Under the pieces are notes generated by a model. That model was not told the origin of the DNA. It worked only from the letters and a program-made list of their open reading frames with translations, and did not search any database. Below are positions 1 to 64,000 of a stretch of 64,000 bases of DNA, in pieces (position 1 is the first letter of the stretch; every line of letters begins with the position of its first letter). The stretch lies in assembly GCA_964013895.1 (NCBI GenBank), contig CAXGYF010000002.1, positions 35,316 through 99,315 on the forward strand, written 5' to 3'. Both the position numbers and the translations under genes were made by a program. The stretch comes from an uncultured Acidimicrobiaceae bacterium (lineage in GTDB: Bacteria; Actinomycetota; Acidimicrobiia; Acidimicrobiales; MedAcidi-G1).

Positions 1-1345
1 TAGCTTCTCCTCTTACAATATGTTTTGGGTCAGCAGTTCTTCCCGCACCTCCTGGTAGTTCCATTTGTTGTGATGCTGCACCTACAGAAAAAGGATGTTG
101 AGCGCATGTCTCTATAACCTCGGCCACTGGAGCTGTCCCCGTAATAGTTTGTCCGGTTATTATCTGATCTCCAGGTTCAAGAGCGTTCTTTACGCGTAAT
201 TCGACAGGGTCCATTCCCAATTCAATAGCTAGCTTGTCCATCTGTGCTTCATGGGCAAAACAAACTTGCACACAGCCAAACCCCCTCATAGCCCCGCATG
301 GAGGATTGTTCGTCCTAACTACCGCACCGTATATTTCTACATTCGGCACCCGATACGGACCGGCCGCAAAACAAGTAGCGTTAGCTAACACGGCGCTACT
401 TGTAGAGGCATAAGCTCCCCCGTCTAAAAGTAGCCGGGCTTCAATTCGTGTAAGTGTTCCGTCGGATTTAGCGTGATGGCGATACCACATCTGGGCCGGG
501 TGACGGTGTACATGACCATGAAAACTTTCAGTTCGAGAGTATGACATCTTTATGGGTTTCCCAGTTCTCATTGCTAGGAGACAAAGATGTATATGAAGAC
601 TGATGTCCTCTCTTGCACCAAATGCTCCTCCAACTCCTGCCAACGTAAGTCTTACTTTTTCAGGAGGAAGATTCAGACAGGCAGCGACTTGATCACGGTC
701 AGCATGTAGCCACTGGGTTGATACAAAAAGGTCAATTCCTCCATCTTCTGATGGAACTGCCATTCCTGATTCTGTTCCCAAAGGCGCTTGATCTTGCATC
801 CCTACTTCATAAGTTCCTTCAACAGTTATTTCTCCCTCTTCTTGAGAATTTCCATAACTTAGATTTATTTCCCTAAAAAGATTTCCATCGGGATGTATAG
901 CCTCATTTTCTTGTGCCAATTTCGAGTCTGAGAGCGGCTCAATTAGTTCGTATTCAACTTCTATTGCTTCCAATGCGCGCCTTACATTTTCAGGATGGTC
1001 TGCTGCAACTATTGCTACAGGCTCACCCTGAAATCTCACAACTCCGTCTGCTAAAACTGGCTGATCTGGATGCTCCAGTCCATACAAAGGCATGTCGTCC
1101 AGATCTTCGCCTGTCAAGACAGCGTGCACTCCCGTCATTTTTAAAGCGGGAATTGTATTTATTGAAACTATCCGTGCAGATGGATGTGGCGAGCGAAGAG
1201 TCCCTCCCCAAATCATGTCGGGATGTCGTAAATCATTGGAAAATACAAATTCTCCTTTGACTTTCGGCACCCCATCGGGCCTAATAGCGTTCTCGCCTAT
1301 TCGAGGTCCTTTGGTAGCCGTTCCTAACGTTTGAAGCCGGCTCAT
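1..1345 (-). CDS. Xanthine dehydrogenase family molybdopterin-binding subunit (PucD/XdhB-like), runs off the left edge
   Basis: Not in ORF track (partial). Read by hand from ATG at 1345 (ATGA overlap with upstream stop): MSRLQTLG...RPDGVPKVKGEFVFSNDLRHPDMIWGGTLRSPHPSARI, a typical Mo-subunit N-terminus. Follows the FAD and 2Fe-2S subunits. Confidence 0.9.
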   Translation of the reverse strand, partial: MSRLQTLGTATKGPRIGENAIRPDGVPKVKGEFVFSNDLRHPDMIWGGTLRSPHPSARIVSINTIPALKMTGVHAVLTGEDLDDMPLYGLEHPDQPVLADGVVRFQGEPVAIVAADHPENVRRALEAIEVEYELIEPLSDSKLAQENEAIHPDGNLFREINLSYGNSQEEGEITVEGTYEVGMQDQAPLGTESGMAVPSEDGGIDLFVSTQWLHADRDQVAACLNLPPEKVRLTLAGVGGAFGAREDISLHIHLCLLAMRTGKPIKMSYSRTESFHGHVHRHPAQMWYRHHAKSDGTLTRIEARLLLDGGAYASTSSAVLANATCFAAGPYRVPNVEIYGAVVRTNNPPCGAMRGFGCVQVCFAHEAQMDKLAIELGMDPVELRVKNALEPGDQIITGQTITGTAPVAEVIETCAQHPFSVGAASQQMELPGGAGRTADPKHIVRGEA

Positions 1346-1842
1346 TTGCTTTTTTCCTCTTGATTCTGAGCTTTTCGGGTTTTACTCGCTATCCGAACAG
1401 CTTCGAGGATCCTTCCATAGCCGGTACACCTGCATAGATTGCCACTAATTGCTTCCCGAACTGTCAAGTCATCTGGATCAGGATCCGTATCCAACAATTG
1501 ATCTATCGCTACCAGTAACCCTGGTGTACAGAATCCGCACTGAACTGCTCCTGCGTCTACAAAAGCTTTCTGAACATCTGAAATTTCATCTTTTGTGCCC
1601 AGTCCTTCAATTGTGGTGATTTCACGACCTACAGCAGAAGCTGCAAGAACTAAACAGCTGCAAACAATTTCTCCGTCAACAAGAACCGTGCAAGAACCGC
1701 ACTCTCCTTCCTCACAGGCATTTTTTGATCCGGAAAGTTCCAGCCGTTCTCTCAAAACCCATAGGAGGCTTTCCGATGGGTGACCATCAGCAACTTGATA
1801 ACTATTACCATTTACTAAAAGGGTGTAGGTTTCAGAAATCAT
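1342..1842 (-). CDS. Molybdo-flavoenzyme small (2Fe-2S) subunit
   Basis: CEEGECGSCTV...CSC, QCGFCTPG and GNLCRCTGY motifs. Confidence 0.95.
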   Translation of the reverse strand: MISETYTLLVNGNSYQVADGHPSESLLWVLRERLELSGSKNACEEGECGSCTVLVDGEIVCSCLVLAASAVGREITTIEGLGTKDEISDVQKAFVDAGAVQCGFCTPGLLVAIDQLLDTDPDPDDLTVREAISGNLCRCTGYGRILEAVRIASKTRKAQNQEEKSK

Positions 1843-2693
1843 TTTATATCTCCCGCGCTAACTCTTTCTAAAGCTCTCTTAGCTAAAACTTTCACTGCAT
1901 GTTTTCGGTAATTTGCAGTTCCGCGATGGTCATCAATGGGTTCTGTTGAATCAGCTACTAGTTCAGAAAATTTGTTTATTACTGCCTCTGAAAGGTTACT
2001 GTTGGTTTCCCAATCAAATTCGTGTGATATGAATTCTTCTGCTTCGGTAGCTCGAAATGGCACAGGGGATACAGAACCAACACCTATTCTTAAATTTCTC
2101 CCTAAATAATCTGTTACTAATGCGAGAGAAACGACTGAAATAACCATTGCATTTCGAGTTCCCACTTTTAGAAATTCTTGGGGCCCCTTGAATACAGGCA
2201 CCCTTATTGATTCAATAATTTCTCCCGGCTTCAGTGAATTTGCTTTAACACCAGTTATAAATTCTGTAATAGAAACTTCTCGAGTTCCTGTTGACGATTT
2301 CAATTGAATACATGCGTCCATTGCTACTAAAACAGGAATTGTGTCTCCGGCAGGTGATGCCGTAGCTAAATTACCTCCCAGGGTTCCTGCGTTACGTATT
2401 TGTGGGGAACCTATAGTTCTTGCTGCCTGTGCTAAAGCAGGAATAAATGATGCTAATTCGGGATGTGTAAAATCTGTATAAGAAACACCTGCCCCTAAAA
2501 TGATTTGGCTATCTTCAATAGTCCACTTTTTTAATTCAGGTATTCGACTTAAGTCTAAAACAGCTTCCATAGAGTGTGCCCCTCTATTTACTTGCACCAT
2601 AAGGTCAGTTCCTCCTGCAAGTACTGTTGTCGCTGGATTTTCTGCCAATACAGCACATGCTTCATTAACTGACTTAGCGATAGTTACCCCCAT
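1839..2693 (-). CDS. Molybdo-flavoenzyme FAD-binding (medium) subunit
   Basis: LAGGTDL, QIRNAGTLGGNLATASPAGD and DDHRGTANYR motifs; 4-bp overlap with the small subunit. Confidence 0.93.
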   Translation of the reverse strand: MGVTIAKSVNEACAVLAENPATTVLAGGTDLMVQVNRGAHSMEAVLDLSRIPELKKWTIEDSQIILGAGVSYTDFTHPELASFIPALAQAARTIGSPQIRNAGTLGGNLATASPAGDTIPVLVAMDACIQLKSSTGTREVSITEFITGVKANSLKPGEIIESIRVPVFKGPQEFLKVGTRNAMVISVVSLALVTDYLGRNLRIGVGSVSPVPFRATEAEEFISHEFDWETNSNLSEAVINKFSELVADSTEPIDDHRGTANYRKHAVKVLAKRALERVSAGDIK

Positions 2694-2721
2694 CTATTAA
2701 GGGTGCCGGAACTTCAACATT

Positions 2722-2749
2722 TTGTCAACGCGTTTGATGCCTGTATCTT
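2722..2749 (+). promoter_or_regulatory. Possible sigma70-type promoter for a leaderless transcript of the HTH gene
   Basis: TTGTCA (2722-2727), 16 bp, TATCTT (2744-2749), then 7 nt to the in-frame GTG at 2757. Confidence 0.3.
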
Positions 2750-2756
2750 TAATCTT

Positions 2757-3122
2757 GTGGACGAGTCAAAACACCCTTTACTGGAAGCTCTATTACCATT
2801 AGCGGATATTCTTGGAATTCAAATTCTCGATAAGAGCGACATATCAGAGTCAGATTTACATCTTGTTTGGGAAGGCGAAATTGTTGGTGGAGTTCGTAGG
2901 CATAATTTGAATGGTGCTTTAACTCGTCTCCTTTCGGCTGTCGAAGTCGAAATGGATCTGAAAGTTGAAGATATGGACAGAATTCAAAAGCAACAGGCAG
3001 TCGCCTTGCTTAATGAATGGGGTGTGTTTAATTTGAGGAAATCCGTAGAAAGTGTTGCAGAAGCTTTGGAGGTTAGCCGTTTTACGGTTTATAACTATCT
3101 TGAGCGTTCTGAAAATGACTAA
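2757..3122 (+). CDS. HTH_22 (YheO/DauR C-terminal-like) helix-turn-helix regulator
   Basis: C-terminus QKQQAVALLNEWGVFNLRKSVESVAEALEVSRFTVYNYL. Track start 2703 is only 9 bp from the divergent start, so GTG 2757 (VDESKHPLL) is preferred. Confidence 0.75.
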   Translation: MDESKHPLLEALLPLADILGIQILDKSDISESDLHLVWEGEIVGGVRRHNLNGALTRLLSAVEVEMDLKVEDMDRIQKQQAVALLNEWGVFNLRKSVESVAEALEVSRFTVYNYLERSEND

Positions 3123-3149
3123 TTCACTTTTAGGCACTAGTTTTCTTCT

Positions 3150-4619
3150 ATGACTGAATCACCATCTAAAACAGACACCAATGATGACTTATCTCGCGTA
3201 GATGCAGTTGCTTTGGCAAAAATGATTAGAGATAAGGAACTTTCTCCAGTCGAAGTCGTTTCAATGACAATTGAAAGAATCGAGCGATTAGATAAAGATC
3301 TAAATTCTGTAATCCACTGCCAATTTGAAAAAGCTTTAGAATTAGCGGCTTCATCTGACCTTCCTGATGGACCTTTCAAAGGTGTCCCGATGTTAATAAA
3401 GGATCTTTGGGCAGAGGAAGATGGGCAACCTCACCATGCTGGAATTAAAGGAATGCGTGATGCTGAATACATCGCTAGAACCGATAGTGATCTTGTCACT
3501 CGATACAAGGAAGCTGGTTTCATAATTGTCGGCAGAACTAACACTCCTGAGATGGGAGCAGTTGCGACCACAGAACCCTTAGCTTATGGTCCGACTAAAA
3601 ATCCATGGAATTTTGATTACGGTCCCGGCGGTTCATCTGGTGGAGCAGCGGCGGCTGTAGCAGCAGGCTTTTTACCTGCCGCTAACGCAAGTGACGGCGG
3701 GGGTTCCATACGAATTCCAGCTGCAATGTGCGGTTTGGTTGGATTGAAACCATCAAGGGGAAGGGTTCCAATGGGGCCAGAAAAAGAGGAATGGGGGGTT
3801 TCTATTCAGCATGTAGTTTCCCATACGGTCAGAGACACTTCGGCAATTCTTGATGCTACTGCGATAAATTTCCCGGGTGATGGGGTTTTCGCCCCTGAAT
3901 TTGGAAGACCGTATTTCAATAAGAATTCTCAGAATTTAAAACCGCTCAAGATTGGCCTCAAAATCTCTGACCCTCGTATAGAGGTGCATCCTGATTGCAT
4001 CGAAGCTGTGCATAACACTGCATCTCTACTATCAGATTTGGGACACCATGTTGAAGAAACATCTCCGGAAGCTCTAAATGACATGGGAAGAGTTAAAGAA
4101 CTGGGCTGGGCGTTTGGAATTAATTGGTCTGTAAATATTGCAGCAAATTTTGCTTACCTATCCAAACGTTTAGGACGTGAAGTAGTGGAAGACGATTTAG
4201 AACCTGGAACTTGGTTTTTGGCCCAAATAGGAAAAGAGGTTTCAGCTATAAATTTTGTCAAAGCTCAAGGGATAATGTCGATTCTTCGCAGAGAATTAGC
4301 AGATTGGTGGTCGAGTGGATTTGACTTACTTCTAACTCCCACCACTGCTCAACCTCCTCCTCTTATTGGTCGGCTACTCCCAACAGAGGAAGACCCTATA
4401 CGAGCATCAACAGAGTCAATTCCTTACTCTGTATTTACTTCGCCTTTCAACACGACTGGCCAACCTGCTATCTCTCTACCAATTGGGAGTTCCGATGGAC
4501 TGCCTGTTGGAATCCAACTCGTAGGTGCTTATGGAAGAGAAGACTTAATTCTAGAGGTCAGCTCCCAATTAGAAGAAGTAGTCAAGTGGTCTGAAAACCG
4601 GGCACCTTTTCACGCTTAA
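3150..4619 (+). CDS. Amidase-signature family amidase
   Basis: GVPMLIKD, GGSSGGAAAAVA and GGGSIRIPA give an intact Lys-Ser-Ser triad. Confidence 0.93.
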   Translation: MTESPSKTDTNDDLSRVDAVALAKMIRDKELSPVEVVSMTIERIERLDKDLNSVIHCQFEKALELAASSDLPDGPFKGVPMLIKDLWAEEDGQPHHAGIKGMRDAEYIARTDSDLVTRYKEAGFIIVGRTNTPEMGAVATTEPLAYGPTKNPWNFDYGPGGSSGGAAAAVAAGFLPAANASDGGGSIRIPAAMCGLVGLKPSRGRVPMGPEKEEWGVSIQHVVSHTVRDTSAILDATAINFPGDGVFAPEFGRPYFNKNSQNLKPLKIGLKISDPRIEVHPDCIEAVHNTASLLSDLGHHVEETSPEALNDMGRVKELGWAFGINWSVNIAANFAYLSKRLGREVVEDDLEPGTWFLAQIGKEVSAINFVKAQGIMSILRRELADWWSSGFDLLLTPTTAQPPPLIGRLLPTEEDPIRASTESIPYSVFTSPFNTTGQPAISLPIGSSDGLPVGIQLVGAYGREDLILEVSSQLEEVVKWSENRAPFHA

Positions 4620-4622
4620 CTT

Positions 4623-5126
4623 TCAAGCGTCGAGAACTCCGTAACCGGCTTGACCGATATCAACAACTGGTGGTTCAGTCGACCATGGAAAATTAACCCA
4701 TTTACCAGTGTGTTTCCAAACGTATTCGCAATCAACGATTGAATGAGGTTTTTGATAAAGAACGGCAGATTTTACTTCTGCAACTTTTTCTAAAGCATGC
4801 CCTCTGACCAAAGCAAGAGTATTTCCAGTATCAGCAACGTCATCAACTATAAGAACTTTTGCTTTTCCTAAATCAACCCAATCCACATACGGTGGAAGCA
4901 CTACTGGGAGGTCTAAGTGTTCGTCAACTCCCGTGTAGTATTCGACATTCATTACATAAAGATTCTTTACTGCTAATGCATAACCGAGCGAACCAGCCAC
5001 AAGCATTCCGCCACGAACAATCGCCAGAATAATATCTGGTTGATAGTTATCGTCTGCGATTGTTTGGGCGAGTTCTCTAACTGCTTTTCCGTAAAGATCC
5101 CAATCCATCTCTTCGCGTTCGGACAC
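4623..5126 (-). CDS. Type I phosphoribosyltransferase (Gpt-like)
   Basis: PRPP-binding loop LIVDDVADTG; AIVRGG; WVNFPW. Confidence 0.88.
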   Translation of the reverse strand: MSEREEMDWDLYGKAVRELAQTIADDNYQPDIILAIVRGGMLVAGSLGYALAVKNLYVMNVEYYTGVDEHLDLPVVLPPYVDWVDLGKAKVLIVDDVADTGNTLALVRGHALEKVAEVKSAVLYQKPHSIVDCEYVWKHTGKWVNFPWSTEPPVVDIGQAGYGVLDA

Positions 5127-5192
5127 AACTCCTCCTGATTGTTGAACACACTAGCGTGCAAATAAAACTATTTCTAAATGGATACAAAATAA

Positions 5193-6512
5193 CTATCCGG
5201 TCATAAGGACCAAACCGAACATCGTATAAAGAACCATTACCGCCAACATCGGATACTGGCTTTGCATTGCTTTCTTGAGTTCAAATTTTTCAATCCCTCT
5301 ATCATGCGAAACCAATACGCCAACTAAGTGGCCACCTACGATCGAAAGGACCTGTACCCACCCTATTACTCCTGACGAAATTAATGTCCAGTTGATCGGG
5401 TCAGTCGCTGTTCCAAAAATATCCCATCCTTTGCCAAACGGGTCCGATATAAGAACTTTGAAAGCTTGCCCTTCGAGTAGCAATAACGAAAAATAATGAG
5501 CCAAGTCATAACCAAAAAGTATTGGAATTAAAGAAGCTCCAAATCTTTCAGAAAATTTTGCATCACCAGTTGTCTTACCACCTAACTTACCGGCCAGATG
5601 GTAAGCCACTCCGACTACAGCAACTATCCATATAAGTCCAACAGTATTTACTAGCGTCAGTTCCCACTTATTCCGTCCAACAATAATCTCACTCCAAAAC
5701 CGAGTTCGGGAGAACCCATCAAAGGCGGTTCCACCTAAAGCAGCTAGTACTACAGCAAGCTGAGACGAAGTCATCTCATAGTTTGCAACTCCAACAAAAG
5801 GAACCCGTATGAACATTTTCTTGGGTTTTTGCGCTTCTGTTTCTTTTACCCTGAAAGGTGAGAGCTCAGCAAACGCACCAAATAAAACACCGAATCCTTC
5901 AGCTTTTCGCGCTTGTGTCCACCCCCATCTCCAGGCTATGGCCATTAGACCAACGGTGTATATCAATATCCACCATCCGAGGACTCTGGGGCTTGCCCCG
6001 TCATGATAAGCCAGTTCAAACCAGTGGAAAATGCTTATTGGAGCCAAGGCAGCCCACCCAGAGGTCAACCATTTTGGAGCAGATTCTCCATTTTCTTTTC
6101 TTATTTGATCTACTAGCTTGCCAAGTGTCTCCCAGGGGCTTATCTCTCTCCAAATATGCCCAAAAAGAGCTGAAGCGAATGCAATCCCTATCCAAAAGAC
6201 AACAAAGACTGTTATTGGTGCAAGATTAGCAACCGTATTGTCCTGACCAATAAAACCGGCGATTAGAACAACCGTAAACAGGGTTAAAGAAATATAACGA
6301 ATAATTGTTTTAAACAAATTGAGCCATGTAAAGACACTGAATGCCGGACGACCAATTGAAAGCTTTTTTAACAAAGGCTTATGCCAAAAATAACCAAGCG
6401 CGGCAAAGGAAAAAACTAGTGCAACTCCTCCAGCCCACGCTACTTGCCATTCAGACAAAGGCAAGTCAAGGCGCCCTCCAATTCCATGCGCAAATATGAA
6501 AACTTCAGTCAC
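5193..6512 (-). CDS. Polytopic membrane protein with conserved His (family often mis-labelled fenitrothion hydrolase)
   Basis: About 10 hydrophobic helices; AHGIGGRLDLP N-terminus; GYDLAHYF and GGHLVG...SHD motifs; 4-bp overlap with the upstream lipoprotein. Confidence 0.7.
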   Translation of the reverse strand: MTEVFIFAHGIGGRLDLPLSEWQVAWAGGVALVFSFAALGYFWHKPLLKKLSIGRPAFSVFTWLNLFKTIIRYISLTLFTVVLIAGFIGQDNTVANLAPITVFVVFWIGIAFASALFGHIWREISPWETLGKLVDQIRKENGESAPKWLTSGWAALAPISIFHWFELAYHDGASPRVLGWWILIYTVGLMAIAWRWGWTQARKAEGFGVLFGAFAELSPFRVKETEAQKPKKMFIRVPFVGVANYEMTSSQLAVVLAALGGTAFDGFSRTRFWSEIIVGRNKWELTLVNTVGLIWIVAVVGVAYHLAGKLGGKTTGDAKFSERFGASLIPILFGYDLAHYFSLLLLEGQAFKVLISDPFGKGWDIFGTATDPINWTLISSGVIGWVQVLSIVGGHLVGVLVSHDRGIEKFELKKAMQSQYPMLAVMVLYTMFGLVLMTG

Positions 6513-7306
6513 GAAACCTGAAGTTCAAATATTCTGAATCCAGCTGAGTGCAATTCAGCTTCAAAAATTCCAGGAATGGTCGCATCCACTTTTATTACTG
6601 CTGGAATGCCAGGCCCAACATCTACCATGTTGTCGTATACATGCAAATGCACTTCATCATTTCTGTCGCTGTATACAGTTATCTCGACGACATCACCTTT
6701 TGAAACTTCAAAACGTGACAAGCCACCTATGACTTTTCCTTCCGAAACCTCTACTTCGAATAAAGCATCAGGAGGCTCGGCTTCATAGCCTCCTGAGATC
6801 GTGACAGTTGCCGTGTCCGCAATGAGTTTTCCATTAAGAGAAAAACTTTGATGATCTATAGACGAGAGTGAAACCACTATCTCATGCTGACCGTTCGACA
6901 AATCACTTAGGTAATAATTTTTTTCGGAAAGCATCGCTACCATTTTGCCGTCCAGTTTAACATGCAAATGACCTTCTCTCGGTTGATTGCCCTTCGGTGC
7001 ATCTAGAGGAACTAATTCAAAATTCTCGAGTTCAATCTCAAGCCTTACTCCACCTTGACTGTCAGGGATTGCGACTATTGAAACATTTGGAGGGTCAGTT
7101 ATAGAACTCAAATCAATAAAGTCGTCACCGCTGTGATGGTCATGCCCGCCATGATTATGTCCTGTGTGGTCATGATCGGTTTTCTCTTCCAACGGAGAAT
7201 CGTTCGTTCTCTGACTTTCACTTCCACAAGCCGAGATCAACAAAACCGATAAAATAAAAAATAACGAAATGACTCGTCGAGGAAATTCAATAATTCTTTT
7301 TTTCAC
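6509..7306 (-). CDS. His-rich lipoprotein with C-terminal cupredoxin-like domain
   Basis: Lipobox LISAC; DHDHTGHNHGGHDHH tract; GHLH, EVHLHVYD and FEAELH motifs. Confidence 0.7.
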   Translation of the reverse strand: MKKRIIEFPRRVISLFFILSVLLISACGSESQRTNDSPLEEKTDHDHTGHNHGGHDHHSGDDFIDLSSITDPPNVSIVAIPDSQGGVRLEIELENFELVPLDAPKGNQPREGHLHVKLDGKMVAMLSEKNYYLSDLSNGQHEIVVSLSSIDHQSFSLNGKLIADTATVTISGGYEAEPPDALFEVEVSEGKVIGGLSRFEVSKGDVVEITVYSDRNDEVHLHVYDNMVDVGPGIPAVIKVDATIPGIFEAELHSAGFRIFELQVS

Positions 7307-7307
7307 A

Positions 7308-8153
7308 TCAATCGTGCCAATCGAGTGCAGTCCTCATAGTTGTTTCAAAATCTTCGAAACTCATCGAAGTTTTAGTGGCATCAATTAATTCGGCATCTTG
7401 TCCTACAAGTGTCCTAAAAGGCGTTTTTGAATCACTTACCGCCCTAACAATTGCATCCGCCACTTCTTGAGGGTCGGGCGGTCCAGCACTTTCTTCTGAT
7501 TCATTGTCGCTTATGTTGTCAAGTCTCATTAAAGCTTCGCGAAAGGCCATAGCACGCTCTTGATGTTGGGAACCCTCCCATGTATCAGGCCTAACAATAT
7601 TTTCAAAAAAGCCTGTCGAAAACCGACCAGGTTCTATCACACATACTCGAATACCCAGGTGAGAAACTTCGAAATGCAAGGACTCACTTAAAGCCTCCAG
7701 AGCATGTTTTGAAGCTGCATACGAACCACTATAAGGAGGTGCAGAACGACCAGCGATACTACTTACATTAACTATTACTCCACTACCTCGTTGGGTCCAA
7801 ACTGGCAATACCGTTCTTATCAGTCTCAACGGGCCCAACAGATTTGTGTCAAGTTGCTTCCACATCAAATCATCTTCTAGCTGTTCAACTGCCGCTTGTA
7901 TTTCAAATCCAGCGTTGTTTACAATCGCCTCTATTTCTTGCGCATCCGCTAAGCAATTTTGCACCATCTCTAGGTTGCATACATCTAGTTCACGAATCTC
8001 TATTGAAAGTCCTTCTTCATTCGCAACCCTACGAATATCATCTCCTTTATTAGGATCTCTCATAGTAGCGATAACTTTTTTACCTTCTCTAGCCAACGAA
8101 AGGGCCGCTAGTTTTCCGAATCCGGTATTAGTTCCTGTAATTAAAATACTCAT
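7308..8153 (-). CDS. Short-chain dehydrogenase/reductase
   Basis: TGTNTGFG, NNAG and YAASK motifs. Confidence 0.93.
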   Translation of the reverse strand: MSILITGTNTGFGKLAALSLAREGKKVIATMRDPNKGDDIRRVANEEGLSIEIRELDVCNLEMVQNCLADAQEIEAIVNNAGFEIQAAVEQLEDDLMWKQLDTNLLGPLRLIRTVLPVWTQRGSGVIVNVSSIAGRSAPPYSGSYAASKHALEALSESLHFEVSHLGIRVCVIEPGRFSTGFFENIVRPDTWEGSQHQERAMAFREALMRLDNISDNESEESAGPPDPQEVADAIVRAVSDSKTPFRTLVGQDAELIDATKTSMSFEDFETTMRTALDWHD

Positions 8154-8214
8154 GCCCTGACTCTAGCAATCTGCCAAATGCAGTTTGGTTCTATATAGAA
8201 ACTTGATTTGAAAA

Positions 8215-8478
8215 TCAACGGTTTTCCTTAGCTTTTTTTTGTGCATATATTTCTTTGCACTTAGGACAGAGAGGGAAACGGTCTGGGTTTCTGTCCGGTA
8301 CCCAAACCTTTCCGCACAAAGCAACTATTGGCTTTCCGGTAACAGCTGATTCAACTATGTCAGCCTTTCTTGCATAATGCGAGAAACGGTCATGGTCACC
8401 TTCATCTAAGAGAGTCTCACTTTTTGTCTCTTGACTAATATCAGTGGAGTTCATAGTGGCAAATAAATGCTTTCTCAT
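8215..8478 (-). CDS. DUF3039 protein (actinobacterial, Cys/His motif)
   Basis: GDHDRFSHY...VALCGKVWVP...CPKCKEIY. Confidence 0.85.
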   Translation of the reverse strand: MRKHLFATMNSTDISQETKSETLLDEGDHDRFSHYARKADIVESAVTGKPIVALCGKVWVPDRNPDRFPLCPKCKEIYAQKKAKENR

Positions 8479-8485
8479 TCTAGTT

Positions 8486-9127
8486 TTAGTTTATTTCTGC
8501 GTGTTGGCGTATCCATGCGTGCATGGCAATACCTGACGCAACGCCTGCATTGATAGATCTAGTCGAACCATATTGAGAAATCGAACAAACCATAGAGCAT
8601 GCATTTTGGGTTGTTGCGGAAAGACCTGGACCCTCTTGTCCAAACACTAATACACACTCTTTCGGCAAAGTAACAGTTTCCAAAGGGACTGATCCGGGTA
8701 AGTTGTCTACCCCTATGAGTGGAATCGACTGCGAGTCCGCCCAGATAAGCATGTCTTCAATTTTCGGATGATATGTGACGTGCTGATACCGATCGGTTAC
8801 CATTGCTCCACGTCTATTCCAACGTCGTCGTCCTATGATGTGGACTCCCGCCGCCAAAAATGCATTAGCGTTTCTTACTACAGTTCCGATATTTAAATCA
8901 TGGTCCCAATTTTCAACAGCAACATGAAAGGAGTGTCGTCGAGTATCCAAATCCTTACTTATAGCCTCTACGGTCCAGTAACGATAACTGTCAATCACAT
9001 TTCGTTTATCGCCTTGCGCTAGGAGTTCAGGATCTAAACGGTCATCTTCAGGCCAAGGCTCAGGATGTGGCCCAACCCCTATGGTAAAATCTCGCATTTC
9101 CTTATCTGATGATTCATTTTCTTTCAC
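8486..9127 (-). CDS. TrmH/SpoU family RNA methyltransferase
   Basis: HDLNIGTVVRNANAF, LVFGQEGPGL and RSINAGVASGIAMH (SPOUT motifs). Confidence 0.9.
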   Translation of the reverse strand: MKENESSDKEMRDFTIGVGPHPEPWPEDDRLDPELLAQGDKRNVIDSYRYWTVEAISKDLDTRRHSFHVAVENWDHDLNIGTVVRNANAFLAAGVHIIGRRRWNRRGAMVTDRYQHVTYHPKIEDMLIWADSQSIPLIGVDNLPGSVPLETVTLPKECVLVFGQEGPGLSATTQNACSMVCSISQYGSTRSINAGVASGIAMHAWIRQHAEIN

Positions 9128-9134
9128 TTCTTTG

Positions 9135-10370
9135 CTATTCCTCTATCGCATGGTTTACCAAAGCACGAAGATCCCAGCGCAACTTTATATGCGTCCCCGA
9201 GGGCACCAACTGGGTTAAAAAAATGCAACTTATTTTCTCAATGGGATCCACCCAGAAAACAGTACTGGCCATTCCCCCCCAAGACGCCTCTCCTTCTCTA
9301 GCTTGAATACGTCCTTTGACAGGATCTTGCACTACGGCAAAACCTAGTCCGAAACCCACCCCATCAAAGAAACCCTTGTAATAAAGCGGATCGCCAGCAT
9401 CTGTCATATCTGCTTTACCGGGCAAATGATTTTCCATCATTTTTTTTAATGTTTGCGAATCTAGGATTCGATTCCCGTCTAGCTCTCCCCCATTAATCAA
9501 CATGTTGCAGAATCGGTGGTAATCATGCATGGTTGAGAGCAAACCACCACCACCACTTTGCCACCTTGATGAACGGTAACTGCTTTCTTCAGGCTTCTCT
9601 AAAAGCACCGGAGAGAGTGTTTCCTCCTCTGCTGCGTAACACGCCGCTAAACGTTCAATTTTTTCATCAGATATCTGAAATGATGTATCTGTCATGCCCA
9701 AAGGGTTCAATACCCTTTCTGCTAGAGTTTCATAAAGAGACCGCCCCTCAATCACTTCTATTACTCTGCCCAATACGTCGGTCGCCATGGAGTAAGACCA
9801 TCTGGTTCCTGGTTGATGCCTTAGGGGAAACTCTGCCAGGAAGTTAGTAAGTTCCTCCAAACTGAGTTTTTCGCGAGCTTTGTCTAATTCTCCTTTTCTG
9901 TACATTTCGTCAACGGGGTGCTGGTTGGTAAACCAATAGGAAAGACCGGCAGTGTGTGTCAAAAGGTCGGCAATATTTATCGGTCTTTCGACGGCTACGG
10001 TTTCGGGTTTTTCAGCTGTTCCTCCCGAAAAAACTTCAGTTTTTTCGAAAGCAGGAACAAAATTAATGAGAGGGTCTTGTAAATGCAACTTTCCGTCTTC
10101 AACCAATTGCATCACTGCGACAGAAACAATTGGTTTAGTCATAGAGAAGATTCGCCATATTGTGTCAGGGCATACACTCTTTTGTGCCTCCCTGTCAGCA
10201 AATCCGAAACTTTCTCTTAAAGCAACTTTCCCATGTCTAGATACCAAGACATCGGTTCCGACCATGAAATTATTGTCTACATAGCTTTTTGCGTAATCAG
10301 ACACTTGTCTTAAACGCTCGTGATTTAGACCCACCGTTGAAGGTTCAACTAAATCTAGTTCCCCAGACAT
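9135..10370 (-). CDS. Beta-lactamase-fold serine hydrolase/esterase
   Basis: SxxK (FSMTK), LLTHTAGL, WSYS and WGGMAST. Confidence 0.9.
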   Translation of the reverse strand: MSGELDLVEPSTVGLNHERLRQVSDYAKSYVDNNFMVGTDVLVSRHGKVALRESFGFADREAQKSVCPDTIWRIFSMTKPIVSVAVMQLVEDGKLHLQDPLINFVPAFEKTEVFSGGTAEKPETVAVERPINIADLLTHTAGLSYWFTNQHPVDEMYRKGELDKAREKLSLEELTNFLAEFPLRHQPGTRWSYSMATDVLGRVIEVIEGRSLYETLAERVLNPLGMTDTSFQISDEKIERLAACYAAEEETLSPVLLEKPEESSYRSSRWQSGGGGLLSTMHDYHRFCNMLINGGELDGNRILDSQTLKKMMENHLPGKADMTDAGDPLYYKGFFDGVGFGLGFAVVQDPVKGRIQAREGEASWGGMASTVFWVDPIEKISCIFLTQLVPSGTHIKLRWDLRALVNHAIEE

Positions 10371-10373
10371 GCT

Positions 10374-10709
10374 CTAGATATCTGATTCGGCTTTCTCATC
10401 GTCATTTGCTACTTCTAATTCGTCATTATAAAAAAGATGTAAATCTGAGATTGTTTCAATTAATTTTTCCACCGAAAGTTCTGATCCATCAGACTTCACA
10501 GTAATCATGTTGGAATTCAGGTGAATCCCAATAATACCCTCCAGGGAAAATAATCTTCTTGCTAACTCATCTGATGGTGTGTCACCAATTATTTCATCAT
10601 CAAATTTAAATCTTTCATGATCCATTCCAGTCAAACACCTATTGACTTCGAAACGGTAAATCTCTGGCTTAGAAGAACGTGTAAAAACTACATTTATTGG
10701 CTGACCCAT
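10374..10709 (-). CDS. Small protein resembling a stand-alone NifU/Nfu N-terminal domain
   Basis: LARRLFSLEGIIGIHLNSNMITV resembles the Nfu_N pattern; no CxxC. Confidence 0.5.
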   Translation of the reverse strand: MGQPINVVFTRSSKPEIYRFEVNRCLTGMDHERFKFDDEIIGDTPSDELARRLFSLEGIIGIHLNSNMITVKSDGSELSVEKLIETISDLHLFYNDELEVANDDEKAESDI

Positions 10710-10764
10710 AATGACGAAGGCTACCTAGGTTGAACGTAGAGTACATTTTTTTCTACTAAAAATG

Positions 10765-11151
10765 CTAAATATTAGTCACTATCGTTTTAAGTCTGTTGAC
10801 TATAAAGGCAAGCGAAATGAAAACTATTGCTAAGCAGGCATGCACTATTTTAAAACCTGTTCCATGGTCTGCAATGAGTATTCCGACAGATCGAACAATC
10901 CAGAAGGTAATGGTCCAAATACAAAATGCTGTAATTAGGCGGGAATTTTTTATATTCCTATCTCGCCAACTGCCTACAAGGATTTTTATAACTGCTAGAG
11001 CTGCTGAGAGAAAAATAGCTGCCACCAAGAGACTCCAAATTCTTTGCGTATTTGAAATTTCATTGTCTTCAAAAAGGTTATAGATCCTAGTTGTCCATAC
11101 TAAGAGAGTTGAACCGGCAAAAACCCATAGGAAAGATGCCAAGCGATTCAT
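10765..11151 (-). CDS. Small 4-TM membrane protein, unknown function
   Basis: Four hydrophobic segments; co-oriented with neighbours. Confidence 0.65.
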   Translation of the reverse strand: MNRLASFLWVFAGSTLLVWTTRIYNLFEDNEISNTQRIWSLLVAAIFLSAALAVIKILVGSWRDRNIKNSRLITAFCIWTITFWIVRSVGILIADHGTGFKIVHACLAIVFISLAFIVNRLKTIVTNI

Positions 11152-11183
11152 AGCAAAAAGGTAACCAATGTCTCAATGATCAA

Positions 11184-11879
11184 CTACTTGAGTTCAAAAA
11201 TATTTGTTTGAGCTTCAATTTTTTTAATGTATGGGGCACCTGTTGAGGGAACATCTTTCATGAATCCCCAAGTTCTTCGGTGGAAAAAAGTTGCTCCCTT
11301 AGTTTCAAGAGCCAACCGGTGTTTTGGGCTCGGGTATCCCTTGTTTTGGGGGAAATCATAATCCGGATAGAGCTTGTCGGCTTCTTTCATTATTCGATCA
11401 CGACTGACTTTTGCCATTATCGAAGCTGCAGCGATAGAAAGACTAGTTTGATCACCGCGAACAATGGTCTCGGATCTGCCATCACCGACAAAATCCCATG
11501 TGCCATCTAATAAAAGACGATCTGGTCTTTTAGCCAATCCGTCGATAGCTCTTCTTGCAGCCACTCTTTGGGCCGCCGACATGCCCAGTTCGTCACATTC
11601 TTCATTACTGGCATGACCTAACGACCAATCTTCCGACCATTTATCTATACGGTCAAATAATTTCTCACGTTCTGCTTCTTTTAGCATTTTGGAATCCCTA
11701 ACTCCATTTATCCGAAAATTACGGTTCGGCACTAATGCAACAATTGTCAAAGGCCCCGCCCATGCCCCCTTACCAACTTCATCTAAACCTGCAACTATTT
11801 CATAACCAGCATCCCAGTAAGAGCGTTCAATGCGTAAATTAGGCGACTTACCAATAAGAGCTTTTCTCATATTTCCCAA
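11184..11879 (-). CDS. rnhB: Ribonuclease HII
   Basis: GLDEVGKGAWAGP, DSK, LLDG, SIAAASIMAKVSRD and NKGY; alternative start 11870. Confidence 0.95.
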   Translation of the reverse strand: MGNMRKALIGKSPNLRIERSYWDAGYEIVAGLDEVGKGAWAGPLTIVALVPNRNFRINGVRDSKMLKEAEREKLFDRIDKWSEDWSLGHASNEECDELGMSAAQRVAARRAIDGLAKRPDRLLLDGTWDFVGDGRSETIVRGDQTSLSIAAASIMAKVSRDRIMKEADKLYPDYDFPQNKGYPSPKHRLALETKGATFFHRRTWGFMKDVPSTGAPYIKKIEAQTNIFELK

Positions 11880-11952
11880 AATTTAAATGATTCCGAAACT
11901 GTTAAACACCTTACGAGATTAATAGGTGTATAACTTTCATAGACTCCAACGG

Positions 11953-12516
11953 ATGAATAAAACGACCGCTGTCTTGATTCCTATTAAATCTTTCCATGAC
12001 GCTAAGGGAAGACTCTCAGAAAGTCTGAGCAAATCTGAACGTTCTGTTCTTATGCAAAAGATGGCAGAAACCGTAATCGATTCATCAGGCCCTTTATCTA
12101 TCTGGGTGGTTTGTGACGATGACGAGGTTGCTGTCTGGGCTGAATCGAAAAATGTTTCGGTGATAAAAGTTGGGGAACCGGGTCTTAATTCTGCCATAGA
12201 AAAGGGTGTCAGCAGTCTTGAAAAAGCTGGTTTCTCTAAAGTAATAATTGCGCATGCTGATCTTCCTAATGCAGACAATCTTCAAAAATGTGCGGAATTT
12301 GAAGGAGTCACTATTGTTCAAGATCATAAAGGTGATGGAACACCCGTTTTAGTAATACCTACTGGTGAAGGTTTTCGTTTTTCATATGGCCCAGATTCAT
12401 TTGCTGCTCATACGTTGGAGGCACAACGTCTTGGGCTTCCGTATCGTCAATTATTCGATCCAAAACTTAGCTTTGATGTAGACGAACCAGAAGATTTAAA
12501 ATTTATTAAGAACTAA
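11953..12516 (+). CDS. cofC: 2-phospho-L-lactate/PEP guanylyltransferase (F420 biosynthesis)
   Basis: LIPIKSFHDAKGRL, GLNSA, AHADLP, DGT, FSYGPDSFAAH and DVDEPEDL; start moved from 11926 to ATG 11953. Confidence 0.9.
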   Translation: MNKTTAVLIPIKSFHDAKGRLSESLSKSERSVLMQKMAETVIDSSGPLSIWVVCDDDEVAVWAESKNVSVIKVGEPGLNSAIEKGVSSLEKAGFSKVIIAHADLPNADNLQKCAEFEGVTIVQDHKGDGTPVLVIPTGEGFRFSYGPDSFAAHTLEAQRLGLPYRQLFDPKLSFDVDEPEDLKFIKN

Positions 12517-13426
12517 ATATTCTTGAATCAAGTAAATCTTCTATAAGTTCTTTAAGTTCAAGCGGCTTGTCACCTTGGATGCTATGCCCCGCCCCTTCTA
12601 CTTTTTTTACAACTATTTCTTGCTGCAAGTTTTTCATCTTTTCAACGTCTTCGTCCCCTACAACGCTCCAGGCGCCACCTAACCACAAATGTAACGGAGA
12701 CTTAATCTCGGCAACCTTGTTCCACAATTCTGAAAAATCAATTGCTTCCGAAGCGTTTTCATTATTTTTATCCTTCCATGCTCTGCCTACGTCATACCTC
12801 CACGACCATTTCCCATCTTCTATTTCGTGAGCGTTGTGAAGAACCCCGCGTCTCAAAGAAGTTTCCGATCTAGTTGGATTGTGTTCAATAGTTCTTTTTA
12901 AGATTTCTTCAAAACTTTCAAAAACTTCAGGTCCTGAAACGAAATTTATTATCGGTTCTGCTTTTGCCTGGTCAGTGCCTGGTGTGACATCGACGATTCC
13001 GAGCCTTTTTACCATTTGTGGACGGTCAGCCGCTATACATAAAGCAGTTAATCCACCTAGTGACATTCCTACAAGCGCTTCAGTTTCTGGAGCCCAATGT
13101 TGTATTGCCTCGGATACCTGATCTGCGAGAACAAAAGGTGTGTAGTCACACTCGGGCCTCCAGTCTGAATGACCATGACCAGGAAGGTCCACTGCTAGTA
13201 GCGGGATATCAAGCGCCAAAGCAACTGTGTCCCACGTGTGAGCATTTTGTGCTCCCCCGTGTAGAAGTACTAACTGGGGTGGTTCTCCACCCCAAAAAAT
13301 TCCACTAATTGAAAACCCTTGCGAACTCGTAAAGAATTTTCGCTCAACTTTCGGTGTTCCTTTCCATGGAATTCCTACTTCATCGGCGTTTTCTTTCAAC
13401 ATTGAAAATTCTTCGTAATCAACCAA
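12506..13426 (-). CDS. Alpha/beta hydrolase
   Basis: HGGAQNAH, DLPGHGHS, GMSLGG nucleophile elbow and GAGHSIQ. Confidence 0.9.
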   Translation of the reverse strand: MVDYEEFSMLKENADEVGIPWKGTPKVERKFFTSSQGFSISGIFWGGEPPQLVLLHGGAQNAHTWDTVALALDIPLLAVDLPGHGHSDWRPECDYTPFVLADQVSEAIQHWAPETEALVGMSLGGLTALCIAADRPQMVKRLGIVDVTPGTDQAKAEPIINFVSGPEVFESFEEILKRTIEHNPTRSETSLRRGVLHNAHEIEDGKWSWRYDVGRAWKDKNNENASEAIDFSELWNKVAEIKSPLHLWLGGAWSVVGDEDVEKMKNLQQEIVVKKVEGAGHSIQGDKPLELKELIEDLLDSRIFSS

Positions 13427-13528
13427 TTGTGATACTCCTTTAAAGCTTTACATATTATTAACACTCTGGAACTGCTTTGCAATATTACGTGATGAGACAA
13501 ATACGGCTATTTGAAATACGATCGGAAT

Positions 13529-14728
13529 ATGACCTCTGGCAATAGGCCCGAAATAAATCTTCTAGATGGAGAATTTTACGTTAACTCTCCATACGATACT
13601 TTTGCTTGGTTGCGCAATAATGAACCCGTTTTCTGGGATGCGAAAAATGAACTATGGGGGGTGTCTCGTTATGACGACATTGTCGCTATAGAACGGGATA
13701 AAAAACGGTTTATTTCTTCAGATACGAAGAAGGGTGGCTACCGACCTAACATTCCAGCAGATCCATCGATAATAGGACTTGACGACCCGCACCATGTCAT
13801 ACGTCGCAATTTGGTATCACGTCGTTTCACCCCGAAGGCAGTCCTTACTTGGGAAGAACATATCAGAGAAACAGTTAAAGAATTATTAGACAATGTTGCC
13901 GCGGCAGGAAGAGCTGAAGTTATTTCTGAGTTGGCAGCCCCGCTTCCAGCGCAAATGATTGGTCTTTTCCTTGGTTTCCCTGATGAAATGTGGCCCAAAC
14001 TTGCAGAGTGGTCTGAGAGATCAATTGCCTTAGGGGGTGGGCCCGAATATATGAACGATGAAGGCATTACTGCAGTTTTTGAGTTCGCTGATGCTTGTAG
14101 CCATCTTTACGAAAATAAAAAGGAATGCCCCGCCGATGATGTCATGTCTAAGTGGGTTGACACAGAGCTAAAAGGGTTAGACGGCCATCCTTTTGGTTTA
14201 GACCAGATAATTTCTGATTGTCTATTAATGCTTGATGGTGGCGCCGAAACAACTCGCACGGTAATCGCAAGAACTTTGGTAGAGCTAGCAAAAAATGAAA
14301 CCGTTTGGAATGACCTACGGCAAGTGAACGATATTTCAATAGCGGTTGAAGAATTTATAAGATTCGTTACTCCAATTCATAATATGTGTCGAGTAGCTAC
14401 TGAAAATGTCATAGTCAATGGCACGCAAATTAAACAAGGTGACCAAGTCGTACTTATGTACTCATCTGCTAATAGAGATTCAGATCATTTTGATGACCCT
14501 GAGACTCTAAAAGTTAACAGAAGCCCAAATCACCATCTGTCTTTTGGTCACGGAACTCATTTTTGTTTAGGAGCATCTCTGGCAAGATTAGAAATAAAAA
14601 TTTTCTTCGAAGAATTTTTAGAGCGTTTCAAAAGTTTGTCGCTTGATGAAAATAATCCCCCAGTCGAAATGCCAAATTCTTTTGTCTATGGTCTTCGTGA
14701 AGCTCACATAGTCCTAGAAGAAAATTAA
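13529..14728 (+). CDS. Cytochrome P450 (CYP142/125-like)
   Basis: GGAETT I-helix, EEFIR, FGHGTHFCLG heme motif; N-terminus resembles CYP142; start moved to ATG 13529. Confidence 0.92.
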   Translation: MTSGNRPEINLLDGEFYVNSPYDTFAWLRNNEPVFWDAKNELWGVSRYDDIVAIERDKKRFISSDTKKGGYRPNIPADPSIIGLDDPHHVIRRNLVSRRFTPKAVLTWEEHIRETVKELLDNVAAAGRAEVISELAAPLPAQMIGLFLGFPDEMWPKLAEWSERSIALGGGPEYMNDEGITAVFEFADACSHLYENKKECPADDVMSKWVDTELKGLDGHPFGLDQIISDCLLMLDGGAETTRTVIARTLVELAKNETVWNDLRQVNDISIAVEEFIRFVTPIHNMCRVATENVIVNGTQIKQGDQVVLMYSSANRDSDHFDDPETLKVNRSPNHHLSFGHGTHFCLGASLARLEIKIFFEEFLERFKSLSLDENNPPVEMPNSFVYGLREAHIVLEEN

Positions 14729-14738
14729 AGTTTTAATA

Positions 14739-15377
14739 TCATTTTTTTTCTTCTACTTCTAGTAGATCTACAAATCCTTCAAAGCCATCAGCTTTTCTTA
14801 AGGACCGATCTATATATAAAAGAGCAATAAGACTAGCCACGAAGCCCGCTGGAAAACCAACCAAACTTCTAATCACCACGTAGCCATCTACAGATGTGTG
14901 TCTATATAACCAGACATCCCAAATAGAGGTCAGAATTTGATAAATCCCTAGTAAGACTGTCATCTGCGACATGACTCTGGAAAATATCTCGTGTTTAATC
15001 GTCTCTTTCTTAAATGGAAGAACGGCCGGGAGAATCTGGCTCAAAAAAGAACGCTTGAAGAGCACAGTTGCTATAAGACCCAAACCGATTGCAGCCTTTG
15101 TCGCTATTCCTATACCGAAATAGACATCTTCTGAATCTGTGATTATTCCAATCAGACCTCTCACTAACAAATAAACAATTAGTAATGGCAGAAACTTTCC
15201 TACCGCTTCTCCTCTCAGACTTCGTCTAACAGCCGCCTGAATTCCCCAAACAGTAGCGCCGCCTACAGCCCAACCAAGACCGGCGAATCTATTGAGTAGC
15301 AAAAAGATAGCTACTGGGGCAACGGAGTCTATTAACCGCCTATAGCTCGCTTCATCCCCTGTGATGTGCGTACTCAA
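14739..15377 (-). CDS. Membrane protein (DUF3159-like)
   Basis: Five to six TM helices; pattern resembles actinobacterial DUF3159/IspZ-like proteins. Confidence 0.55.
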   Translation of the reverse strand: MSTHITGDEASYRRLIDSVAPVAIFLLLNRFAGLGWAVGGATVWGIQAAVRRSLRGEAVGKFLPLLIVYLLVRGLIGIITDSEDVYFGIGIATKAAIGLGLIATVLFKRSFLSQILPAVLPFKKETIKHEIFSRVMSQMTVLLGIYQILTSIWDVWLYRHTSVDGYVVIRSLVGFPAGFVASLIALLYIDRSLRKADGFEGFVDLLEVEEKK

Positions 15378-15439
15378 ATTTTCAATCCTTTTCGTTTTCT
15401 TTAATTTGAATAATCAAGATCTCCAAAACAAATAACATT

Positions 15440-16270
15440 CTATTGACCCTTTTTTGGTAGCCAAGTCCAGCCTAAAGCTGACCATGTATAAGAAGCTCTG
15501 TAGTTCTCATCATTTGGAAATAACGGAAGAGCTTTTGACTCATCAACAATTCTTATATTTTCCGGAGAAGGCTTCGAATCGAGAACTGTAAAAACCTCAT
15601 CCACATTTGCATATGTTTGCAACTGCTGAAGTGTTGCAAGTGTTGGACTTATCATGGTCATTTCTCCTGCTTCCCATTTTTTAAGAGCGTCTGATGGGCT
15701 AATCCAGAAAGCTTCAACGGCTTCCTTACCATCAACTCGAGGAATTGCTGAGCTGTGTGACTGAGCTATGAAGAAATAAGTGTCATAACGCCTAGGTCCT
15801 CCCTTCGGAGTAATCCATCTACTTATAGGTTTAATTCCGGCCAAATCTAAAGAAAGTTGACTTTGTGTAATAATTTGTGAAAAATTTGATGACCCATCTT
15901 CTAAAAACTTTCGATATGTCAGTAGCTCATCTTCTTGACTTCCAACCACAACACCGACCTCTTCAATAGTTTCTCTGATTGCAGCAATCCAATAAGATCT
16001 TGCTTCGTCGGTCCGCAGTTGTGTGTCTGCTTCCTCGTTAGTTAGACCTGTAACAAGGTCATCCCACATGTAGCTTCTATCATCCTGTTCAATAGCGCCA
16101 CCAGGAAAAATCGTATGACTTGCAACAAATCCAGAAGAGTTATTTCTAAGAAGCATCAAAACCTGAAGGTCTGGACGATTGTCTAAAAGAACCATAGTCG
16201 CCGCAGGAAGTATTGGAATTTCGTCAGTTTCTATATCATTTCTCGAAACCCAGGGATCCAAATTATTCAC
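15440..16270 (-). CDS. NUDIX hydrolase (NUDT19-like)
   Basis: AATMVL, FPGGAIE...AAIRETIEEVG, SRWITP and RRYDTYFF; start moved to GTG 16270 to avoid overlapping the divergent SulP. Confidence 0.88.
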   Translation of the reverse strand: MNNLDPWVSRNDIETDEIPILPAATMVLLDNRPDLQVLMLLRNNSSGFVASHTIFPGGAIEQDDRSYMWDDLVTGLTNEEADTQLRTDEARSYWIAAIRETIEEVGVVVGSQEDELLTYRKFLEDGSSNFSQIITQSQLSLDLAGIKPISRWITPKGGPRRYDTYFFIAQSHSSAIPRVDGKEAVEAFWISPSDALKKWEAGEMTMISPTLATLQQLQTYANVDEVFTVLDSKPSPENIRIVDESKALPLFPNDENYRASYTWSALGWTWLPKKGQ

Positions 16271-16352
16271 ATGCTTGAGACTACTTGCAGTTAAGAGAAG
16301 AAACTTGAAGCAATAAATGTGGATTGAGACTTTTAAGACATATGGTTTCTGA

Positions 16353-17603
16353 ATGCGATATTCAGCAACCGAGAAACTGAGAAATGCAGATCGCATGATA
16401 TTTGGCGATGTATTAGCTGGAATAAGTGTCGCTTTGTTACTTATTCCTCAGTCGATGGCTTATGCAGAACTCGCAGGTCTGCCACCAGAGATTGGTCTTT
16501 TTGCATCAGCTTTACCGCCTATTTTTGCGGCCTTTGTAGCTTCGTCTCCTTATTTACAGACAGGACCTGTAGCACTTACGAGTCTTCTAACTCTAGGTGC
16601 GCTGAACGGACTAGCTGATTCGGGCACAACAGAATATATAGAACTTGCAGCCTTACTGGCTTTAATAGTTGGAATTTCAAGACTTATATTTGGATTTCTT
16701 AGAATGGGTAAGATCGTTTACTTCATGAATGCACCTGTAGTAACAGGTTTCACTTCGGCAGCCGTAATATTAATTATTGCTTCTCAGATCCCTAAAACTG
16801 TAGGAAATGAGATTAATGTAAATGGGACTTTAAATCGTGCTTATAGGTCTTTAAGTGATTTTGAAAATTGGCAAATCGAATCCTTGCTGATCTCTGGAGT
16901 GACTATTTTCCTTATAATTGCAGGCAAATATCTACACAAGCTTTTCCCCGGTGCACTTCTTGTACTTGTTGGTGGCTCTATCTATAGCCATTTGGGTGAT
17001 TACAGCGGCCCTGTTGTAGGAGAAATACCGACGGGCATTCCTAATCTTGGATTCGAATTGCCTTGGGGTTCCATAGATGAGCTTTTACTATCAGGAATTG
17101 TTATTGCTCTTATTGGTTTTGCTGAACCGGCTTCAATCTCAAGAATATTTGCTTCTCAAGAGAATCAGCGGTGGAGCGCTAACCGTGAATTTGTTAGTCA
17201 AGGACTAGCAAATGTGGCCTCTGCATTTTCAGGCGCGCTACCTGTTGGAGGTTCATTTAGCAGATCTTCTCTCAACAAGCTCTCCGGCGCTCAAAGCAAG
17301 TGGTCGGGTTTGGTCACCGGGGTCGTGGTTTGTGTTTTCTTACCATTCGCTAATATTTTGGATCGTCTACCAGAAGCGACCCTCGGTGCTGTAGTGATTG
17401 CTGCAGTAATAGGACTTATTCGGCCAAAAAAACTCTTATTTTCAATTCGCGATTCTGCTTCCGAAGGATTTATCACTTGGGGTACTTTTATCGCAACACT
17501 GGCTCTTTCGCCTCATGTGGAAAGAGGCGTTCTTGTTGGAATCGGAATTTCGATAGTTGTCAGTATTTATAAAAAATCAAGACTAGGTGATAACCAGATC
17601 TGA
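16353..17603 (+). CDS. SulP/SLC26 anion permease, TM domain only (no STAS)
   Basis: GDVLAGISVALLLIPQSMAYA, NREFVSQGLAN and GGSFSRS; ends right after the last TM. Confidence 0.88.
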   Translation: MRYSATEKLRNADRMIFGDVLAGISVALLLIPQSMAYAELAGLPPEIGLFASALPPIFAAFVASSPYLQTGPVALTSLLTLGALNGLADSGTTEYIELAALLALIVGISRLIFGFLRMGKIVYFMNAPVVTGFTSAAVILIIASQIPKTVGNEINVNGTLNRAYRSLSDFENWQIESLLISGVTIFLIIAGKYLHKLFPGALLVLVGGSIYSHLGDYSGPVVGEIPTGIPNLGFELPWGSIDELLLSGIVIALIGFAEPASISRIFASQENQRWSANREFVSQGLANVASAFSGALPVGGSFSRSSLNKLSGAQSKWSGLVTGVVVCVFLPFANILDRLPEATLGAVVIAAVIGLIRPKKLLFSIRDSASEGFITWGTFIATLALSPHVERGVLVGIGISIVVSIYKKSRLGDNQI

Positions 17604-17611
17604 AGTTCCCG

Positions 17612-18238
17612 TTAGGACCAAACTTTTGTCAATGATTCAACATCGGTCAATGTTGCTAAAACCGCAAGAGTGTTTTCAATAATAGTTTTTCCATATTCGA
17701 TCGGTACACCTGCTACAGCATCTATAGGGACTACAACTTGATAACCATTGTTTATTAGATCGAAAACACAATTTTGCACAGCAACGTTTAAGGAGACTCC
17801 ACTTACAATCACCGTAGAAATTTCTTCGTTTCTGAGCAAAGCGTCTAATTCGGTTCCCGATGTCGGTGAGAGACCATGAAATCTAGGAAGAAGGACATCT
17901 AGTTCGCTATCGAAACCTACTTCTTTTATCGGTTCTACTGTTTCAGTATCAGGCAACTGTTTTATAGGTGAGCGGCGAGCGGCTCCAAAAAGTCGAGCAT
18001 TATTATTTGACCCCCAACCATCTTCTCTTACCATTGCTAATCCATGAATTACTTTTATTTCTGAATTTCTTGCTGCTTGTGCGAGTTTTCCTAAGTTAGC
18101 AATAATGTTTTTAGAGGCTTCTGCAAGAGCTGGAAAACTAGACTTTTCGCCTATAACTCCATTTTGGCACTCCACCAAAAGTAAGGCAGTGTGATTAGGA
18201 TCTACTAAATCTTTAATTTCAAGATGTTCGCTACTCAT
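17612..18238 (-). CDS. Isochorismatase-fold protein with non-canonical active site
   Basis: TALLLVECQNG, VIVSGVSLNVAVQN and GYQVVVPIDAVAG. Confidence 0.82.
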   Translation of the reverse strand: MSSEHLEIKDLVDPNHTALLLVECQNGVIGEKSSFPALAEASKNIIANLGKLAQAARNSEIKVIHGLAMVREDGWGSNNNARLFGAARRSPIKQLPDTETVEPIKEVGFDSELDVLLPRFHGLSPTSGTELDALLRNEEISTVIVSGVSLNVAVQNCVFDLINNGYQVVVPIDAVAGVPIEYGKTIIENTLAVLATLTDVESLTKVWS

Positions 18239-20591
18239 ATTTGACTCCAGAATCTCTCAATAAGTCAATCCATCTTGTTCCCGCATCAGGAGCTAGTTCT
18301 CCAGGAACATAAGTAACCGAAATTAAACTTCCTTTGTAAGGAAATGGTCCGTGCCGCTCATACAAGGGCCATGAAACTGGCGATCTCCTGTCAATCCCAA
18401 CATCTATTCCTTCAAATGGAGCCATTGCAGTCAGCACAGGAAGATCAGGAGTCTCTGCAACTATGGATCCATCTACATATACCTGCGTATTCCATTTCAA
18501 ATCTCCCATCGCGTCGACTCTCAATTTTATTTCTTTAACACCGTCCGCAAGACTCCCGCAAGAAACCTCCGTCATAGTCCCATACCCGTTATGAACATGA
18601 TGAAGCTCACCGTTTTCTATGTACATGGAGTATCCACCTCCCTGATCCCCGTGAGCCACCAGTATCCCTTCGTCGCCTTTCTTATAATCGAGTGAAATTA
18701 TGATTTCAAAAGAACGAAAATTTATCAACTTGAGAGATCTGTATCTTTCTACTGTCGGCGTGCCAGGCAAGAAAGACTGAGTTTGTTCAAGTTCTTCCTC
18801 CCATTTCGGGCGGACGATATTTTTTAAACCTGTACCTTCATCAAGTGGAAACACCTGATTGGCCCAGGCTTCTTGTTCCCAAATATCTTTCAACTCAGCT
18901 AAAACTTCAGGGTGTGTATCCGACAGGTCGTTTGTTTCTGTCGGGTCGGTTGATAGGTCGAAAAGTTCCCATTTGTCTTCTGCGAATGAAGTTCGTTTCT
19001 GATGACAGGTTACTGCTGACCATCCTTCGCGATAAATACCCCTGTGCCCTTCTTGCTCGTAATACTGCAATGTGTGGGTGCTTTCAGCTTCTTCATTATT
19101 CATTGATTCAAGAAAGCTACTACCGTTAGGTGGTAACAACTTTTGACCTTTTCGTTCGTCTGGTATGTCAATTTCGAGCATTTCAAGAATCGTGGGCAGA
19201 AGATCAGTCACATGTTGATATTGCTTTCTGATTGATCCCGCGTCCTCCAAACCATCAGCTTTTGAAATTACTAAGGGAACTTGGTGGCCACCTTGATGTG
19301 TGTTTGTTTTATACAAGCGGAATGGAGTATTAGAAGCCATTGCCCATCCATTTGGATAATGAGCGAGTGCTTGTGGCCCCCCTAGTAGGTCCAACCTTGA
19401 ATTATCAGCTTCTACCGAATCAAGAGGATTCTCTCTAACTTGGCTGATCAGGGTTCTAAAATATGCCGAAGTTCCATTATCTAGGCCTTCCCTGCTCGCT
19501 CCATTATCCGAAGTGAAAACAACAACGGTGTTTTCCCATTCTCCCATAGCTTCTAATTCTTGTCGTAGCCTTCCAAAATTCTGGTCGACGTTGTCAACCA
19601 TTGCTGCATAAATCTCCTGATAACGGGCAAAAGTCTCTTTTTCCATTTCACTTAATTCATCCCATGGGCTTACTGCATAGTTCCTTTCTGTATTCCTTGG
19701 AGGTAGAACTGTTCCCTCGGGGATCAAACCAGATGAAATCTGGCGTTCGTAACGCTCTGCTCTGATTTTGTCCCATCCTCTGTTATACATTCCTTCATAT
19801 TTCTTTATGTCTTTTTCAGGAGCTTGAAGAGGGGCGTGTACAGCTCCATGGGAGAAATACATAAACCACGGTTTTTTTGGATGCCCTGTCCTCACTTCCT
19901 TTATCATGTCCAGGGCATGATCTGTTAGGTCATTAGTAAAAAAGTAGTTTTCTGGATACGAGTCAACCTGCACTACATGATTGTCTTCATATAAGCGATG
20001 CGGTTGATGAAAGTTTGTAAAACCATCAAGTATCCCGTAATAACGATCAAAGCCGCGTTGACAAGGCCAAGAATTTTTTGGGCCAGCTTCTGAAAGAGTG
20101 TTATCTGGCGTTAAATGCCACTTGCCAACCATAAGGGTTGCCCATCCATTGTCTGAAAGAATCTCAGCCAAAGTTGCAGTATCGCTTCGAATGGATGCTG
20201 CATAGCCAGGAAAACCAGGATCTGCGTGGCAGACCGTAGCTAATCCAGCTAAATGAGAATTTAAACCAGTAAGTAATGAAGCACGTGTTGGGGAACACAT
20301 TGGATTCACATGAAAATTTGTATATCGAATACCTTCGGCTGCTAGAGCATCCAAATTAGGTGTTTCAATCTCAGAACCATAAGAACCTAGATCTGAAAAA
20401 CCAAGGTCATCACATAGAACTATAAGAATGTTTGGTGCGTCTTCGTGAGGCTCATTTCTTTTTGGCCAAGCTGGTGAGGAAGTCGCGTGTAAGCGTCCGA
20501 TTTCTCCTTCGAATCCCGAGTACGCTTTATTCAAATTTTTTTCTTTGTCATTTCTGCCGGTTATTTTTTTGAACATGTCAGTTGCTTTCAT
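18231..20591 (-). CDS. Arylsulfatase (long mycobacterial AtsA/B/D type)
   Basis: DDLGF, formylglycine motif CSPTRASLLTG, GKWH, SDNG and a C-terminal LamG-like extension. Confidence 0.93.
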   Translation of the reverse strand: MKATDMFKKITGRNDKEKNLNKAYSGFEGEIGRLHATSSPAWPKRNEPHEDAPNILIVLCDDLGFSDLGSYGSEIETPNLDALAAEGIRYTNFHVNPMCSPTRASLLTGLNSHLAGLATVCHADPGFPGYAASIRSDTATLAEILSDNGWATLMVGKWHLTPDNTLSEAGPKNSWPCQRGFDRYYGILDGFTNFHQPHRLYEDNHVVQVDSYPENYFFTNDLTDHALDMIKEVRTGHPKKPWFMYFSHGAVHAPLQAPEKDIKKYEGMYNRGWDKIRAERYERQISSGLIPEGTVLPPRNTERNYAVSPWDELSEMEKETFARYQEIYAAMVDNVDQNFGRLRQELEAMGEWENTVVVFTSDNGASREGLDNGTSAYFRTLISQVRENPLDSVEADNSRLDLLGGPQALAHYPNGWAMASNTPFRLYKTNTHQGGHQVPLVISKADGLEDAGSIRKQYQHVTDLLPTILEMLEIDIPDERKGQKLLPPNGSSFLESMNNEEAESTHTLQYYEQEGHRGIYREGWSAVTCHQKRTSFAEDKWELFDLSTDPTETNDLSDTHPEVLAELKDIWEQEAWANQVFPLDEGTGLKNIVRPKWEEELEQTQSFLPGTPTVERYRSLKLINFRSFEIIISLDYKKGDEGILVAHGDQGGGYSMYIENGELHHVHNGYGTMTEVSCGSLADGVKEIKLRVDAMGDLKWNTQVYVDGSIVAETPDLPVLTAMAPFEGIDVGIDRRSPVSWPLYERHGPFPYKGSLISVTYVPGELAPDAGTRWIDLLRDSGVKYE

Positions 20592-21804
20592 CTGTTCTTA
20601 TACGCAAAGCGTAAGCCAAAAGAATCATCATTAGACAAACTGCGATCATCAGCCACAAGACTCCGTCGTACCCAAAAGCTGAATCAGCCATTCTTCCTGC
20701 TGATACTGGCCCTAGGACGCCGCCAATTTCCGCGCTAGCAAACCAAAGACCGTAAGCTGTTCCCATTTGTTTTACATTCAATTTAGGTGATTCCATCAGG
20801 GCGAGAATTACTAGAGGTATTAATGCTGATCTAGAACCGGCAATCATTACTGATATCGGAGTCGTATAGCTCGGCAGAAACATAATTGCGAGCAAAGAGA
20901 TAACAATTACTAAAAGGATGCAAATGAGAATAGAAGAAAAGTTTTCTCTTCGTGTCCGCGAAGGGATTAATAGTGATACAAGAATTCCTATTCCCAAACT
21001 TGCTGCTGTCCAGTTTGATGCCGCCATTGAAGAAAACCCAATATGTTCTCTAAGGATTTCAGGCATCCACCCCCCCAGACCATGAGATAAAAAGAATACG
21101 GTGACCCCTAGAAGAAATATGACTTTAATTTCTTTTGAAACGACTATAGATTTCCAAATTAGGATCGTTTTGCTTCCATTTTTTTTCCCAACATGATCTT
21201 TTTGAATTTTAAATTCAGCTATAAATATCCAAAAAATCAAGGCAAAAGCGATTACGAATGTTTCAATTGCAATTGTCCAACGCCAGGAGTTTGTTAAAGG
21301 CATCAAAAGTGAATTGGACATGACGAGGACTAAAATGCTCCCGACTGCCGGGGCAGCTGTGTAAGCACCAACCGCAAACTTTCTTTCCCTTTCATTCGTG
21401 AACCAAAAACCAACTGCAGTCGGAGCGCAAGCAGATACTAAAGGACCTCCAATACCAAAAAGAGCAACTGCTATACATAAAGTTGTCAGATCATTAGCAA
21501 AAGAACGTGTGATCCCGCTTATAAAAACCAGAGAAGCTCCAATTGTCATTGAATACCCAACGCCTAAACGATCTATTACCCGTCCCGCTATTGGAGATGT
21601 GACTATATAGACCAATTGCCATGTCCCTAATGCAATTCCTATTTCCCCACGAGTCAGATTCAAATCTGACCGTATTTCTCCTACAAGAGGGGCTAGCGAC
21701 ATAGCCACCATGCCGAATCCAAGGTACACAAAGAAAACACCAGAAAAAATAACCCATCTGTATGAATCGTTGTGTACAGGTTCTTGAAGAAATTTCTTAC
21801 GCAC
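20578..21804 (-). CDS. MFS transporter (CynX/NimT-like)
   Basis: About 12 TMs; motif A GRVIDRLG; start moved from 21843 to GTG 21804. Confidence 0.85.
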   Translation of the reverse strand: MRKKFLQEPVHNDSYRWVIFSGVFFVYLGFGMVAMSLAPLVGEIRSDLNLTRGEIGIALGTWQLVYIVTSPIAGRVIDRLGVGYSMTIGASLVFISGITRSFANDLTTLCIAVALFGIGGPLVSACAPTAVGFWFTNERERKFAVGAYTAAPAVGSILVLVMSNSLLMPLTNSWRWTIAIETFVIAFALIFWIFIAEFKIQKDHVGKKNGSKTILIWKSIVVSKEIKVIFLLGVTVFFLSHGLGGWMPEILREHIGFSSMAASNWTAASLGIGILVSLLIPSRTRRENFSSILICILLVIVISLLAIMFLPSYTTPISVMIAGSRSALIPLVILALMESPKLNVKQMGTAYGLWFASAEIGGVLGPVSAGRMADSAFGYDGVLWLMIAVCLMMILLAYALRIRTDESN

Positions 21805-21854
21805 GTCAAATAATCTCACAACAATGAAGAAATGATCGTGCATTAGAACAAAAC

Positions 21855-22730
21855 TTGCGCGATCCTGTTCTAGTGAATGAATTAATCTTAGATTATGACT
21901 CTTTAGATTCTTTGAACAGACCAGTCCTTATTGTGGCTTTTAAAGGGCTTTTTGATGCCAGTGGTTCAGCCACCTCTGCTCTTGAATGGCTAATCGAAAA
22001 GTCAGAGTCTGAGAATATTGGAGAAATTGACTCTGAAACTTTTTTTGACTTCACTCAAGAAAGACCTCTAATCAGTTTCGATAAAAATGGGGAAAGAGCT
22101 CTTACATGGCCTACAAATAAAATAGTAGCAATGAAAACCAAAGAAAATGAAAGAGACCTTCTTGCTATTTCTGGAGTTGAACCACACCTTCGCTGGCGCA
22201 CATTTAGCGAACTTTTAATAGAACTAGTTAACAAATCAAATGCTGAATCTGTTCTTACACTCGGGTCAATGGTCGGAATGACGCCACACAGTCGACCTTT
22301 GACGGTCACAGGGAGCAGTACTAATCCAGAGCTTGCAGAACGCTTGCATCTGGAAAAACCTTCTTATCAAGGGCCAACTGGAATAGTTGGCGTGCTTCAC
22401 GATGCACTCGACCGTTCAAAGATTCCAGTTATATCACTTCGAGTTTCAGTTCCTCACTATGTTCCAGATGCACCTAATCCAAAAGCGACAAGAGCTCTTC
22501 TTAGACGCTTTGAACAAGTAACTGGAGTTACGACAGAGTATGAAGAACTTGATGGACCCGCTGCTGATTGGCAAAAACAAGTAGATTCTGCCGTGGCCAG
22601 TGACGATGAAATAACTGCCTATGTAACCCGCTTAGAAACAGCTATTGATGAAGATGAAAACCTTTTACCTTCAGGAGATGATCTGGCCGCTGAATTTGAA
22701 GCTTTCCTTCGTGAACAAGACCCAGATTAA
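21855..22730 (+). CDS. PAC2 family (proteasome assembly chaperone-like) protein
   Basis: AFKGLFDA, FFDFTQERP, GVEPHLRWR, YQGPTGIVG, VPHY and acidic C-terminus AEFEAFLR. Confidence 0.9.
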   Translation: MRDPVLVNELILDYDSLDSLNRPVLIVAFKGLFDASGSATSALEWLIEKSESENIGEIDSETFFDFTQERPLISFDKNGERALTWPTNKIVAMKTKENERDLLAISGVEPHLRWRTFSELLIELVNKSNAESVLTLGSMVGMTPHSRPLTVTGSSTNPELAERLHLEKPSYQGPTGIVGVLHDALDRSKIPVISLRVSVPHYVPDAPNPKATRALLRRFEQVTGVTTEYEELDGPAADWQKQVDSAVASDDEITAYVTRLETAIDEDENLLPSGDDLAAEFEAFLREQDPD

Positions 22731-22748
22731 GATCGATACAGGAGAAAT

Positions 22749-23450
22749 ATGAATCAGAATAATACCATGGACCTCAAAGAGCTTCTAGCAGTAGCCGAAC
22801 AAGCTGGCCGGTCATTAATAGATTCTGCTGAAAAAGATCTTGACGCAACTGTCCCTACTTGTCCGGAATGGAACAACTTAGAGCTTCTTAACCATATGAA
22901 AATGGTGTGGTGGTTCGCGGCTTCGCAAATCAATGCCGGAAACGAAACTGAAAGAACTGCTCCATCTGGTGAAATGAAAAACTCGCCCTTAGAGCAACTT
23001 GAAACTTTATTAAAAGCATGTCAGGTCAATGATTTTTCGTCTCCTTGCTGGTCGTGGACGACTAATAAAACTGTTGGTTTTTGGGTTAGACGCATGGCTC
23101 ATGAAAACACGGTTCACAATTGGGATTCAGAAGGAACTTTAGACTCACGTTCTTCAATTTCGACGTTATTAGCTCTTGATGGAATCGAAGAGAAACTCTT
23201 TCTGTATCCTGCAGATACCGAATTTCCTACTGCTTCAATTCACTTGCATTGCACTGACTGTGAAGGTGAATGGATGCTGGCTCTATCAAGTGGTGAACTT
23301 GAAATAAAAAGAGAACACGGTAAAGGCGATGCAGCTGTAAAAGGCAGAGCGGAAGATATCCTTCTTTACCTTTGGGGTCGAGGGCAGGAAAATCTTGAAT
23401 GCTTCGGAGATGAAGAGGTGATTAATACTTGGGCACGCATTGGCCCTTAA
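22749..23450 (+). CDS. MDMPI/DinB-superfamily (mycothiol-dependent maleylpyruvate isomerase-like) protein
   Basis: VPTCPEW...LLNH, FWVRRMAHENTVHNWD, DGIEE and an SCP2-like C-terminus. Confidence 0.85.
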   Translation: MNQNNTMDLKELLAVAEQAGRSLIDSAEKDLDATVPTCPEWNNLELLNHMKMVWWFAASQINAGNETERTAPSGEMKNSPLEQLETLLKACQVNDFSSPCWSWTTNKTVGFWVRRMAHENTVHNWDSEGTLDSRSSISTLLALDGIEEKLFLYPADTEFPTASIHLHCTDCEGEWMLALSSGELEIKREHGKGDAAVKGRAEDILLYLWGRGQENLECFGDEEVINTWARIGP

Positions 23451-24644
23451 TCAGGAAAGTTCCGCTCCTACAATGCCTACGAAAGAGACCATCTCACCTG
23501 GATAACCACCCAAGTTATGTACAAGTGCTTGCTGGGATTGTTCAAGAGAAATTGACCTATCAGCTGGCGCCTCTCCTCTTAGTTGCAACCATGTCTCATA
23601 GAACATTCTTAGTCCACTGGCACCCACTGGGTGACCGAAGGCTTTAAGTCCTCCATCAGTATTTACAGGAATTTCCCCATCTATATCGAAAGACCCATCA
23701 AGCACTTCCTGCCATGCTTTACCTTTTTCACAAAAACCCAAGTCTTCCATAAGAATCATCTCTGTTGGGGTGAAACAGTCATGAACTTCCGCCATGGCTA
23801 GTTCTTTTCTCGGTTCCGTAATCCCAGCTTGCATATAGGCGTCTTCAGCTGCAACGGCGCATTCGGGAAGAGTGGTGAAATCGAAATCTGGATCCACTAA
23901 ACCGCTGCTATCTCCAGCAACTACAGAAAGCGCCTTTATATATAAAGGTTTATCAGTATATTTATGAGCATCTTCGGCTCTAACTACTATGGCAGCCGCT
24001 GCCCCATCAGCAACGCCGGCACAATCCATAACTGAGAGGCGTCCAGCAATCGATGGCATTTCACAGATCTTCTCAGCCGAAATCTCACGTCGAAATTGAG
24101 CTAGTTCATTTCTTGACCCATTGAAATGGTTTTTTTGAGCTATGCGAGCCACGACGTATCTGAGCTCGTCTTCATCAACTCCGTATCGCTTCGCATACGC
24201 AGGGATAATCAGACTAAACATGGCTGCTGCTGTCAATGTCCGATTTGTGCCATCAGTCGGAACAGGAAAAGCATTGAGACCTTGGTAACCGCTATCTTTT
24301 ACTTTTTCTGCTCCTAGCGCCATTGCAGAGTCATACGCACCAGAAGCTACTGCGTAACAAGCTTGACGCAGAGACTCAGACCCGGTGGCACAATAATTTT
24401 CTACACGGGTAACAGGTTTGCCTGAAAGTCTCAAAGGTGTAGCTAAAGCTATTCCTGATGCCGCGGACTGCGAAGTTCCGAACCAATAAGCATCTATCAG
24501 GTCAGTCTCAAGACCCGCTGATTTTGTAGCTTTTTCCGATGCCTCGATAATGAGATCGTCAAGTGATTTGTCCCAATGTTCACCAAAATTCGTACAACCC
24601 ATTCCTACAATTGCGACTTGATCTTTAATGCCATGTGACGCCAT
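23451..24644 (-). CDS. SCP2-type/archaeal-type thiolase (PhlC-like)
   Basis: VENYCATGS (Cys), EVHDCFT, GHPVGASG and HNLGG. Confidence 0.9.
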   Translation of the reverse strand: MASHGIKDQVAIVGMGCTNFGEHWDKSLDDLIIEASEKATKSAGLETDLIDAYWFGTSQSAASGIALATPLRLSGKPVTRVENYCATGSESLRQACYAVASGAYDSAMALGAEKVKDSGYQGLNAFPVPTDGTNRTLTAAAMFSLIIPAYAKRYGVDEDELRYVVARIAQKNHFNGSRNELAQFRREISAEKICEMPSIAGRLSVMDCAGVADGAAAAIVVRAEDAHKYTDKPLYIKALSVVAGDSSGLVDPDFDFTTLPECAVAAEDAYMQAGITEPRKELAMAEVHDCFTPTEMILMEDLGFCEKGKAWQEVLDGSFDIDGEIPVNTDGGLKAFGHPVGASGLRMFYETWLQLRGEAPADRSISLEQSQQALVHNLGGYPGEMVSFVGIVGAELS

Positions 24645-26060
24645 TTAAGACTTCCCTCTTTCTCGCCTTATCGGTCTTGCTTTCCAAAAGTAGTTGTGGA
24701 TTCCATCAGCTGTATACAAACAACGAAACGTCATTTCTACCCGATCACCGATTTCAATTTTCTCTGGGTCTGCGTCTGCAAGTTCGACGGGAAGTCGCCC
24801 CCCATCTTCGAAATTAACTACAGCGAAAACTACAGGAGAGTTTGGAGAGTAAACCAAATTATCAACTGTGAAAGTCTCGATCGTTCCTATCGAATCAGCC
24901 ATAGGTAACTGTTCCATGTCATCAATACCGCCGCCTTTTATACCGATGCGAGATGGTGGCATGTGGACTATTCCTGTCGTTGCATCTTTGGATGCAACAA
25001 AACCCATTTTCCAATCATTTCGTCTCATAGCAGCTGATGAGGAAGGCCTAGTCGGAGAAGGGCGATTAGGGAGTTGACTGTCTAACAATCCACGCCATGA
25101 AAGATACTTACCATAGGGAACTGGTGACTGATTTTCTATTTGCTCAGAAACAGGAAAAGAATTTCTCCGATTTTCAATTTCTTGGGTGGTTCGAAAGAAA
25201 AGAATGTCGCAACCATCAGCTAGAACTATTAATGCAACTACCTCATCTGGTTTTGCTTGATCAAGAAAATTAGCCAGAAGAAGTGACGGCTGGGCGGCAC
25301 CTGCATTCCCAATCTTTCCAGTCAAATCATCAGCTACTTCCACATTAAGTAAAGGAGTTGATTTAGCTACAGCACGAGAATGAAGCCCTGATATAAGTGC
25401 AAAGTTTATATCTTCAGTTTTCATGCCGACTTTCTTTAAGGCTTCATTCCAGGCTCTGTCAACCAGTGGCTTATATGCTTGTTCCCCAAACCGCTCTTCC
25501 CATACTTGAGAATAAGAACTTCCTGGCACGCGCCACCTATCAGTAAAATCAGAAGTTATTGAAACTCCACCTAGGTACTCTGCGAGTAAAGCCCCTTGTT
25601 CGTCTGTTCCGATTAATAGAGCTGTAGCAGCATCTCCACCGGAAGATTCTTCAGTTCCGCCTGATGGCCCTGTTCTTAAATCCGCAGCAACTACCAAAGT
25701 CGAGAGATCACTTTCTAAAGCATTGGATAAAGCACCTACTGCCGACCGGGTTGAATTCCCGAAGTCGACTACTTCTACAAAATCATCCAACTGAAGGGCT
25801 GAGTGTATATTTGTTGCGTTTGTTTTATCCATGTATGCAGGAACAACAGTTGAGAAGGACAGCTTTTTCGGATTCATGTCTGATCCTTTTAAAGCACTTC
25901 GGGCAGCCTCAACTCCCATGGTGGTGGTATTTTCATCATAAGATGCAACGGATCTAGAGCCCTTATTTGACCCTTTACCTGTGAATTCAACTATTGATGA
26001 ACGCAGCAGGCAACCTCTGGGTATGTAGGCGCCATATGAAATAATTCCATGGACTCCCAT
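24645..26060 (-). CDS. HMG-CoA-synthase-like domain fused to a DUF35 OB-fold
   Basis: GIISYGAYIP, DENTTTMGVEAA and GGDAATA, then a C-terminal OB-fold GTIETFTVD...IGDRVEMTFR...NYFWKARP. Confidence 0.85.
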   Translation of the reverse strand: MGVHGIISYGAYIPRGCLLRSSIVEFTGKGSNKGSRSVASYDENTTTMGVEAARSALKGSDMNPKKLSFSTVVPAYMDKTNATNIHSALQLDDFVEVVDFGNSTRSAVGALSNALESDLSTLVVAADLRTGPSGGTEESSGGDAATALLIGTDEQGALLAEYLGGVSITSDFTDRWRVPGSSYSQVWEERFGEQAYKPLVDRAWNEALKKVGMKTEDINFALISGLHSRAVAKSTPLLNVEVADDLTGKIGNAGAAQPSLLLANFLDQAKPDEVVALIVLADGCDILFFRTTQEIENRRNSFPVSEQIENQSPVPYGKYLSWRGLLDSQLPNRPSPTRPSSSAAMRRNDWKMGFVASKDATTGIVHMPPSRIGIKGGGIDDMEQLPMADSIGTIETFTVDNLVYSPNSPVVFAVVNFEDGGRLPVELADADPEKIEIGDRVEMTFRCLYTADGIHNYFWKARPIRRERGKS

Positions 26061-26176
26061 TATTAAGCCCCCAATTGCCTATTATCTGAATTAGTAAGAA
26101 TCAACTTAATCCAATCCAATGAACCTTAAGGAAGTATCCTAGGCTTAAATCTTTATTCTCCCGACACAAGGAGTTC

Positions 26177-27430
26177 TTGATGGATTTAGGAGATATATCA
26201 AATGAAGACGCCGTCAAGTACGGAAAACCACTTGATGGTGTGAAAATACTTGCGGCCGAGCAGATGCAGGCCCTACCATTTGCTACTCAATTACTAGCCC
26301 GCTTGGGCGCTGAAGTAGTGAAAATTGAGCACCCAATCAAAGGTGAGTCTGCACGTGGTTCTGTACCTTTCATGAACGATCCATATGGGAATCCTGTAGG
26401 AGCTACTTTCCTTCGAAATAACTTAAATAAAAAAAGTGTTGGAATTGATCTCTCGACATCAGAAGGTCAGGATCTTTTTCTTCGTTTAGTTCCAAATTTT
26501 GATGTAATCGGCGACAATTTTAAACCAGGAACCATGAAAAAATTTGGACTTGATTACAAATCAATCAACTCTAAGTATCCAAATGTGATAGTTATATCTA
26601 TTTCAGGTTTTGGGAACTCCGGAGACTCGCCTTATCAGAACTGGCCAGCTTACAATTCAGTGGCCGAAGCAATGTCAGGCCTTTACGATTTCAAGCGCCG
26701 TGACGGAGAACCCCCCATAGTTAATCCGATGGGTGCAGTAGGTGATATTGCAACGAGTTTATTCGGTGTTATCGGGATACTTGCTGCTCTTAGACATAGA
26801 GAAGATACAGGTAAAGGTCAATACATTGATATAGCCATGTTTGATTGCATGGCGTCTTTAGCTGATGTTGCTATAAATTTTCATTCAATGGGAATCCCAC
26901 GAGAGCCAAACCCAGCACCTTATGTCATTGCTCCCTTTCGCTGTAGTGACGGCTATTTAGTTCTTCAATTTGTTCGGGAGCATCAGTTCGAGAACCTCGC
27001 AAATCTGATCGACAAAACTGACTGGATCGGAGACCCGCGTTTTCAAGAGAGGTCAGGATGGGGAGAACATTTACATTCAGACATTATTCCTGCATTAGAA
27101 GAATGGTCTAAAAACCGAACTAGATCTGAGACTTCAAGTTTGCTCGCTGAGGCAAACGTGGCATCGGGGCCTGTTTTAACTACCTCAGAAGTGGTTGAGG
27201 ACCCACACTTAGAAGAAAGAAATATGATCGTGTCATTGCCTAGGACCGATGAGATAAGCGACCCTGTTCTTCTACCCGGAAATCCTATAAAAATGTCAAA
27301 AGTAGCTGAAGGGCCCGAAATCAGAGTTCCATGGGTTGGAGAGCATACAAATCAGGTTCTTACCGAAGAACTAGATCTCAGCGTTACAGAACTAGAAGAT
27401 CTTAGAAAAATGGGCGTTATTAGCCAATAA
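26177..27430 (+). CDS. Family III CoA-transferase (CaiB/BaiF)
   Basis: PLDGVKIL, GAEVVKIE, NLNKKSVGIDL, NFKPG, catalytic VGD and GEHT. Confidence 0.93.
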   Translation: MMDLGDISNEDAVKYGKPLDGVKILAAEQMQALPFATQLLARLGAEVVKIEHPIKGESARGSVPFMNDPYGNPVGATFLRNNLNKKSVGIDLSTSEGQDLFLRLVPNFDVIGDNFKPGTMKKFGLDYKSINSKYPNVIVISISGFGNSGDSPYQNWPAYNSVAEAMSGLYDFKRRDGEPPIVNPMGAVGDIATSLFGVIGILAALRHREDTGKGQYIDIAMFDCMASLADVAINFHSMGIPREPNPAPYVIAPFRCSDGYLVLQFVREHQFENLANLIDKTDWIGDPRFQERSGWGEHLHSDIIPALEEWSKNRTRSETSSLLAEANVASGPVLTTSEVVEDPHLEERNMIVSLPRTDEISDPVLLPGNPIKMSKVAEGPEIRVPWVGEHTNQVLTEELDLSVTELEDLRKMGVISQ

Positions 27431-27432
27431 AT

Positions 27433-28716
27433 TCATTCCTCAATATATTTATCTAGAAGCTGAGCGACTGTCATCTCTACCGGAATTTTTTCAACTCCGA
27501 TTACGCGATCAATCACTTCTTGCATGTTGTATATTCTTCGCTCCTGATAACACAAAGGCGTTCCGTCATAGGTTGGGGACTCCATCGCTTTCTGCATTGC
27601 ATCAAGATTCCAAACGTCTTCATCTATTACTCCAGCAAATTCAGATATCCGTTGTTTCCATGCTTCGGGCGGGTCACCATCTCCCCAATCTGGAGCGTAG
27701 TGATATATACGAATCTTAGTTTTATCAATACCTGCGGGGAAAAATAGCATGACAGGAAAGCCTGTAGCCGCTAGGGGCGTAATGAAATTTGGAAAGATCG
27801 TAAATGAATAACTAGTGCAATGGACAATAGGATGAACGGTTGAAATGTTTTCAAGCCCTAACGGGTCTTTCACTGTCTTAAAATCTTTCCATGATTCCAT
27901 TCCAAGCTTCTCTACCATTTGTTTTGAACGTGGAACTACCATTCTGGAATTACCGTGTTTTAAAAGACCCATCGTTCCACCGCGCGAGTCAAGACTTGTC
28001 CATCCCCCACGATCATGTATGAAGCGAAAATGGTAGACCTCTTGAAATGCTTCGATTGCAACTTTCCAGTTGCAATTGACTTCACGGTGATCTGTGCCCA
28101 CTAAACGAAGATTCTCACATTGATACTGTTTCATTTCTTCAGGGATTTTTCCTAAGAAATCAATCAGAGGAGATGCGTTTGGATTCACGTTGATCCAGAT
28201 CCATCCCCCCCATGTGTCACAACTTATTTCTGGTAATCCTCGGTCTTCCTTACATAGGTCAACGAAATCCCTTTCGTCTGGTACAGCTAAAAGTTCGCCG
28301 TTATCTATTCCGTATGTCCACGAATGGTACTGACACTGTAAACGACGTATGGTGCCTTTTTTCTCTCTTACAACCGGTGCTCCGCGATGTCTGCAGGTAT
28401 TTGAAAAACATCGAATTTTATTATCGTTCCCTCTTACTACTATTAATGGGATTCCGGTCTCTTCAAATAGAAAGTAGTTTCCTGGATCGGGTATGTCTTC
28501 AACTCGACCCGCTGCAAGCCAACTGTTATTCCATAAATATTTTTGTTCTAGCTCATAAAAATCTTCGTCCGTATAACGCGCCGAAGGGATATCAGGAAAC
28601 TGAGGGAAATTTTCTGGTGGGGCTTTTCTGTCTAATTCATACTCCATGTCTGCAACTAGTCGATCAACTAATTTTTGATCAAGTAAAAATTCACTCATAA
28701 TTTTCCCCTTAAGCAA
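27433..28716 (-). CDS. Rieske non-heme iron oxygenase alpha subunit
   Basis: NTCRHRG...CQYHSW Rieske cluster; EAFQEVYHFRFIH and ED iron ligands. Confidence 0.93.
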   Translation of the reverse strand: MLKGKIMSEFLLDQKLVDRLVADMEYELDRKAPPENFPQFPDIPSARYTDEDFYELEQKYLWNNSWLAAGRVEDIPDPGNYFLFEETGIPLIVVRGNDNKIRCFSNTCRHRGAPVVREKKGTIRRLQCQYHSWTYGIDNGELLAVPDERDFVDLCKEDRGLPEISCDTWGGWIWINVNPNASPLIDFLGKIPEEMKQYQCENLRLVGTDHREVNCNWKVAIEAFQEVYHFRFIHDRGGWTSLDSRGGTMGLLKHGNSRMVVPRSKQMVEKLGMESWKDFKTVKDPLGLENISTVHPIVHCTSYSFTIFPNFITPLAATGFPVMLFFPAGIDKTKIRIYHYAPDWGDGDPPEAWKQRISEFAGVIDEDVWNLDAMQKAMESPTYDGTPLCYQERRIYNMQEVIDRVIGVEKIPVEMTVAQLLDKYIEE

Positions 28717-28782
28717 GCCTAAATCGCATAAACACTAAATTAAAACTTTAAGAACGGAATGTTCGTTCGAGGTCTCTGTTGT

Positions 28783-29415
28783 TTATTTACAGAGCACCCC
28801 TGTCCCAGCAATACCGCAATAGCCATTCGGATTCTTATGTAAGTATTGTTGGTGGTATTCCTCCGCGTAGTAGAAATTTTTTTGAATTTCAACTGTCGTT
28901 TTAATCTCATCAAAACCAGAAGCAAGTAACGACCCTTCATAAGCCTTAAGGCTTTCATCAGCTTCGACTAACTGCTCTTGATCCGTTACCCAAATTCCGG
29001 ACCTGTATTGTGTACCGATATCGTTTCCTTGCCGCATGCCTTGCGTTGGATCATGACTCTCCCAAAAAACCTTTAACAAATCTTTTAAGTCAAGCAATTC
29101 TTTCTGAAAGACCACCAACACAACCTCTGCGTGTCCAGTTAGCCCAGAGCAAACTTCTTCGTAAGTCGGATTGGGTGTATGACCACCGCTGTATCCAACT
29201 GCTGTAACCCATACCCCATCAAGTTCCCAAAAAAATCTTTCAGCTCCCCAAAAACAACCCATTCCGACTACCAATGAATCCATCTCTTCAGAAAAGGGCG
29301 GGGTCATGTTATTACCGTTAAAAGTGTGAACCCCTGATATAGAAGTTGGCGTTGATCGGCCGGGTAGACAATCTTCGCTCTTGGGTATGTTTAAAAGCTT
29401 CTGGTGAAAAGACAT
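28783..29415 (-). CDS. msrA: Peptide methionine sulfoxide reductase A
   Basis: GCFWGAE, GHAEVV, RQGNDIGTQYRS and AEEYHQQY...GYC. Confidence 0.97.
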   Translation of the reverse strand: MSFHQKLLNIPKSEDCLPGRSTPTSISGVHTFNGNNMTPPFSEEMDSLVVGMGCFWGAERFFWELDGVWVTAVGYSGGHTPNPTYEEVCSGLTGHAEVVLVVFQKELLDLKDLLKVFWESHDPTQGMRQGNDIGTQYRSGIWVTDQEQLVEADESLKAYEGSLLASGFDEIKTTVEIQKNFYYAEEYHQQYLHKNPNGYCGIAGTGVLCK

Positions 29416-29427
29416 GGTTAAATTCTC

Positions 29428-30249
29428 CTAAATTGTATAGGCAAGATTCTCTGCGATTCGTCTTGCTACTTCCAGATCACCGCCTAGGAGCACTCGCCCA
29501 TCTTCTATATATCTTGTTGAATCGTCACGTCCTCCTGTTAAGGCAGTGAAATCCAATGACGACATTGTCAGGGTACTAGTCGGATCTTCGTCAAAAGATT
29601 CTACTAATGAGGCCCTCCCATCACTTACTTCGACTCTTAGGGTTCTCTCGACAGGTCCTGAAATGATAATTTGGATACGGCTACCTTCTGGGGCTCCACC
29701 TTTTTTACCCACTATGTATCCAGCAGCGGAAGAGACTTCGTCAATTGCTATTTCAGCCGGCAAACCATCTTCGTCTCCGGGAAGACCTAGAGGTTCTCTG
29801 CAATCCTGCATGTGCAACCATGCGTCATAAACTCTAATTTGCATAAACCTTCCGTATGGCGCTTCGCCGGCTGGTGTCCATCCAACAGCTTGAAACTCTT
29901 CGTCACTCATTTCTGATAGGACATTAAATCTTTCAGCTGTTACTTCGTTAAACAAAGCAAGTATTTCACTACCTTCCTTTTCACGAAAACTATGTATCGC
30001 TTTTTCGTTTGCTTCGCCTACAGGATTTTTTACATGATCGGCCGACACCTCTACTTCTGGTAGTTTCTGACCACTTAACATGTATTCGCCCCCGACAAGA
30101 TGAGATAGGTTGTCTTTGACAGTCCAACCAGGAAGACGGCTATAAGTTTGCCATTGGCTTTCGTTCAATTGTGAGCCAAACTGACTCCATTTTCCCCAAA
30201 TTTGATTGAGTCCTTCAACAATCTGGGTTTTGTTTATACTCATTTTCAC
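29428..30249 (-). CDS. MDMPI/DinB-superfamily protein with SCP2-like C-terminus
   Basis: PGWTVKDNLSHL, IRVYDAWLHMQD. Confidence 0.85.
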   Translation of the reverse strand: MKMSINKTQIVEGLNQIWGKWSQFGSQLNESQWQTYSRLPGWTVKDNLSHLVGGEYMLSGQKLPEVEVSADHVKNPVGEANEKAIHSFREKEGSEILALFNEVTAERFNVLSEMSDEEFQAVGWTPAGEAPYGRFMQIRVYDAWLHMQDCREPLGLPGDEDGLPAEIAIDEVSSAAGYIVGKKGGAPEGSRIQIIISGPVERTLRVEVSDGRASLVESFDEDPTSTLTMSSLDFTALTGGRDDSTRYIEDGRVLLGGDLEVARRIAENLAYTI

Positions 30250-30255
30250 TCCTAT

Positions 30256-30942
30256 TTAAGGTGTAGGGTTCGCTCTTGTCTCCCAATCTCTTGCTTTGAC
30301 GTAAGGATTGAATGCGTCGCTGATCATTTCAAGATCGGAGGGCATTTTGGGTCTTTGCATCTCGTACAAATTAGGAAATTCCAGCCACCCGGTTATTAAA
30401 TGCCATAATTTATCAGCCTTCTCACCTGTAGGTGGATTAATTAAAACCGGTCCGAAAATCCTTTCATTTTGACTAAAAACAAGTGTTGGAACCCCGAAAC
30501 CTCCCAAGGAAACAACAAGTTCGTGATCTTTTTTCACATCATCGTGTGTTGTTGGGTCGGCAAGTGCTTCTTCAACGATCTGAGGGTCTTGATCCATTTC
30601 TTTCAAAAGTAAGCGAGCTACATCGGGATCATGGGGCTTGCGTCCTTCAATGTGGAGAGCTGTTCCTGATTTTAGATACCAAGCGTCATTTAGGGCTGGG
30701 TCAATTCTTTTGAGAAAAGCTCCTATTCTCATCATTGACCACCCATAAGACCATTCACGCTCCCATGGGTGTTTTTTACCTTCTTCGTGATTAATTTCTT
30801 CAAGACTAAAAAAACACCAGTCAACTTCTATGTTTAACCTGTCTCTAACTTCGCGCATCCAGATCGATGTTTGATACGCCCAAGGGCACATGACGTCAAA
30901 GTGAAATGCCACATGGCTCGGACTGTTTTCATTTTCCATCAA
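30256..30942 (-). CDS. DsbA-fold thioredoxin-like protein (Rv2466c mycothiol-dependent reductase-like)
   Basis: FHFDVMCPWAY single Cys, GVPT, IFGPV and LYEMQRP. Confidence 0.78.
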   Translation of the reverse strand: MMENENSPSHVAFHFDVMCPWAYQTSIWMREVRDRLNIEVDWCFFSLEEINHEEGKKHPWEREWSYGWSMMRIGAFLKRIDPALNDAWYLKSGTALHIEGRKPHDPDVARLLLKEMDQDPQIVEEALADPTTHDDVKKDHELVVSLGGFGVPTLVFSQNERIFGPVLINPPTGEKADKLWHLITGWLEFPNLYEMQRPKMPSDLEMISDAFNPYVKARDWETRANPTP

Positions 30943-32424
30943 TTACTCCTTTTCTTGCAATTTATGACGTAAAACCTTACCAAGTGCGTTCCTAGGTAAT
31001 TCTTTCACAATTACCAATCTTTTAGGAATTTTGTAGGGGGCTAAATATTGTGAAGCATGTTTTCTGACTTCGGCGATATTAATACTGTTAATTCCTTTTT
31101 CCATCACAATCCAAGCTACGACTTCCTCTCCCCACTCTTGTGATTTGACTCCTGATACTGCCGCTTCAGCAATTTCTGGGTGTGCTTGCATGACTTCGTC
31201 AACTTCTTGTGGGTAAACATTTAGTCCACCAGTAATTATTAGCTCTTTTATACGACCGTTAATCGTCACATAGTTATCGTCAGATACCTCTGCTATGTCT
31301 CCTGTTTTAAACCACCCTGAGTTAAAAGAATCATTAGTTTCTTTCTGTTTAGACCAATACCCTTTGAATACAGATTCACCACGGACTAATACTTCCTTGC
31401 TTTCTTCCTCTATTTGAATCTCTACACCTGGCAAAGGAAATCCAACTGAGCCAGCACGTCGTTCACCTATATAAGGGTTGGAAATCGTAAGCATCGTCTC
31501 GGTGGTTCCGTAACGTTCCAGTACATCAACTCCTCCTTTGTCTTTTAATTGTTGATGTAAATCTGCTGGTAGAGGTGCAGAGCCAGAAACACATAAACGC
31601 AATGAGGCTAGCTGACTGATTCTTTCATCTTCAACAAGTCTTTGATACATGGTTGGGACTCCAAAAAACATCGAACAATTATTCTCAGCTATTTCAGAAA
31701 ATACCAAATCTTTGTCGAAACCTTCCTGCAGAACAGCTGAGCCTCCGACTAGCAATGTTCCGTGTAAACCTATACCCATTCCATGAATATGGAATAAAGG
31801 TAGACATAGCAAAAGACGGTCTGACTCTGTCCACTCCCATGCTCTAGCGACTGAAAGGGCTCCAGCTAATAACGATCTCTGGGTGTGGGTAGCTCCTTTG
31901 GGTTTGCCAGTAGTTCCTGATGTGTATGCGATCAAGGCCGGGTCTTCTGGTTTAGCAAGATCCAAATCTGGATTGGGTCCGCTTCTTGTTTCAACTGCTG
32001 TGGAAGAGACAAATAATTCAGAATCGATTGAATTTAGAAGTTTGTGCCATTCCTCTTGATCTACTAAGGCTGCTCGTGGTTTCGAATCTTCAATTAGAAA
32101 TGCTAATTCTGTTTCCGTGTATGAGATATTTACAGGCACAACAACAAGACCGAGTCTTAAACATGCGACGTGAGAAATGACTAAATCTAGCGAATTTTCT
32201 CCAGCGATTAGAACACGATCTCCGGGGAGTAGCCCAGAATTAGCTAGGTTAGATGCTGTTTTGGAAGTCAGATCTAGAAAACTTCCTCGATCTATTTCAC
32301 GACCATTGAAAGAAAAAAGTTTTCTTTCGGGTTCTATTTCTAAAGTTTTTACCCAAGACCCCACAAGGGTTTCTTCGTCTGGTATCCGTAATTTATGCCC
32401 TGATATTACAAGTTGAGTTCCCAT
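30943..32424 (-). CDS. Acyl-CoA synthetase (AMP-binding, MatB-like)
   Basis: YTSGTTGKPKG, ERYGTTE, FKTGD and PRNALGKV. Confidence 0.92.
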   Translation of the reverse strand: MGTQLVISGHKLRIPDEETLVGSWVKTLEIEPERKLFSFNGREIDRGSFLDLTSKTASNLANSGLLPGDRVLIAGENSLDLVISHVACLRLGLVVVPVNISYTETELAFLIEDSKPRAALVDQEEWHKLLNSIDSELFVSSTAVETRSGPNPDLDLAKPEDPALIAYTSGTTGKPKGATHTQRSLLAGALSVARAWEWTESDRLLLCLPLFHIHGMGIGLHGTLLVGGSAVLQEGFDKDLVFSEIAENNCSMFFGVPTMYQRLVEDERISQLASLRLCVSGSAPLPADLHQQLKDKGGVDVLERYGTTETMLTISNPYIGERRAGSVGFPLPGVEIQIEEESKEVLVRGESVFKGYWSKQKETNDSFNSGWFKTGDIAEVSDDNYVTINGRIKELIITGGLNVYPQEVDEVMQAHPEIAEAAVSGVKSQEWGEEVVAWIVMEKGINSINIAEVRKHASQYLAPYKIPKRLVIVKELPRNALGKVLRHKLQEKE

Positions 32425-32483
32425 ACAAATTTTTCAATACCTTTTCTTACATTTCGAACATACAAGCAACCACGCCCGTGGCC

Positions 32484-32512
32484 TTGACACAACAGGCAAA
32501 ATCAGGCATACT
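32484..32512 (+). promoter_or_regulatory. Sigma70/HrdB-type promoter for the LLM-TetR genes
   Basis: TTGACA (32484-32489), 17 bp, CATACT (32507-32512), 29 nt before the ATG. Confidence 0.65.
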
Positions 32513-32541
32513 AATGGAAGCCATTAAATAAAGGGGTTTCT

Positions 32542-33753
32542 ATGGAATTCGGTATTTTCAGCAACGGTTACATACCTGGACCGGCTGCCCATGACACAGA
32601 GTCCGAACATACGGAACTAATGCGTGAAGCTAGTTACGGGGTCTTAGCTGATAAAAACAACTGGAAATATATGTGGTTTGGCGAGCACCATGCTCTTACT
32701 GAATACAGTCACATGTCAGCCCCATCACCGTTGATGGGATGGGTAGCAGCACAAACAGACTACATACATCTTGGTTCGGCAATCACGAGTTTGCCGACGA
32801 ACAAAGAGCATCCGGTTCGCATCGCCGAAAGAGCTGCAATGCTTGATCATGTAACCGAAAATCGCTTTGAATTTGGAACTGGGCGCGGTGCAGGAAGCCA
32901 TGAACTTCTAAGTTTTAACGTCACAGATCCTAGTGAAACTAAAGCACAGTGGGATGAGGTTATTCGCGAGATACCTCGAATGTGGGAACAGAAAGACTAT
33001 GACTTTAAAGGAGAATTTTTTACTGTACCGACTCCACACAATATCCTTCCTAAACCATACGGTAAAGGCCACCCCCCTCTTTGGGTGGCTTGTGGGAATC
33101 CGCCAACATTTGCAAAAGCAGGATCACTTGGCATTGGTGCCATAGCATTCAACTTCGAACCTATTCATAACCTCAAAGGGCGTGTTGACGCATACAAAGA
33201 GGCTATTCAGGATCCAGCAGAACAAATTGGACAGTTTAAAAACGACAATGTCATGATGACTAACGCTGTTATTTGCCTTGAAAATCGAGATGAAGCAAGA
33301 GCTATCGCTAAAACAAAAGGTAGAGGCTACCTAGTAACCATGGTCAACATGTATCACGATACGATGCCCAAATCCCCCGACGCTGTGACTTGGCCTGACT
33401 CACCAATAGATCCGAACTGGACAGATGAAATGCTTGACTGGGCAATCGGCGAGGGATACATGCTCTGCGGAACACCTGAAGAGGTGTGTGAGCAACTGGT
33501 TCGTTACCAAGACGTAGGTTGCGATCAGGTCGTGTTCGGTTTACCAATCGAAGGAATGGCTCATGAACAGGTCCTGGAAATGCTCGAAATTTTTGGGCAA
33601 CGTGTGATTCCTGAATTCGACAAAGACCCTATTCATTCAACAGATCGCTATAGAGCAGAAGCGCAAAGAAAGTTTCCTGACTTTCAGTATGAACTTCCAG
33701 AAGACATATCGGTTTCTGTTTTGCCTTCGAATGCCCTATTGCCACTCGGATAA
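32542..33753 (+). CDS. LLM (luciferase-like) flavin/F420-dependent oxidoreductase
   Basis: WFGEHH, IHLGSAI, HPVRIAERAAMLD, RFEFGTGRG, HPPLWVA and CGTPEEV. Confidence 0.9.
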   Translation: MEFGIFSNGYIPGPAAHDTESEHTELMREASYGVLADKNNWKYMWFGEHHALTEYSHMSAPSPLMGWVAAQTDYIHLGSAITSLPTNKEHPVRIAERAAMLDHVTENRFEFGTGRGAGSHELLSFNVTDPSETKAQWDEVIREIPRMWEQKDYDFKGEFFTVPTPHNILPKPYGKGHPPLWVACGNPPTFAKAGSLGIGAIAFNFEPIHNLKGRVDAYKEAIQDPAEQIGQFKNDNVMMTNAVICLENRDEARAIAKTKGRGYLVTMVNMYHDTMPKSPDAVTWPDSPIDPNWTDEMLDWAIGEGYMLCGTPEEVCEQLVRYQDVGCDQVVFGLPIEGMAHEQVLEMLEIFGQRVIPEFDKDPIHSTDRYRAEAQRKFPDFQYELPEDISVSVLPSNALLPLG

Positions 33754-34371
33754 GTGCCCCGAAGTAGCGTCAAAACGCGCGAACAACTGCTTTTAGAAGC
33801 TGAAAGGCTTTTTGCGCTAAAAGGAATCTGGCAAGTTCAAGTTCAAGAAATTGTAGTAGCTGCGGATCAACGTAATACCTCCGCTGTTACATATCATTTT
33901 GGTTCAAGAGAAGGTCTGCTTGAAGGAATACTCACCTCACACGGAAGCCCTATCGATGAACGTAGAGGGGAACTTCTCTTGTCTCTTGATCAAAAATCCT
34001 CTACTAGAGCACTAGTGAATTCTCTGGTTGTACCGATGGTTAGCTGCCTGGAAACCCAAAGCGGCTGTCGTTACCTTCAAATAATTTCCCAGTTGTCAGA
34101 TCAGTTCTCAAATTGGAGGAGTCTTTCTGGAGATCTCTCTTCTCCTCACCTTTCTAAAGCACTGGAATTACTTGAGAGTCGTCCAGTGTTCTTACCAATC
34201 CCCGTGCGACAAGAACGCCTTATTGCAATGATTCAATTAATGACCTCCTCTCTTTCAGAGAGAGCTCGTTCTTTGGAAGCTGGAGTGCAAATGGTGTTAG
34301 GTAATTCAGAATATGAAGAAAACTTGATTGACATGCTCGTGGGAATCCTTGAAGCCCCTGTAGGCAACTAA
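33754..34371 (+). CDS. TetR/AcrR family regulator
   Basis: N-terminal HTH ending AVTYHFGSREGLL; starts immediately after the LLM stop. Confidence 0.88.
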   Translation: MPRSSVKTREQLLLEAERLFALKGIWQVQVQEIVVAADQRNTSAVTYHFGSREGLLEGILTSHGSPIDERRGELLLSLDQKSSTRALVNSLVVPMVSCLETQSGCRYLQIISQLSDQFSNWRSLSGDLSSPHLSKALELLESRPVFLPIPVRQERLIAMIQLMTSSLSERARSLEAGVQMVLGNSEYEENLIDMLVGILEAPVGN

Positions 34372-34375
34372 TTTA

Positions 34376-35599
34376 TTATTCTGTTCTGCTGATTAACTCT
34401 TTAGTCAGGTCATCAACTGAAGCGGCTCCAGTTAAAGACATTGTCCTTTCAACCCCTTCATGAAGTAAATCAAGAACGTGGTCAACTCCCCTTTCACCAC
34501 ATGCTGCTAGAGCGTAAAGGTAGGGTCTTCCAGCCATGACTGCAGTGGCCCCTAAGGAAACCGCCTTCACGATGTCTGAACCTCTGCGGGCCCCGCCATC
34601 ACAAATAATCTCTAAACGGTCTTGAACCGCTTCAGCAACTTCTGGCAGTAGATCGAATGGTGTTGGCGCCTCGTCCAGTTGTCTTCCTCCATGGTTAGAG
34701 ATTGCAATTGCCTCCACGCCAGAGTCAACAGCAATTAAAGCATCCTCGACAGTTTGGATTCCTTTTATCAAAATTGGCCCTTTCCAGATAGATCTAAGCC
34801 ATTCAACATCCTTCCAAGAAAGACCAGGATCGAACTGAGATTTCATATGTTCTGCAAGATCAACTGCTGTTGAACCGTCAATAGAAGTTAGACCTTCAAC
34901 ATTTGCGAAACGAATAGGATCTGCTGTTAAAAAATCCCATGTCCAACCCGGATTTTTTACGCCATCAATTATCGTTCCAAGACCGATTTCGGGGGGCAAA
35001 GTGAATCCCCGTCGCACATCACGCTCTCGGCGTCCAAGAACTGCGGTGTCAACGGTGAGACACACTGCCTCAAAGCCTGCAGCGTCAGCTCTTTCAACAA
35101 GGTTTTTAACGACAGAACGGTCTTTCCATGTGTATATCTGAAACCAGAGACGAGAATCCTTTTCAGCTACTGATGCGCATTCCTCTATGGAACGTGTAGC
35201 CATTGTTGACAAGGTAAATGGAATACCTGCCCGAGTTGCTGCCCTAACAACCGCTAATTCACCTTCAGAATGTGCGATTCGAGTGAAACCTGTTGGCGCC
35301 AGAACAAGAGGGAAAGCTAACTTACGGCCGAACAAAGAAGTAGACGTATCGATATTCGCCATGTCTCTTAATACTCTGGGTTTGAACGAAACCTTTCTGT
35401 AAGCTTCAACGTTTTTCCGTAAAGTAATTTCATCTTCTGCGCCACCGTCTATATAGTCAAAAACTCCTATTGGGAGACGCCGTTTAGCCAATTTCCTCAA
35501 ATCTTCAACGTTTGCAGCTTTTCTAAGAAGTCGTTTTGTTCTGTTAATCTCCAACTTCCGGAACTTGACAACAGAACGAATACTGTTTACAAATGCCAT
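34376..35599 (-). CDS. FMN-dependent alpha-hydroxy acid dehydrogenase (L-lactate dehydrogenase-like)
   Basis: FDYIDGGA, LAPTG, LTVD, IKG, SNHGGRQ and DGGARRGSD. Confidence 0.92.
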   Translation of the reverse strand: MAFVNSIRSVVKFRKLEINRTKRLLRKAANVEDLRKLAKRRLPIGVFDYIDGGAEDEITLRKNVEAYRKVSFKPRVLRDMANIDTSTSLFGRKLAFPLVLAPTGFTRIAHSEGELAVVRAATRAGIPFTLSTMATRSIEECASVAEKDSRLWFQIYTWKDRSVVKNLVERADAAGFEAVCLTVDTAVLGRRERDVRRGFTLPPEIGLGTIIDGVKNPGWTWDFLTADPIRFANVEGLTSIDGSTAVDLAEHMKSQFDPGLSWKDVEWLRSIWKGPILIKGIQTVEDALIAVDSGVEAIAISNHGGRQLDEAPTPFDLLPEVAEAVQDRLEIICDGGARRGSDIVKAVSLGATAVMAGRPYLYALAACGERGVDHVLDLLHEGVERTMSLTGAASVDDLTKELISRTE

Positions 35600-35613
35600 T
35601 TATAAACCAGCCT

Positions 35614-36057
35614 TTAGGGATCGATCTTGGAGTCAAGCTTGGCTACTCGCGCTTCGTGGCGCCCACCTTCAAATTCTTCATTTAACCAAGCATTCAAAGC
35701 AGTAACAGCAACTTCTGGGTCAATCAGACGTTCTCCAAAACAAAGAACATTTGCATTATTGTGAGCTTTCGCCCACTTCGCAGTTTCAACATCATTTACA
35801 GTCGCTGCTCTAATACCGGAAACTTTGTTCGCTGCTATTCCAATTCCGATGCCAGAACCGCAAACCGCAACCCCTAAATCTGCAGGGCCTTCCGAAACCT
35901 TGATGCCAACTGCAAATCCATAATCAGGATAATCAACTCGTTCGGTTGAGTCCGTACCACAGTCAATAACTTCATGACCTATTTCAGTGAGCTCACTCTT
36001 CAAACGTTCCTTAAGTTCATAACCTGCGTGATCACAACCAATTGCTATTACTTTCAT
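35614..36057 (-). CDS. rpiB: Ribose-5-phosphate isomerase B
   Basis: GCDHAG, VDYPD, CGSGIG, HNNAN and FEGGRH..R. Confidence 0.95.
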   Translation of the reverse strand: MKVIAIGCDHAGYELKERLKSELTEIGHEVIDCGTDSTERVDYPDYGFAVGIKVSEGPADLGVAVCGSGIGIGIAANKVSGIRAATVNDVETAKWAKAHNNANVLCFGERLIDPEVAVTALNAWLNEEFEGGRHEARVAKLDSKIDP

Positions 36058-36075
36058 GACAACAGACTAGCCGTC

Positions 36076-36696
36076 TTACAGTCGAAGACCTGCAGCGATT
36101 AGATCTTCGGCACTTAAAGCCCCTTCTCGAAGAATCTCAGTTCCATTTGCCAATAAATTAATAACGGTTGATGGTTTACCCTTACACTTCCCTCCATCTA
36201 CCACTAACAAATTTTCACCTAATTGCTCTGCTGCCTCTTTAGCGTTTTCCGGCGTTTGTACACCCGAACGATTTGCTGAAGTAACAGCCAAAGGCCCCAC
36301 AACCTCTGTTAAGGATCGAACAAAATCATTATCAGGACACCTGACTCCTATCGAGCTTTCATCACCGCCCAAGAAGTAATCCAAATGGTCTGCACGTTCA
36401 ATTACAACTGTGAGCGGCCCTGGCCAAAATTTTTGGGACAAAAGTTCGAACTCTGCTGAAGAGACAACAAGCTCTGAAGCTTGGGAAGCTTCTGAAACCA
36501 GAACCGCACATGCTTGATCATCTAAACGATTTTTACGTTGAAATATCTCTTCAACAGCACTCTTATTAGTCGGTATGGCCGCTACTCCATAAACTGTGTC
36601 GGTTGGAAGCAGAACTAATCGTCCATCTTTCAATACTTGAGACGACTCAGAAACTGCTAACTCGAAATCTGAATCTAAATCCAAAAAATAATTCAT
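36076..36696 (-). CDS. tsaC: L-threonylcarbamoyladenylate synthase (YrdC/Sua5)
   Basis: PTDTVYG, KNR, WPGPLT, GVRCP and TSANRSG. Confidence 0.93.
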   Translation of the reverse strand: MNYFLDLDSDFELAVSESSQVLKDGRLVLLPTDTVYGVAAIPTNKSAVEEIFQRKNRLDDQACAVLVSEASQASELVVSSAEFELLSQKFWPGPLTVVIERADHLDYFLGGDESSIGVRCPDNDFVRSLTEVVGPLAVTSANRSGVQTPENAKEAAEQLGENLLVVDGGKCKGKPSTVINLLANGTEILREGALSAEDLIAAGLRL

Positions 36697-37583
36697 AGCG
36701 GTTTTTTTGCCATTAAAACACGGTCTCGGCCCGTCAAGTCATTTCGCAACTGAACTTCTCTGAAATTTAAATTTTTAGCCTCTTCAACCATTTGATCTGC
36801 CTGCATGGGTGCTAATTCTAAAATTAATTGCCCCTCCGCGGACAACCACTCAATCGAATTATTCAATAGAAAACTTAAATCCTCTGTTCCTAGAGGTCCA
36901 GAGCGTAAAGAAGAAGAAGGTTCCCATTCACTTACCTCTAGTGGTAATTCTTCACTATCACTTATATACGGGGGGTTAGAAATAATAACGTCAAATTTCT
37001 CCAACATCTCTTGCGGTAAAGCTTCAAACCAAGACCCTTGACTAATTGAAACTTTTTGCCCAACCATCCCTAGGCCCGCAAGATTAGCACGCGTAACTGC
37101 AATCGCTCCTTCTGAAACATCCGTACACCACACAGATACTTCTTGGATCTCTCTGGCTATAGACAGCCCTATCGCCCCCGAACCACAACCTAAATCTGCG
37201 ACGTTTAAAGATCTTGTTTCATCCAATTGATTTTTCTTGCTCTTGCATTCTTCTAACGCATAGCCAACTAAAATTTCAGTTTCTGGCCTCGGTATCAAAA
37301 CTCTGTCATCTACAAATAAATCGAGTTCTCTAAACTGCCATCTACCTAGTACGTACTGGAGAGGCTCACCAGTTAATCGCCTCGCAATCAATTTACTCAA
37401 TCTTTTCAATTGGATGGGTTTGGCTTGTTCCTGATAGTCATGCAGGTTCGTTACACCAGAAACTTCTTCTATCATCCATTTCGCTTCAAGTTCAGCGTTA
37501 TCAACTTCAAGCCTCCGAGTTGTTTCAGAAAGCAGTTCCTCCCAACTCACTGAAGCATCTTGACTAAACAACTCTCTATCCAT
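36693..37583 (-). CDS. prmC: Release factor glutamine methyltransferase
   Basis: GEPLQYVLG, VLIPRPETE, DLGCGSGAI and NPPY; directly after prfA. Confidence 0.95.
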   Translation of the reverse strand: MDRELFSQDASVSWEELLSETTRRLEVDNAELEAKWMIEEVSGVTNLHDYQEQAKPIQLKRLSKLIARRLTGEPLQYVLGRWQFRELDLFVDDRVLIPRPETEILVGYALEECKSKKNQLDETRSLNVADLGCGSGAIGLSIAREIQEVSVWCTDVSEGAIAVTRANLAGLGMVGQKVSISQGSWFEALPQEMLEKFDVIISNPPYISDSEELPLEVSEWEPSSSLRSGPLGTEDLSFLLNNSIEWLSAEGQLILELAPMQADQMVEEAKNLNFREVQLRNDLTGRDRVLMAKKPL

Positions 37584-37595
37584 TACTACTGCCGA

Positions 37596-38663
37596 TTATT
37601 CAAAGCTCTCAGCTAATTGTCGATCTCTTTCTGCAATTAGTAACGTTTCAACGACCTCGTCAAGATCTCCCGCAAGAATACTGTCTAGCCGATGCAGAGT
37701 TAGTCCTACTCGATGATCAGTAACTCGATTCTCTTTAAAATTGTATGTCCTTATTTTTTCTGATCGGCCACCACCGCCCACTTGATCTCGTCTAGCTGAT
37801 GCCGCCTCTGACTGTTGACGTTCCTGTTCAATCTGAAACAACCTTGCTCTAAGAACACGCAAAGCTTTTGTTTTATTCTGGAGCTGACTTTTCTCATCTT
37901 GCATAGTCACGACTAGACCGGTTGGGATGTGAGTGATTCGAACAGCCGAATCCGTAGTGTTAACCGATTGCCCACCAGGACCAGATGACCTATAAACATC
38001 AACCTGTAAATCTTTTTCTTCTATAGCTATCTCTACTTCATCTACCTCCGGTAAGACGGTTACAGTTGCGGATGATGTATGAACACGTCCCTGAGTTTCT
38101 GTAACCGGAACTCTTTGGACCCTGTGAACGCCCCCTTCGTGTTTTAAGTGAGTCCAGGCTGTTTCGCCGCGGATTAAAAAAACCACCTCTGTAAATCCAC
38201 CCATATCAGACTCTTTACTCTCAAGATGTTCAACAGCCCATCCTTTGGTGGCAGCAATAGCTACATACATGTCACGGAGATTACGTGCAAAAAGATTGGC
38301 CTCTTCTCCACCTTCCGCGCCTCTAATTTCTATAATTACTGTTCTTCCGTCATTCGGATCTTGAGGTAACAAGAAAACTCGCAATTCGGCTTCTAGTTTC
38401 TCAATCTCATTCTTTAATTCTGTCACTTCTTCCTGAAGTTGATCACGTTCATCACCTTCGGTGACTTCCATCAACTCTTTTGCAGTCTCAAGATTTTCAT
38501 ATGCAGATTGCAGAGGACGTCCAACTAAAAGAGTATTTCCTAATTCTTTGTGCCTTCGACCAAGTGTTTCTAACAGTTTTGAATCAGAAACTACTTCTGG
38601 GGCAGCTAATCGTTTTTCGACGTCTTCAAACTCGGCAATTAAAGCTTTTACTTGATCGATCAT
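37596..38663 (-). CDS. prfA: Peptide chain release factor 1
   Basis: EGGVHRVQRVPVTE, GGQ motif and RSEKIRTYNF; start moved to ATG 38663. Confidence 0.97.
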   Translation of the reverse strand: MIDQVKALIAEFEDVEKRLAAPEVVSDSKLLETLGRRHKELGNTLLVGRPLQSAYENLETAKELMEVTEGDERDQLQEEVTELKNEIEKLEAELRVFLLPQDPNDGRTVIIEIRGAEGGEEANLFARNLRDMYVAIAATKGWAVEHLESKESDMGGFTEVVFLIRGETAWTHLKHEGGVHRVQRVPVTETQGRVHTSSATVTVLPEVDEVEIAIEEKDLQVDVYRSSGPGGQSVNTTDSAVRITHIPTGLVVTMQDEKSQLQNKTKALRVLRARLFQIEQERQQSEAASARRDQVGGGGRSEKIRTYNFKENRVTDHRVGLTLHRLDSILAGDLDEVVETLLIAERDRQLAESFE

Positions 38664-38725
38664 TAACTCAGGGTATCGGTATGTGACTTGCTGCAATATG
38701 CATTCTGGTTTTACACAAAAACAAT

Positions 38726-39715
38726 TTAACTAGTTGGAATCTCCCACGCTCCTACAACCCCTTTAATCTCTAAAGGAATATCTAAATAGCTAAGGCATTT
38801 TTTCACCGGAACTAAAATGTCTTTTTCGGGAAGTACTACTTCAACACGGTTAGGGCATTCAATCGAAATTAAATCTGCAATAAATGAAACTAGACAAATA
38901 TCAACACCAACTGAGAAAACAATGAGAACTTTTTCACCCATCGCATCAATACCGGTTGCTGCTGCTGGCATCGTTTCTCGTAATGATTCCCTTTCTCTAG
39001 GAGGATCAACGCAAGTCAGATTTTCGAAACCGAATATTTCTGGACTGGCTAAAGCATCTGCTCTAAGCCATCTTTCCCTAGCGAGCCTCGATAATGGATG
39101 GAAACCAGACTCCGGGTTTCTAGAAGAAGTAACAATCTCTACTGCTGATGCAAGAACTTCCGACAACGGTCTACCGCTACTTATTAATGAAGTAGCTTCG
39201 CGATCAAATTTCCCCACTCCCACTTCAATTTCATCACCAGTAACTCTCATCACTTCAAGTCCTAAAATCTCACCTTTCCATATTCCACACTCATAAATTG
39301 GTTGCAAACCAAATTTCGAACACAAATCATAAAACTCAGAAGGTGCATCTTGCAGGTTATCCCTGCGAGCAATAGTGGCTGGTTCCACAGGAATAGGCTT
39401 CCCATCAGAAAGGAAGAAAATACTGGGTGATGGGTTCAAAATACTTGCCCGCCTTTGTGTCACTTGAGCACCCTCCAGATCTTCAAAAAAGATAACTAAC
39501 TCGAGCTGATCCTGAGTTGTTAATTCTAAAAGAGATGCGCCCAGCAAGCTTTCTGGACTTTCTTCGTCAGCAATAACCCATAAGGTCGAATTGTTATGAA
39601 TTCCACTCCCAGAAGAGTCTGTCAAATTTCCAAATTCTTGAAGAGAGTCTTCGGCAAGAATTTTTCGTAATTTGCTTCGGTTTAGAGATAACCGTTGTTC
39701 TTCGTCTAAAGGCAA
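38726..39715 (-). CDS. Uncharacterised soluble protein between rpmE and prfA
   Basis: 329-aa ORF filling the space in the operon; no motif confidently recognised. Confidence 0.75.
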   Translation of the reverse strand: MPLDEEQRLSLNRSKLRKILAEDSLQEFGNLTDSSGSGIHNNSTLWVIADEESPESLLGASLLELTTQDQLELVIFFEDLEGAQVTQRRASILNPSPSIFFLSDGKPIPVEPATIARRDNLQDAPSEFYDLCSKFGLQPIYECGIWKGEILGLEVMRVTGDEIEVGVGKFDREATSLISSGRPLSEVLASAVEIVTSSRNPESGFHPLSRLARERWLRADALASPEIFGFENLTCVDPPRERESLRETMPAAATGIDAMGEKVLIVFSVGVDICLVSFIADLISIECPNRVEVVLPEKDILVPVKKCLSYLDIPLEIKGVVGAWEIPTS

Positions 39716-39744
39716 TTTTTAAAAAATACTATCTGTAGCTAGTT

Positions 39745-40005
39745 CTACTCAGAACCCTTTTTACGACCTTTGCCGTACCTGCGCTCAAATCTTTCAACTC
39801 GACCCGCTGTATCAATGATCTGCATCTTGCCTGTGAAAAATGGGTGACTCGCAGAAGAAACTTCAACTTTAACCAACGGGTACTCAACCCCGTCAACAAT
39901 TGTTGTTTCTCCGGATTCAGCCGTTGAAGGAATTAAAAACGTGGTCCCCTCACTAGTGTCTTGGAACGCAACTGTTCTATATTCAGGGTGTATTTCAGAT
40001 CTCAT
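39745..40005 (-). CDS. rpmE: 50S ribosomal protein L31, type B (Cys-free)
   Basis: [19 protein letters not shown] and [13 protein letters not shown]; 86 aa with no Cys. Confidence 0.95.
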
Positions 40006-40055
40006 AGCTGTCCAGTCTGTTGGAATTGTTTAGTATTAACAACCTTTTTTTTAAT

Positions 40056-41696
40056 TCAAGAAGCTTCTATTGAGGGACCTTTAGCAACTTCTGCCAAAAA
40101 TTCATCATTGTTAGGAAAAGTTTTTAATCGGTCGATGAGTAGTTCTAGGCCTGCGCCTGAACCATTATCCCCATCTGAGGCCAAACCGTTTAAAACTCTT
40201 CTTAATTTCCATACTTGGTTCAATTGCTTACGATCAAATAAGAGTTCTTCATGACGGGTTGAAGAAGCGTTCACATCAATAGCGGGGTAAACGCGCCTTT
40301 CCGCTATTCTTCGATCCAAGCGAAGCTCCATGTTTCCTGTTCCTTTGAACTCTTCAAATATTACTTCATCCATCTTTGATCCTGTTTCCACAAGGGCCGT
40401 AGCTAAAATTGTTAAAGAGCCACCTTCTTCGACATTTCTAGCAGCACCGAAAAATTTCTTTGGTGGATATAAAGCTCCACTATCAACACCACCAGACATA
40501 ATTCGACCTGTTGCCGGGGCAGCCAAATTATATGCTCTCGCTAATCTTGTGATTCCGTCAAGAATGATCACTACATCTTCGCCGTATTCGACGAGTCTCC
40601 GTGCTCGCTCTATGGTGACCTCGGCAATAGCAGTGTGCTCTTCTGCTGGTCTATCAAAAGTCGATGCAGCAACTTCGCCATTCATAAGCCATCTTTTCAT
40701 GTCGGTGACCTCTTCAGGTCTTTCGTCAACCAACAAGACAATTAATTTAACCTCAGGATTATTTGTCTCTATTGATCTCGCTATCTGCTTCATGATTGTT
40801 GTCTTACCAGCTTTCGGAGGAGAGACAATAAGACCTCTTTGTCCCTTACCTATTGGGGATAAAAGGTCAACGATGCGGGCTGTCATATTAGTTGGGTCAG
40901 CGGCCAATTCTAGGTTTAATCTCTCGTCCGGAAAGAGTGGTGTTAGATCTTCGAAATGAGGTCGTTTCAGTGCATCTTCAGGTGGGTTCCCATTCACAGT
41001 ATCTAATCTCAATAAAGCAGGATTTTTTTCACTTCTATTTGCTGGTCTTGCCCCACCAACTAAATAGTCTCCGCGTCGGAGATCAAATTGCTTCACCTGT
41101 TTCACAGACACATAAGCATCTTGTTTCGAAGGGCGGAATCCTGTTGTTCGCAAAAAGCCATAACCTTCATTACGCAAATCTAGATAGCCCTCTATAGAAA
41201 CAGGTTCGCCATCCCAAGAATCATCTTGGCCTTCTGGTCCTCTCCCACGACGACGACGACGACGGTTTCCAGGTTCGGTGTATTCATTATTACGTTTTTC
41301 TCGATTATTGTTCGAACTTCTTGAATCAGAATCTTTACTTGACGATGCTCTTGCGCTACTTGCGTTATCAGAAGTTTCAGATTTAAGGGACTTGCTAGAA
41401 TCATCGCCCTTGCCTTCTTCTTCAGCCTCATCTTTGAGAGCTATCTCCCAATCAGCTAACGGTTCCTCTTCATCTTTTGTCGCTGTGTCTCCAACGTCTG
41501 GAGGTGTCGCTTTTTCCGATTCTTCGGTATTAGCACTAGAAGGCGTACCCCCAGAAGCCAAATCAAGGATCATCTCAACTATCTCCGCTTTTCTAGCACG
41601 TGAAGCAGGTTTCCCTCCTAAGGCCGTGGCGATAGTAATAAGTTCATCTCGCCCTTTGGCTTCCAATGAATCGCTTTGTAACTCAGTCGAGTCCAT
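40056..41696 (-). CDS. rho: Transcription termination factor Rho with N-terminal insertion
   Basis: [25 protein letters not shown] and FKGTGNME; acidic/Ser-rich plus RRRRRR insertion typical of Actinobacteria. Confidence 0.98.
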
Positions 41697-41865
41697 ACTT
41701 AAACACCTCTGTGTTCTGTGTGTTGAGTGTTAAACCCCTCTAGAAAATTGGCTTAACACCGAAATTGAATTGCCGTTAAAACGAAACACGATCTGGGTCG
41801 TACACTCGTGTAACCATCAGACCTGATGAATGTCAATCAGGCCCTTAGCCATAACGACATCTAGT

Positions 41866-41894
41866 ACTGTATGCGAACCTCAAGTAGTCGACAA
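41866..41894 (-). promoter_or_regulatory. Candidate rho promoter
   Basis: On the minus strand TTGTCG (41894-41889), 17 bp, TACAGT (41871-41866), implying a 5' UTR of about 160 nt. Confidence 0.4.
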
Positions 41895-41947
41895 CACAAA
41901 AACTTACTTAAATAGAGTTTTTATTTTTTCCTGTAAAAATCTTTTAT

Positions 41948-43096
41948 TTAATTGGCTAAAAGGGCTTTCATCAGCTCATGCCCCTTAATTAAAGGCTTGT
42001 CCGAAACTCCAATTTCAGTAAAAACACCACCATCTGAATCTTTTTCTGAATCAAACAGAAGATAAGGAACAGGATCAGGCGTATGTGTCCGAAGGGTTAA
42101 AGGTGTTGCATGATCTGGGAGCATCAACATTCTCCACGGTCCTAAATCCTCTAAGCCTGAAATCAAATCTTTCAAAATGCGGCTATCCCAATTTTCGAGC
42201 GATTCGACTTTCGCTTCGACATTTCCAGCATGGCCGGCTTCATCAGTAGCCTCAACATGGATGATGAATAAATCTAAACCATCTTCCAACTCTTTGAGAG
42301 CTATATCTCTCTTACCTTCGTAATCCGTGTCATACCAACCAGTTGCACCTGGGATATCACATACTTTCATATCAGCTAACTTTCCAATACCTCTGACAAG
42401 ATCAACTGCTGTTACTAAACCCCCATTAACACCATTAACACCAGCAAACGATGGGAATTGAGGTTGTGTTCCCTGCCCCCATAACCAAATTCCCGTTGCT
42501 TCCAGACTTGATGCAGCCAATATCTCCTCAGATGCGGCCATCAGATCAGTGATTTTTTGACCTGATTTACCAGACGGAAATACGACCGAATCACCTGTTA
42601 GATCATGTGGTGGCACACAAACCGCATCAAGAAAATCTATGGGGGCAATCATTGCGTTGCGAAAACTAACACCTGCTAGAAAGGAGATTCCTTCGTCCGG
42701 GTTTCCCAGTTCCCTATTTAACTGTTCGATGACCTTCGCTGCTTCATCCGAAGAGGGATTCCCGCCCGCGTAATCGACCATCACACCATCAACTACTTTT
42801 ACAAAATTGCACCTGAATGCAGTTTGGTCCGGTCTTAGTTTCACTCCAAGCGCAGCGACTTCGATCGGGGCGCGTCCTGTGTGATACTTGCTTGGGTCAT
42901 AACCAAAAATTGACATATTCCCGACATCACTTCCCGGTGGCATGCCACTGGGTATTACTTCTGCCCTACCCAGAGTGCTTCTAGCAGCAAGTGCATCGAG
43001 ATTTGGCATGTTGGCCACTTCTAATGGAGTCTTTCCGCCAAGTTCTGGGACCGGCAAATCAGCACAACCATCTGGTACACAAATAACATATTTCAT
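41948..43096 (-). CDS. ApgM-like cofactor-independent phosphoglycerate mutase family; proposed homoserine kinase
   Basis: DGCAD, PGSDVGN (phosphorylated Ser), HVEATDEAGH and DHATP metal ligands; located after hom-thrC. Confidence 0.88.
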   Translation of the reverse strand: MKYVICVPDGCADLPVPELGGKTPLEVANMPNLDALAARSTLGRAEVIPSGMPPGSDVGNMSIFGYDPSKYHTGRAPIEVAALGVKLRPDQTAFRCNFVKVVDGVMVDYAGGNPSSDEAAKVIEQLNRELGNPDEGISFLAGVSFRNAMIAPIDFLDAVCVPPHDLTGDSVVFPSGKSGQKITDLMAASEEILAASSLEATGIWLWGQGTQPQFPSFAGVNGVNGGLVTAVDLVRGIGKLADMKVCDIPGATGWYDTDYEGKRDIALKELEDGLDLFIIHVEATDEAGHAGNVEAKVESLENWDSRILKDLISGLEDLGPWRMLMLPDHATPLTLRTHTPDPVPYLLFDSEKDSDGGVFTEIGVSDKPLIKGHELMKALLAN

Positions 43097-43135
43097 ACTT
43101 TTCCTACCCTGACAAAAATCTCTATAATCTTCAAC

Positions 43136-44533
43136 TTATTTTTCGTTTATTCTGGAACAACTAATCACGTGGTCTTTCACGACTTCTAGATCATTCGGTA
43201 ACTGGGTAAAAAACTCAGGACGTTCATGTAAATCAGCAAGACGATCTGGAAGGGGCGGACACTGCCCTAATGCCCTTTCAACTGCTTTAGGAAATTTAGC
43301 TGGATGTGCCGTAGCCAAAGAAACAATCGGAATTCCAGGATCAATTTGTTTGTCTCGATGTAAACGGGCAGCTAAAACCCCTACAGCAGAATGCGGGTCG
43401 AGAATTATGTCTGAACTTTCTGCTTGTGAAGAAATACACTTAACTACTTCTTCATCATCAAAGCTGTATCCGGCCCAGCTATTGGAGAACTTGGCTTTTA
43501 TATCGGAACCCACTTTTGCATTTCCATCTAATCGAAACTTTTCAAAGAGATTCCTAACTTTTTCTCCATCTCTTTCGAATAGTTCGAAAATGAATCTTTC
43601 TAAATTAGATGAGATTTGGATGTCCATGCTCGGGGAAAGAGTAGGTATAACTTCGTTAATTTTCATTTCGGCTGAAGTAAAGAACTGTGTGAGAATGTCA
43701 TTTTTGTTACTCGCAACCAACAATTTGGGGATGTTCAAACCACAATTTCTCGCTGCGTGACCAGCAAATACATTTCCAAAATTTCCAGTAGGAACTGAGA
43801 AAATTACTGGCTTGTCGTGAGACCCTAATCTTTCGGATGCCACCACATAATAAACTATCTGCGCCATAACCCTTGCCCAGTTAATTGAATTCACTGCACC
43901 TAACTTCAATTTATTTCTATATTCAAGATCGTTAAACATCGCTTTTACCAAATCTTGACAATCGTCAAAAGTTCCTTCGATGGCAACGTTGTGAACGTTG
44001 AAAGAGTCGACTGTAGTCATCTGTCTCCGCTGCACCTCCGAAACTCTGTTTGAGGGGTGGAAAATAACTATGTCTAAATTCTCGCGATCTTTGCAAGCTT
44101 CAATTGCCGCAGAACCTGTATCCCCAGAAGTCGCTCCTACGATCGTGAGATGCTCTCCGCGACTATTTAACTCATAATCAAATAGACCTCCGACCAGTTG
44201 GAGAGCTATATCTTTGAAGGCAAGAGTGGGACCGTGGAATAATTCCATCAAGAAAATCTGCTCATCTAATTCAATTAAGGAAACAATTTCTTGGACATCG
44301 AAAGAGTCATATGCCTCATCTATAATTTTTTTTAACGTTGCGTGATTGAGGCTTTCCGACGTAAAAAGACTCATTACCGCGAGAGCTGTTTCTAAATAAT
44401 TTCCATTACCTGAGCCTTCTAATGAAGGCCATGCATCTGGAACATATAGACCTCCATCATCAGCGAGACCTGCCAGTAAAGCTTCACTGAAGGTTTTTTC
44501 TGGCGCTGAACCTCTTGTACTTACGTACTTCAC
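43136..44533 (-). CDS. thrC: Threonine synthase (long class II type)
   Basis: YVSTRG, ELFHGPTLAFKD (PLP Lys), ATSGDTG, NSINWAR and VPTGNFG; start GTG 44533. Confidence 0.96.
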   Translation of the reverse strand: MKYVSTRGSAPEKTFSEALLAGLADDGGLYVPDAWPSLEGSGNGNYLETALAVMSLFTSESLNHATLKKIIDEAYDSFDVQEIVSLIELDEQIFLMELFHGPTLAFKDIALQLVGGLFDYELNSRGEHLTIVGATSGDTGSAAIEACKDRENLDIVIFHPSNRVSEVQRRQMTTVDSFNVHNVAIEGTFDDCQDLVKAMFNDLEYRNKLKLGAVNSINWARVMAQIVYYVVASERLGSHDKPVIFSVPTGNFGNVFAGHAARNCGLNIPKLLVASNKNDILTQFFTSAEMKINEVIPTLSPSMDIQISSNLERFIFELFERDGEKVRNLFEKFRLDGNAKVGSDIKAKFSNSWAGYSFDDEEVVKCISSQAESSDIILDPHSAVGVLAARLHRDKQIDPGIPIVSLATAHPAKFPKAVERALGQCPPLPDRLADLHERPEFFTQLPNDLEVVKDHVISCSRINEK

Positions 44534-44546
44534 TCGGACCCCTGAC

Positions 44547-45851
44547 TCAATCGATACCGATGACCCTGAGAACAGTGCCCACACTTCTAACTGCGTCTAG
44601 TTCATTCAAAGCCTCAATTGCTGCTTGTAAATTACTTTCAAAAGCCTTGTGAGTAATAAAAATAAGCCTTGCCTCCTTATCGAGGCCCTCTTGTTCCATA
44701 GATCGTATCGAAACGTGACGTTCCCCAAGAGCAGTTGCTACTTGTGCCAGCACACCTGGCTGATCATCAACTTCTACTTCTAAGAAATACTGGCTTTCTA
44801 AATCTGCAATTGGCGAAATTTTCATGGGCTTGAATTCGCCAATTGCGGCACTATTAGATCTTTTTAAATTGCAGGAAGCGTCGATTAAGTCACCTAGAAC
44901 CGCTGATGCTGTAGGTGCGCCTCCGGCACCTCTGCCGTAAAACATCAACTCCCCCATAGCGTCACCTTCGACGAAAATAGCGTTAAAGCTCTCACGAACC
45001 GTGGCTAATGGGTGCGTTAACGGAACCATACTTGGATGCACGCGAACACATAAAGAATCTTCACCATTGATTTTTTGTCTTTCTGTAATCGCTAAAAGCT
45101 TTATGCAGTGATCTAAACGATTAGCAAAATCTATATCTTCAGGGGTTATCTTTGTTATTCCCTCAACGTGCACGTCACTGAGAGTTACCTGAGCGCCAAA
45201 TGCAAAGCTTGCAATTATTGCAGCTTTAGCAGCCGCGTCATGACCTTCAACATCGGCTGTTGGATCGCTTTCTGCGTAACCAAGCTTTTGTGCTTCGTCA
45301 AGGGCATCTGAATACGGCATATTCTCTTCGGTCATTTTCGTGAGAATGAAGTTTGTGGTCCCATTGACTATTCCCATTACTCGTGTAATTGGTTCCCCTG
45401 CTAATGATTCACGCAAAGGGCGAATAATGGGAATTGCAGCTGCAACAGCAGCTTCAAATAAAAGATCGACTTCAGATTGTTTTGCTAAAGAATACAATTC
45501 ATCTCCATGAACGGCTAAAAGTTCTTTATTTGCTGTAACTACCGGTTTTCCTAGTGTAAGAGCTTTGACGATTAGATCTTTAGAAGGGTTTATTCCTCCC
45601 ATTACTTCAACTACAACATCCACATCAGGACTTTCTATAACTGAATTCGAGTCATCGGTAAATAAGGAGGGGTCTATTGACACATCTCGCGATTGGGAAA
45701 CATTACGAACAGCCACCTTGACGACATCAAGTTTTAGTCCTGTGCGTTCGGCAATAGCGTCGTTCTGCTCGTCTATTAATTTACACAGAGAGGCTCCAAC
45801 TGTTCCACAACCTAGAAGCCCTATGTTGACATTAACTAATTCCATACCCAT
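44547..45851 (-). CDS. hom: Homoserine dehydrogenase with C-terminal ACT domain
   Basis: GCGTVG, VTANK, FEAAVAAAIP, NGTTNFIL, DAAAK and ACT DDQPGVLA. Confidence 0.96.
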   Translation of the reverse strand: MGMELVNVNIGLLGCGTVGASLCKLIDEQNDAIAERTGLKLDVVKVAVRNVSQSRDVSIDPSLFTDDSNSVIESPDVDVVVEVMGGINPSKDLIVKALTLGKPVVTANKELLAVHGDELYSLAKQSEVDLLFEAAVAAAIPIIRPLRESLAGEPITRVMGIVNGTTNFILTKMTEENMPYSDALDEAQKLGYAESDPTADVEGHDAAAKAAIIASFAFGAQVTLSDVHVEGITKITPEDIDFANRLDHCIKLLAITERQKINGEDSLCVRVHPSMVPLTHPLATVRESFNAIFVEGDAMGELMFYGRGAGGAPTASAVLGDLIDASCNLKRSNSAAIGEFKPMKISPIADLESQYFLEVEVDDQPGVLAQVATALGERHVSIRSMEQEGLDKEARLIFITHKAFESNLQAAIEALNELDAVRSVGTVLRVIGID

Positions 45852-45904
45852 ACAGTACTTGGCGAAAGGCGCTAGTCAGGTACTGTTTTAACTTCTTTAA
45901 TATG

Positions 45905-47176
45905 TTAAATGTCACGTCTTGTTAGATCTTCGTAGGATTCTCTAGCTACAACCAATCGTGAAGATCCACCAGATACGAAAACCACTGCTGGTCTGAGCAT
46001 TTGATTATAATTCGAACCCATTGAATGACCGTAAGCACCTGTTACGGGAGTAGCGAGAATGTCTCCTACTGATAGATCTTCAGGCACCCATGCTTCTTTA
46101 ATGAGAAAGTCTCCAGATTCACAATGTTTACCTACAAGACGTACCGAATTTCGCCTTTCTGCTTGGTTAGAACGCGGTAAAAAAGTCTCGTACCCAGACC
46201 CGTAAAGTGCGGGTCTAGGATTGTCACTCATTCCGCCATCGACCGAAACATAGGTTCTATGGTCGGGAACTTCTTTTATTGTTCCTACTGTATAAAGCGT
46301 TACGGCAGCACTAGCGACTATGGAACGACCTGGCTCTGCACCAACTGAAGATTTAACTCCAGCTTCTGCGCAAGCATCAAAAATAGCGTCTGCCCACTCT
46401 TGTATGGAAGGAGCAGACTCTCCTTCGACGTAAGGGACTCCTAATCCTCCCCCCACGACTAATTCGGGAAAGTCATAAGGGGCCGCAAATTCTGCTAATA
46501 CCCCTACTGCTTTCGCAAATGGGCGAACATCAAAAACCTGACTGCCTATATGGGCATGTAGACCCAATAACTCTATGTGCTTAGAATTTCGAGCTCGCTG
46601 AACAGCTTCTTCAGCTACACCCGAACTAACTGTGAATCCAAATTTTGAATCTTCTTGTCCTGTGGAAACGAATTCATGAGTATGCGCTTCAACTCCGGGG
46701 GTAACTCTTAAAAGAACTTTGCTTGACGTATTAAGATTTGCACACAATTCCTCTAAGCGGTCTAGTTCGTCGAAAGAATCTACAACTATACGCCCCACGC
46801 CCTCTTTGAGGGCCATGTTAAGTTCTTCGAGACTCTTGTTATTTCCGTGCATTACTATTCGCTCACCGGGAACACCGGCTTTTCGAGCTATATACAGTTC
46901 CCCTCCGGTTGCAACGTCAAGGTTCATACCTTCTTGATAAGCAAGTTTCGCCATCTCTATGCATAGAAAAGCTTTTGTGGCATATGCAACATTGCCATCG
47001 AAAGCTTGTACCGCTTCGCGGCATCTTGACCGCAGATGGTCTTCGTCATAAACGAAAAGTGGCGTACCAAATTCATCCGCAAGTTCTACTAAGTTGCAAC
47101 CCCCTATAAGAGTGTGTTCCTCTGACGAAATATCTGCGGTATCTGGTAACAAATTACTTTGTATAGGACCTGCCAT
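45905..47176 (-). CDS. lysA: Diaminopimelate decarboxylase
   Basis: GTPLFVYD, YATKAF, HAHIGSQ, EPGRS, GKHCESGD and GAYG. Confidence 0.96.
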   Translation of the reverse strand: MAGPIQSNLLPDTADISSEEHTLIGGCNLVELADEFGTPLFVYDEDHLRSRCREAVQAFDGNVAYATKAFLCIEMAKLAYQEGMNLDVATGGELYIARKAGVPGERIVMHGNNKSLEELNMALKEGVGRIVVDSFDELDRLEELCANLNTSSKVLLRVTPGVEAHTHEFVSTGQEDSKFGFTVSSGVAEEAVQRARNSKHIELLGLHAHIGSQVFDVRPFAKAVGVLAEFAAPYDFPELVVGGGLGVPYVEGESAPSIQEWADAIFDACAEAGVKSSVGAEPGRSIVASAAVTLYTVGTIKEVPDHRTYVSVDGGMSDNPRPALYGSGYETFLPRSNQAERRNSVRLVGKHCESGDFLIKEAWVPEDLSVGDILATPVTGAYGHSMGSNYNQMLRPAVVFVSGGSSRLVVARESYEDLTRRDI

Positions 47177-48813
47177 TAGCCTTCTCCGTCTTCAATAATT
47201 TCATCACGCCACATCTCTTCAGGAGCGCTAACACCAAGTAGGTCCATTCCTATCTCAAGTCCAATTAGCACACCTCTCATTAACAGAAAACGGGCTTGTG
47301 CTAGAGATGGTTCTACATCATCACCAAGAATACGACAATCATGGTAGAAGCCGTGTAGATCTGCGGCGAATTCCCGCAACCAAGTGGTTATTTGATGCGG
47401 GGCCAGTTCACGGCCAGCTCTCTCAACTACATCTGGTAACTCATGTAGAGATCGAATTAAAACTAGTTCGCGACTGTGCTGTAGTTGCGATAAGTCAACT
47501 TCAGAAAGAGGCAACGGTATAAAACCAATTTGATCAGCTTTTTTCATCATTGAACGGATTCGTGCGTATGCATATTGAACGTAAAAAATCGGATTTTCAT
47601 TCACTCTTTTTGAAACTAAATCCAAATCAAATGTTTGAGTCGTGTCGATAGATTGAAGTAGATAAGTAAAACGTGCAGCATCAGGACCCACTTCCTTAAC
47701 TACTTCAGAAAGTTCAACGATTTCACCTGTTCTTTTTGAAAGTTTTACTTCTTTTCCGGAACGTTGAAGATTCACCATTTGAGTCACTTCTACTTCTAGC
47801 CTTTCAGGTTCGTACCCTAAGGATTCGATAGCTGCTTTCATACGCGTTATATAACCGTGATGATCAGCACCCCAAACATTGATTAGACGTTCGGCTCTAA
47901 CCAACTTGTCAAGATGATATGCAACATCAGGCAATAGATAGGTGTACTCGCCATCTGATTTGACTAATACTCGGTCTTTGTCGTCACCATATTCTGTGCT
48001 TTTTAACCAAATAGCTCCATCTTTTTCATAAGAAGCATTGACTTTCTCGAGCATAGAGAGGGTCTGTTCAATTGAACCCGACTCAACCATCGAGGTTTCA
48101 CTAAACCATGAATCGAATTCTATGTTCAGATCACTAAGAACTTCTTTATGAGCAGATAGGGCTCGCTGCATACCCCAGCTAAGAGGGTCTGTATCGACAG
48201 GTATCTCGGTAGCCCATTCCTTTATGTAACCTCCGTGATATCCACCCTCAGGAATGTCCTTGCCTGAAGCGCAAGCCTCTAGAGAAGCGGCAAATAGATT
48301 CATCTGTGTGCCTCGGTCATTAACGTAAAACTCTCTAGCTACGGAATAGCCTGACCTTTCTAAGATTCTGGCAATAGAGTCCCCGTAACACGCACCTCTT
48401 CCGTGTCCGGCATGTAAGGGTCCCGTTGGGTTTGCACTGACAAACTCAACGATGACTGTACTATTAGCTCCTTCTTCCGACCGTGCCCAATCTCGTGAAC
48501 CAGCATTTACTGCTTCCAATAAGACGTCGTAAAGCCAAGTTTTGTTTAAATAAAAATTTATAAATCCGGGTCCAGCTACCTCTAATCTAGACACATGCTC
48601 GGATGCGAATCCTTCTAGGGTGCTTACCAACTGAGTGGCTAAATCTCGTGGATTGGATCCTGCCTTTTTCGCTAAAACCAAGCCGACATTGGTCGACCAA
48701 TCCCCGTGTTCAATATTTGCAGGTCTTTCTAAATGAATCTCAGTCGACGATTCAAGACCCAAAATAGACAGCGCTTCTCTTATCAGATTCTTAAGACTTT
48801 CGCGAACGTCCAT
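47176..48813 (-). CDS. argS: Arginine--tRNA ligase
   Basis: HGDWSTN, GPGFIN, EFVSANPTGPLHAGHGRG, YVQYAYAR and GVSAPEEM. Confidence 0.97.
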   Translation of the reverse strand: MDVRESLKNLIREALSILGLESSTEIHLERPANIEHGDWSTNVGLVLAKKAGSNPRDLATQLVSTLEGFASEHVSRLEVAGPGFINFYLNKTWLYDVLLEAVNAGSRDWARSEEGANSTVIVEFVSANPTGPLHAGHGRGACYGDSIARILERSGYSVAREFYVNDRGTQMNLFAASLEACASGKDIPEGGYHGGYIKEWATEIPVDTDPLSWGMQRALSAHKEVLSDLNIEFDSWFSETSMVESGSIEQTLSMLEKVNASYEKDGAIWLKSTEYGDDKDRVLVKSDGEYTYLLPDVAYHLDKLVRAERLINVWGADHHGYITRMKAAIESLGYEPERLEVEVTQMVNLQRSGKEVKLSKRTGEIVELSEVVKEVGPDAARFTYLLQSIDTTQTFDLDLVSKRVNENPIFYVQYAYARIRSMMKKADQIGFIPLPLSEVDLSQLQHSRELVLIRSLHELPDVVERAGRELAPHQITTWLREFAADLHGFYHDCRILGDDVEPSLAQARFLLMRGVLIGLEIGMDLLGVSAPEEMWRDEIIEDGEG

Positions 48814-48918
48814 GCTTCACCCCGGTAGATTTTATAACACCTTTCGGGCGTTATGGGTCCTCCAAGATATTACCGGACATATCGATGTCTAATGAAAGAC
48901 TTTTATTAAAGAACTTCG

Positions 48919-48940
48919 ATTAGTTAAAGCTTTAACTAAT
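48919..48940. terminator. Perfect 22-bp palindrome after the small hypothetical gene (terminator hairpin or operator)
   Basis: ATTAGTTAAAGCTTTAACTAAT is its own reverse complement; 17 bp past the stop of 48958..49254. Confidence 0.4.
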
Positions 48941-48957
48941 ACAGCCAAAAAGTTATT

Positions 48958-49254
48958 TCAGGCTCTTGACCCTTCAAAGGTCGCCGTTCCAAAAGCACCA
49001 AGCTTGGCTTCACCACTAATCTGATCACCATCAATGGTTGCCGTGGCATCGATTGTTATAGGCATTGGTTGTGTCATGTTCACTGTCCAAGAAAGATTGT
49101 CTCCATCTACAGTGCCATTTTCCAGTTCCATACTGCCTTGTGGTCCTGACATAGTACCTGTAAGGGCATTTCCATCAGAAGTAAGCTCAAGAGTTCCTGC
49201 TTGGGCTCCCATTGGGCTATTAAGAGTTACATTCCATGTACCGTCAGCACTCAC
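48958..49254 (-). CDS. Small beta-rich hypothetical protein
   Basis: GGAGG SD then GTG 49254; DGTWNVTLNSPMGAQAGTLELTSDG...GAFG. Confidence 0.75.
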   Translation of the reverse strand: MSADGTWNVTLNSPMGAQAGTLELTSDGNALTGTMSGPQGSMELENGTVDGDNLSWTVNMTQPMPITIDATATIDGDQISGEAKLGAFGTATFEGSRA

Positions 49255-49357
49255 TTTTTTCCTCCATTGATTGTTGTCGCTACTCGGATAAACGTAGATC
49301 AAAAACTTTCAATTGTCCCATACGGGATCAACTTTTAATTGATTGAAAATTCTCTAG

Positions 49358-50263
49358 TTAACTCTCTAAGACTGTTTCTTTTTCTTTGCTCTGGGAACTC
49401 ACATCATCTCTTGTCACGACTATCAAAGCAGCTATAACAATTACCCCTCCTACTATCTGCACGAGCGAGACACTCTGATCTAGGAAAATCCAAGCTCCTC
49501 CCGCAGAAAACACTGGAATAGCTAACATAAGTAAACCTGTGAGACTCAAAGAAACGTGCAAATGAGCCCAATTCATTAAAAAATGGCCACTTCCAGGTAT
49601 TGCTAACAAAACTAATATCCAAAGAAATTCATTTCCGGTAAGAGCCGGAAAACCCGAAGTTGAACTTCGGAAGATAATTAGAAAAGGTAGCAGACCTATA
49701 GAACCTATGAGCATGGCCAACGTCTGAAGGGTAAAGGTATCTATTCTCGAACGAACTGATTTAACAGCAACGAAATAACCTGAAAATAAAATCATCGCCA
49801 ATAAGGCAAGCAAGTCGCCTACCGGACTCCATGAAATATCATTACTTGACCCTAAAACAACTACAGCCACACCGCCTGTAGCGAAAATAGAAATTCCGAT
49901 CAGCCTCTTAGTAATAATTTCTCCAAACTTTCCACCGGCCACAAATATCAAAACGATTGTTTGCAAGGCACCTATAATTGTTGCATTTGCAACGGTTGTG
50001 ATACTAAGAGCCGAAAAGAAGACCACTATTTCAGAACAAAATAAAACTGCAACAGGAAATGCGATTTTTATTTGCTCCCATGTAACTCTTTTCCCCATCG
50101 CAAAAAAGACCACGCCATAAACAGCTACTCCCAAAGATTGGCGCCAAAATGCAATTTCAATACCTGATAAACCGAGGCGAGCGACAATAATATTTCCGGT
50201 CGACCAACAAACGACTGCAGCCACAGCTGCAAAGCGTCCTAAGTGGGACAAATTCAAATTCAT
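49358..50263 (-). CDS. EamA/DMT family transporter
   Basis: Ten TM helices in two repeats; GDLLALLAM..FSGY; start moved to ATG 50263. Confidence 0.88.
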   Translation of the reverse strand: MNLNLSHLGRFAAVAAVVCWSTGNIIVARLGLSGIEIAFWRQSLGVAVYGVVFFAMGKRVTWEQIKIAFPVAVLFCSEIVVFFSALSITTVANATIIGALQTIVLIFVAGGKFGEIITKRLIGISIFATGGVAVVVLGSSNDISWSPVGDLLALLAMILFSGYFVAVKSVRSRIDTFTLQTLAMLIGSIGLLPFLIIFRSSTSGFPALTGNEFLWILVLLAIPGSGHFLMNWAHLHVSLSLTGLLMLAIPVFSAGGAWIFLDQSVSLVQIVGGVIVIAALIVVTRDDVSSQSKEKETVLES

Positions 50264-50324
50264 TTGAATATTCTCATTACTGAACAATAGGGTAAATCTT
50301 TTACCCACTTGGAACTATAGATAT

Positions 50325-50379
50325 TTTCTAAAATGTTTAAACAAAAGTTAGAAAACAGTTTGCGAAAAGTTAATTCGCC
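50325..50379 (+). promoter_or_regulatory. Candidate PHO-box-like 11-bp direct repeats upstream of phnD
   Basis: TTTCTAAAATG TTTAAACAAAA GTTAGAAAACA GTTTGCGAAAA GTTAATTCGCC; GTT at 50347, 50358 and 50369. Confidence 0.4.
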
Positions 50380-50472
50380 GAAAGATGTATTTTTCTAATT
50401 TATTTACTAATGTTGATTTATATTTAGCCACACAAAATTTGTGGCATCTAAAATTCAAAATTGGAGATTTGA

Positions 50473-51531
50473 ATGAAAATCATTAAAAGAGTTGCTGTAG
50501 TTTTAGCACTATCACTTTTAGTCGCATCTTGCGGAAGTGAAGAATCCGGGCAATCCAGCGGAGAGGAATGGCCAGACAAAATTGTCTTTGGTTTTGTTCC
50601 AAGTCAAGAACAAGAAGCTCTACAAGATGACATCCAGCCAATGATGGATCATCTCACCGAAAAACTAGGAATTAAAGTAGAGGGTGTTGTAACTACTGAC
50701 TTCGTCGGTCTGGGAACAGCTATGGGAACAGGCCAAGCAGATCTTGGTGCTTTCGGACCTGCTGGTTTCGTTATGGCTCAACAAAAGTTCGGGAATATGA
50801 GTGTTATGGCCCAAGCTATTCGCTATGGAGCGCCTACATATCATGGTCAATGGATGACAAATGATTCCAGCATCTGCAATGCTGGCACGTTGAAATCTGG
50901 AACAGCTCTGATAAATGGGTCAGATGGTATGGAGCAAGTCAGTGCAATAGATGCTGTTGCCTTGCAAGTAGGTGTTTATTTCGGAGATTCTGGTAAAGCA
51001 CTTGGAGAAACTGTTGATGCAGGAACAGTCTCGCCAGGAATGTCATGTATGGCAGACATAAGTAATGTGATCGGAAAGACTGTCGCATTCACAAACGAAA
51101 GCTCAACTTCTGGGTATCAGTACCCAACTTTGCAACTTCGGAATGCAGGGATAGCAGACGATCAGTACGAGAAAGTTTTCGCGGGTGGACATGACGGTGC
51201 CGTGGCTGCCGTTTACAACGGTGATGCAGACTTTGGTGTTGCCTATGATGACGCTCGACGAACAATGAGAAAAACTAATCCAGACGTAGGGGACAAAGTA
51301 ATTATTTTTAACTTGACTGCGGAAATTCCTAACGACGTCGTGGCTGTAAGAACCGACTTGCCTGACAGTTTGAAAGGTGCCATCTATTACAATATGGACG
51401 CATACCTTAAAACTGAAGAAGGCGAAGCAGTTTCTGACGAAGTGTTTGGCTGGACTGATATGCAAGTAGCTAAAGACTCCGACTTTGATGTCGTTCGTGA
51501 AGCAAATGAAAAACTAGGAATCAACGACTAA
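50473..51531 (+). CDS. phnD: Phosphate/phosphite/phosphonate ABC substrate-binding lipoprotein
   Basis: Lipobox LVASC; FGFVP, STSGY, GGHD and IPND motifs. Confidence 0.9.
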   Translation: MKIIKRVAVVLALSLLVASCGSEESGQSSGEEWPDKIVFGFVPSQEQEALQDDIQPMMDHLTEKLGIKVEGVVTTDFVGLGTAMGTGQADLGAFGPAGFVMAQQKFGNMSVMAQAIRYGAPTYHGQWMTNDSSICNAGTLKSGTALINGSDGMEQVSAIDAVALQVGVYFGDSGKALGETVDAGTVSPGMSCMADISNVIGKTVAFTNESSTSGYQYPTLQLRNAGIADDQYEKVFAGGHDGAVAAVYNGDADFGVAYDDARRTMRKTNPDVGDKVIIFNLTAEIPNDVVAVRTDLPDSLKGAIYYNMDAYLKTEEGEAVSDEVFGWTDMQVAKDSDFDVVREANEKLGIND

Positions 51532-51571
51532 TACTTGAGTCTCAGATTCTCTAATAATTTAGGAAAAGCGC

Positions 51572-52372
51572 GTGATAAAAATCGAACGTGTCTCAGTCAC
51601 CTACCCCGGTGGAGTTGAGGCTCTGCGAAACGTAGACATTGAGATTGATGATGGAGAGTTCGTAGTCATAGTTGGGCTATCCGGAGCAGGCAAATCAACA
51701 CTGCTTCGGGTGCTCAACGGACTCGTTCCTGCAACCTCAGGTTCGATACTTGTTGACGGAACTGAAGTGGTGAATGCTAACTCTCAAACGCTAAGACAGG
51801 TTCGTTCCAAAACAGGAATGATTTTTCAAACATTCAATCTTGTTAACAGAACGACGGTTTTGAATAACGTGCTTATGGGTCGCCTTGCTAATGTCCCTTC
51901 GTGGCGATCGACTTTAGGTTTATGGCCGGCCGAAGATAAAGAAGCGGCAATGCTTTCCTTGGAAAGAGTCGGCATCGTAGACAAAACCTATGTCCGCGCT
52001 TCGAACCTTTCGGGAGGGCAACAGCAACGGGTAGGAATTGCTAGAGCATTGGCTCAGGAGCCTTCTCTTATGCTCGCAGATGAACCTGTTGCTGCACTCG
52101 ATCCGGTAACAAGTCGTCAAGTAATGGGCGACTTACAAAAAATTAATCGCGAATTAGGGATCACCACTCTCGTGAATCTTCATTTTTTGGACTTAGCCAA
52201 AGAGTATGGCAAGCGACTGATTGGTTTACGTGATGGCGTATTAGTTTACGACGGCGATATAGGTGACGTGACTGACGAAACTTTCCGTGAAATTTATGGA
52301 AGAGCTATTACCTCGGAAGATCTTCACGCTATGAATGAAGAACCGCAACAAAGTATCGGCAATGGTAAATGA
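51572..52372 (+). CDS. phnC: Phosphonate-type ABC ATPase
   Basis: GLSGAGKS, FQTFNLV, LSGGQQQRVGIARAL, DEPVAALDP and NLH. Confidence 0.93.
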   Translation: MIKIERVSVTYPGGVEALRNVDIEIDDGEFVVIVGLSGAGKSTLLRVLNGLVPATSGSILVDGTEVVNANSQTLRQVRSKTGMIFQTFNLVNRTTVLNNVLMGRLANVPSWRSTLGLWPAEDKEAAMLSLERVGIVDKTYVRASNLSGGQQQRVGIARALAQEPSLMLADEPVAALDPVTSRQVMGDLQKINRELGITTLVNLHFLDLAKEYGKRLIGLRDGVLVYDGDIGDVTDETFREIYGRAITSEDLHAMNEEPQQSIGNGK

Positions 52373-53169
52373 ATGACTATACAAATACTTCTGAGAGGCC
52401 AGTAAAACCGAAACCTCGAGCACGCTCGTTTTTTATAGCATTAATGCTTTTAGCTTTAACTTCTTGGGCAGCGATTAAGGTTTCTTTTGATATTTCTACT
52501 TTTTGGGAGGTTTGGACTAATCCTATATGGAGCATGTTCTGGCCTATTCCTTGGGATTGGGTTTTTACAAAGGAGAACACTTTTGATCCGTTAATTGAAA
52601 CTCTACAAATTGCCATAACATCAACACTCGTAGGTTGCTTATTGGCTCTTCCCATTAGTTTCGCGATGTCATCTCTTACGACACCTAATAAAGTTGTCTA
52701 CTTTATAAGTAAAACTGTTATGAACTTGGTGCGTGCTGTGCCAGATCTTTTCTGGGCGAAATTACTTGTAACAGCAATAGGAATTGGAGCTTTTGCTGGA
52801 GCTTGGTCGCTTACAATTTTTTCTTTAGCTGTAATGGTCAAGCTATTTAGCGAAACGGTGGATGCGGCTGACCCGAGACCTCTTGAGGCTGCCCGCTCTT
52901 CAGGAGCTCGACATCTACCTGCCGTAAAAGCGGGTGTACTTCCAACTGTTTTCCCTTCCTACGTGGCTTATTCCCTTTATATTTTTGAACTTAATATCAG
53001 GGCATCAGTTGTACTTGGTCTAGTTGGAGCCGGTGGCGTAGGCAGAGTCATTGAAACTCAACGCCAGTTCTTCCGCTTTGACCGCATATTGGGATTGCTA
53101 ATAATTATTTTTGGAATCGTATGGGTGATAGAACAAGTTAGTGTCTCGTTAAGAAAGAGACTCGTTTAA
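52369..53169 (+). CDS. phnE: Phosphonate-type ABC permease 1
   Basis: RAVPDL, KLFSETVD and FELNIRASVVLGLVGAGGVG. Confidence 0.92.
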   Translation: MNDYTNTSERPVKPKPRARSFFIALMLLALTSWAAIKVSFDISTFWEVWTNPIWSMFWPIPWDWVFTKENTFDPLIETLQIAITSTLVGCLLALPISFAMSSLTTPNKVVYFISKTVMNLVRAVPDLFWAKLLVTAIGIGAFAGAWSLTIFSLAVMVKLFSETVDAADPRPLEAARSSGARHLPAVKAGVLPTVFPSYVAYSLYIFELNIRASVVLGLVGAGGVGRVIETQRQFFRFDRILGLLIIIFGIVWVIEQVSVSLRKRLV

Positions 53170-54047
53170 TGGAAACTCTTTCGGATACATCTACCCCCGC
53201 TAAAAGGCCTCCTGCGCCAAAAACTATTCACCGTTGGTTTATTGCAATCCCGTTTTTGGTTGCAATTGTTTGGTCTCTAATTGGACTGAACGTAACTCTT
53301 TCACGCTTACTTGATGCACCCGGTGACGCCTGGTCAATTTTAAGGCAAATGGCTCCGCCAGCTTTCGGTGAAGTGTATGAACGTGGTGCGGTAGGGAAAA
53401 TTTTCGAATCAGTTTACATAGCTTGGATTGGAACAATCATCGGAGCTTTTGTGTCGCTTCCCTTAGCCTTCTTAGCTGCCCATAATGTTGCTCCAATATG
53501 GATCAGATCTCCTGTCCGTCAGTTATTTAATGCAATCAGAGCGGTACCCGAATTAATCCTTGCCGTTATTCTCATACCAGTTACAGGCTTAGGCGCTTGG
53601 GCAGGAACTCTCGCTATTGGCTTACACTCAATCGGTACTTTGGGCAAATGGGCTTGTGAGTCAATTGAAGACATAGACGAAGGACCCATAGAGGCAACGA
53701 AAGCGTGCGGTGGTAAATGGGTTAGTGGGATGCGGTGGGGAGTTCTTCCTCAAGTAATGCCAGTAATAAGTTCTTACTGGTTATTCAGATTTGAAATCAA
53801 TGTAAGAGCATCCGCTGTTCTAGGGATGATCGGGGCAGGAGGAGTTGGCTCAGAGTTAGTTTCCCAACTTTCATTTAGAAACTTTCCCGCAGCAAGTGCT
53901 GTTTTACTGATGACAATGGCGGTGGTGCTGACAATAGATACTGTTTCTGCTGCTGTAAGGCGCAGAATAATAAAGGGGGCAGTCACCACCGATGAGGATT
54001 CTCGCACTCTTGCGGCCATAACAGATCTGACCGGCATCAGGGGCTAA
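53169..54047 (+). CDS. phnE: Phosphonate-type ABC permease 2
   Basis: RAVPELI, HSIGTLGK and RFEINVRASAVLGMIGAGGVG. Confidence 0.92.
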   Translation: METLSDTSTPAKRPPAPKTIHRWFIAIPFLVAIVWSLIGLNVTLSRLLDAPGDAWSILRQMAPPAFGEVYERGAVGKIFESVYIAWIGTIIGAFVSLPLAFLAAHNVAPIWIRSPVRQLFNAIRAVPELILAVILIPVTGLGAWAGTLAIGLHSIGTLGKWACESIEDIDEGPIEATKACGGKWVSGMRWGVLPQVMPVISSYWLFRFEINVRASAVLGMIGAGGVGSELVSQLSFRNFPAASAVLLMTMAVVLTIDTVSAAVRRRIIKGAVTTDEDSRTLAAITDLTGIRG

Positions 54048-54090
54048 TAAACAAACCACCACTTTTTTAACTGACTGCTTTAACCTTTCA

Positions 54091-55041
54091 ATGATGGAAG
54101 AGTACGTCATTGGCATTGATATTGGTGGCACATTAGCCAGAGCAGTGGTCCTTGAGTCGACCACTTTTGAAATAAAAGATCAACTGACAAAAGCGAGCAG
54201 CGACGATGGTCAAGAGCTAGTCCAAATCATAAAATCTCTTTTTAGGAAACTCGAAGATAATACAAAGCAATCTTTCGCTTCACTAGGTTTAGGGATAGCT
54301 GGATTGGCGCATAAGTCAGGAATAGTCAGATACTCACCAAACCTTCCTAGCCTTGTCGAATTTCCTATCGCCGATGAAATCAAGAAAGAGCTTGGAATTC
54401 CAGTTGTTATGGGAAACGACGCAACCGTCGGAACGATTGCAGAATGGGAAATAGGTGCGGGAAAAGGCAGCGAAAACTTTGCCCTAGTGACACTAGGGAC
54501 CGGAATCGGAACAGGCTTCGTTGTAAATGGGCATCTACTTCTTGGAAGCAACGGTTTCGCCGGCGAAGCCGGGCATATGACAATAGATGTTAACGGTCCG
54601 GTGCATTTAACAGGTCAAAAAGGGCCCTGGGAATACTTTGCTTCCGGCAATGCCTTAAACCGCATTGTTCAAAACGAGGCATCAGACGGGAACTACCCTT
54701 GGGCCGTAAATAAGGCTGGCAACTGGGAAAATGTTACCAGTGAGCATTTGTCATCTGGTGTACAAGATCTCGAACCAGACTCTTTAAGAATTTTGGACAA
54801 CTTCTGTCTAGAGATTAGCAAAGGTCTAATAAATCTAGTTTTACTTTTAGATTTGGACAGAGTTGTACTAGGTGGTGGAGTTTGCGAAATCGGAGAACCA
54901 CTGAGACACGGGGTTGAAAAATGGATTGAAGAAACTCTTATTGGCAGTGCGCACCGTCCAAAAATTGAAGTAAAACTAGCAAAACTAGGTTCAAATGCTG
55001 GAGCTATTGGAGCAGCTATATCTACAACAAATTATTTTTAA
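54091..55041 (+). CDS. ROK family sugar kinase (glucokinase-like), lacking the Cys Zn motif
   Basis: IDIGGT, GNDA, LGTGIG, GEAGH and LGGGV; no N-terminal HTH. Confidence 0.88.
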   Translation: MMEEYVIGIDIGGTLARAVVLESTTFEIKDQLTKASSDDGQELVQIIKSLFRKLEDNTKQSFASLGLGIAGLAHKSGIVRYSPNLPSLVEFPIADEIKKELGIPVVMGNDATVGTIAEWEIGAGKGSENFALVTLGTGIGTGFVVNGHLLLGSNGFAGEAGHMTIDVNGPVHLTGQKGPWEYFASGNALNRIVQNEASDGNYPWAVNKAGNWENVTSEHLSSGVQDLEPDSLRILDNFCLEISKGLINLVLLLDLDRVVLGGGVCEIGEPLRHGVEKWIEETLIGSAHRPKIEVKLAKLGSNAGAIGAAISTTNYF

Positions 55042-55736
55042 CTACCACCTAGCTCTTCGTTAAACATGTCTAGAACTTTACCCCATGCAACATCAGCAAT
55101 CTCAGCGTTGTAAGTACCAAGAGGGTTTTCCTCATTAGCAAAAGCATGACCTGTTTGAGGGTAAATATTAAAAGTCACGTCTTTACCCATTCCCATAAGC
55201 TTATTTTCTAGTTCAGTAACAGAGTCAGGAGGAAAAAAATCATCAACACTTGCAAAATGACCTTCAACACGGGCTTTAAGATTTGTCCAGTCAGGTTCAC
55301 TGTCTCCTAGAGGAGCTCCGTAAAAAGGAGCCACAGCAGCGATTCGCTCACCTTCTGAAGCTCCAATTAAAAGACTCAGCATTCCTCCCATACAAAACCC
55401 AACCACTCCTACAGATTCACCCTCAACGTTAGAATTTTTTAATAGATAATCAATAGCACCAGACATATCCCGAACAGCTCTATCGGGCGGCAGAGTGCTC
55501 ATAAGCTCTCCGGCCTTATCCATTTCAGAGTGTTGAGCTAACTCACCGTGATACAAATCTGGAGCTAACGCCACGAACCCGTTTTCTGCTAGTCGGTCAC
55601 AGACAGACTTGATTTGAGGTGCTAATCCCCACCATTCTTGAATAACCATTACGCCTGGGCCTGATCCTTCAGGTGTAGCTAAGTAACCGCGAGCTGCAGC
55701 ATCACCTGCTTCAAAATCAACCATTTCACCGACCAT
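55038..55736 (-). CDS. Dienelactone hydrolase family
   Basis: IQEWWGL, GFCMGG and GHAF; GGAGG SD before ATG 55736; the track's longer ORF runs across the tRNA. Confidence 0.9.
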   Translation of the reverse strand: MVGEMVDFEAGDAAARGYLATPEGSGPGVMVIQEWWGLAPQIKSVCDRLAENGFVALAPDLYHGELAQHSEMDKAGELMSTLPPDRAVRDMSGAIDYLLKNSNVEGESVGVVGFCMGGMLSLLIGASEGERIAAVAPFYGAPLGDSEPDWTNLKARVEGHFASVDDFFPPDSVTELENKLMGMGKDVTFNIYPQTGHAFANEENPLGTYNAEIADVAWGKVLDMFNEELGGS

Positions 55737-55859
55737 GTTCACTCCTCCAATAGAAATAATTCCGTCACTTTTTACAAACCTTATGGAAAACAATATAAGG
55801 AAATGTTGTTGACTGATGCGTCCAGCAAAAAGAGGACGTAACCTTCCTTTTGTGACCAA

Positions 55860-55931
55860 GCCCCTGTAGCTCAGCGGATAGAGCATCGGCTTCCGGAGCC
55901 GTGTGCGCAGGTTCGATTCCTGCCAGGGGCG
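55860..55931 (+). tRNA. tRNA-Arg(CCG)
   Basis: Acceptor GCCCCTG/CAGGGGC, D-arm GCTC/GAGC, anticodon loop TTCCGGA, T-arm GCAGG-TTCGATT-CCTGC; CCA not encoded. Confidence 0.96.
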
Positions 55932-56007
55932 CAAAACACGATGAACATTAAATTGAATAGACTATGGTTATATCTGACCCAGATAAAAAGAGAGTTGCAC
56001 CCTAGAA

Positions 56008-57162
56008 ATGTCAAATCAAAAACAACCACGATGGACTTTCCAATGGAAAGAATTGTACGAAGAAGTCATCGATACAGGGCTTTGTACCGGTTGTGCTGGG
56101 TGTGTGATCTCATGCCCGCATGATGTAATTGGATATGAACACGCTCCTGGTGCTTATAAGCCCTTCCACCTTGAAGACGAACTAGGAATAGACAACTGCG
56201 TGCATGGTGAAAAAGGTTGCACTTCCTGCACCCGAGCATGTCCAAGATTTAGGGACTGGGAAACTGAAGCAGAAATGCACCTGTTCGACCGTCACCGAAA
56301 GCCAGACGAACTTTCCGGAGTGTATAAAGACGTTCTACTCACTAGAGCTAGCGATTCGACAGTTCATGAACTTGGTCAAGATGGAGGTCTTGTCTCTGCG
56401 ATACTCATCTGGTGTTTAGACAATAAAATTATTGATGGAGCTTTAACTTCGCATCTAGAAAACGACGAAGAGAATGGAAACTCTTGGAAAGCTATTCCTG
56501 CATTAGCCACCGATAAAGAATCGGTATTAGCTGGAGCTGGGAGCAGATACACCTATTCTGCTAACACACTTGCTATTAATGAAGCGCGAGAAAAAAATCT
56601 TGAATCATTAGCTCTTGTAGGAATGAGTTGCCAAACTTCAATTGGTCCTGTTATGTGGAACCGTAAAGTCGGCAAAGCGGGGAAAACTATCAAATTGAAC
56701 ATCGGATTGTTATGTTCGAAATCTTTTGATGATTCAATTTTTGAAGAATTATTCTGGGCCAAGTACAGACTCCCTAAGGAAGAAATGACCAAAATGAACA
56801 TAAAAGGCGTTTTTCAAATATGGATGAAAAACGGTGACTATCATGAAATCAACCTTAAAGAATGTCACGCTTGGACAAGAGAAGGATGCAATCATTGTCC
56901 CGACTTTGCGGCCGAACACGCTGATATATCGACAGGCGGTATTGGTAAGTACAACGATTGGACATTGACTGTTGTCCGTACGGAACTAGGCCGTCAAATA
57001 ATCATGCGAATGCTTGAAGAAGGTGTGATAGAGGGCAGACCCGGCGACAGTGACCCAGATGCTATTGAACTAATGCACAAGTTGGCTGCAAAAAGTCGGT
57101 CTAGGTGGCCTGATTGGGCGAATTCTTCAGCAAGGGTAGGATTGCCTCAATATCAAGGGTGA
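56008..57162 (+). CDS. F420 hydrogenase/dehydrogenase beta-subunit family (FrhB) with N-terminal 2x[4Fe-4S], FpoF/FqoF-like
   Basis: CTGCAGCVISCP and C...CTSCTRACP; QDGGLVS, GSRY, VGMSCQ, IGLLC and CNHCPDFAAEHADISTG. Confidence 0.88.
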   Translation: MSNQKQPRWTFQWKELYEEVIDTGLCTGCAGCVISCPHDVIGYEHAPGAYKPFHLEDELGIDNCVHGEKGCTSCTRACPRFRDWETEAEMHLFDRHRKPDELSGVYKDVLLTRASDSTVHELGQDGGLVSAILIWCLDNKIIDGALTSHLENDEENGNSWKAIPALATDKESVLAGAGSRYTYSANTLAINEAREKNLESLALVGMSCQTSIGPVMWNRKVGKAGKTIKLNIGLLCSKSFDDSIFEELFWAKYRLPKEEMTKMNIKGVFQIWMKNGDYHEINLKECHAWTREGCNHCPDFAAEHADISTGGIGKYNDWTLTVVRTELGRQIIMRMLEEGVIEGRPGDSDPDAIELMHKLAAKSRSRWPDWANSSARVGLPQYQG

Positions 57163-57170
57163 GTGTTTAC

Positions 57171-57515
57171 TTACGCGCAAGCTTCGCTTGAGTCGTTCAA
57201 CCAACCATAATTTTCTGAAATCATTTGGGAATTCAAATCATCTCTGTGCTTACGAATAAAATCATCTAATTCTTTAAACTTTTCATAGGTGACTACATCT
57301 TGAACACGTTCAATGACACATTCGCAGTAACTTTTAGCTTTAAATGTTGACATGTCTGCATTAGATTCCTGACATGCTTCTACAAAGTTCCTAACTACCA
57401 GACCGTCTTGATCTTCCCATGTCTCAGGCTTACCATCGTTCGCACAACCTGTAGCCAGTAAGGCGCAAACAAAGATTCCTGCCAACAAACTCCTTTTTGA
57501 TGAAAACTTACCCAC
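57171..57515 (-). CDS. Small Cys-containing lipoprotein
   Basis: Lipobox LATGC; EAC...YCEC...EAC pattern. Confidence 0.7.
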   Translation of the reverse strand: MGKFSSKRSLLAGIFVCALLATGCANDGKPETWEDQDGLVVRNFVEACQESNADMSTFKAKSYCECVIERVQDVVTYEKFKELDDFIRKHRDDLNSQMISENYGWLNDSSEACA

Positions 57516-57544
57516 AGCGTGAGGTTAGCGTAATACAAGCGATA

Positions 57545-58219
57545 TCAATCGCTAGCAATGATTTTGGCTCGTTTAATAACTGTGTCGAACATCGATTCTG
57601 TCAATCGTCCAGTAAAAGTATTTTGCTGGCTTACATGATAAGAGCATAAAAGTTTTCTATTCGTATCAATTTCTATTTCCAAACCGTGAGAAAACTTAGG
57701 TTTTGGACTCAAACCAAACTCAATTGCCGCAGATGTGTAACCAATCTGACCTAAAGCAACAACAACTTTTATGTTAATCAAAGCCGAAATCTCTCTTTCA
57801 AAGAAAGGTCGACATCTACTCTGTTCTTTTATATTTGGTTTATTTGCTGGTGGGACACACTTAACAGGAGAAGTTATGAATACGTTTTCTAATTTAAGTC
57901 CATCTTCCAAACCGACTGATTCAGGTTGATTTGCGAGGCCTGACCTGTGAAGAGCCGCGTACAAAAAGTCTCCTGATCTGTCGCCGGTAAACACTCTTCC
58001 TGTTCTATTGGCTCCATGTGCACCCGGAGCCAATCCAACAATAAGTATTCGAGCTTTCGGATCTCCAAAACCTGGTACCGGCAAACCCCAATATTCCTGA
58101 TCTTTGTAGGCCGCACGTTTTTCTTTCGCAACTTTTTCGCGCCACGCGACCAACCTCGGACAAGCTCTGCATGAAACAACTTCTTGTTCTATTGCGTCTA
58201 ATTTAAGAACATGATCCAC
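57545..58219 (-). CDS. Uracil-DNA glycosylase family 5 (UdgB-like, 4Fe-4S)
   Basis: CRACPRL, GLAPGAHGANRTGRVF, KC.PPANKP and YHVSQQN. Confidence 0.92.
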   Translation of the reverse strand: MDHVLKLDAIEQEVVSCRACPRLVAWREKVAKEKRAAYKDQEYWGLPVPGFGDPKARILIVGLAPGAHGANRTGRVFTGDRSGDFLYAALHRSGLANQPESVGLEDGLKLENVFITSPVKCVPPANKPNIKEQSRCRPFFEREISALINIKVVVALGQIGYTSAAIEFGLSPKPKFSHGLEIEIDTNRKLLCSYHVSQQNTFTGRLTESMFDTVIKRAKIIASD

Positions 58220-58244
58220 ATCTGAAGGGTAGGTTAAACTATTA

Positions 58245-58886
58245 ATGGCAGCTACTTTAATAATCTTCGTACGTCATGGAAAAACTCCTACTACGGGGAC
58301 CAAACTCCCGGGAAGGGCACCCAACTTACATCTGTCAAATGAAGGAAAGTTGCAAGCAGAAATAGTTGCGGAAGAGATTGGGAAATCTTCAAATAGCTTT
58401 CTAGGCAAAAAAGTCTCTGCTATTTACGCATCACCCATGGAACGAACGCAAGAAACCGCTAAACCAATCGCTAAAACTCTTAATTTGCGTATTCGTACAC
58501 TTCAAGGACTGAATGAGTGCGATTTTGGCGACTGGACAGGTCGCAGATTGCGTGACCTCTCAAAACTGAAATCTTGGTCGATAATACAAAAACAGCCATC
58601 AAACTTTAGATTCCCCAATGGTGAGTCTTTTACTGAAATGCAGAATCGGATGATAAAGACCATCGACAAATTAGTTGAACGTCATTCCGGAGAAACAGTT
58701 ATATGCGTTTCGCATGCTGACCCTATTAAAGCAATACTGGCCTCTGCTGTTGGAACACCATTAGATCTATTTCAAAGAATAGTGGTGGGACCTTGCTCGG
58801 CTTCAGTAGTTCTCTACACAAAAGAAAGACCATTAGTCCTAAGTTTGAATTCAAACGGGAATTTTAGTGGTTCTTTAGGTTCGTAA
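58245..58886 (+). CDS. Histidine phosphatase (MSMEG_4193 family)
   Basis: RHG, SPMERTQET, LNECDFGDW and VSHADPIK. Confidence 0.9.
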   Translation: MAATLIIFVRHGKTPTTGTKLPGRAPNLHLSNEGKLQAEIVAEEIGKSSNSFLGKKVSAIYASPMERTQETAKPIAKTLNLRIRTLQGLNECDFGDWTGRRLRDLSKLKSWSIIQKQPSNFRFPNGESFTEMQNRMIKTIDKLVERHSGETVICVSHADPIKAILASAVGTPLDLFQRIVVGPCSASVVLYTKERPLVLSLNSNGNFSGSLGS

Positions 58887-58949
58887 AACAACTAACTTAT
58901 TATTGTTTCTGTTAAAAAAATTTAAATATGAAAGGTAGCGTCTATAGCA

Positions 58950-59453
58950 ATGGAACGCCCTGAAATAAACTGGGATCGAACTGAAAGTTTTACTGCAGGT
59001 ACTGTTGGCCCTCAGGGGCGGCGTATCTTTTTTCTGCAAGCCTCGTATGAAGATCAAGTTCTTTCTTTAAAAGTTGAGAAACAGCAAATGGCTGGGCTAG
59101 CTGATTTTCTAATGAGCATGCTCAATGATTTGCCTCCAAAAGATGCATCCGACCTTCTAGATAACACTGTGCAGGAAACAAAGTTTATTGATCCAGGGGA
59201 ACCTGACTGGGTAATAGGAAGTTTGGGTATCACTTATGAGCAATCAGGAGATCAACTAATACTTATAGCAGAAGAGCTAATAAGAGATGAAGACTCCGAA
59301 CCGGCTCAAGCTCGATTGGCATTAAGCCGACTTCAAGTTGAACATTTTATTCAAATAGCACAAGAATTAGTTTCGGCCGGCCGGCCGCCGTGCCCTTACT
59401 GCGGCTCCCCGCTAGAACCAGACGCTGCAGGCTGGTGTCCGTGTTTCAACTAG
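58950..59453 (+). CDS. DUF3090 family protein
   Basis: FTAGTVGPQGRRIFFLQA, LKVEKQQ and C-terminal GRPPCPYCG.P...CP. Confidence 0.88.
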   Translation: MERPEINWDRTESFTAGTVGPQGRRIFFLQASYEDQVLSLKVEKQQMAGLADFLMSMLNDLPPKDASDLLDNTVQETKFIDPGEPDWVIGSLGITYEQSGDQLILIAEELIRDEDSEPAQARLALSRLQVEHFIQIAQELVSAGRPPCPYCGSPLEPDAAGWCPCFN

Positions 59454-59466
59454 AAAGAAAAACGCC

Positions 59467-60225
59467 TTGAAAAAGGATCAAGAATCCAAAACTGAGCAAA
59501 ACCCTTTCAAAGATCGTGAACCCATCGAAAACGAACTTGCGCTCGAAATAATGCACTTTGGAGAAATCGAGATAGTTGGTCGCATGCCTTGGGCTTCGAA
59601 TGGGACGTTCCTAATAAACTTAGAATACAACGAGTCAAGTATCCAAGGCATATATAAACCTAGTAAAGGTGAAAGACCTTTGTACGATTTCCCGCATGGT
59701 ATCTACAAACGAGAGATAGCTGCTTTCGAACTGGCAAATTATTTGGGATGGGATCTGATACCGCCGACTGTCTCTAGAGATGGTCCTCTGGGAGTTGGTT
59801 CTTTGCAACTTTATGTGCCGTGTGATTATGAGATGCACTATTTCACTATCCGTGAGGACCCAGAGTTCAAAAATGATCTGATTCGTTTAGCTACTTTTGA
59901 TCTCCTAGTCAATAACACTGACAGGAAAGCGGGTCATGTCCTAGTAGGGAAAGATGGTTTTATTTGGGCTATCGACAATTCTCTGTGTTTTCACGAAGAA
60001 TTAAAAATTCGAACAGTTATTTGGGACTTCAGCGGAGAAGAAATCCCAAAAAACCTTATTTCAGACCTCACCGATCTAATGAATAAGGGAATACCGGAAA
60101 AATTCTCTGAACTACTGAATCCAAATGAAATTGAAGCTCTGATGCAAAGAACTAGAGCCTTGGTTACAAATGGTTCCTTACCGTATGATCCGTCAGGAAG
60201 GCAGGTTCCCTGGCCTCTACTATGA
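59467..60225 (+). CDS. SCO1664 family PI3/4-kinase-like protein
   Basis: GRMPWASNGTF, YKP..GERPL.DFP, REIAA and NNTDRKAGH...IDN. Confidence 0.88.
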   Translation: MKKDQESKTEQNPFKDREPIENELALEIMHFGEIEIVGRMPWASNGTFLINLEYNESSIQGIYKPSKGERPLYDFPHGIYKREIAAFELANYLGWDLIPPTVSRDGPLGVGSLQLYVPCDYEMHYFTIREDPEFKNDLIRLATFDLLVNNTDRKAGHVLVGKDGFIWAIDNSLCFHEELKIRTVIWDFSGEEIPKNLISDLTDLMNKGIPEKFSELLNPNEIEALMQRTRALVTNGSLPYDPSGRQVPWPLL

Positions 60226-60235
60226 CGGCGAACAT

Positions 60236-61201
60236 TTATTGAGCCTCAAGGGCCTCAATAAGTTTCGGCAAAACTTTGTGGACGTCGCCTACTATTCCAA
60301 GATCTGCAATACCAAAAATTGGTGCTTCCTCATCTTTATTGATAGCAATAATATTTGCTGAACCCTTCATCCCTACTAAATGTTGTGTAGCTCCGGAAAT
60401 ACCACATGCAAGGTAAACCGTTGGCTTAACAACTTTTCCAGTTTGTCCAACTTGATATGAATAAGGCACCCAACCCGCATCCACAATGGCACGAGAAGCT
60501 CCGGGAGCTCCTTTAATTAGACTTGCCAACTTTTCTATCATTTCGTACTTGTCGGCTTCTCCAAGACCTCGACCTCCAGATACGACAATGTTTGCTTCAT
60601 CTAAACGCGGGCCACTACTTTCTTCAACAAATTGATCCTTGACAACTGCTGTTCCTGTACTGCCAAGATCTCCTACTTGAAGAACCGATACAGATGCCGG
60701 ATCCCCACCTGTGGATTCCGCTACGAAAGATTTTGGTCGAACAACAAAAATATTTAAACCTTCAGCTGTGATGCCAGTAAAAACATCTTTAGTTCCACCA
60801 AATACAGGTTCGTGACCTAAAAGACGCTCACCATCCTCTTTCAAATCAATAACATTTGTAATAACAGGGGTATCAAGTTTCACGGAAAGGCGACCTGCTA
60901 GATCCCTTCCGTCATAAGTCGTACCGCATAAAAGAACGTCTGGACCTGATCCCTGTGAACAGGCTTCAGCTATTGCAGAAGCGATTCTCGGACCAGCGAG
61001 TCCATTCTCTAATGATCCAATTGAATAAACTACTGAAGCGCCGTGGTCTCCTAACTCTGCGGCAACCGAGTCTGCATCACCTGCGACTACAACCTCAACT
61101 GTTTCTGCCAATTCACGAGCTTTAGCCAAAAGTTCAAGGGTAATTGAAGCTACAACACCATCATTGGCTTCGCCGTGGACCCATATCTTTGAAAATCCCA
61201 T
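60236..61201 (-). CDS. etfA: Electron transfer flavoprotein alpha subunit
   Basis: VVSGGRG, GASRAIVDAG, QVGQTGK, GISGATQH and AINKD. Confidence 0.96.
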   Translation of the reverse strand: MGFSKIWVHGEANDGVVASITLELLAKARELAETVEVVVAGDADSVAAELGDHGASVVYSIGSLENGLAGPRIASAIAEACSQGSGPDVLLCGTTYDGRDLAGRLSVKLDTPVITNVIDLKEDGERLLGHEPVFGGTKDVFTGITAEGLNIFVVRPKSFVAESTGGDPASVSVLQVGDLGSTGTAVVKDQFVEESSGPRLDEANIVVSGGRGLGEADKYEMIEKLASLIKGAPGASRAIVDAGWVPYSYQVGQTGKVVKPTVYLACGISGATQHLVGMKGSANIIAINKDEEAPIFGIADLGIVGDVHKVLPKLIEALEAQ

Positions 61202-61212
61202 TTTCGTACCTC

Positions 61213-61992
61213 CTAAAGAACTTTAAGATCATCGAGAAAAGCCATGATTCGTTCATGAGCTTCACCTTCATCAACAACTACTTCACCGGCCTCGCGGGCT
61301 GGGGAGTCAGCTATTTCAGTTATCTCTTGACGAGCACCTGCCCAACCAACTGTTGTCGGATCAATTTCTAGCGCCGAAAGGTCTAGTTCTTCAACAGGTT
61401 TGTTCTTCGCAGCCATAATTCCTTTAAACGACGGATATCGAGGTTCTACTACACCAGCTGTGACTGAAATGACTGCTGGAAGAGGACACTCGACCACGTC
61501 GTATCCAGATTCAGTCTGGCGTTTAACAGTTGCTAGTTCCCCGTCTACTGAAACTTCTTTACCGAAAGTTACAGACGGAAGACCTAAAAGTTCTGCTATT
61601 TGTTCTGGAACTGTTCCGGTGTATCCGTCACTTGACTCTGTAGCCGTGAGAACTAAATCAGGATTCGAACGTTTGATAGCAGCTGCTAAAACTTTTGCGG
61701 TAGAAAGAGCATCAGAACCAGCAAGTGCTTCATCGCTTACCAGTATTGCACTTTCAGCTCCCATGGCTAATGCTGTGCGGAGACCACCAGTCTCTCCCCC
61801 TGGAGTCATCGATACAAGACGGACTTCTCCTGACCCTGCAGCATCGACGAGCTGTAAAGCCATTTCGACTCCATAAGAGTCAGACTCATCAAGAATTAAT
61901 TTAGTATCACGCTTTAAAGTTTTGGTATCCGGATTCAACTCACCTGGGTCAGCCGGGTCCGGAATCTGTTTAACACAAACAACTACATCCAT
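61213..61992 (-). CDS. etfB: Electron transfer flavoprotein beta subunit
   Basis: VCVKQIPD, ALAMGA, GSDALST and EPRYPSFKGIMAAK. Confidence 0.96.
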   Translation of the reverse strand: MDVVVCVKQIPDPADPGELNPDTKTLKRDTKLILDESDSYGVEMALQLVDAAGSGEVRLVSMTPGGETGGLRTALAMGAESAILVSDEALAGSDALSTAKVLAAAIKRSNPDLVLTATESSDGYTGTVPEQIAELLGLPSVTFGKEVSVDGELATVKRQTESGYDVVECPLPAVISVTAGVVEPRYPSFKGIMAAKNKPVEELDLSALEIDPTTVGWAGARQEITEIADSPAREAGEVVVDEGEAHERIMAFLDDLKVL

Positions 61993-62161
61993 TTCGCTAT
62001 TTTGCCCTTTATCTGATCAAACTGGTACATCAAGTGACTAATTTCATGGATTTTATAAAATTTTTTTAATTACGTTCGGAAGGGAAACTAGTTCAAATAC
62101 TTAGACAACACTTAGGCTTCAACACAGATATTTGGGCAATTCACAACTAGCGTTATTGAAC

Positions 62162-63136
62162 ATGAAAGTTCTTTTGATAGTCAACCCTTTAGCTTCAGCT
62201 GTAACCGGAAGAACAAGATCCGTTATTCAAAAAGCACTATCGGCTGACCACCGTCTTGAAGTGGCAGTGACAAATCGCAGAGGTCACGCTACGCGAATCG
62301 CTCAAAATGCAGCTAAAGACGGCATAGACATCGTGGTAGTACTCGGAGGAGATGGAACATTAAATGAAGTAGCCAATGGCTTAGTGGATTCAGGAACCGC
62401 CATGGCTGCAATTCCTGGTGGTTCTACAAATGTTTTTGCTCGCACTTTGGGCGTTCCTGATGACCCTATTGAAGCTACAGGGGCTTTATTGGATTCTCTT
62501 GAAGCTGGAACAACTCACAGGATAGGCCTAGGGTCAGTAAATGAAAGGTATTTTCTTTTTCATTCTGGAATAGGTTTTGATGCGGCCGTCGTCGAACAAG
62601 TTGAAAAAAAAGGCGGAGTTCTCAAACGTTTCGCTGGCCACCCTCTCTTCGTTATTGCTGCGATAGGAACTTGGCTTCGAAATTATGATAAGAAACGTCC
62701 CGCTTTCCGCATCTCGACTCGAAAAATTGGCGAAGAAGAAATCGGTGACTTGGAAATTACAGGCGTTGAAGGATTATTTTCAGTCTGTTTGAATACCGAT
62801 CCTTATACTTATCTCGGAACAAGAAAAATTTCTCTAGCTCCAAATGCAAATTTGGACACTCCATTAGCCATTGCGACATTCAAGAATCTGACTTTAAAAA
62901 AATTACTTCCGGTTGTGTTGGGGTCTTTGGGGATAGGCAAAACTACAACTACATCTAGTCGTATCGTAGATTTGCGTGGTGACGTAACCGAAGCACAAGC
63001 AGTAGCTTATAAATCGGTACCCTTGCAAGTAGACGGCGATTTTCTAGGAAATTTCAAAGAGTTTTCATTTCAATATAAAGCAGCATGTTTAGACGTGGTT
63101 ATGCCTATAAAGCCATCTAACTTTAAAAATTATTGA
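62162..63136 (+). CDS. Diacylglycerol kinase family lipid kinase (Rv3218-like)
   Basis: IVNP, GGDGTLNEVANG, IPGGSTNVFAR and QVDGD; start moved to ATG 62162. Confidence 0.92.
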   Translation: MKVLLIVNPLASAVTGRTRSVIQKALSADHRLEVAVTNRRGHATRIAQNAAKDGIDIVVVLGGDGTLNEVANGLVDSGTAMAAIPGGSTNVFARTLGVPDDPIEATGALLDSLEAGTTHRIGLGSVNERYFLFHSGIGFDAAVVEQVEKKGGVLKRFAGHPLFVIAAIGTWLRNYDKKRPAFRISTRKIGEEEIGDLEITGVEGLFSVCLNTDPYTYLGTRKISLAPNANLDTPLAIATFKNLTLKKLLPVVLGSLGIGKTTTTSSRIVDLRGDVTEAQAVAYKSVPLQVDGDFLGNFKEFSFQYKAACLDVVMPIKPSNFKNY

Positions 63137-63828
63137 TTTAAAACTTCTACTGCTAGACCTGGAAAATTAGTGATTATCCCATCAACTCCCCATTCAGCTA
63201 ACTCCGAAATTCTACTTTCATCATCAACAGTCCAAACATTTACATTTAGCCCTCGAGAATGTGCTTCTTCTATCAAAGACTCATCGACTAGATCGTCCCA
63301 AGGATTAATTGATGAGTGATTATGTGATTTCGCTCGATCGAGTATTTGAATACCATCGCTTCTTTCGGCAACAAGCCAACCAGTAGGAATTAAGGGGTCC
63401 GTTTCTCTAATTCGATTAATCGCATTCATATCAAAAGACGAAACTAAAATTTTGTCAGCTGGTTTATAAGCCCTTACTAATCCCACTACTGCTTCGCACA
63501 CCAGGTCCACTTCATCAAAATCGGGTTCACCAGGAAGATGCTTTATTTCTACATTGACTCCCATGTTTTCAGACGCCTCGAAAGCTTCAGCTAAACTTGG
63601 GATCCCTTCTGGAAGACTGTTGGAATCTAAATCTTTAATTAAAGCACCTTCATTAAGATGGGCATCGTGGTGAACCACTAAAACCCCGTCTTTTGAACGA
63701 CGCACATCTAGTTCAATCCAGTCAGCACCTTGTTGCAATGCACCTGTAAAAGCATCTAAGGAATTTTCAGGAAAGTCAGCTGAAGCCCCCCGATGCGCAA
63801 TTACCAAAGGTCGTTTCTGAAAGTTCAC
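63130..63828 (-). CDS. Glycerophosphodiester phosphodiesterase
   Basis: AHRGAS..PENS, ELDV, VHHD, NVEIK, VWTVD and GVDGIITN. Confidence 0.93.
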   Translation of the reverse strand: MNFQKRPLVIAHRGASADFPENSLDAFTGALQQGADWIELDVRRSKDGVLVVHHDAHLNEGALIKDLDSNSLPEGIPSLAEAFEASENMGVNVEIKHLPGEPDFDEVDLVCEAVVGLVRAYKPADKILVSSFDMNAINRIRETDPLIPTGWLVAERSDGIQILDRAKSHNHSSINPWDDLVDESLIEEAHSRGLNVNVWTVDDESRISELAEWGVDGIITNFPGLAVEVLNQ

Positions 63829-63842
63829 AAATTTACTCTGCC

Positions 63843-64000
63843 TTATAAATCAATTTTTTTAAATATTTTTTCAGATGGTAGACGGATCTGAAATCTCACA
63901 CCTTCACCTGTTCCATTTGAAACTACATTAAGAAATCCTTCTAGTTCCTGTTGGATTAATGTTTTCACTATCGTAAGGCCGAGTCCCACATTATCTTCTA
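63843..64000 (-). CDS. C-terminus of a sensor histidine kinase (PdtaS-like HATPase), runs off the right edge
   Basis: Read by hand: EDNVGLGLTIVKTLIQQELEGFLNVVSNGTGEGVRFQIRLPSEKIFKKIDL* (G2 box GLGL). Confidence 0.75.
   Translation of the reverse strand, partial: EDNVGLGLTIVKTLIQQELEGFLNVVSNGTGEGVRFQIRLPSEKIFKKIDL

What the first reader, a model, noticed from the sequence alone, without database searches (positions are those of the whole stretch)
41948..43096. ApgM-like metalloenzyme occupies the thrB slot: candidate non-canonical homoserine kinase
Seen: the order is argS-lysA-hom-thrC-[ApgM-like]-rho, with an intact alkaline-phosphatase-superfamily site (DGxxD, PGSD Ser, DEAGH, DH) and no GHMP or ThrB gene in the window. 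Known: in most Actinobacteria thrB sits exactly between thrC and rho, and from memory TIGR02535 (proposed homoserine kinase) describes ApgM-like genes in thr operons of genomes lacking thrB. I do not know of a biochemical validation. Inference: an in-place non-orthologous replacement that phosphorylates homoserine via a phosphoserine intermediate, possibly using a phospho-donor other than ATP.
Basis: partly seen in the sequence, partly recalled or inferred. Interest (0 to 1): 0.72.

Follow-up and report, generated by a model that had tools for sequence, protein, structure and literature searches.

The report
HomK substitute for homoserine kinase
The gene between threonine synthase and rho is an intact member of HomK, the phosphoglycerate-mutase-like enzyme that has already been shown in other organisms to stand in for homoserine kinase.

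Summary
The order argS-lysA-hom-thrC-[382-aa ApgM-family gene]-rho lies on the minus strand, and DGCAD, PGSD, DEAGH and DH are all present.

The assembly (92% complete, Acidimicrobiales) has no ThrB, ThrB-alt or ThrH. Its only GHMP kinase is ispE, and it has a separate glycolytic mutase, gpmA.

The protein belongs to the HomK/ThrB2/TIGR02535 clade:
- It carries the HomK-specific Glu (E282, motif HVEATDEAGH) where solved archaeal mutases and an Acidimicrobiia paralog have Lys.
- It branches inside the Glu-type clade.
- It is under strong purifying selection (dN/dS 0.04-0.06).
- It is present in 29 of 31 genomes of its family, none of which has thrB.
- In 201 sampled Actinomycetota, 46 have only HomK, 144 only thrB, 1 both and 10 neither.

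A 2026 GapMind preprint reports that BT2402 and DET_RS08350 rescue E. coli thrB::kan. No purified enzyme or identified donor is reported in the papers I could search.

"In-place replacement" is not shown in this order. Relatives that carry thrB keep it elsewhere and have thrC directly followed by rho.

The phosphate donor remains unknown.

This scan has flagged the same pattern in many other genomes.

Verdict: a new member of a known kind, of low interest, and mislabelled in public records.

The parts
41948..43096 (-). homK-like gene (382 aa): ApgM-family, Glu-type, predicted homoserine phosphotransferase
   Evidence: ORF. Family scores. Catalytic set intact. Placed in the Glu-type clade. AF2 model pLDDT 94.8, best PDB match 2zkt with TM 0.78.
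42929..42931 (-). codon of Ser56 (PGSD), the predicted phospho-accepting nucleophile
   Evidence: Translation. Same residue number as S56 of BT2402. Ser in 29/29 class homologs.
42230..42259 (-). HVEATDEAGH motif: E282 (HomK specificity residue; Lys in mutases), metal ligands D285 and H289, and E286
   Evidence: 3kd8 NIKATDVAGH, 2zkt HFKPTDAAGH; position 282 is the only column that is Glu in the HomK-like set and Lys in the paralog set.
42110..42115 (-). D328-H329 metal ligands
42083..42085 (-). H338 metal ligand
43058..43072 (-). DGCAD (D9 metal ligand, D13)
43097..43135 (-). 39-nt thrC-homK spacer with an AGGA ribosome-binding site; no room for a separate promoter or terminator, so co-transcription is inferred
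43136..44584 (-). thrC, long-form threonine synthase, which consumes O-phosphohomoserine
   Evidence: TIGR00260 270.3 bits, PF14821, PF00291, PF24857
44547..45851 (-). hom, homoserine dehydrogenase with an ACT domain, which makes the substrate
   Evidence: NF004976 548 bits
45905..47176 (-). lysA
   Evidence: TIGR01048 451.6 bits
47176..48813 (-). argS
   Evidence: TIGR00456 424.2 bits
40056..41696 (-). rho (546 aa, with an N-terminal insertion), downstream neighbour after a 251-nt gap
   Evidence: TIGR00767 561.4 bits; sequence

Best explanation
The gene encodes a HomK-type homoserine phosphotransferase. It supplies O-phosphohomoserine to the ThrC encoded just upstream, in a genome that has no ThrB.

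Mechanism, inferred from homology to cofactor-independent phosphoglycerate mutases: a two-metal site (D9, S56, D328 and H329 for one ion; D285, H289 and H338 for the other) activates Ser56. Ser56 takes a phosphoryl group from a donor to form a phospho-enzyme and then passes it to the gamma-hydroxyl of L-homoserine (ping-pong). Glu282, which replaces the Lys that mutases use for their anionic substrate, is proposed to bind the amino group of homoserine.

Shown here: gene order, an intact catalytic set, the Glu/Lys switch, clade membership, complementary occurrence with thrB, and purifying selection. Shown elsewhere for two family members: rescue of E. coli thrB::kan. Inferred: activity of this particular protein, the ping-pong chemistry, and the donor, which is unknown.
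For: (1) Context: hom-thrC-X-rho, with a 39-nt spacer and an RBS.
(2) No thrB (TIGR00191), thrB_alt (TIGR00938) or thrH (TIGR02137) in the assembly. The only GHMP kinase is ispE. A dPGM gpmA scoring 312.9 bits covers glycolysis.
(3) Residues D9, S56, E282, D285, H289, D328, H329 and H338 are all present. The same set is found in 29/29 Acidimicrobiia homologs and 76/80 named homologs from Archaea and Bacteria.
(4) Column 282 is Glu in 99% of 110 HomK-like sequences. It is Lys in 10/10 NF003160-type paralogs and in the solved mutases 3kd8 and 2zkt. It is the only Glu-to-Lys column. The numbering D9/S56/E299/D346/H347 that the preprint gives for BT2402 is reproduced exactly at these columns by two family members. 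A Bacteroidota homolog has the same 47-residue Glu-to-Asp spacing.
(5) Tree: the Glu-type clade splits from the Lys-type clade at 100% SH-aLRT. The window protein sits inside a monophyletic Acidimicrobiia Glu-type clade.
(6) 38 of 80 diverse homologs have hom and/or thrC within 6 kb on the same strand.
(7) Occurrence. Family: HomK-like in 29/31, thrB in 0/31. Class: 36 of 40 carriers lack thrB, and 76 of 111 non-carriers have it. Phylum: 46 HomK only, 144 thrB only, 1 both, 10 neither.
(8) dN/dS is 0.04-0.06 against orthologs of the same genus.
(9) Literature: BT2402 is needed for threonine prototrophy, and BT2402 and DET_RS08350 rescue E. coli thrB::kan. Complementary thrB/thrB2 profiles were reported in gut genomes.
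Against: The TIGR02535 score (416.4) is below the trusted cut-off of 446.3, and the protein also passes the broader ApgM subfamily model TIGR00306. No member of the Acidimicrobiia clade has been tested, and neither BT2402 nor DET_RS08350 could be fetched for a direct alignment. The E282=E299 mapping therefore rests on numbering and on the Glu/Lys pattern. The assembly is 92% complete, so the absence of thrB in this one genome is not absolute, although 31 family genomes agree. A few genomes carry both enzymes (four in one Acidimicrobiia family, and G356 with the two genes adjacent), so the two may not be fully equivalent. An earlier attempt to complement with BT2402 failed (2019 preprint). The positive result reported later was weak growth (OD rise 0.14-0.25 in 47 h).
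Confidence: 0.85

Rival explanations
1. It is what public records call it: a cofactor-independent phosphoglycerate mutase acting in glycolysis or gluconeogenesis, and it sits beside thrC by chance.
For: It passes TIGR00306 (401.9 against a cut-off of 320) and almost passes NF003242 'cofactor-independent phosphoglycerate mutase'. The fold and catalytic residues are those of ApgM. Relatives are named PGM in NCBI and JGI records.
Against: The genome already has gpmA. The Lys found at this position in both solved archaeal mutases (3kd8, 2zkt) is Glu here. NF003242 and TIGR02535 score in parallel on the same Glu-type clade, so the PGM name is only a label on the HomK clade. The association with hom/thrC across phyla and the complementary occurrence with thrB would have no explanation. 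Genomes with a true ApgM-type paralog keep it as a separate Lys-type gene.
Confidence: 0.05
2. It is a Glu-type phosphotransferase with another amino-alcohol acceptor. One example is L-threonine, giving threonine O-3-phosphate for cobalamin synthesis, as the preprint speculates for cobD-linked homologs. Another is L-serine. The real homoserine kinase would then be an unidentified enzyme.
For: The preprint notes Glu-bearing homologs next to cobD. Ten of 201 sampled Actinomycetota genomes have neither thrB nor HomK, and neither do about 35 of 151 Acidimicrobiia genomes, so unknown homoserine kinases do exist. Some genomes hold both ThrB and HomK.
Against: Here the gene is joined to hom-thrC, not to cobD. 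It falls in the clade whose members are linked to hom/thrC. All 31 family genomes lack thrB and nearly all keep this gene.
Confidence: 0.05
3. It is a HomK descendant that no longer catalyses the reaction (a regulatory or scaffold relic), as this scan has reported for some Omnitrophota, Nitrospinota and Kiritimatiellia copies.
For: Earlier scan notes describe active-site-dead HomK homologs in threonine operons. The window protein has a long terminal branch (0.49).
Against: The nucleophile, all seven metal ligands and the specificity Glu are present. dN/dS is 0.04-0.06. The AF2 model is confident throughout.
Confidence: 0.02

Closest known systems
HomK / ThrB2 / TIGR02535 'proposed homoserine kinase' (BT2402 of Bacteroides thetaiotaomicron; DET_RS08350 of Dehalococcoides mccartyi)
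   Same: ApgM-like two-domain fold. D9 and S56 at identical positions. Glu at the specificity position. Metal ligands present. Linked to hom/thrC. Found in genomes without thrB and with another mutase. Same Glu-type clade.
   Different: It belongs to a separate Acidimicrobiia subclade, about 40% identical to other members, and is 15-20 residues shorter. It scores below the TIGR02535 trusted cut-off, as the validated DET_RS08350 reportedly also does. It lies between thrC and rho rather than in an asd-hom/thrB2/thrC operon. It is untested.
Archaeal cofactor-independent phosphoglycerate mutase ApgM (PH0037, PDB 2zkt; Thermoplasma acidophilum, PDB 3kd8/3idd)
   Same: Fold (TM 0.78 to 2zkt), Ser nucleophile, two-metal site and overall length. 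Sequence E-value 1e-45.
   Different: Lys to Glu at position 282 and Val/Ala to Glu at 286 (HVEATDEAGH against NIKATDVAGH and HFKPTDAAGH). About 26% identity. Different gene context.
NF003160 (PRK04135)-type ApgM paralog of Acidimicrobiia
   Same: Same superfamily and length. It co-exists with the HomK-like gene in at least 9 sampled genomes.
   Different: Lys at column 282 and Gly-Glu in place of Gly-His at 288-289. Only 26-31% identical, and separated from the HomK-like clade at 100% support in the tree. Not found in the window's genome.
ThrB (GHMP-kinase homoserine kinase, TIGR00191)
   Same: Predicted to make the same product (O-phosphohomoserine), and occupies the same operon position in Mycobacterium-type hom-thrC-thrB-rho clusters (textbook knowledge, not tested here).
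   Different: Unrelated fold and ATP-dependent. Not found in this genome or in its family.
ThrH (phosphoserine:homoserine phosphotransferase of Pseudomonas aeruginosa, TIGR02137)
   Same: A precedent for ATP-independent phosphorylation of homoserine by group transfer (cited).
   Different: HAD-superfamily fold, not homologous. No match in this genome.

Membership tests
HomK / ThrB2 / TIGR02535 | ApgM-type architecture (PF01676 Metalloenzyme with inserted PF10143 PhosphMutase domain) | tested here: met
   PF10143 143 bits and PF01676 131 bits. AF2 model pLDDT 94.8, best match 2zkt with TM 0.78.
HomK / ThrB2 / TIGR02535 | Catalytic Ser and the metal-binding residues conserved | tested here: met
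   D9, S56, D285, H289, D328, H329 and H338 are present. D9 and S56 have the same numbers as in BT2402.
HomK / ThrB2 / TIGR02535 | Glu at the specificity position (E299 of BT2402) where mutases have Lys | tested here: met
   E282. Lys is found there in 3kd8, 2zkt and 10 paralogs. It is the only Glu/Lys switch column. The mapping to E299 is by numbering, because BT2402 itself was not obtained.
HomK / ThrB2 / TIGR02535 | Score at or above the TIGR02535 trusted cut-off (446.3 bits) | tested here: not met
   416.4 bits. This is higher than its TIGR00306 score (401.9). Only 4 of 40 Acidimicrobiia carriers pass the cut-off. The preprint reports that the validated DET_RS08350 is also classed as TIGR00306 rather than TIGR02535. 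The cut-off is therefore conservative rather than defining.
HomK / ThrB2 / TIGR02535 | Encoded with threonine-pathway genes (hom, thrC) | tested here: met
   hom-thrC-X, with a 39-nt spacer. The same arrangement is seen in 6 other genomes of the order.
HomK / ThrB2 / TIGR02535 | Genome lacks ThrB and has another phosphoglycerate mutase | tested here: met
   Family-wide, thrB is in 0/31 genomes.
HomK / ThrB2 / TIGR02535 | Branches within the Glu-type clade, not with Lys-type mutases | tested here: met
   Quick maximum-likelihood tree of 120 sequences; the split has 100% SH-aLRT support.
HomK / ThrB2 / TIGR02535 | Forms O-phosphohomoserine / rescues a thrB mutant | not testable with these tools
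   Known only for BT2402 and DET_RS08350.
Cofactor-independent phosphoglycerate mutase, archaeal type (ApgM, TIGR00306) | Score above the subfamily cut-off | tested here: met
   401.9 against a cut-off of 320. The model is a subfamily model that Glu-type proteins also pass.
Cofactor-independent phosphoglycerate mutase, archaeal type (ApgM, TIGR00306) | Lys at the substrate-binding position three residues before the metal-binding Asp | tested here: not met
   Glu282.
Cofactor-independent phosphoglycerate mutase, archaeal type (ApgM, TIGR00306) | Needed as the genome's phosphoglycerate mutase | tested here: not met
   gpmA is present at 312.9 bits.

The most novel reading that the evidence does not exclude
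In this marine Acidimicrobiales family, HomK may take its phosphate from 2- or 3-phosphoglycerate (or another glycolytic phospho-compound) rather than from phosphoserine, the donor the GapMind authors favour. Glycerate would then be recycled by glycerate kinase, and threonine synthesis would draw directly on lower glycolysis without ATP at this step.

The basis is as follows. No canonical SerC passes the cut-off in any of 31 family genomes. No SerC-like gene at all was detected in this assembly, and only weak SerB-like hits were found. A PF02595 glycerate kinase is present here and in 39 of 40 Acidimicrobiia carriers, against 63 of 111 non-carriers.

These counts are not corrected for shared ancestry, and the acidic Glu282 argues against an anionic donor.
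Probability: 0.2. Interest if true: 0.5.

Novelty: new member of a known kind. Interest (0 to 1): 0.2.

Why it matters
The main value is for annotation. Relatives of this protein carry mutase names in NCBI and JGI records. NCBIfam holds two models for the same clade under different names: NF003242 'cofactor-independent phosphoglycerate mutase' and TIGR02535 'proposed homoserine kinase'. The Acidimicrobiia subclade falls just under both cut-offs.

Pipelines may therefore score these abundant marine and freshwater Actinomycetota as lacking homoserine kinase, and so as threonine auxotrophs. About a quarter of sampled Actinomycetota genomes use HomK instead of ThrB.

The motif H-[VI]-E-A-x-D-E-x-G-H is a simple discriminator. 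The one open scientific question is the phosphate donor, and this lineage, with its unusual serine-pathway gene content, could be a useful test case.

Tried and rejected
- **Fetching BT2402 or DET_RS08350 for a direct alignment.** Cluster look-ups of 10 representatives, an alignment-based scan of genome contigs and a scan seeded with a Bacteroidota homolog returned neither. Identity to the validated proteins is therefore not given.
- **In-place replacement.** I fetched 11 kb around thrB in five Acidimicrobiia genomes and found no hom, thrC or rho nearby. This part of the reading was rejected for this lineage.
- **Upstream neighbours of homK in other Acidimicrobiia orders.** The open frames gave no informative Pfam hits apart from one short-chain dehydrogenase.
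- **Phosphoserine as donor, tested through gene content.** The result is suggestive but unresolved. SerC was not detected, yet a SerA-like gene is present.
- **PhpG-like phosphonate transferase.** Rejected: NF038358 scores 160.6 against a cut-off of 545.
- **Rfam scan of the window.** It found only one tRNA and no leader RNA for this operon.

Full report
**What is there.** The minus strand of the window carries argS (47176-48813), lysA (45905-47176), hom (44547-45851), thrC (43136-44584), a 382-aa ORF (41948-43096) and rho (40056-41696). The ORF starts 39 nt after the thrC stop and has AGGA 7 nt before its ATG. A 251-nt gap separates it from rho. It matches PF10143 (PhosphMutase) and PF01676 (Metalloenzyme).

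**Family scores.** The protein scores 422.5 bits on NF003242 'cofactor-independent phosphoglycerate mutase' (cut-off 426). It scores 416.4 on TIGR02535 'proposed homoserine kinase' (cut-off 446.3) and 401.9 on the ApgM subfamily model TIGR00306 (cut-off 320). On other Glu-type proteins, NF003242 and TIGR02535 rise and fall together. On the Lys-type paralogs both drop to about 170 bits, while NF003160 reaches 470-517.

**The rest of the genome.** The assembly has 1.73 Mb in 54 contigs and is 92% complete. The source names of its closest homologs place it in Acidimicrobiales.
- It has no match to ThrB (TIGR00191), the protein-kinase-fold ThrB (TIGR00938) or ThrH (TIGR02137).
- Its only GHMP kinase is ispE, beside ksgA.
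- It has a cofactor-dependent mutase gpmA (312.9 bits) and no gpmI.
- The ApgM-like gene is single-copy.

**What the literature says.** TIGR02535 was proposed by TIGRFAMs curators as a homoserine kinase substitute. Ashniev et al. 2022 named it ThrB2 and showed complementary occurrence with thrB in gut genomes (PMC9026213). BT2402 mutants of B. thetaiotaomicron need threonine, and a first complementation attempt failed (preprint 10.1101/741918). The GapMind 2026 preprint (10.1101/2024.10.14.618325) reports several further points:
- BT2402 and the divergent DET_RS08350 of Dehalococcoides rescue E. coli thrB::kan.
- The family is named HomK.
- A specificity residue is identified: E299 in BT2402, and Lys in mutases.
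- Phosphoglycerate is argued to be an unlikely donor.
- Phosphoserine is suggested as the donor.

Searches for ThrB2 and HomK found no report of a purified enzyme or an identified donor.

**Residue tests.** D9 and S56 have the same residue numbers as in BT2402. Solved archaeal mutases read NIKATDVAGH (3kd8) and HFKPTDAAGH (2zkt), whereas the window protein reads HVEATDEAGH.

I aligned 110 HomK-like sequences: the window protein, 29 from Acidimicrobiia genomes and 80 named loci from Archaea and Bacteria. I compared them with 10 Lys-type paralogs from Acidimicrobiia. Position 282 is Glu in 99% of the first set and Lys in all of the second, and it is the only such column. Position 286 is also acidic only in the first set.

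I could not obtain BT2402 itself. Two family representatives, however, number these columns exactly D9/S56/E299/D346/H347. A Bacteroidota homolog has E297/D344/H345, with the same spacing. I therefore take E282 to be the equivalent of E299. The full set D9, S56, E282, D285, H289, D328, H329, H338 is intact here, unlike the dead-site HomK homologs this scan has reported elsewhere.

**Structure.** An AlphaFold2 model built on a 27-sequence alignment has mean pLDDT 94.8 and pTM 0.91. Its best PDB matches are PH0037 (2zkt, TM 0.78) and the Thermoplasma mutase. Bacterial iPGMs, phosphopentomutases and alkaline phosphatases follow. This confirms the fold only.

**Phylogeny and selection.** In a quick maximum-likelihood tree of 120 sequences, the Glu-type and Lys-type proteins are separated with 100% SH-aLRT support. 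All 30 Acidimicrobiia Glu-type proteins form one clade (100%). The window protein groups with those of a neighbouring family of the same order (98%). Its terminal branch is long, at 0.49. Against orthologs of the same genus, dN/dS is 0.04-0.06.

**Distribution.**
- Window's family: 29 of 31 genomes have the gene and none has thrB.
- Acidimicrobiia (151 genomes): 40 carry it. Of those, 36 lack a credible thrB and 4, all in one family, have both. Among the 111 non-carriers, 76 have thrB. About 35 genomes have neither, and most of these are 1-Mb genomes of one genus.
- Actinomycetota (201 genomes): 46 have only HomK, 144 only thrB, 1 has both as adjacent genes, and 10 have neither.
- Named homologs from many phyla: 38 of 80 have hom and/or thrC within 6 kb on the same strand.

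**Was it an in-place swap?** Within the order, 7 of 21 genomes with the long-form thrC have lysA-hom-thrC-homK-rho. In at least 6 others thrC is followed directly by rho. Two of those genomes carry a diverged thrB at another locus. The 11 kb around thrB in five genomes contains no hom, thrC or rho. The slot is therefore filled or empty. The resemblance to the mycobacterial hom-thrC-thrB-rho order is positional and is not evidence of a direct exchange in this lineage.

**Donor.** This remains open.
- The genome has a PF02595 glycerate kinase. So do 39 of 40 Acidimicrobiia carriers, against 63 of 111 non-carriers.
- The canonical actinobacterial SerC (TIGR01366) was not detected in this assembly. 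It passes the cut-off in none of 31 family genomes but in 37 of 40 class carriers.
- The site where relatives keep serC is contiguous in this assembly and holds no serC.
- The weak class-V aminotransferase hits seen in the family have no counterpart here.
- SerB gives only weak HAD hits.
- A 403-aa SerA-like gene is present.

These facts lean slightly against phosphoserine and leave phosphoglycerate possible in this lineage. They are confounded by shared ancestry and by the assembly's incompleteness. In addition, an acidic residue at position 282 does not favour an anionic donor.

**Verdict.** This is a real, intact and selectively maintained HomK-type gene in a subclade, untested to my knowledge, that sits under the curated cut-offs. 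The kind of system is known and has genetic support, and this scan has noted it many times. It is of low interest, except as an annotation fix and as a possible test case for the donor question.

Noticed in passing
L038-L047 (e.g. G025:C1:110139-111260; G012:C13:268912-270030): Ten sampled Acidimicrobiia genomes hold a second ApgM-family gene, and nine of them also have the HomK-like gene. It is an NF003160 member with Lys at the specificity column and Gly-Glu in place of the metal-binding Gly-His (HHKYTDSAGE). It may be a true mutase with an altered metal site. It is not present in the window's genome.
   Followed up: partly
proteins P0142, P0146, P0160, P0171, P0175, P0179, P0183, P0248: These proteins of about 1000-1100 aa have an intact HomK-like N-terminal domain followed by 600-700 residues with no Pfam match. 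The one with a source name is from a Clostridia MAG. P0270 (622 aa) fuses the HomK-like domain to a signal peptidase S26 domain.
   Followed up: partly
class sample, family code f15 / genus g28 (26 genomes of about 1 Mb): These streamlined Acidimicrobiia genomes show neither a credible thrB nor a HomK-like gene. They are either threonine auxotrophs or use a third, unknown homoserine kinase.
   Followed up: no
G356:C4:24017-26027; also G015, G067, G111, G133: A few Actinomycetota carry both thrB and an intact Glu-type HomK. In G356 the two genes are adjacent. This hints that the two enzymes are not always redundant.
   Followed up: no
whole assembly G000; syntenic site C16:8430-10100: No SerC-like gene of any type was detected in this genome, and no canonical SerC passes the cut-off in 31 genomes of its family, although the rest of the order has one. 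How this family makes serine is unclear. A SerA-like gene remains at C7:48257-49441.
   Followed up: partly
NCBIfam models NF003242 and TIGR02535: The two models score in parallel on the same Glu-type clade but carry conflicting names: 'cofactor-independent phosphoglycerate mutase' (equivalog) and 'proposed homoserine kinase'. This may explain the mutase labels seen in public records.
   Followed up: yes
window 44547-44584: The listed GTG start of thrC overlaps the end of hom by 38 nt. The true thrC start may lie further downstream, since relatives align only from residue 7-20 onward.
   Followed up: no
L151 (G178:C34:90307-91722): The thrC ortholog of one genome of the same order has a single in-frame TGA. 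It may be a sequencing error, a pseudogene or a recoding event.
   Followed up: no
window 40056-41696: Rho is 546 aa, against a 415-position model. The extra segment lies between the N-terminal part and the RNA-binding domain, and its length varies among relatives.
   Followed up: no

What the first reader, a model, noticed from the sequence alone, without database searches (positions are those of the whole stretch)
56008..57162. Stand-alone FpoF/FqoF-like F420 oxidoreductase in an actinobacterium
Seen: an FrhB-family protein with an N-terminal 2x[4Fe-4S] ferredoxin domain and no hydrogenase, formate dehydrogenase or nuo/fpo neighbours. cofC (F420 synthesis) and an LLM enzyme are in the same window, and etfAB is 3 kb away. 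Known: this architecture matches archaeal FpoF/FqoF (F420H2 input module, also ferredoxin:F420 oxidoreductase); related folds are HCAR and BciB. Inference: an undescribed bacterial route that links the F420H2 pool to ferredoxin, complex I or ETF.
Basis: partly seen in the sequence, partly recalled or inferred. Interest (0 to 1): 0.65.

Follow-up and report, generated by a model that had tools for sequence, protein, structure and literature searches.

The report
Stand-alone bacterial F420-linked iron-sulfur flavoprotein
A marine Acidimicrobiia bacterium carries a single conserved gene built like the archaeal modules that move electrons between cofactor F420 and iron-sulfur proteins; it most likely links the cell's F420 pool to ferredoxin, a link not yet described in bacteria.

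Summary
ORF 56008-57162 (+) encodes a 384-aa protein with an N-terminal 2x[4Fe-4S] ferredoxin domain and an FrhB core. All 12 cluster cysteines are invariant in orthologues down to 36% identity.

- **Context:** it is single-copy, with no operon partner and no hydrogenase in the genome. F420 synthesis (cofC, cofD, cofE, fbiC), Fno and 21 luciferase-like genes are present.
- **Distribution:** orthologues form one bacterial clade (Acidimicrobiia, Nitriliruptor, Euzebya, other Actinomycetota, Chloroflexota). They were found almost only in cofE-positive genomes.
- **Family:** it is not an FpoF equivalog (122 bits against a 475-bit cut-off). The best solved match is the F420-reductase subunit of Ethanoperedens CO dehydrogenase.
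- **Complex I:** relatives carry a 14-gene nuo cluster followed by an 11-gene one without nuoEFG. That second complex also occurs without this gene, in Streptomyces-sized genomes and in 1-Mb Acidimicrobiia (0 of 26), so coupling is not obligate.
- **Ferredoxin:** outside Acidimicrobiia the gene lies within 10 kb of a 7Fe ferredoxin gene, often tail to tail, in about 41 genomes of 7 families.

My best reading is an F420H2:ferredoxin-type oxidoreductase (confidence 0.5). No paper found describes it. Other first readers of this scan flagged the same family on other genomes.

The parts
56008..57162 (+). FpoF-like / FrhB-family gene (384 aa, P0001): stand-alone F420-linked Fe-S flavoprotein
   Evidence: ORF and translation. 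Pfam and NCBIfam matches. 41 of 41 relatives carry one orthologue.
56065..56247 (+). N-terminal ferredoxin domain (residues 20-80). Two [4Fe-4S] motifs: C26-x2-C29-x2-C32-x3-C36-P, and C64...C71-x2-C74-x3-C78-P
   Evidence: Pfam Fer4_10/Fer4_7. All eight Cys are invariant in 15 orthologues of 36-68% identity. It aligns with the Fd domain of 8riu_B and 8rja_E.
56338..56574 (+). FrhB_FdhB_N domain (residues 111-189), with the invariant QDGG and GSRYTYS motifs also seen in the FrhB alignment
   Evidence: PF04422, 9.7e-19. Residue-level alignment to FrhB 3zfs_C. Invariant columns.
56602..57042 (+). FrhB_FdhB_C domain (residues 199-345), with the four Cys of the FrhB [4Fe-4S] cluster (C208, C236, C294, C297) and the CPDF...EHADIS.GG motif
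   Evidence: PF04432, 3.3e-28. The Cys are invariant in alignment A1. Same motifs in FrhB.
11926..12516 (+). cofC/fbiD (F420 biosynthesis). Context gene that supplies the proposed cofactor
   Evidence: PF01983, 89.9 bits against a 22-bit cut-off, at G000:C2:47283-47816.
32542..33753 (+). Luciferase-like monooxygenase-family gene, one of 21 in the genome. Context: a likely user or producer of F420H2
   Evidence: PF00296, 152.5 bits, at G000:C2:67857-68840.

Best explanation
The gene encodes a soluble, stand-alone flavo-iron-sulfur enzyme. It exchanges electrons between the two-electron hydride carrier F420/F420H2 and a one-electron iron-sulfur carrier, so it is in effect an F420H2:ferredoxin oxidoreductase.

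Proposed path: F420H2 gives a hydride to FAD in the FrhB core. Single electrons then pass to the core [4Fe-4S] cluster and on through the two [4Fe-4S] clusters of the N-terminal ferredoxin domain. That domain is the docking and exit surface. The reaction could also run in reverse.

In Nitriliruptor-like and several other Actinomycetota families the likely partner is a 7Fe FdxA/FdxC-type ferredoxin encoded beside the gene. Acidimicrobiia lack that ferredoxin. There the acceptor would be one of the two small single-cluster ferredoxins, or an Fe-S enzyme contacted directly. Fno would keep the F420 pool in balance with NADPH.

Shown here: the domain and cysteine anatomy, the phyletic nesting inside F420 producers, and the ferredoxin gene linkage. 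Inferred: F420 and FAD binding, the direction of electron flow, and the identity of the acceptor in Acidimicrobiia.
For: - **Architecture and residues:** Fd domain plus FrhB N and C domains. All 12 cluster Cys and the QDGG, GSRYTYS and CPDF..EHADIS.GG motifs are invariant across orthologues of 36-68% identity and are shared with FrhB.
- **Solved relatives:** the profile of the family matches F420 enzymes best. Full-length match to 8riu_B at 1.5e-71, FrhB at 1e-62 to 1e-66, FwdI (8rja_E) at 8e-65, Fsr at about 1e-50. HCAR scores only 1e-15. In 8RIU the Fd domain anchors the module to its partner, and F420 reduction was measured (PMC11493965).
- **F420 supply in the genome:** cofC, cofD, cofE, fbiC, Fno and 21 LLM genes.
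- **Nesting in F420 producers:** in a 401-genome Actinomycetota sample, every family with orthologue-level hits is cofE-positive, and cofE-free families have none. The one exception I saw among the handles I cross-checked is a 94%-complete MAG.
- **Ferredoxin linkage:** a 105-112-aa 7Fe ferredoxin gene lies within 10 kb, on the same contig, in about 41 genomes of 7 families. This includes 23 of 24 genomes in family f44, and gaps are as small as 21-130 bp, always tail to tail (against 35). Five genomes checked hold only 1-3 such ferredoxin genes each, and the best-scoring copy is always the one near this gene.
- **Stand-alone status:** no conserved operon partner and no hydrogenase. GOGAT has its own NADPH subunit.
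- **Possible acceptors in this genome:** two Fer4_15 ferredoxins.
- **Precedent:** soluble FpoF of Methanosarcina mazei acts as a ferredoxin:F420 oxidoreductase (from my own knowledge: Welte and Deppenmeier 2011, not read here).
Against: - Acidimicrobiia, where the gene is most conserved, have no 7Fe ferredoxin. It was not found in the own genome, in five near-complete relatives, or in any Acidimicrobiia genome of the phylum sample. The linkage evidence is therefore borrowed from other classes.
- The linked pairs are convergent, so they are not co-transcribed. Some of the linkage could be inherited synteny.
- Euzebya and several Nitriliruptor-family genomes show no linkage.
- No activity, expression or interaction data were available; the sequencing-run tool was down.
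- The AlphaFold model was poor (pLDDT 56.7), so the F420 pocket could not be inspected.
- F420H2, at about -340 mV (from memory), is a weak reductant for very low-potential clusters.
Confidence: 0.5

Rival explanations
1. It is a dedicated electron-input subunit of the second, NuoEFG-less complex I (nuo2). It would dock by its ferredoxin domain on NuoI2/B2/C2/D2 and make a bacterial Fqo/Fpo-type, proton-pumping F420H2:menaquinone oxidoreductase.
For: - The contig with nuoA-B-C-D-H-I-J-K has no nuoEFG between D and H.
- The same-genus genome G004 shows nuo1 (14 genes) directly followed by nuo2 (11 genes).
- Lopez-Perez et al. 2020 proposed F420 as the donor for such a cluster in Ca. Actinomarinales but named no FpoF (PMC7771536).
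- Both features are near-universal in Acidimicrobiales, and most genomes with the gene also have NuoI2.
- M. mazei fpoF is likewise encoded away from the fpo operon (from my own knowledge).
- The 21 LLM genes suggest a large F420H2 flux.
Against: **nuo2 without the gene**
- A 1.0-1.1-Mb Acidimicrobiia genus: gene 0 of 26, NuoI2 12 of 13, cofE 12 of 13.
- Families f24, f26, f27 and f28.
- A family of 7-10-Mb genomes (Streptomyces-sized), and others.

**The gene without nuo2**
- G209 (99% complete), G062, G120, G346 and G099.
- Within family f37 there is no positive association: both 10, gene only 3, nuo2 only 7, neither 0.

**Other points**
- The gene is never linked to nuo.
- The nuo2 subunits are not specifically Fpo-like: FpoD 318 against 600, FpoI 44 against 180.
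- The protein itself fails the FpoF cut-off.
Confidence: 0.2
2. It is a plug-in F420 reductase/oxidase module for some other Fe-S enzyme or pathway encoded elsewhere. Candidates are a cytochrome P450 system, sulfite or nitrite reduction, a CCG/HdrD-like protein, or ETF. This would resemble the zeta subunit of Ethanoperedens CODH or FwdI.
For: - The closest solved relatives are such docked modules.
- In 59 Acidimicrobiia loci with enough downstream sequence, the UDG gene and the His_Phos/DUF3090/SCO1664 trio follow in 43-45, and etfAB follows in 26-29.
- In G209 the trio follows 21 bp downstream on the same strand.
- The genome has three Fer4+CCG proteins, one of them next to fbiC.
- Earlier first-reader notes report the family next to a P450 and after amt-glnK in other genomes.
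Against: - No neighbour is conserved beyond one class, and the neighbours in other classes are unrelated housekeeping genes.
- GOGAT is already complete with GltD.
- The trio has no known redox role.
- ETF normally takes electrons from acyl-CoA dehydrogenases and has no Fe-S cluster (from my own knowledge).
Confidence: 0.15
3. It does not use F420. Like HCAR or BciB, it would be a ferredoxin-dependent FAD/Fe-S reductase acting on an organic substrate bound where F420 binds in FrhB.
For: HCAR shares the fold (Foldseek 6e-11). The F420 pocket could not be examined in the low-confidence model.
Against: - The family profile matches HCAR at only 1e-15, against 1e-62 to 1e-71 for F420 enzymes.
- Orthologues were found only in families that have cofE.
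- No chlorophyll-type pathway is expected in these heterotrophs (inference).
Confidence: 0.05

Closest known systems
Zeta subunit of the F420-reducing CO dehydrogenase/ACDS (PDB 8RIU chain B) and FwdI (PDB 8RJA chain E) of Candidatus Ethanoperedens thermophilum (Lemaire et al. 2024, PMC11493965)
   Same: Same three-part build and similar length: N-terminal 2x[4Fe-4S] ferredoxin domain, FrhB-type F420-reductase domain with [4Fe-4S] and FAD, and a short C-terminal tail. It is the best profile match among solved structures, at 1.5e-71 over the full length, and the top Foldseek hit.
   Different: The archaeal proteins are subunits of known catabolic complexes in an anaerobe. The window protein is bacterial, has no adjacent partner enzyme, and shares about 26-27% identity in the structural alignment.
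FpoF (Methanosarcina) / FqoF (Archaeoglobus), F420H2 dehydrogenase subunit F (NCBIfam NF040616, NF006808)
   Same: Same domain order. It aligns over the whole FpoF model (residues 19-361 to model positions 6-315). The genome also holds a NuoEFG-less complex I. The gene is unlinked to that cluster, as in M. mazei (the M. mazei detail is from my own knowledge).
   Different: It scores 122 and 115 bits against curated cut-offs of 475 and 444. More than 300 cluster representatives score at or below 1e-30, better than its FpoF-model score suggests for FpoF itself. Its presence does not track the NuoEFG-less complex.
FrhB, beta subunit of the F420-reducing [NiFe] hydrogenase (PDB 3ZFS/4OMF, 6QGR, 9R51)
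   Same: The FAD/[4Fe-4S] core is the most similar part by sequence: 2e-40 for the single sequence and 1e-62 to 1e-66 for the family profile. QDGG, xRYTxSxN and C..C.D...E.AD.S.G..G are shared.
   Different: FrhB lacks the fused ferredoxin domain, which FrhG provides, and works with FrhA and FrhG. No [NiFe] large subunit was found in this genome or in four congeners. It is below the FrhB cut-offs (204 against 269, 177 against 331.5).
N-terminal half of F420-dependent sulfite reductase Fsr (PDB 7NP8, 7NPA; PMC10229431)
   Same: N-terminal ferredoxin domain plus F420H2-oxidase domain, with the same cluster relay.
   Different: Fsr carries a fused siroheme sulfite-reductase half. The window protein ends after the oxidase domain.

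Membership tests
FpoF/FqoF (F420H2 dehydrogenase subunit F) | N-terminal 2x[4Fe-4S] domain fused to an FrhB-type FAD/[4Fe-4S] core | tested here: met
   Pfam domains. 12 invariant Cys.
FpoF/FqoF (F420H2 dehydrogenase subunit F) | Score at or above the curated NCBIfam cut-off (NF040616, NF006808) | tested here: not met
   122.2 bits against 475, and 114.7 against 444.
FpoF/FqoF (F420H2 dehydrogenase subunit F) | Genome encodes a complex I homologue without NuoEFG | tested here: met
   nuoA-B-C-D-H-I-J-K on contig C45, with L-M-N on C35. Full layout in the same-genus genome G004.
FpoF/FqoF (F420H2 dehydrogenase subunit F) | Presence tied to that complex (co-occurrence) | tested here: not met
   nuo2 without the gene in many families, including a 1-Mb Acidimicrobiia genus (gene 0 of 26 against NuoI2 12 of 13). 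The gene without nuo2 in G209 and others. No association within family f37.
FpoF/FqoF (F420H2 dehydrogenase subunit F) | Physical association with the membrane complex, and F420H2:quinone activity | not testable with these tools
   Needs biochemistry or complexome data.
FrhB (F420-reducing hydrogenase beta subunit) | FrhB_FdhB_N and FrhB_FdhB_C domains with the cluster cysteines | tested here: met
   PF04422 at 9.7e-19 and PF04432 at 3.3e-28. Alignment to 3zfs_C.
FrhB (F420-reducing hydrogenase beta subunit) | Curated cut-off of the FrhB models | tested here: not met
   204.2 against 269 (NF006807), and 176.6 against 331.5 (TIGR03289).
FrhB (F420-reducing hydrogenase beta subunit) | FrhA/FrhG hydrogenase partners | tested here: not met
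   No PF00374 match in the own genome or in four same-genus genomes. None in the window.
FrhB-family plug-in F420 reductase/oxidase modules with an N-terminal Fd domain (CODH zeta, FwdI, Fsr-N) | Full-length similarity and the same cofactor-binding layout | tested here: met
   8riu_B at 1.5e-71 (profile positions 10-355 to chain residues 10-339) and 8rja_E at 8e-65. Foldseek ranks 1 and 5.
FrhB-family plug-in F420 reductase/oxidase modules with an N-terminal Fd domain (CODH zeta, FwdI, Fsr-N) | Encoded with, or fused to, its partner enzyme | tested here: not met
   No conserved operon partner in 25 + 80 loci. The only recurrent neighbour outside Acidimicrobiia is a convergent 7Fe ferredoxin gene.
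F420-dependent enzymes in general | Host makes F420 | tested here: met
   cofC, cofD at 336 bits, cofE at 254 bits, fbiC at 451 bits.
F420-dependent enzymes in general | Phyletic distribution nested within F420 producers | tested here: met
   Every family with orthologues is cofE-positive, and cofE-free families have none. One exception seen, in a 94%-complete MAG.
F420-dependent enzymes in general | F420 binding and turnover | not testable with these tools
   The model was too poor (pLDDT 56.7), and no assay was possible.
HCAR / BciB (chlorophyll-related FrhB homologues) | Closer to HCAR than to the F420 enzymes | tested here: not met
   5dqr_A at 1.1e-15, against 1e-62 to 1e-71 for F420 enzymes. 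BciB was not available for comparison.

The most novel reading that the evidence does not exclude
In Acidimicrobiales, which have lost the 7Fe ferredoxin, the protein has become the F420H2 entry point of the respiratory chain. It would dock directly on the NuoEFG-less second complex I, or feed it through a small ferredoxin. Abundant marine actinobacteria would then run an Fqo-like, proton-pumping F420H2:menaquinone oxidoreductase. That would be the first F420-driven respiration in aerobic bacteria, and it would explain why a 1.7-Mb genome keeps 21 LLM genes.
Probability: 0.2. Interest if true: 0.8.

Novelty: new member of a known kind. Interest (0 to 1): 0.55.

Why it matters
The reviews read here list bacterial F420 enzymes only from the LLM, FDOR/PPOX and Fno families. 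They treat FrhB-type Fe-S flavoproteins (Frh, Fpo/Fqo, Fsr) as archaeal (PMC8498797).

A 2011 survey of the 11-subunit complex I found FpoF only in Euryarchaeota and found no partner protein in bacteria (PMC3144371).

This gene defines a conserved bacterial clade, core to Acidimicrobiales (one gene in each of 41 relatives) and present in cultured Nitriliruptor and Euzebya. It would give bacteria a way to turn F420H2 hydrides into single low-potential electrons, or the reverse.

That makes two open questions directly testable:
- how aerobic actinobacteria reoxidise F420H2;
- what feeds ferredoxin, and possibly the 'headless' complex I.

Cultured hosts are available for these tests.

Tried and rejected
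- **Obligate Nuo2 partner.** Tested by three matched 401-genome searches (FpoF-like, cofE, NuoI2-type) plus a class sample. Rejected as obligate.
The genome has GltB plus a complete GltD, so this is unlikely.
- **Hydrogenase subunit.** No [NiFe] large subunit.
- **Formate dehydrogenase partner.** The only NuoF-like gene is a NuoE-NuoF fusion next to molybdopterin genes on contig C12. It has its own NAD-type module and is unlinked.
- **Conserved operon partner.** None found.
- **'No ferredoxin in the genome'.** I first thought so after tblastn with the 7Fe type. A motif scan then found two Fer4_15 ferredoxins.
- **Structure.** The AlphaFold2 model from 24 close homologues was poor (pLDDT 56.7). 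It was used only for a fold search. A deeper alignment could not be submitted, because most diverse orthologues came from loci that the tool does not accept.
- **Named phylogeny with FpoF, FqoF, HCAR and BciB.** Named reference sequences were not retrievable. I replaced it with HMM and PDB score comparisons and a tree with unnamed cluster representatives.
Full report
**Observation**

The ORF at 56008-57162 (+) is real and encodes 384 residues. Pfam finds a 4Fe-4S dicluster domain (residues 20-80), FrhB_FdhB_N (111-189, 9.7e-19) and FrhB_FdhB_C (199-345, 3.3e-28).

NCBIfam hits FrhB and FpoF models over their full length, but every score is far below the curated cut-off:
- FrhB: 204 against 269, and 177 against 331.5.
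- FpoF: 122 against 475, and 115 against 444.

The neighbours are a dienelactone hydrolase, a 114-aa ORF with no family, a UDG-family glycosylase, a His_Phos_1 / DUF3090 / SCO1664 trio, and etfA/etfB 3.07 kb downstream. cofC is at 11926-12516 and one LLM gene at 32542-33753.

**The organism and its F420 and respiratory equipment**

The window lies on contig C2 of a 1.73-Mb, 54-contig, 92%-complete genome. The nearest public locus, 99% identical, is 'Acidimicrobiales bacterium AG-414-N20'. The 80 best genome loci are all Acidimicrobiia, including Microthrixaceae, Ilumatobacteraceae, Iamiaceae, Poriferisodalis and Aldehydirespirator.

F420 equipment:
- cofD, cofE and a fused cofG/cofH (fbiC) are present above their cut-offs.
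- Fno is present at 166.8 bits against a cut-off of 149.8.
- A true Fgd is not present.
- The genome has 21 luciferase-like genes.
- This is the only FrhB-family gene in the genome.
- There is no [NiFe] hydrogenase large subunit in it or in four congeners.

Respiratory equipment:
- The only NuoD lies on contig C45 in the order nuoA-B-C-D-H-I-J-K, with no nuoEFG.
- A second L/M/N set sits at the end of contig C35.
- In the 4-contig same-genus genome G004, a 14-gene nuo1 (with E, F, G) is directly followed by an 11-gene nuo2.
- The own assembly therefore most likely lost the head of nuo1 at a contig break. It cannot be said to lack nuoEFG.
- The only NuoF-like gene found in the assembly is a NuoE-NuoF fusion beside molybdopterin genes on contig C12. 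It looks like a formate-dehydrogenase-type unit and is unrelated to nuo.
- The twin-cluster layout is already published for Ca. Actinomarinales. The authors there suggested F420 as donor for the truncated cluster, and the F420 passages I read name no FpoF (PMC7771536). An earlier follow-up of this scan (e1-2151370) also noted the layout.

**Anatomy and family**

An alignment of 15 orthologues (36-68% identical to the window protein) has 12 invariant cysteines:
- C26, C29, C32, C36, and C64, C71, C74, C78: two ferredoxin-type [4Fe-4S] motifs.
- C208, C236, C294, C297: the FrhB cluster.

The motifs QDGG, GSRYTYS and CPDF..EHADIS.GG are also invariant and recur in the HMMER alignment to FrhB of Methanothermobacter.

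The family profile against all PDB sequences gives:

| Target | E-value |
|---|---|
| 8riu_B (full length) | 1.5e-71 |
| FrhB chains | 1e-62 to 1e-66 |
| 8rja_E | 8e-65 |
| Fsr | about 1e-50 |
| FdhB | 1e-22 to 1e-29 |
| HCAR | 1e-15 |

8RIU_B is the zeta subunit of the F420-reducing CO dehydrogenase of Ca. Ethanoperedens. It has a ferredoxin domain (1-83) that anchors it to the partner, an F420-reductase domain (84-349) with [4Fe-4S] and FAD, and a C-terminal dimerisation tail. 8RJA_E is the analogous FwdI (PMC11493965).

The AlphaFold2 model was of low confidence (pLDDT 56.7, pTM 0.61). Its Foldseek ranking nevertheless repeats the same list.

The protein therefore belongs to the F420-reactive branch of the FrhB superfamily and has the FpoF/zeta/FwdI/Fsr-N build. 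It meets no equivalog definition.

**Distribution**

- One orthologue was found in each of 41 relatives, covering 17 families of the order.
- In a 401-genome Actinomycetota sample (completeness at least 90%), 169 genomes had a hit at 1e-10 or better; the full-length orthologue-level hits among them are at 37-74% identity. A further family (f41) has only a 33%-identical paralogue.
- In a class-level sample, 77 of 141 Acidimicrobiia genomes have it.
- Named hosts outside Acidimicrobiia include Nitriliruptor (two copies) and Euzebya. One 44%-identical cluster is from Chloroflexota.
- In a maximum-likelihood tree, all these bacterial sequences form one clade (UFboot 99, SH-aLRT 94).
- A profile of the nearest sequences outside that clade retrieves proteins of about 350 aa. 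Those that carry names come from Candidatus Bathyarchaeia.

**F420 dependence, indirect test**

cofE was searched in the same 401 genomes. Every family with orthologues is cofE-positive. Examples, as orthologue then cofE counts out of the family total:
- f18: 5, 5 of 5
- f7: 13, 13 of 13
- f31: 22, 24 of 27
- f36: 12, 13 of 13
- f37: 13, 20 of 20
- f38: 8, 8 of 8
- f40: 9, 10 of 11
- f44: 24, 24 of 24

Families without cofE (f42 0 of 13, f43 0 of 30, f32, f46) have none. Among the handles I cross-checked, I saw one exception, a 94%-complete MAG.

Many cofE-positive families lack the gene. These include the families of 7-10-Mb and 5-7.5-Mb genomes, f24 and f45.

This nesting is what an F420-dependent enzyme predicts. 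Relatedness of the genomes inflates the apparent strength of the pattern.

**Complex I hypothesis**

NuoI2 is only 31% identical to NuoI1, so it marks nuo2 cleanly. It was found in 164 of the 401 genomes, one copy each.

Most genomes with the FpoF-like gene have it. The exceptions run in both directions.

nuo2 without the gene:
- f24 (3 of 3), and f26, f27, f28;
- the family of 7-10-Mb genomes, f74 and others;
- a genus of 1.0-1.1-Mb Acidimicrobiia: gene 0 of 26, NuoI2 12 of 13, cofE 12 of 13. Its size fits Ca. Actinomarina, but I could not verify the name.

The gene without nuo2: G209 (99% complete), G062, G120, G346 and G099.

Within family f37 the counts are: both 10, gene only 3, nuo2 only 7, neither 0.

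Two further points weaken the hypothesis. The gene is never near nuo; in G030 it is at 689 kb against 830 and 859 kb. The nuo2 subunits match generic Nuo models better than Fpo models.

The NuoEFG-less complex therefore does not need this protein. A facultative docking role in Acidimicrobiales is not excluded.

**Ferredoxin lead**

Clustering the neighbours of 25 orthologue loci revealed a 105-112-aa gene of very high GC3 beside the orthologue in non-Acidimicrobiia genomes. Its Pfam hits and its sequence (CxxxxxxxCxxxCP...CxxCxxCxxxCP) identify a 7Fe FdxA/FdxC-type ferredoxin.

I compared the coordinates of this ferredoxin with those of the FpoF-like gene in the same 401 genomes. The two lie on the same contig within 10 kb in about 41 genomes of 7 families:

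| Family | Linked genomes | Distances |
|---|---|---|
| f44 | 23 of 24 | 44 bp to 6.2 kb |
| f64 | 2 of 2 | 1.1 and 2.4 kb |
| f60 | 2 of 2 | 169 and 358 bp |
| f68 | 1 | 21 bp |
| f40 | 6 | 0.9-2.7 kb |
| f37 | 5 | 1.2-9.7 kb |
| f33 | 1 | 2.0 kb |

When the two genes are adjacent, they are always tail to tail.

Five genomes checked have only 1-3 such ferredoxin genes each. In every one, the best-scoring copy is the one near this gene. A random gene would have one within a 17-kb span in roughly 1-2% of cases.

No linkage is seen in Euzebya (203 kb apart), in some f37 genomes, or in f56.

No other neighbour recurs.

Acidimicrobiia lack this ferredoxin altogether. The own genome does have two single-cluster Fer4_15 ferredoxins, of 76 and 89 aa.

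Within Acidimicrobiia, the conserved synteny is a downstream block of UDG and the His_Phos/DUF3090/SCO1664 trio, found in 43-45 of 59 loci. etfAB is found in 26-29 of 59.

**Mechanism proposed**

1. F420H2 donates a hydride to FAD in the FrhB core.
2. Single electrons leave through the core cluster and the two clusters of the N-terminal domain.
3. They reach a ferredoxin-type acceptor. The flow may also run in reverse.

This is the chemistry shown for Frh, Fsr, and the Ethanoperedens CODH and Fwd modules (PMC10229431; PMC11493965). From my own knowledge, it is also the chemistry of soluble FpoF acting as a ferredoxin:F420 oxidoreductase.

Shown here: the anatomy, the phyletic nesting in F420 producers, the ferredoxin linkage, and the absence of other partners. 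Inferred: cofactor binding, the direction of flow, and the acceptor in Acidimicrobiia.

I put 0.5 on the F420:ferredoxin-type reading, 0.2 on a dedicated Nuo2 input subunit, 0.15 on another docked partner, and 0.05 on a non-F420 reductase.

**Novelty**

- The 2021 F420 review lists Fpo and Fqo as archaeal, does not mention FrhB by name, and its Fpo, Fqo and ferredoxin passages describe only archaeal enzymes (PMC8498797).
- The 2011 complex I survey found FpoF only in Euryarchaeota and found no partner for bacterial 11-subunit enzymes (PMC3144371).
- My other searches found no paper on the bacterial family.
- Public databases name it only 'coenzyme F420 hydrogenase subunit beta' or 'oxidoreductase'.
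- Other first readers of this scan flagged the same stand-alone family on seven other genomes. No follow-up on the gene was shown for them.

It is a new bacterial member of a known kind of module, not a new kind of enzyme.

**Limits**

- The structural model is poor.
- Genome samples are phylogenetically non-independent.
- The ferredoxin evidence comes from classes other than the window's own.

Noticed in passing
G000 genome-wide; in the window at 32542-33753 (+): There are 21 luciferase-like (PF00296) genes in a 1.73-Mb streamlined genome, with Fno but no true Fgd. That is a very high density of probable F420/FMN oxidoreductases for a marine oligotroph.
   Followed up: partly
G000 contig C45 (L009:1-9229) and the end of contig C35; G004:C3:566-592 kb (L023, L024): Two nuo clusters in tandem: a 14-gene nuo1, then an 11-gene nuo2 lacking E, F and G. 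NuoD2 lacks about 25 residues of the canonical NuoD model, and NuoC2 is 235 aa against 155 aa for NuoC1. The own assembly breaks inside nuo1, so its nuoA1-K1 genes are missing.
   Followed up: partly
Genomes of family code f41, for example G238:C46:13952-14914 against cofE at 17612-18340; also G066, G051, G096, G152, G381, G370: A 33%-identical FrhB-like paralogue lies 3-5 kb from cofE in many 3-Mb actinobacterial genomes. It looks like a different stand-alone FrhB family tied to the F420 biosynthesis locus.
   Followed up: no
G000:C12:22579-26850 (L010:2580-6851, - strand): A NuoE-NuoF fusion (594 aa) is flanked by a molybdopterin-domain gene (540 aa) and a NuoG-N-terminal-like Fe-S gene (313 aa) in an unusual order. 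It looks like an NAD-linked formate-dehydrogenase-type unit with a split catalytic subunit.
   Followed up: no
window 57545-60225, and 59 Acidimicrobiia loci (L049-L128): A block of UDG-family glycosylase plus the His_Phos_1 / DUF3090 / SCO1664 trio follows the FpoF-like gene in about 75% of Acidimicrobiia loci. In G209 the trio starts 21 bp after it on the same strand. The function of the trio is unknown.
   Followed up: partly
window 57171-57515 (-): A 114-aa ORF convergent with the FpoF-like gene matches no Pfam or NCBIfam family. It is recognisable in only 9 of 59 related loci.
   Followed up: partly
G000:C3:32096-33277 (+), next to fbiC (C3, about 33.4-35.8 kb, -): A 393-aa Fer4_8 + 2xCCG protein (GlcF/HdrD-like) is encoded beside the F420 synthase gene fbiC. 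Two further Fer4+CCG proteins are on contigs C1 and C9.
   Followed up: no
window 56553-56801 (-): An 82-aa antisense ORF inside the FpoF-like gene appears 'conserved' in relatives only because it shadows the conserved sense frame. It is not a gene.
   Followed up: yes
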